A stretch of DNA of 16,160 nt from Conexivisphaerales archaeon. Its GTDB lineage: Archaea > Thermoproteota > Nitrososphaeria > Conexivisphaerales > DTJL01. Location: contig JBEKZX010000034.1 in NCBI GenBank assembly GCA_049509455.1, positions 1-16,160 on the forward strand, written 5' to 3'. Of the stretch, positions 1-16,160 are shown in pieces. Under the pieces are notes generated by a model. That model was not told the DNA's origin. It saw nothing but the letters and a program-made list of their open reading frames with translations, and did no database searches. Position 1 is the first letter of the stretch. Each line of letters starts with the position of its first letter. Made by a program: the position numbers and the translations under genes.

Positions 1-204
1 AAATACCAAGTCAAGCCGGAAGTCATACACCATCTCGATCCGGGCCACAAGATACTCTGGGTTTTGGAAGCACCCAACGCTGAAGCCGTCAGAGACATGA
101 TCTACGCGAGCGGCCTGTCACAGTGGAACGACTTCGAATTCTACATGGCTTCGACCATGGGCCAGATACTCAGCTGGACCGAGAAGCTACAGCCTGTATG
201 GTAG
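1..204 (+). CDS. 3' part of a small alpha/beta protein (DUF3303-like), truncated by the window start
   Basis: Frame 1 is open from base 1 to TAG at 202-204: KYQVKPEVIHHLDPGHKILWVLEAPNAEAVRDMIYASGLSQWNDFEFYMASTMGQILSWTEKLQPVW. The H-x3-W-x2-EAP-x2-EAV pattern resembles small dimeric alpha/beta-barrel hypothetical proteins. Not in the ORF track (no start codon); family call is from memory. Confidence 0.7.
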   Translation, partial: KYQVKPEVIHHLDPGHKILWVLEAPNAEAVRDMIYASGLSQWNDFEFYMASTMGQILSWTEKLQPVW

Positions 205-226
205 AGTAAACGGTCGCCCAACCCCG

Positions 227-234
227 TTCTTTTT
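227..234 (+). terminator. Oligo-T terminator candidate
   Basis: TTCTTTTT lies 23 bp after the stop at 204. Nearly the same context (CCAAC..CGTTCTTTTTG) follows the CMD gene at 3000-3007. Confidence 0.45.
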
Positions 235-291
235 GTATCTCAGGAAAGCTGGATACCGGATGGTCTGTTTCGCATTTATCTTCTACTGTCA

Positions 292-321
292 GCTCATTCT
301 TCGCAGGTCCAAGCCCACGTC
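292..321 (+). repeat. Core repeat B, copy 1 (B only)
   Basis: GCTCATTCTTCGCAGGTCCAAGCCCACGTC; the 20-mer TTCGCAGGTCCAAGCCYACG is at 300-319. Confidence 0.95.
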
Positions 322-387
322 CAGACTAAGAGCAGGTCGCATCGTATAAGAACGTGAAGACCCATTGAACTGTGTGGAGGGAGAATA

Positions 388-702
388 GTGCGAAAGAGGA
401 ACGCAGCAATCATCGCGTGCTTGGCGGTAGGACTGGCCTTGGTTTTCTTCTTCGCGCCGATAGTTGCATTGCTCATGGCGAGTGGCTGCCTGGGCGGAAG
501 CGGGCATGGCTGTACAATTGCTGGAACGTTCAGTGTCACTAGAGTCGTCTCTCCTAGCGGCGTGCTGTTGGGGTTTGGCGGAGTCCGATACGAAGCGCAA
601 TACGGAGAGAACTGTCCTTCAGCTGGAATCTGTCTTCCTTACCGCACGACAGGCTTTTTGTTCGCTTGGAACTGCTCTGACTTCGCCCAGTATCTGCATT
701 GA
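388..702 (+). CDS. Small hypothetical membrane/secreted protein, Cys-containing
   Basis: GTG start preceded by GGAGGGA (376-382), a basic then hydrophobic N-terminus (MRKRNAAIIACLAVGLALVFFF), several Cys, 104 aa. It fills the interval between two repeats. Confidence 0.6.
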   Translation: MRKRNAAIIACLAVGLALVFFFAPIVALLMASGCLGGSGHGCTIAGTFSVTRVVSPSGVLLGFGGVRYEAQYGENCPSAGICLPYRTTGFLFAWNCSDFAQYLH

Positions 703-758
703 CACCCTGGGCTTCTCCAGCTCTAGGCGACCTCGAAGACTGAACATGAAAAGGGTCT

Positions 759-883
759 CTACTCGTCTAACCCATTGTTTTCAATAACACAAAGAAGGGG
801 TCAGCCCATTCGCAGGTCCAAGCCTACGTCCAGGTTTGTCGTTTGATGATATTGACTTCTTTTCTGGCGGCAACAGACGTCCA
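759..883 (+). repeat. Full-length A-B-C repeat element, copy 2
   Basis: A is CTACTCGTCTAACCCATTGTTTTCAATAACACAAAGA (759-795), B is GCCCATTCGCAGGTCCAAGCCTACGTC (804-830), then a 13-nt linker, then C is TGATGATATTGACTTCTTTTCTGGCGGCAACAGACGTCCA (844-883). Confidence 0.95.
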
Positions 884-940
884 AAAGTAGAATGATGTAC
901 TGCTTGTGCAACTTTCTGTAGCTGAAGTTGACCTTCAGGC

Positions 941-1582
941 CTACTGGGTGCCTAGTTCTGGGACTCGCCGCGTCAGCTCGGCCCAGTCCCCAGCGACAGC
1001 CTCTCTGATGAGAGGTTTGAGCCCGGCGAAGGCCTGGGGAGGCATCAAAGACATCCAGCCTTTCGCAACCACGGCACGGTCGTCATGGTTCAGTAGGGGG
1101 AAGAGCCACCGGACAAGGGTGGGCATTCTCTCAGGCGGCACCTTCCTTGCCATGGTTCCGACGATGGATGCCTGCTGCTCCTCTGTCGTCCGCTCTCGCA
1201 GGATCGGATATAGATGGGCGTCCTCCTTGTCCAGATGAATCCTCAGATGCGTGTCCAGGGCCGCCGTCGCCCGGGCTGTTATGAGAGGGTCTGGCGCTGC
1301 CCTCATCGCTTCCAGCCTGCCGACCAAGGCATCAAGGTAATGATGATCCATGAGGTAGGCCTTTGCCACGAGCGGCGTTAGGTTGTCGACGGCTGGGAAG
1401 ACCGCTTCCTCCTCTCCCCTCGCGTGGTAGTCCAGGATCTCATCCATAATATGAAGCCGATCCAGGACTGGAGCAAGGTCTCCGCCACTGCGCGCTATCC
1501 TATAGACAGCGTCGTCAATCTGAAAGATGTCTTGACGAAACGCATTATGTATGGATAGCACAATGTCAATAGGTCCAGACAT
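941..1582 (-). CDS. Hemerythrin (HHE cation-binding) domain protein
   Basis: HHE motifs are present: IH..FR, YHARGEEEAVFP, MDHHYLD and HLRIHLDKEDAHLYP; 213 aa. TTTATAA on the minus strand at 1606-1612. Confidence 0.9.
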   Translation of the reverse strand: MSGPIDIVLSIHNAFRQDIFQIDDAVYRIARSGGDLAPVLDRLHIMDEILDYHARGEEEAVFPAVDNLTPLVAKAYLMDHHYLDALVGRLEAMRAAPDPLITARATAALDTHLRIHLDKEDAHLYPILRERTTEEQQASIVGTMARKVPPERMPTLVRWLFPLLNHDDRAVVAKGWMSLMPPQAFAGLKPLIREAVAGDWAELTRRVPELGTQ

Positions 1583-1605
1583 AGGTACTTTTTTTCGGGA
1601 GCGTC

Positions 1606-1612
1606 TTATAAA
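1606..1612 (-). promoter_or_regulatory. Archaeal TATA box for the hemerythrin gene (probably leaderless)
   Basis: TTTATAA on the minus strand, 24 bp upstream of the ATG at 1582. Confidence 0.6.
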
Positions 1613-1818
1613 GCTGTGTTGGTACCCTAAGATACGAACACTTAGTTCTCGACCAATTCAGACTACCAGATGTGATTTCGGGGTTCGGCACCGACTAGTA
1701 TTTATTCCCAAGTCTGACTTACTGCTATGCTTCGACGCATGAATTCCATACATCGTTGATGTCTGGAATTCGCTCATGGGAGAGAGATGGCTGCATCGGT
1801 ACCCTGTTCTGCACAGCA

Positions 1819-1845
1819 GCCCATTTTCGCAGGTCCAAGCCCACG
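1819..1845 (+). repeat. Core repeat B, copy 3 (B only)
   Basis: GCCCATTTTCGCAGGTCCAAGCCCACG; exact 20-mer core at 1826-1845. Confidence 0.95.
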
Positions 1846-2163
1846 CATCAATAGGCGTTCAATTCGGGAGGGCTTACGGTGCTGCAATCTATGGTCAAGT
1901 AGACAAGAAGAGGCCAGATTCTAGTTCGGTCTTCGGCGCTGGGAAGGGCTTGTGAATCTCAACCCCGTGTTGATTCCCGGTCTGGGTCGAAAATGGATTT
2001 GACTTCCACAGGCTCCCAGGCGAGTTGAGATTAGGCGTGACCGCCCAGGGGATTTGCAACAGGTGAGACATTCTCAGCCTGAAAGGACAAGCTCATTCCT
2101 CCGATGGCATTATGGAAGGGTTGAAACGTCGTCCGACGAATGTCCATCCGGCAGGGAGTGGAC

Positions 2164-2170
2164 TTTATAA
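2164..2170 (+). promoter_or_regulatory. Archaeal TATA box
   Basis: TTTATAA lies about 21-24 bp upstream of the in-frame GTG 2191 / ATG 2194, which argues for this later start rather than 2140. Confidence 0.5.
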
Positions 2171-2193
2171 GAACGGCGATCGAAAAATGGGTG

Positions 2194-2412
2194 ATGCTCG
2201 AAGAATCTGAAGGAGGGTCGACTTTGGAAGAACTCAACCACAGGCTGACCAAACTGTCCTATCGCCACGTGAGGCTCTATCAAGACGATCTCGGGCTCAT
2301 TTGGACTCACGACCGAGATGACGGTCGGGCATGCGTTGAGACCTTGGAGGACGCCGAGCAGTACGTTCGGCACCTTGAGCACGAGGATCGCTCGATCTCT
2401 GTCATGACTTGA
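2194..2412 (+). CDS. Small acidic hypothetical protein (~72 aa; ORF track starts it at 2140)
   Basis: MLEESEGGSTLEELNHRLTKLSYRHVRLYQDDLGLIWTHDRDDGRACVETLEDAEQYVRHLEH..; TATA box at the expected distance; the stop lies 8 bp before repeat B copy 4. Confidence 0.6.
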   Translation: MLEESEGGSTLEELNHRLTKLSYRHVRLYQDDLGLIWTHDRDDGRACVETLEDAEQYVRHLEHEDRSISVMT

Positions 2413-2420
2413 CTCTGAAT

Positions 2421-2500
2421 GCCCATTCGCAGGTCCAAGCCTACGTCTGAAGTGCGCGATGGATGACATCTACTTCTTTTTCAGCTGCGATAGATATCTA
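2421..2500 (+). repeat. B-C repeat element, copy 4
   Basis: B is GCCCATTCGCAGGTCCAAGCCTACGTC (2421-2447, identical to 804-830), then a 13-nt linker, then C at 2461-2500 (27/40 identical to 844-883). Confidence 0.95.
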
Positions 2501-2590
2501 GATGCCTTTCGTTACAGATAACCGCCATTCTTCCCAGATTCTTCATCTCCGCTTAAGTAGCAGGAATTGACCGCTTCGCCGGTGTCTCAC

Positions 2591-2983
2591 ATGTCTGAAT
2601 ACAAGGAGACTCTGAAGGACATAGAAGCAACACTGGGCTTCGTCCCAGGTTTCATGAAGGCGCTTCCGCAGGACGCGCTTGTATTCGAATGGCCATCGTT
2701 CAAGAAGTATCAACTGGGAGAGAGCGTGATCCCGAGCAAGTATCGAGAACTCATGGGTTTGGCCGTGGCGGCTAACATCAAGTGCCCCTACTGCCAATAC
2801 TTCCACACTGGAGCGGCAAAGATGAACGGGGCCTCCGACGAAGAGATGGCGGAGGTGTTCTACTTAGCAAGCATGACATCCAGATGGAGCTCCATGATAC
2901 ATGCCCAGCACTACGACTACGACACCTTCGTCAAAGAATTCAACCGGATCGGCGCACACCTTCAGAAGAAAGCCAAGAAGTAA
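2591..2983 (+). CDS. Carboxymuconolactone decarboxylase / AhpD-like protein
   Basis: AhpD core KYRELMGLAVAANIKCPYCQYFH with CxxC. ATG 2591 is preceded by GGTG (2581-2584); the track start is TTG 2567. Confidence 0.9.
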   Translation: MSEYKETLKDIEATLGFVPGFMKALPQDALVFEWPSFKKYQLGESVIPSKYRELMGLAVAANIKCPYCQYFHTGAAKMNGASDEEMAEVFYLASMTSRWSSMIHAQHYDYDTFVKEFNRIGAHLQKKAKK

Positions 2984-2999
2984 TCAGCCCTACCCAACG

Positions 3000-3007
3000 T
3001 TCTTTTT
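3000..3007 (+). terminator. Oligo-T terminator candidate
   Basis: TTCTTTTT lies 17 bp after the CMD stop. Confidence 0.45.
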
Positions 3008-3156
3008 GCTATTCCTGATGGCTTAGGCTTACTGACCGTCCGTGAAGAGCAGAAATAGCCGGCACAAACGGCTTTGAACCTACGACGTCGCACCAACTGA
3101 GAGGTTAGGAACGGAAGACTAAATACTGACGACGACGCTCCGAGTGGGCGATTGGA

Positions 3157-3345
3157 TTGAAGGCCTCGGATCAGATTTTCTACGCTGGCTTCCTGTGTCT
3201 CATCGTTACGCTGGTGGCGATGGGCATCGACCTCCTGAGGGGGACCGTGAACCTGAGCAGCGGCCACGCCCTTGCGGTGGCCCTGATTCTCATAGGTGCG
3301 GTGTTCACTTTTCTGGGATTCCAGGGGAAGGCCAGAGGAGCCTAG
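3157..3345 (+). CDS. Small two-TM membrane protein
   Basis: TTG start, 62 aa with two clear hydrophobic helices (IFYAGFLCLIVTLVAMGI; ALAVALILIGAVFTFLGF). Confidence 0.6.
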   Translation: MKASDQIFYAGFLCLIVTLVAMGIDLLRGTVNLSSGHALAVALILIGAVFTFLGFQGKARGA

Positions 3346-3403
3346 GTCAAGCTTCGTCGGTTCGGTCGTTAGGTCGCCCTTCGGCGCCCGGCTACCCCTG
3401 CCG

Positions 3404-3832
3404 CTACTTTGACGAGGCGTTGGCAGCTCTGCGTTTGACCATTTCGGCCTTCATGGCGGCGGGGATTTCGGGCCGGTCGTTTATGAGAGCTGCGAACGCC
3501 CAGTCGGTGAAACTAGCGCAGCGTGTTGCCTCGACGGCGACGACGTCGGCCGACCTCCGCTGGATGTCCAGCACGGCCATTTCGCCGAAGAAATCACCCT
3601 TGCCCAGCTGCGCCAGCACCTTGCCCTTCCGCCTGACTTCTACCCTACCAGAGAGTATCACGTAGAGCCCGATTCCAAGCTCTCCCTCCTCAAGTATCGT
3701 CTGGCCCGCTTGGAAGGATAGATCATAGCCCAACTCCACCGCTTTCTGTAGCCACTTCTTCCCGTAGCCGGAGAAAAGAGAAACCGAGGCTATGGCGCCA
3801 CCAAAATCAGCCTGTCCTACGTCCTCTTTCAT
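3404..3832 (-). CDS. Stand-alone cyclic nucleotide-binding domain protein (no HTH)
   Basis: G-x2-LYVILSGRVEV and the phosphate-binding cassette GDFFGEMAVLD..RSADV. Start moved to ATG 3832 (142 aa) because TTTAAAT lies on the minus strand at 3856-3862. Confidence 0.9.
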   Translation of the reverse strand: MKEDVGQADFGGAIASVSLFSGYGKKWLQKAVELGYDLSFQAGQTILEEGELGIGLYVILSGRVEVRRKGKVLAQLGKGDFFGEMAVLDIQRRSADVVAVEATRCASFTDWAFAALINDRPEIPAAMKAEMVKRRAANASSK

Positions 3833-4011
3833 CAAGCGAAGGGTTTGAGGTGGAGATTTAAACACATCGTCGATTTTCCCACTTCGATCCGCGCGAATCC
3901 GCCCCTGCCCACCCGACTCCCTTGCACTTGAACATACCATCCTGTACCCCTATCCCGGAAGGAATTCTTTAGCAAAGGTTATCACCCCACAGTTTAGCTT
4001 CGGCTTTCACA

Positions 4012-4209
4012 ATGTCCCAACTTTCCGAGGAACTTACGCACCTGAAACACCACGTCTCCTACCCCGCCAGCAGGGCGCAGGTAGTCGCAGCCTGCAACAA
4101 CATGATGGACGTACCCTCTTCCGACAGGGACTGGTTCGCGAAGAACCTACCTGAGGGGACGTACAGGTCTGCGAACGACGTCGTGTCTGCACTGCTCGGG
4201 CGCCTCTAG
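4012..4209 (+). CDS. DUF2795-like small protein
   Basis: HLKHHVSYPASRAQVVAAC...LPEGTYRSANDVV matches my recollection of the YPA..LP..TY.S..DV pattern; followed by a T7 tract at 4230-4236. Confidence 0.7.
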   Translation: MSQLSEELTHLKHHVSYPASRAQVVAACNNMMDVPSSDRDWFAKNLPEGTYRSANDVVSALLGRL

Positions 4210-4229
4210 AGCGTTCGGATTCAAGAGGG

Positions 4230-4236
4230 TTTTTTT
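4230..4236 (+). terminator. Oligo-T terminator candidate
   Basis: TTTTTTT lies 21 bp after the stop at 4209. Confidence 0.5.
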
Positions 4237-4426
4237 CCATAGACGCGACCTACGCCAAGCTCGGGATGACGGATGGTCAGCTTCATCAGGGGCGTCTTCT
4301 TTCCAATAGCGGCCATACTGGTCGCCGGAAGACTAAGGGCTCCAAAGCATCATGAAAAACCTTCTTCGCTGTGGTTCCAACGGTGCGTGACACCCCTACG
4401 ACCGCTCTTTAGACAGCTCCCAGTTC

Positions 4427-4549
4427 ATTCAACATGTTGTTTTCAATAACACAAAGATGAACGAAGTCAGCCCATTCACAGGTCCAACCCCACGTCCAAG
4501 ATTGGCGGTTGACGATATTGGTTTCTTTTCTAGCAGCAATAGATATGCT
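4427..4549 (+). repeat. Full-length A-B-C repeat element, copy 5
   Basis: TTGTTTTCAATAACACAAAGA (4437-4457) is identical to 775-795; B variant GCCCATTCACAGGTCCAACCCCACGTC at 4470-4496; 13-nt linker; C at 4510-4549 (30/40 identical to 844-883). Confidence 0.95.
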
Positions 4550-4577
4550 CCGCCGTTCACTCGAGAACGTCTTGCGG

Positions 4578-4757
4578 CTAGGTATCGCTTGACGGGCGGT
4601 TGTAGCTCTTCTTGCGACAATAAGGGCAGCGCGTAAGGTACCAGCGATATCCTGGCACACTACCGAACAGAAACCATGGAATGACAAGCTTTCTCTGTAA
4701 TCCGCTGATCTCAAACTCAAGGCGGCAATTCTTGCAGGTGAGAGTAAACTTGCCCAA
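4578..4757 (-). CDS. Small zinc-ribbon protein (59 aa), absent from the ORF track
   Basis: Translated by hand: MGKFTLTCKNCRLEFEISGLQRKLVIPWFLFGSVPGYRWYLTRCPYCRKKSYNRPSSDT*. It has two CxxC pairs, a TTG start and TATTAAG on the minus strand at about 4772-4778. Confidence 0.75.
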   Translation of the reverse strand: MGKFTLTCKNCRLEFEISGLQRKLVIPWFLFGSVPGYRWYLTRCPYCRKKSYNRPSSDT

Positions 4758-4802
4758 TCCAATCAGTAGCTCTTAATACCGCGACGGCTGGCCTTCCATA
4801 TC

Positions 4803-4897
4803 CTACTCGCTAATTTAACCAATTGTTTTCAATAATTTGAAGATGACTAATCTGTTGAAGTGTCAACTCACCCCATCCGCCGGTTTGAACCCGCCTC
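4803..4897 (+). repeat. Module A plus a degenerate core B
   Basis: CTACTCGCTAATTTAACCAATTGTTTTCAATAA (4803-4835) aligns to 759-787; CCCCATCCGCCGGTTTGAACCCGCCTC (4871-4897) is 17/27 identical to B. Confidence 0.7.
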
Positions 4898-4986
4898 CGA
4901 TGCTCCTATCCCGGCTTGTGAGAACGATCCGAACGGCAAATCCTTATCACTTCGACCAGGTAAACTGTGTGTTGGCTATTGAACAA

Positions 4987-6288
4987 ATGAATCAGAAAGC
5001 GGTGGCGACACTCGTCATCATGGCGTTCGTAATCGCCGCTTGTTCTGTTGTCTCAAGTCCGGCATGGGCGGGGGGAGCAGTGGGCACTGTAGTGGGCACC
5101 GTGACTGTTGGCGATCAGCCACATAGTGTAGCCTACGACCCCTCAAACGGCTACCTCTACGTCGCGAACTTTGGTCCAAACACCGTGTCTGTCATCGACG
5201 GGGCCACGAACAAGGTGGTAGGGAGCGCCATAGCGGTGGGCGTTGAGCCGATCGGTATAGCCTACGACCCTGCCGACGGCTACCTCTACGTCGCGAACTA
5301 TGGTTCAAACACAACTCCGGACCACAACGGTGCGACCACCACGGGAGTGGGCACCATTGATGTGGGCAAATAGCCTGTTTGGATAGCCTACGACCCCTCC
5401 AACCGCTACCTCTACGTCGCCAACGTGGGCTCAGGCACCGTCTCACTCATCGACGGAGCTGCAAACTCTGTGGTGGGCACCATACCGGTAGGCACATATC
5501 CGGCCGGTATAACCTACGACCCCTCCAACCGCTACCTCTACGTCGCGAACTTTGGTCCAAGCACCGTCTCGGTCATCGACGGGGCGACGAACGAAGTAGT
5601 GGGGAGCCCCATAGCGGTGGGCTCTGGGCCGATCGGTATAGCCTACGATTCCACCAACGGCTACCTATACGTCATCAACCTTTATGCAAACACCGTATCG
5701 GTCATCGACGGGGCGACGAACGAAATAGTGAGGGGCGCTATAACGGTGGGCGCTGGGCCGTATGGGATAGCCTACGACCCTGCCGACGGCTACCTCTACG
5801 TCGCGAACTATGGTTCAGGCACCGTGTCTGTCATATCGACAGGGCCTCCTCCGCCGGCGCTTGCCTCCCTGCAGGTCTCCGCCAGCCCCACGACCGTGAC
5901 TCGTACTTCTTCGTCATCGGGCTCCACCGTAACGGTGATGGCCCTAGACCAGAACGGCACCTCCTTGGCCGGCGTCAACATCACCTTCACGGCATCTAGC
6001 CCTGGCGTCCTGTCACCATCAACAGTCACGTCTGGCTCCAACGGCCAAGCCACATCCACCCTGACCCTCTCTGGGTCGATCACTTCGGCCACGGCCGTAA
6101 GCGTTTCGGCCACCTCTGGCGGCATCAGCAGCGAGTCCGTCCAGGTAACCTTCGTGCCTCCTCCCTCCTCTTCGACTACCGCCTTGGTGGGCGGTGCTGT
6201 CGTCGTCGCCCTGGTTGCCGTGGCAGGCGCGGCGTTCTTCGTCCTGAGAAGGAGGAAGCCTATCCCCATCATCGTCGGTTCGAAATGA
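4987..6288 (+). pseudogene. YVTN/YncE beta-propeller + Ig-like (Big_1-type) cell-surface protein with C-terminal TM anchor, interrupted by an in-frame TAG
   Basis: Signal peptide from ATG 4987; six P.GIAYDP.NGYLYVAN..TVSVID repeats; Pro linkers; an Ig-like DQNG..LAGVNITF..T.SNGQAT segment; C-terminal TM followed by RRRK. Track ORFs 4837-5373 and 5425-6288 are in the same frame, separated only by TAG 5371-5373. Confidence 0.85.
5116..5840 (+). repeat. Intragenic tandem repeats (~126-129 bp x6) encoding YVTN blades
   Basis: 5257-5307 equals 5767-5817 (51 bp identical); 5387-5420 equals 5513-5546 (34 bp identical). Confidence 0.9.
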
Positions 6289-6374
6289 TAGGCCTCTAAG
6301 CTGGGATTGATCTTCTCCAGCGGAGCCCCCCCGCAGATACCCCGCCTTGTCGGCTGGCTCTGTGGGCGATCAAA

Positions 6375-6650
6375 GTGAGATTGAGGATATGGGTATTGGA
6401 TATGCTGCCGCCTGGCTTCGTTGTGTATCTCGAAGGGGGAGGAGTGCACCCGCCGCATTGCGTGGTCTGCGCCCATGCGGCCCACTTCGAGGGATGGCTG
6501 ATCTGCACGGAGTATGGGGCCTACGTCTCTCTCCATTCATCGTGCGGGTCCTTTGAGAGAGCAGAGAGGGGACAACCAATCGTTTCAGAGAAGGAGGTCG
6601 AAGCCAGATTCAAGTCTGGACTTGTAGATTTGAGGGGAGGGAAGAGATGA
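6375..6650 (+). CDS. Small putative zinc-finger protein
   Basis: CVVC-x11-C-x9-HSSC ligand pattern in 91 aa; start uncertain (GTG 6375 or ATG 6402). Confidence 0.5.
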   Translation: MRLRIWVLDMLPPGFVVYLEGGGVHPPHCVVCAHAAHFEGWLICTEYGAYVSLHSSCGSFERAERGQPIVSEKEVEARFKSGLVDLRGGKR

Positions 6651-6798
6651 GCCAAGTCTAGCAATTCATAAACCGTCTTAGTAATTCTATACATTCTTGT
6701 AATTCAAGGCGGGGCTGAGCGGTCGAGGCACGTTCCCCTGTGCCCGCTCCTAGTATTTATCCGAAGACCTAGCCCACGCTCGTACCGGTAGCTCTCGG

Positions 6799-14360: not shown

Positions 14361-15266
14361 TCAAGTGAGCATATTGGCGATTGATGAGCAGGCGGCCACC
14401 ACCTCCTTGTAGTTCAGAGCCGTAAGAGAGACCACTGTCAGGAGCGGGATGAGAGCGTACGGATAGAACATCGTAGAAAGCCCTGTGCTGAAGACCATCT
14501 CCACGAACCCCGCGCCCATGCCGAAGAATAGGAGGGGAAGGTTGGAAACGAACAGGGTCGCGCCAAGGGAGACAGAGGCTGTCCGAATCCTCCTCCGGTT
14601 GTAAGCCACGAAGAGGGGAATCGCTACAAGCGCGAAACGGGGGTCGTAGAAAGTAAGCCCCAGGAGGGCGCCTGAAAGCACTGGCCTCCCTTTGCGGCCG
14701 GAGTAGAATGAGAGGAGCAGCAGGAAGGTCTCAAGCACCTTCGCCTGCCCTTCCTTCCACTGCCAGAAATACGGGATGGACAGTCCCCAGCCGAGAGCGG
14801 GCGATGGCAGTAGGAGTACGATGACGGCCACAAGCAGGATAGCCCAGATCCCCTTGTCCCTGACTAGCAGATAGACCAGGAGGCCCATCAATGGGAGGAG
14901 CAGGAACTGGATGACATCGAAAAAGATTATCGCCTGCTGATAGCTCATGAGAAGGAGCGGCGAAATAAGAAGGAGGAAGGACGGGAGATACTTGTACTGC
15001 CCCTGGACGGGATAGACATGGATCTCACCATCGGGGATGAAGCCACGCGTATACACTTGAGAAGGGTCGTTGAGCAGGCGATAGACGCCCACGTAATACG
15101 CGGAGAAGTCCTTGGAAATGGTCTTGTTCGCGCAGCATTCGCCCTCCACGTTCGCGACCTGGGGATATGCACCCAGGAAGGTAACCAGGTTCAGAAGGAT
15201 CAGTCCGAACATGACTGTGAAGAGAACCCTCTTCCTTCTGCTGGTCAGCTCCGCCACGGGTGACAT
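14361..15266 (-). CDS. GT87 family (DUF2029) GT-C fold glycosyltransferase
   Basis: KDFSAYY, YKYLPSFLLLISPL and GQ motifs within a polytopic membrane protein of 301 aa. Confidence 0.8.
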   Translation of the reverse strand: MSPVAELTSRRKRVLFTVMFGLILLNLVTFLGAYPQVANVEGECCANKTISKDFSAYYVGVYRLLNDPSQVYTRGFIPDGEIHVYPVQGQYKYLPSFLLLISPLLLMSYQQAIIFFDVIQFLLLPLMGLLVYLLVRDKGIWAILLVAVIVLLLPSPALGWGLSIPYFWQWKEGQAKVLETFLLLLSFYSGRKGRPVLSGALLGLTFYDPRFALVAIPLFVAYNRRRIRTASVSLGATLFVSNLPLLFFGMGAGFVEMVFSTGLSTMFYPYALIPLLTVVSLTALNYKEVVAACSSIANMLT

Positions 15267-15488
15267 GGCCGGAGGGGGGAAATCAAAAGGTTGCGGTGAG
15301 CCAACCTACACCCGACTTGCTTACTGAGCATTTGGGTCACGGTCGCAAACCAATAAACAAACTTACTTTGCTATTAGACGGTTAAATTAGACATATCATT
15401 TGGCCGAAGTTCACGACCACTCCACCGTCTGGAAATGGTTGAGTTGCCTTCCGACATTGATATCTCTGAACGATCCTGCGACCGAGCG

Positions 15489-16160
15489 CTACCGGGGCCC
15501 CACCTCGGCATGGGCAACTTTGTCATCCGAAGTATTCGCTGGCCCGGCCAGCTCTCCCCGCTGAGCCGACGTCGGTGATCCTCTCCCGGCTCTGTAGCGT
15601 GAAAGTGCCGACGCGAGGACGGAGAGGGCCATCAGGGCGGCCAAGGCGATCTGCCCTGAGGAAATGGCATCCAAGGCCAGACGCGAGAACCCGTAGGTGA
15701 CCAGCCCTCCCAGCTCGGGCTCCCCCGCCGCCAGCCACGTGAGGGAGTACATCGACAGGAGGGGGAGGACCATCAGGAGGTTCGCCCTCTCCCCGTCGAA
15801 GAGCCTCCTCAGGTCTCCCGAGCGCCACATCATGAACAACATGAGGAGAAGGGAGCCGGACTCGATCAGGGAGTCCGCCGCCGACGGCATCCCCAGCTCC
15901 AGCCCGACCCTGACGGTGGCCAAGGGAAGGAGGAGCGGAACGCTGCTCGCCAGGAAGTCCCCCACCAGGACGTGCTGCAGGACGCCGACGACGTAGGGGA
16001 GGGAGTCCCTCCTCCACCACACGACGGCGGCCGCCAGCGGAAGGAGGAGAAGGAGGGAGTGGGTGTAGGTGTGGTGGACCAGCCCCAGCCCCGAGAAGAA
16101 GATGTCGAAGTCCGGGAGGATCCCCGCCACGAGCGCCAGCCACAGGGTGAGCTTCTGGTG
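15489..16160 (-). CDS. YdjM-like metal-dependent membrane hydrolase, 5'-truncated by the window end
   Basis: ALVAGILPDFD..HHTYTHSL motif; the frame stays open to the window edge (HQKLTLWLALVAGILPD). Confidence 0.85.
   Translation of the reverse strand, partial: HQKLTLWLALVAGILPDFDIFFSGLGLVHHTYTHSLLLLLPLAAAVVWWRRDSLPYVVGVLQHVLVGDFLASSVPLLLPLATVRVGLELGMPSAADSLIESGSLLLMLFMMWRSGDLRRLFDGERANLLMVLPLLSMYSLTWLAAGEPELGGLVTYGFSRLALDAISSGQIALAALMALSVLASALSRYRAGRGSPTSAQRGELAGPANTSDDKVAHAEVGPR

Follow-up and report, generated by a model that had tools for sequence, protein, structure and literature searches.

A short directional core as the probable junction of chromosomal gene cassettes within a genus of Conexivisphaerales

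The window analysed is the whole stretch of 16,160 nucleotides at positions 1 to 16,160 of contig JBEKZX010000034.1 (GenBank assembly GCA_049509455.1), from a Conexivisphaerales archaeon. The host is an archaeon of peat soil. Seven copies of a core sequence, B, are present, all on the + strand, with the 16-mer of B starting at positions 300, 809, 1826, 2426, 4475, 8784 and 14197. Copies of three further modules, A, C and D, were located by nhmmer, and the features of the window are as follows.

296-321, + strand: B site 1 (x-B-y); the L3 cassette ends here on its right, with its 3' part at window positions 1-295
757-798, + strand: A module (nhmmer E 2.6e-08), 3' end of cassette 322-804
805-830, + strand: B site 2 (A-B-C)
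836-894, + strand: C module (nhmmer E 5.6e-13), contiguous with B site 2
941-1582, - strand (opposite to B): cassette gene with a hemerythrin domain (Pfam PF01814, E 5e-15)
1822-1847, + strand: B site 3 (x-B-y)
2422-2447, + strand: B site 4 (x-B-C), 14 nt past the stop codon of ORF 2140-2412
2452-2506, + strand: C module (nhmmer E 7.4e-10), following B site 4
2567-2983, + strand: cassette 4, CMD-family protein (Pfam)
3157-3345, + strand: cassette 4, small membrane ORF
3404-3940, - strand: cassette 4, cNMP-binding protein (Pfam)
4012-4209, + strand: cassette 4, DUF2795-like (weak Pfam match)
4418-4465, + strand: A module (nhmmer E 1.6e-12), preceding B site 5
4471-4496, + strand: B site 5 (A-B-C), variant TTCACAGGTCCAACCC
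4499-4555, + strand: C module, following B site 5
4578-4757, - strand: small ORF of the unit after the C module of B site 5
4806-4847, + strand: A module (nhmmer E 1.3e-05) with no true B after it
4858-4911, + strand: recurrent module GGTTTGAACCC.GC.TCC..TGCTCCTATCCCGG, with copies at G000:C3:884 and at G004:C2:34107 and 50731
4837-6288, + strand: cassette 5, NHL/Big_1 beta-propeller protein, apparently frame-broken (Pfam)
6799-7560, - strand: cassette 5, ABC-2 permease (Pfam)
7557-8543, - strand: cassette 5, ABC ATPase (Pfam)
8721-8772, + strand: D module (nhmmer E 2.3e-12), folding as hairpin GTTTGCC(13)GGCAAAC and preceding B site 6
8780-8805, + strand: B site 6 (D-B-y)
9374-9424, + strand: C module without B (nhmmer E 4.5e-11)
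11736-11779, + strand: C module without B (nhmmer E 2.3e-08)
14193-14218, + strand: B site 7 (x-B-y), variant TTCGCAGGTGCAAGCC
14265-14334, + strand: D module (14265-14311), then only CCTACGTC, the 3' end of B

The original prediction described copies of A, B, C and D here, with a constant B between exchangeable flanks, and all of the listed elements are present. The gap of exactly 13 nt that it gave between B and C was found in all three B-C copies, where C starts 34 nt after the start of B, and since these 13 nt are themselves conserved, C is contiguous with B. A truncated D-B had been placed at 14276-14334, and there D is indeed followed by CCTACGTC alone, the 16-mer being absent. The degenerate B assigned to an A-B-y arrangement at 4803-4897 has to be given up: positions 4858-4885 agree with about 18 of the 27 positions of B when counted by hand, and are part of a separate recurrent module, GGTTTGAACCCCGCTTCCGGTGCTCCTATCCCGG. 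The palindrome TATTGttttCAATA lies within the A module at 757-798, all three reading frames of which have stop codons. The unit with the small ORF 4578-4757 (right family R6) is found again at G000:C3:945 and G002:C22:21737, in both cases with C absent and B directly adjoining.

Core B (c.tcTTCGCAGGTCCAAGCCYACGtcc) is ~27 bp long and asymmetric, and all of its copies are intergenic. The 2.05-Mb genome of the window, G000, has 73 copies at no more than two mismatches, and the reversed 16-mer, used as a control, has no match there at this threshold; chance would give far fewer copies. At exactly three mismatches the counts are 22 for B and 21 for the reversed 16-mer, which is the background level; hence, copies of B are either intact or absent. 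Across 77 sites with both flanks unique, information content drops to zero beyond about -4 to +22 of B. The only dyad-like part of the consensus is CGCAGG-TCCAAG-CCYACG, and its symmetry is unconvincing, as the inner arms CGCAGG and CCYACG agree at only 4-5 of 6 positions and the outer arms mismatch. Core sites of tyrosine or serine recombinases that lack convincing dyad symmetry are unusual.

B is restricted to a single genus, which belongs to the Conexivisphaerales (Nitrososphaerota). Of its five genomes, four carry 24-60 copies each and the fifth ~6 copies of a centre variant. A search of 35 other genomes from the family, order and class gave none except one chance match, and 2.9 million viral contigs yielded no genuine B. 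One partial look-alike was seen among the viral contigs, and it has nothing else in common with the genus.

Classification of 174 sites by their flanks gave 126 (72%) x-B-y sites with unique flanks and 6 A-B-C sites. A, C and D are repeat modules in their own right and not arms of a single attP; half of the A and D copies and two thirds of the C copies lie away from any B. They are optional at cassette ends: a 3' end may have A or D, a 5' end C. A and C have short (6-bp) inverted motifs in common, CTATTG/CAATAG, and are also found around a different centre (A-B2-C). Three independent IS110-family insertions lie in module C at the same exact position, TTCCAG^CAGCAATAG, and a second IS110-family element occupies an exact position in module A in G000:C52 and G001:C22. 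Insertion of this kind at an exact repeat position holds for C and A, not for B.

Alignment of the copies on assembled contigs, the check proposed with the original prediction, revealed breakpoints that cluster at B and are not random. In pairs with a common long left flank, homology ends at +15 to +26 in 75 of 96, and in those with a common long right flank it ends at -20 to +2 in 62 of 79. Overall, homology is lost at B in 78% of pairs with one long flank in common, and the breakpoints lie within about -1 to +20 of B. Left and right flank families assort independently and form four-gamete sets, e.g. A-C, D-C, A-R4 and D-R4. Positions +20 and +21 go with the right flank (concordance 0.69 and 0.72, as compared with a background of 0.38 and 0.48). 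The variable CCCA(T0-3)C spacer follows the left-flank family by inspection, being long in L2 and L4 and short in L0 and L1, and its concordance is elevated for both flanks (0.35 and 0.33 versus 0.21).

The 520-bp L3 cassette, in which the spacer and the +20/+21 positions behave in the same manner, occurs in three contexts: G000 copy 1 (metagenome contig L184), G000 copy 2 (C112rc into the window) and G004:C2:33480-34000. Both of its borders lie at B in each context, with three different left and three different right neighbours. Other whole B-to-B units are also found again in other contexts and other species. Thus, G004:C2 26692-28864 matches G000:C112 at 87.6% and G004:C2 29317-30704 matches G000:C96 at 95.1%, both matches ending at B copies with unrelated neighbours beyond. 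Given the independent assortment of flanks, the stop of homology at B and the three contexts of L3, exchange at B is well supported by these sequence comparisons.

The original prediction explained the flanks as attP, attB, attL and attR products of crossover within B. Clustering at B and independence of the flanks bear out a part of this, but derivation of four products from one element is not supported, given the number of unique flanks, the independence of A, C and D, and the lack of an integrase-bearing element between 'attL' and 'attR'. Under that scheme, a single integrative element resembling a temperate virus or plasmid with its integrase would recombine its A-B-C (attP) with a chromosomal x-B-y (attB), yielding x-B-C as attL and A-B-y as attR. 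In such systems attB usually lies in a tRNA gene or another gene. The order in the window of x-B-C (2426), A-B-C (4475) and A with a B-like module (4806-4885) is that expected for tandem C...A units, and cassettes starting with C end with A above expectation (odds ratio 5, p = 0.04). However, integrase and replication genes are absent from all cassettes of the window, there is no tRNA target, A and C are frequently found without B, and A-B-C accounts for so few sites. The site counts, together with the module and viral-contig evidence, already largely refute this model, and we regard it as highly improbable.

The flank pattern is better fitted by a multi-cassette array. Neighbouring B copies no more than 6 kb apart are co-oriented in 110 of 113 pairs (p = 5e-29), and the spacing from B to B is gene-sized, with a median of 0.9-1.1 kb. 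The longest ORF of each cassette runs along the B direction in 55 cases and opposes it in 41; co-orientation of B is therefore independent of gene strand. The cargo consists of accessory genes, including those for ABC-2 and MFS transporters, wHTH regulators, hemerythrin, and cNMP and PAS sensors, and no mobility genes were found among it. Hence the chromosome of this genus probably has a gene-cassette system with B as its junction (crossover) site and with exchange of B-to-B units. A unit would comprise one to a few accessory genes between directly repeated, asymmetric cores of ~27 bp of a double-strand type. Recombination between two B copies would excise, insert or exchange the whole unit, so that any left flank might join any right flank, and this free joining would produce the A-B-C, x-B-C, A-B-y, x-B-y and D-B forms of the window. 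The enzyme of this exchange would be a dedicated recombinase, specific for the sequence and acting in trans. It counts against this explanation that each genome has at least 10 dispersed mini-arrays in place of a single array with a head.

Copies of a motif conserved for another reason would, by homologous exchange, give an identical breakpoint pattern. Modular intergenic repeats include the pneumococcal BOX element, built as boxA-boxB-boxC, and REP/BIME. B might likewise be the conserved part of such a family, kept for purposes such as binding of a chromatin or regulatory protein or as an insulator, with ordinary homologous recombination shuffling its flanks. The likeness is considerable, as A, B, C and D are separable and intergenic, form many combinations, also around the B2 centre, and have inverted motifs in the end modules; the scatter of B over many small clusters and the lack of a linked recombinase (see below) agree with it too. 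In contrast to these repeats, B is strictly co-oriented within clusters whatever the gene strand, which is unexpected for randomly inserted repeats, is mostly a bare core with no other module, and borders gene packets that travel whole between species. MITE or BOX-like repeats would have terminal inverted repeats and a target-site duplication and would insert in either orientation. Neither target-site duplications at the borders nor true terminal inverted repeats were seen, the inverted motifs being only 6 bp long. Furthermore, efficient homologous exchange usually needs a sequence at least as long as, or longer than, this core of 22-27 bp. A repeat family is thus considered unlikely, though it is the alternative to be taken most seriously.

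Among the B-carrying genomes, no recombinase consistently linked to B was found. G000 encodes a single tyrosine recombinase (one PF00589 match), on C100 and away from any B; its family is patchy and present also in genomes without B. A serine recombinase was found in G004 only, and the B-carrying genomes do not consistently have IS110 or IS200/605 genes. Three tyrosine recombinases of the genus (one from G000, two from G002) gave 19-33 bits or nothing with the IntI model TIGR02249 (cut-off 265), and the tyrosine recombinases of the genus gave 55-74 bits with the XerA equivalog model NF040815 (cut-off 220). Among PDB structures, XerA 5hxy matched best, with an E value of only 2e-08. The sole enzyme candidates, and weak ones, are these patchy Xer-like tyrosine recombinases of 400-480 aa. 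Recombination at B is inferred to be site-specific, the alternative being homologous exchange between copies of a conserved sequence.

B could also be read by a nucleic-acid guide, either of an IS110-type bridge/seekRNA recombinase or of a TnpB-type nuclease whose cut stimulates exchange. Recognition by a guide would account for a core that is asymmetric and conserved in an all-or-nothing manner. At 4 of 5 loci an IS110-family gene lies no further than ~1 kb from B, and each of the five genomes of the genus has TnpB-like genes. Nevertheless, the IS110 elements sit in C and A modules, G001, G002 and G003 yielded no IS110 gene, and the ends of the IS605-type element of G000:C118 are unlike B. 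A guide is accordingly rated improbable.

Several known systems resemble the proposed cassettes in part. The pdif modules of Acinetobacter plasmids are Xer-dependent; their recombinase acts in trans and the orientation of the sites alternates. As with B, short double-stranded sites of ~28 bp bound gene modules in different contexts, and the tyrosine recombinases of this genus are distantly Xer-like. However, dif has a 28-bp architecture of two 11-nt inverted arms and a 6-nt spacer (PMC8371274), and pdif sites are built alike, whereas the dyad of B is at most 6+6 and weak, B copies are co-oriented and the genus has no XerA equivalog. In Thaumarchaeota, tandem integrative elements at one att site are likewise separated by a directly repeated core, but these units are 2.6-98 kb long, carry their own integrase and mostly occupy tRNA genes (PMC6563490). 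The units described here have a median of ~1 kb, no integrase and no tRNA target.

In integrons, attC is an imperfect hairpin of single-stranded DNA with R'' (RYYYAAC) and R' (GTTRRRY) boxes, and a CALIN does not require an IntI-type integrase. Integron cassettes move as units, leaving as circles and entering at the site. B is not an attC, and the genome has no IntI. When eight sites were folded as single-stranded DNA, two full A-B-C sites among them on both strands, none beat its shuffles (z -0.72 to +2.02), and inspection of the ends of B sites for a RYYYAAC/GTTRRRY pair found none. The conserved part of B is a central core of ~27 bp and not outer boxes, and each genome has many small dispersed arrays. 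Cassette ORFs generally have the same orientation in integrons (Ghaly et al., PMC9668308), unlike the 55:41 mixture found here. On the other hand, integrons and CALINs, including the archaeal ones (Ghaly et al. 2022, PMC9668308), also show co-oriented copies of one site between gene-sized accessory units, sites that are more similar within than between lineages, and cassettes that are shuffled and common to several species; arrays without an adjacent integrase are typical of CALINs as well.

IS110/IS1111-family elements enter cassette-associated repeats specifically in integrons too. A new finding is the precise insertion of IS110-family elements in modules C and A, which parallels that of the IS1111-attC group in integrons. 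The elements of that group and other target-specific IS110/IS1111 elements (PMC11187229) similarly have a DEDD transposase, subterminal inverted repeats and one exact position, but here they are parasites of A and C, apart from B and the cassette mechanism. Taken together, these comparisons raise the prospect, which we put somewhat short of an even chance, of an integron-like archaeal gene capture that is built differently, from a directional unfolded core of ~27 bp, a recombinase of a novel kind or a nucleic-acid guide, the A, C and D arms and IS110 parasites. If so, cassette arrays arose more than once and on different recombination chemistry, and the recombinase would be of a type with no earlier link to cassettes, or would use a nucleic-acid guide. 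Like the sites of an integron, the ~70 one-directional B sites probably mark the exact joints of accessory-gene packets swapped within and between species.

The window (contig C69) belongs to a MAG (G000) of 2.05 Mb in 140 contigs that is 95.5% complete and has a GC content of 58%. All elements listed in the original prediction were recovered by repeat finding and direct reading, as were the copies of the core 16-mer of B, TTCGCAGGTCCAAGCC. The repeat modules A and D (left of B) and C (right of B) were placed by searches with profiles made from genus-wide copies.

Features of the window
300, 809, 1826, 2426, 4475, 8784 and 14197, all + strand: starts of the core 16-mer
757-798, 4418-4465 and 4806-4847: A module
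836-894, 2452-2506 and 4499-4555: C module adjoining B
9374-9424 and 11736-11779: C module without B
8721-8772 and 14265-14311: D module

The B-to-C distance is constant, being 34 nt from start to start in all three B-C copies, and the bases between B and C are also conserved; hence C abuts B. The segment at 4858-4885 that had been read as a degenerate B is part of another recurrent module, GGTTTGAACCCCGCTTCCGGTGCTCCTATCCCGG (window 4858-4911; also G000:C3:884, G004:C2:34107 and 50731, and G002:C5:6974, where G002 and G004 are genomes of the same genus). An A module with AAGATGATTAACCTATTGAG at its end often precedes this module, whose likeness to B may be coincidental. Scans of the window gave no Rfam match at E values up to 1 and no tRNA.

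The B-to-B intervals in the window are 509, 1017, 600, 2049, 4309 and 5413 bp long and each contains 1-6 genes, which lie on either strand. These cassettes encode a hemerythrin, a CMD-family protein, a cNMP-binding protein, an NHL/Big_1 propeller protein, an ABC-2 transporter pair, a PAS protein, an MFS transporter, an ECF-S-like protein and an F420 ligase. The NHL/Big_1 beta-propeller gene (4837-6288) is divided into 2-3 overlapping ORFs (4837-5373, 5379-5999 and 5425-6288) and includes a tandem repeat of 126-129 bp (5085-5861); the division reflects either a frameshift or assembly collapse in a repeat protein. Two minus-strand genes in different cassettes, 3404-3940 and 13660-14088, are paralogous: the former matches the cNMP-binding domain, and the latter, with no Pfam match, has sequence blocks in common with it.

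The 73 core copies of G000 were aligned all against all, and 717 pairs align across the core. Counted from the start of the 16-mer, the left ends of homology pile up at -13 to 0 and the right ends at +15 to +26. When the left flank is common to a pair over 40 nt or more, homology ends at +15 to +26 in 75 of 96 pairs, and when a long right flank is common, it ends at -20 to +2 in 62 of 79 pairs. The original prediction had proposed this breakpoint test for its claim that arms are swapped by crossover within B rather than lost by decay from random ends, and the distribution of endpoints supports exchange at B.

Clustering of flanks gave left families represented by A (24 sites), D (13 sites) and others, and right families represented by C (16 sites), R1 (7 sites) and others. 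Nearly every pairing of a left with a right family is present, and some four-gamete sets are complete, for example A-C, D-C, A-R4 and D-R4. Among 174 sites, from G000 and fetched parts of the same-genus genomes G001, G002 and G004, a module-profile census revealed 126 x-B-y (x and y being unique flanks), 20 A-B-y, 9 D-B-y, 9 x-B-C, 6 A-B-C and 4 D-B-C. At the 77 sites in which both flanks are unique, conservation is limited to c.tcTTCGCAGGTCCAAGCCCACGccc. A search of the 174 sites for pairs of filled and empty sites gave only matches that were due to the repeated A, C and D modules and none due to true flanks. In low-coverage Logan contigs from four peat runs, all traced joints match paralogous modules at other places in G000 (1846>4583, for example, is G000:C3:945, and 8762>4470 is G000:C62:7341); these joints give no strain-level information.

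The bases at +20 and +21 vary together with the right flank, with concordances of 0.69 and 0.72, as compared with a background of 0.38 and 0.48; in pairs with only the left flank in common the values are 0.34 and 0.47. The spacer directly 5' of the 16-mer, CCCA(T0-3)(C), is variable and, as judged by inspection of the family alignments, tracks the left-flank family, being long in L2 and L4 and short in L0 and L1; its pairwise concordance is ambiguous, since it exceeds the background of 0.21 for both flanks (0.35 and 0.33). Exchange therefore takes place between about -1 and +20. A 13C core variant is limited to A-bearing sites, but does not discriminate because two of these three sites also have a C-like right flank in common. 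Rare variants within the 16-mer are too few and confounded, and do not narrow the interval further.

The core is present in G000 in 73 copies at up to two mismatches, as compared with none for the reversed 16-mer. At three mismatches the count equals background (22 versus 21 for the reversed control); hence copies of B are either intact or lost. Of 41 related genomes, four from the same genus are rich in the 16-mer (60, 24, 44 and 58 matches), and 35 others from the family, order and class lack it, bar one chance match. A fifth genome of the genus, G003, has only ~6 sites, which carry the centre variant TTCGCAGCCCCAAGCC (C95:3955-5094, C11:358, C93:5842 and C51:2645). The DNA occurs in metagenomes from peat and wetland.

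Neighbouring B copies within 6 kb of each other have the same orientation in 110 of 113 pairs (p = 5e-29), with a median spacing of ~1 kb. In 55 intervals the longest ORF has the same direction as B and in 41 the opposite one; directionality of B is therefore a property of the DNA, not of transcription. The sites of G004, a near-complete assembly, are scattered over several contigs in at least 10 clusters. Orientation switches occasionally, and one such switch (G004:C2, ~104 kb) sits near a cumulative GC skew minimum. Some sites lie 0.4-3 kb from orc1/cdc6 genes (G000:C59:17852 and 18208-18489; G004:C4:335466-341429 and 344684-344950). A relation to replication direction was dropped, as the orientation of B does not consistently switch at orc1/cdc6 loci.

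The A, C and D modules are repeats independent of B, which is not adjacent in 26 of 52 hits for A, 12 of 25 for D and 39 of 58 for C; C is found also ~20 nt upstream of B. A and C further enclose a handful of copies of a different centre, B2 (TTAAGCGAGAGTCGTCATCGTCGGTCAGG), which was rejected as a second major core since only ~5-6 copies exist. In the A module each of the three frames has stop codons, and both A and C contain a T-run; as no more than a guess, they may serve as terminators or insulators at cassette ends. The main rival explanation treats B itself as a modular intergenic repeat that is kept for another function and has its flanks shuffled by homologous recombination. We consider this unlikely and favour B as a junction between cassettes, whole B-to-B units of which recur between species with unrelated neighbours.

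Thus, G004:C2 26692-28864 matches G000:C112 at 87.6% identity, and 29317-30704 matches G000:C96 at 95.1%, with both the unit and its B inverted. Window positions 1-295 are the 3' end of a 520-bp cassette, L3, which was found in three contexts: in metagenome contig Ga0187857_10003413, between G000:C112 and the window, and at G004:C2:33480-34000. Identity among these copies is 94-95%. Their three left neighbours (a unique flank, a D module and an A module) are unrelated to one another, as are the three on the right; divergence begins directly 5' of TTCG on the left and after +22 on the right. A metagenome search with the left flank of L3 gave two contigs only, one of which, the public contig Ga0187857_10003413 (12.8 kb), joins C93, C3 and C121 (reverse) of G000 at 99.7-100% identity, indicating that the array contigs of the MAG are broken at repeated cassettes. 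The reverse of G000:C112 probably precedes the window.

A further finding is that IS110/IS1111-family elements home to the A and C modules. Three G004 insertions of a 1.3-kb element, 93-95% identical and with subterminal inverted repeats CTCATGAAAGACGCCC and GGGCGTCTTTCATAAG, all lie exactly at TTCCAG^CAGCAATAG of the C module. A second IS110-family element, with a protein starting MFVGLDLHK, interrupts the A module after TTTTCAATAACATAG at the same junction in two species.

IS110/IS1111-family insertions in the modules
G004:C3:~189225-190520 (L185 3225-4520): 1.3-kb element in C
G004:C3 (L187 1403-2709): 1.3-kb element in C
G004:C7:~18993-20295 (L186 2993-4295): 1.3-kb element in C
G000:C52:30802-31252 (L188 ~3803-4253): second element in A
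G001:C22 ~24462-24644: second element in A

Because B is uncut and the elements are not in all B-carrying genomes, they are parasites of the arrays rather than what drives them. The insertions in C are an archaeal parallel to the IS1111-attC elements, which target integron recombination sites (PMC11187229).

Tyrosine recombinases were not found consistently adjacent to B. Those of the genus are few (395-476 aa), distantly Xer-like and far below the IntI and XerA family cut-offs; two aligned directly have nothing in common beyond the catalytic domain. The family is patchy and partly fragmented across the order and includes genomes without B. The sole G000 member (C100:1570-2934, minus strand; L001 1135-2502) is a 455-aa protein with a C-terminal zinc ribbon, and its locus is syntenic with G004:C9. 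Its relatives across the order are often separate N-terminal or C-terminal pieces, which could be split ('suicidal') integrases or contig ends. Other candidates were rejected: a serine recombinase (G004 only), IS200/605 (element ends unlike B), DDE_Tnp_1 (G000 only), and the recurrent array-borne proteins P0001 and P0002, which have no assigned family and are polytopic membrane proteins.

The original prediction is supported as to exchange at B, but its framing as attP/attB/attL/attR products is too narrow. A phage-type att quartet was rejected, there being no integrase-bearing element, tRNA target or genuine B on viral contigs. The viral contigs gave 21 matches to the 16-mer, of which only one continues with CACG; this one has no other sequence in common with the genus and is thus ascribed to chance. 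B has no convincing dyad symmetry and hence is not dif-type in look. Identity with attC was rejected, as full sites fold as single-stranded DNA no better than shuffled ones on either strand (z -0.72 to +2.02). Unlike attC, B is without R'' and R' boxes, and it is conserved at the centre rather than at the ends. The tyrosine recombinases of the genus include no equivalog of IntI or XerA. With moderate probability, B is an integron-like junction site between cassettes that differs from attC and is acted on in trans by a putative recombinase. If so, a recombination enzyme for a well-defined 27-bp substrate is yet to be discovered; ~200 natural site variants, the mapped exchange interval and the variant core in a sister species provide a handle for its identification, and the changed centre in G003 could serve to follow co-variation of site and enzyme.

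The standard example of how prokaryotes store and rearrange accessory genes is the integron. No account of arrays of the present kind was found in the surveys PMC6563490, PMC8371274 and PMC9668308, and the published archaeal integron examples have canonical attC sites (PMC9668308). If a non-hairpin site indeed organises accessory genes in a genus of soil and peat Nitrososphaerota, gene capture of the cassette type would be commoner, and more varied in mechanism, than searches for attC and IntI can show.
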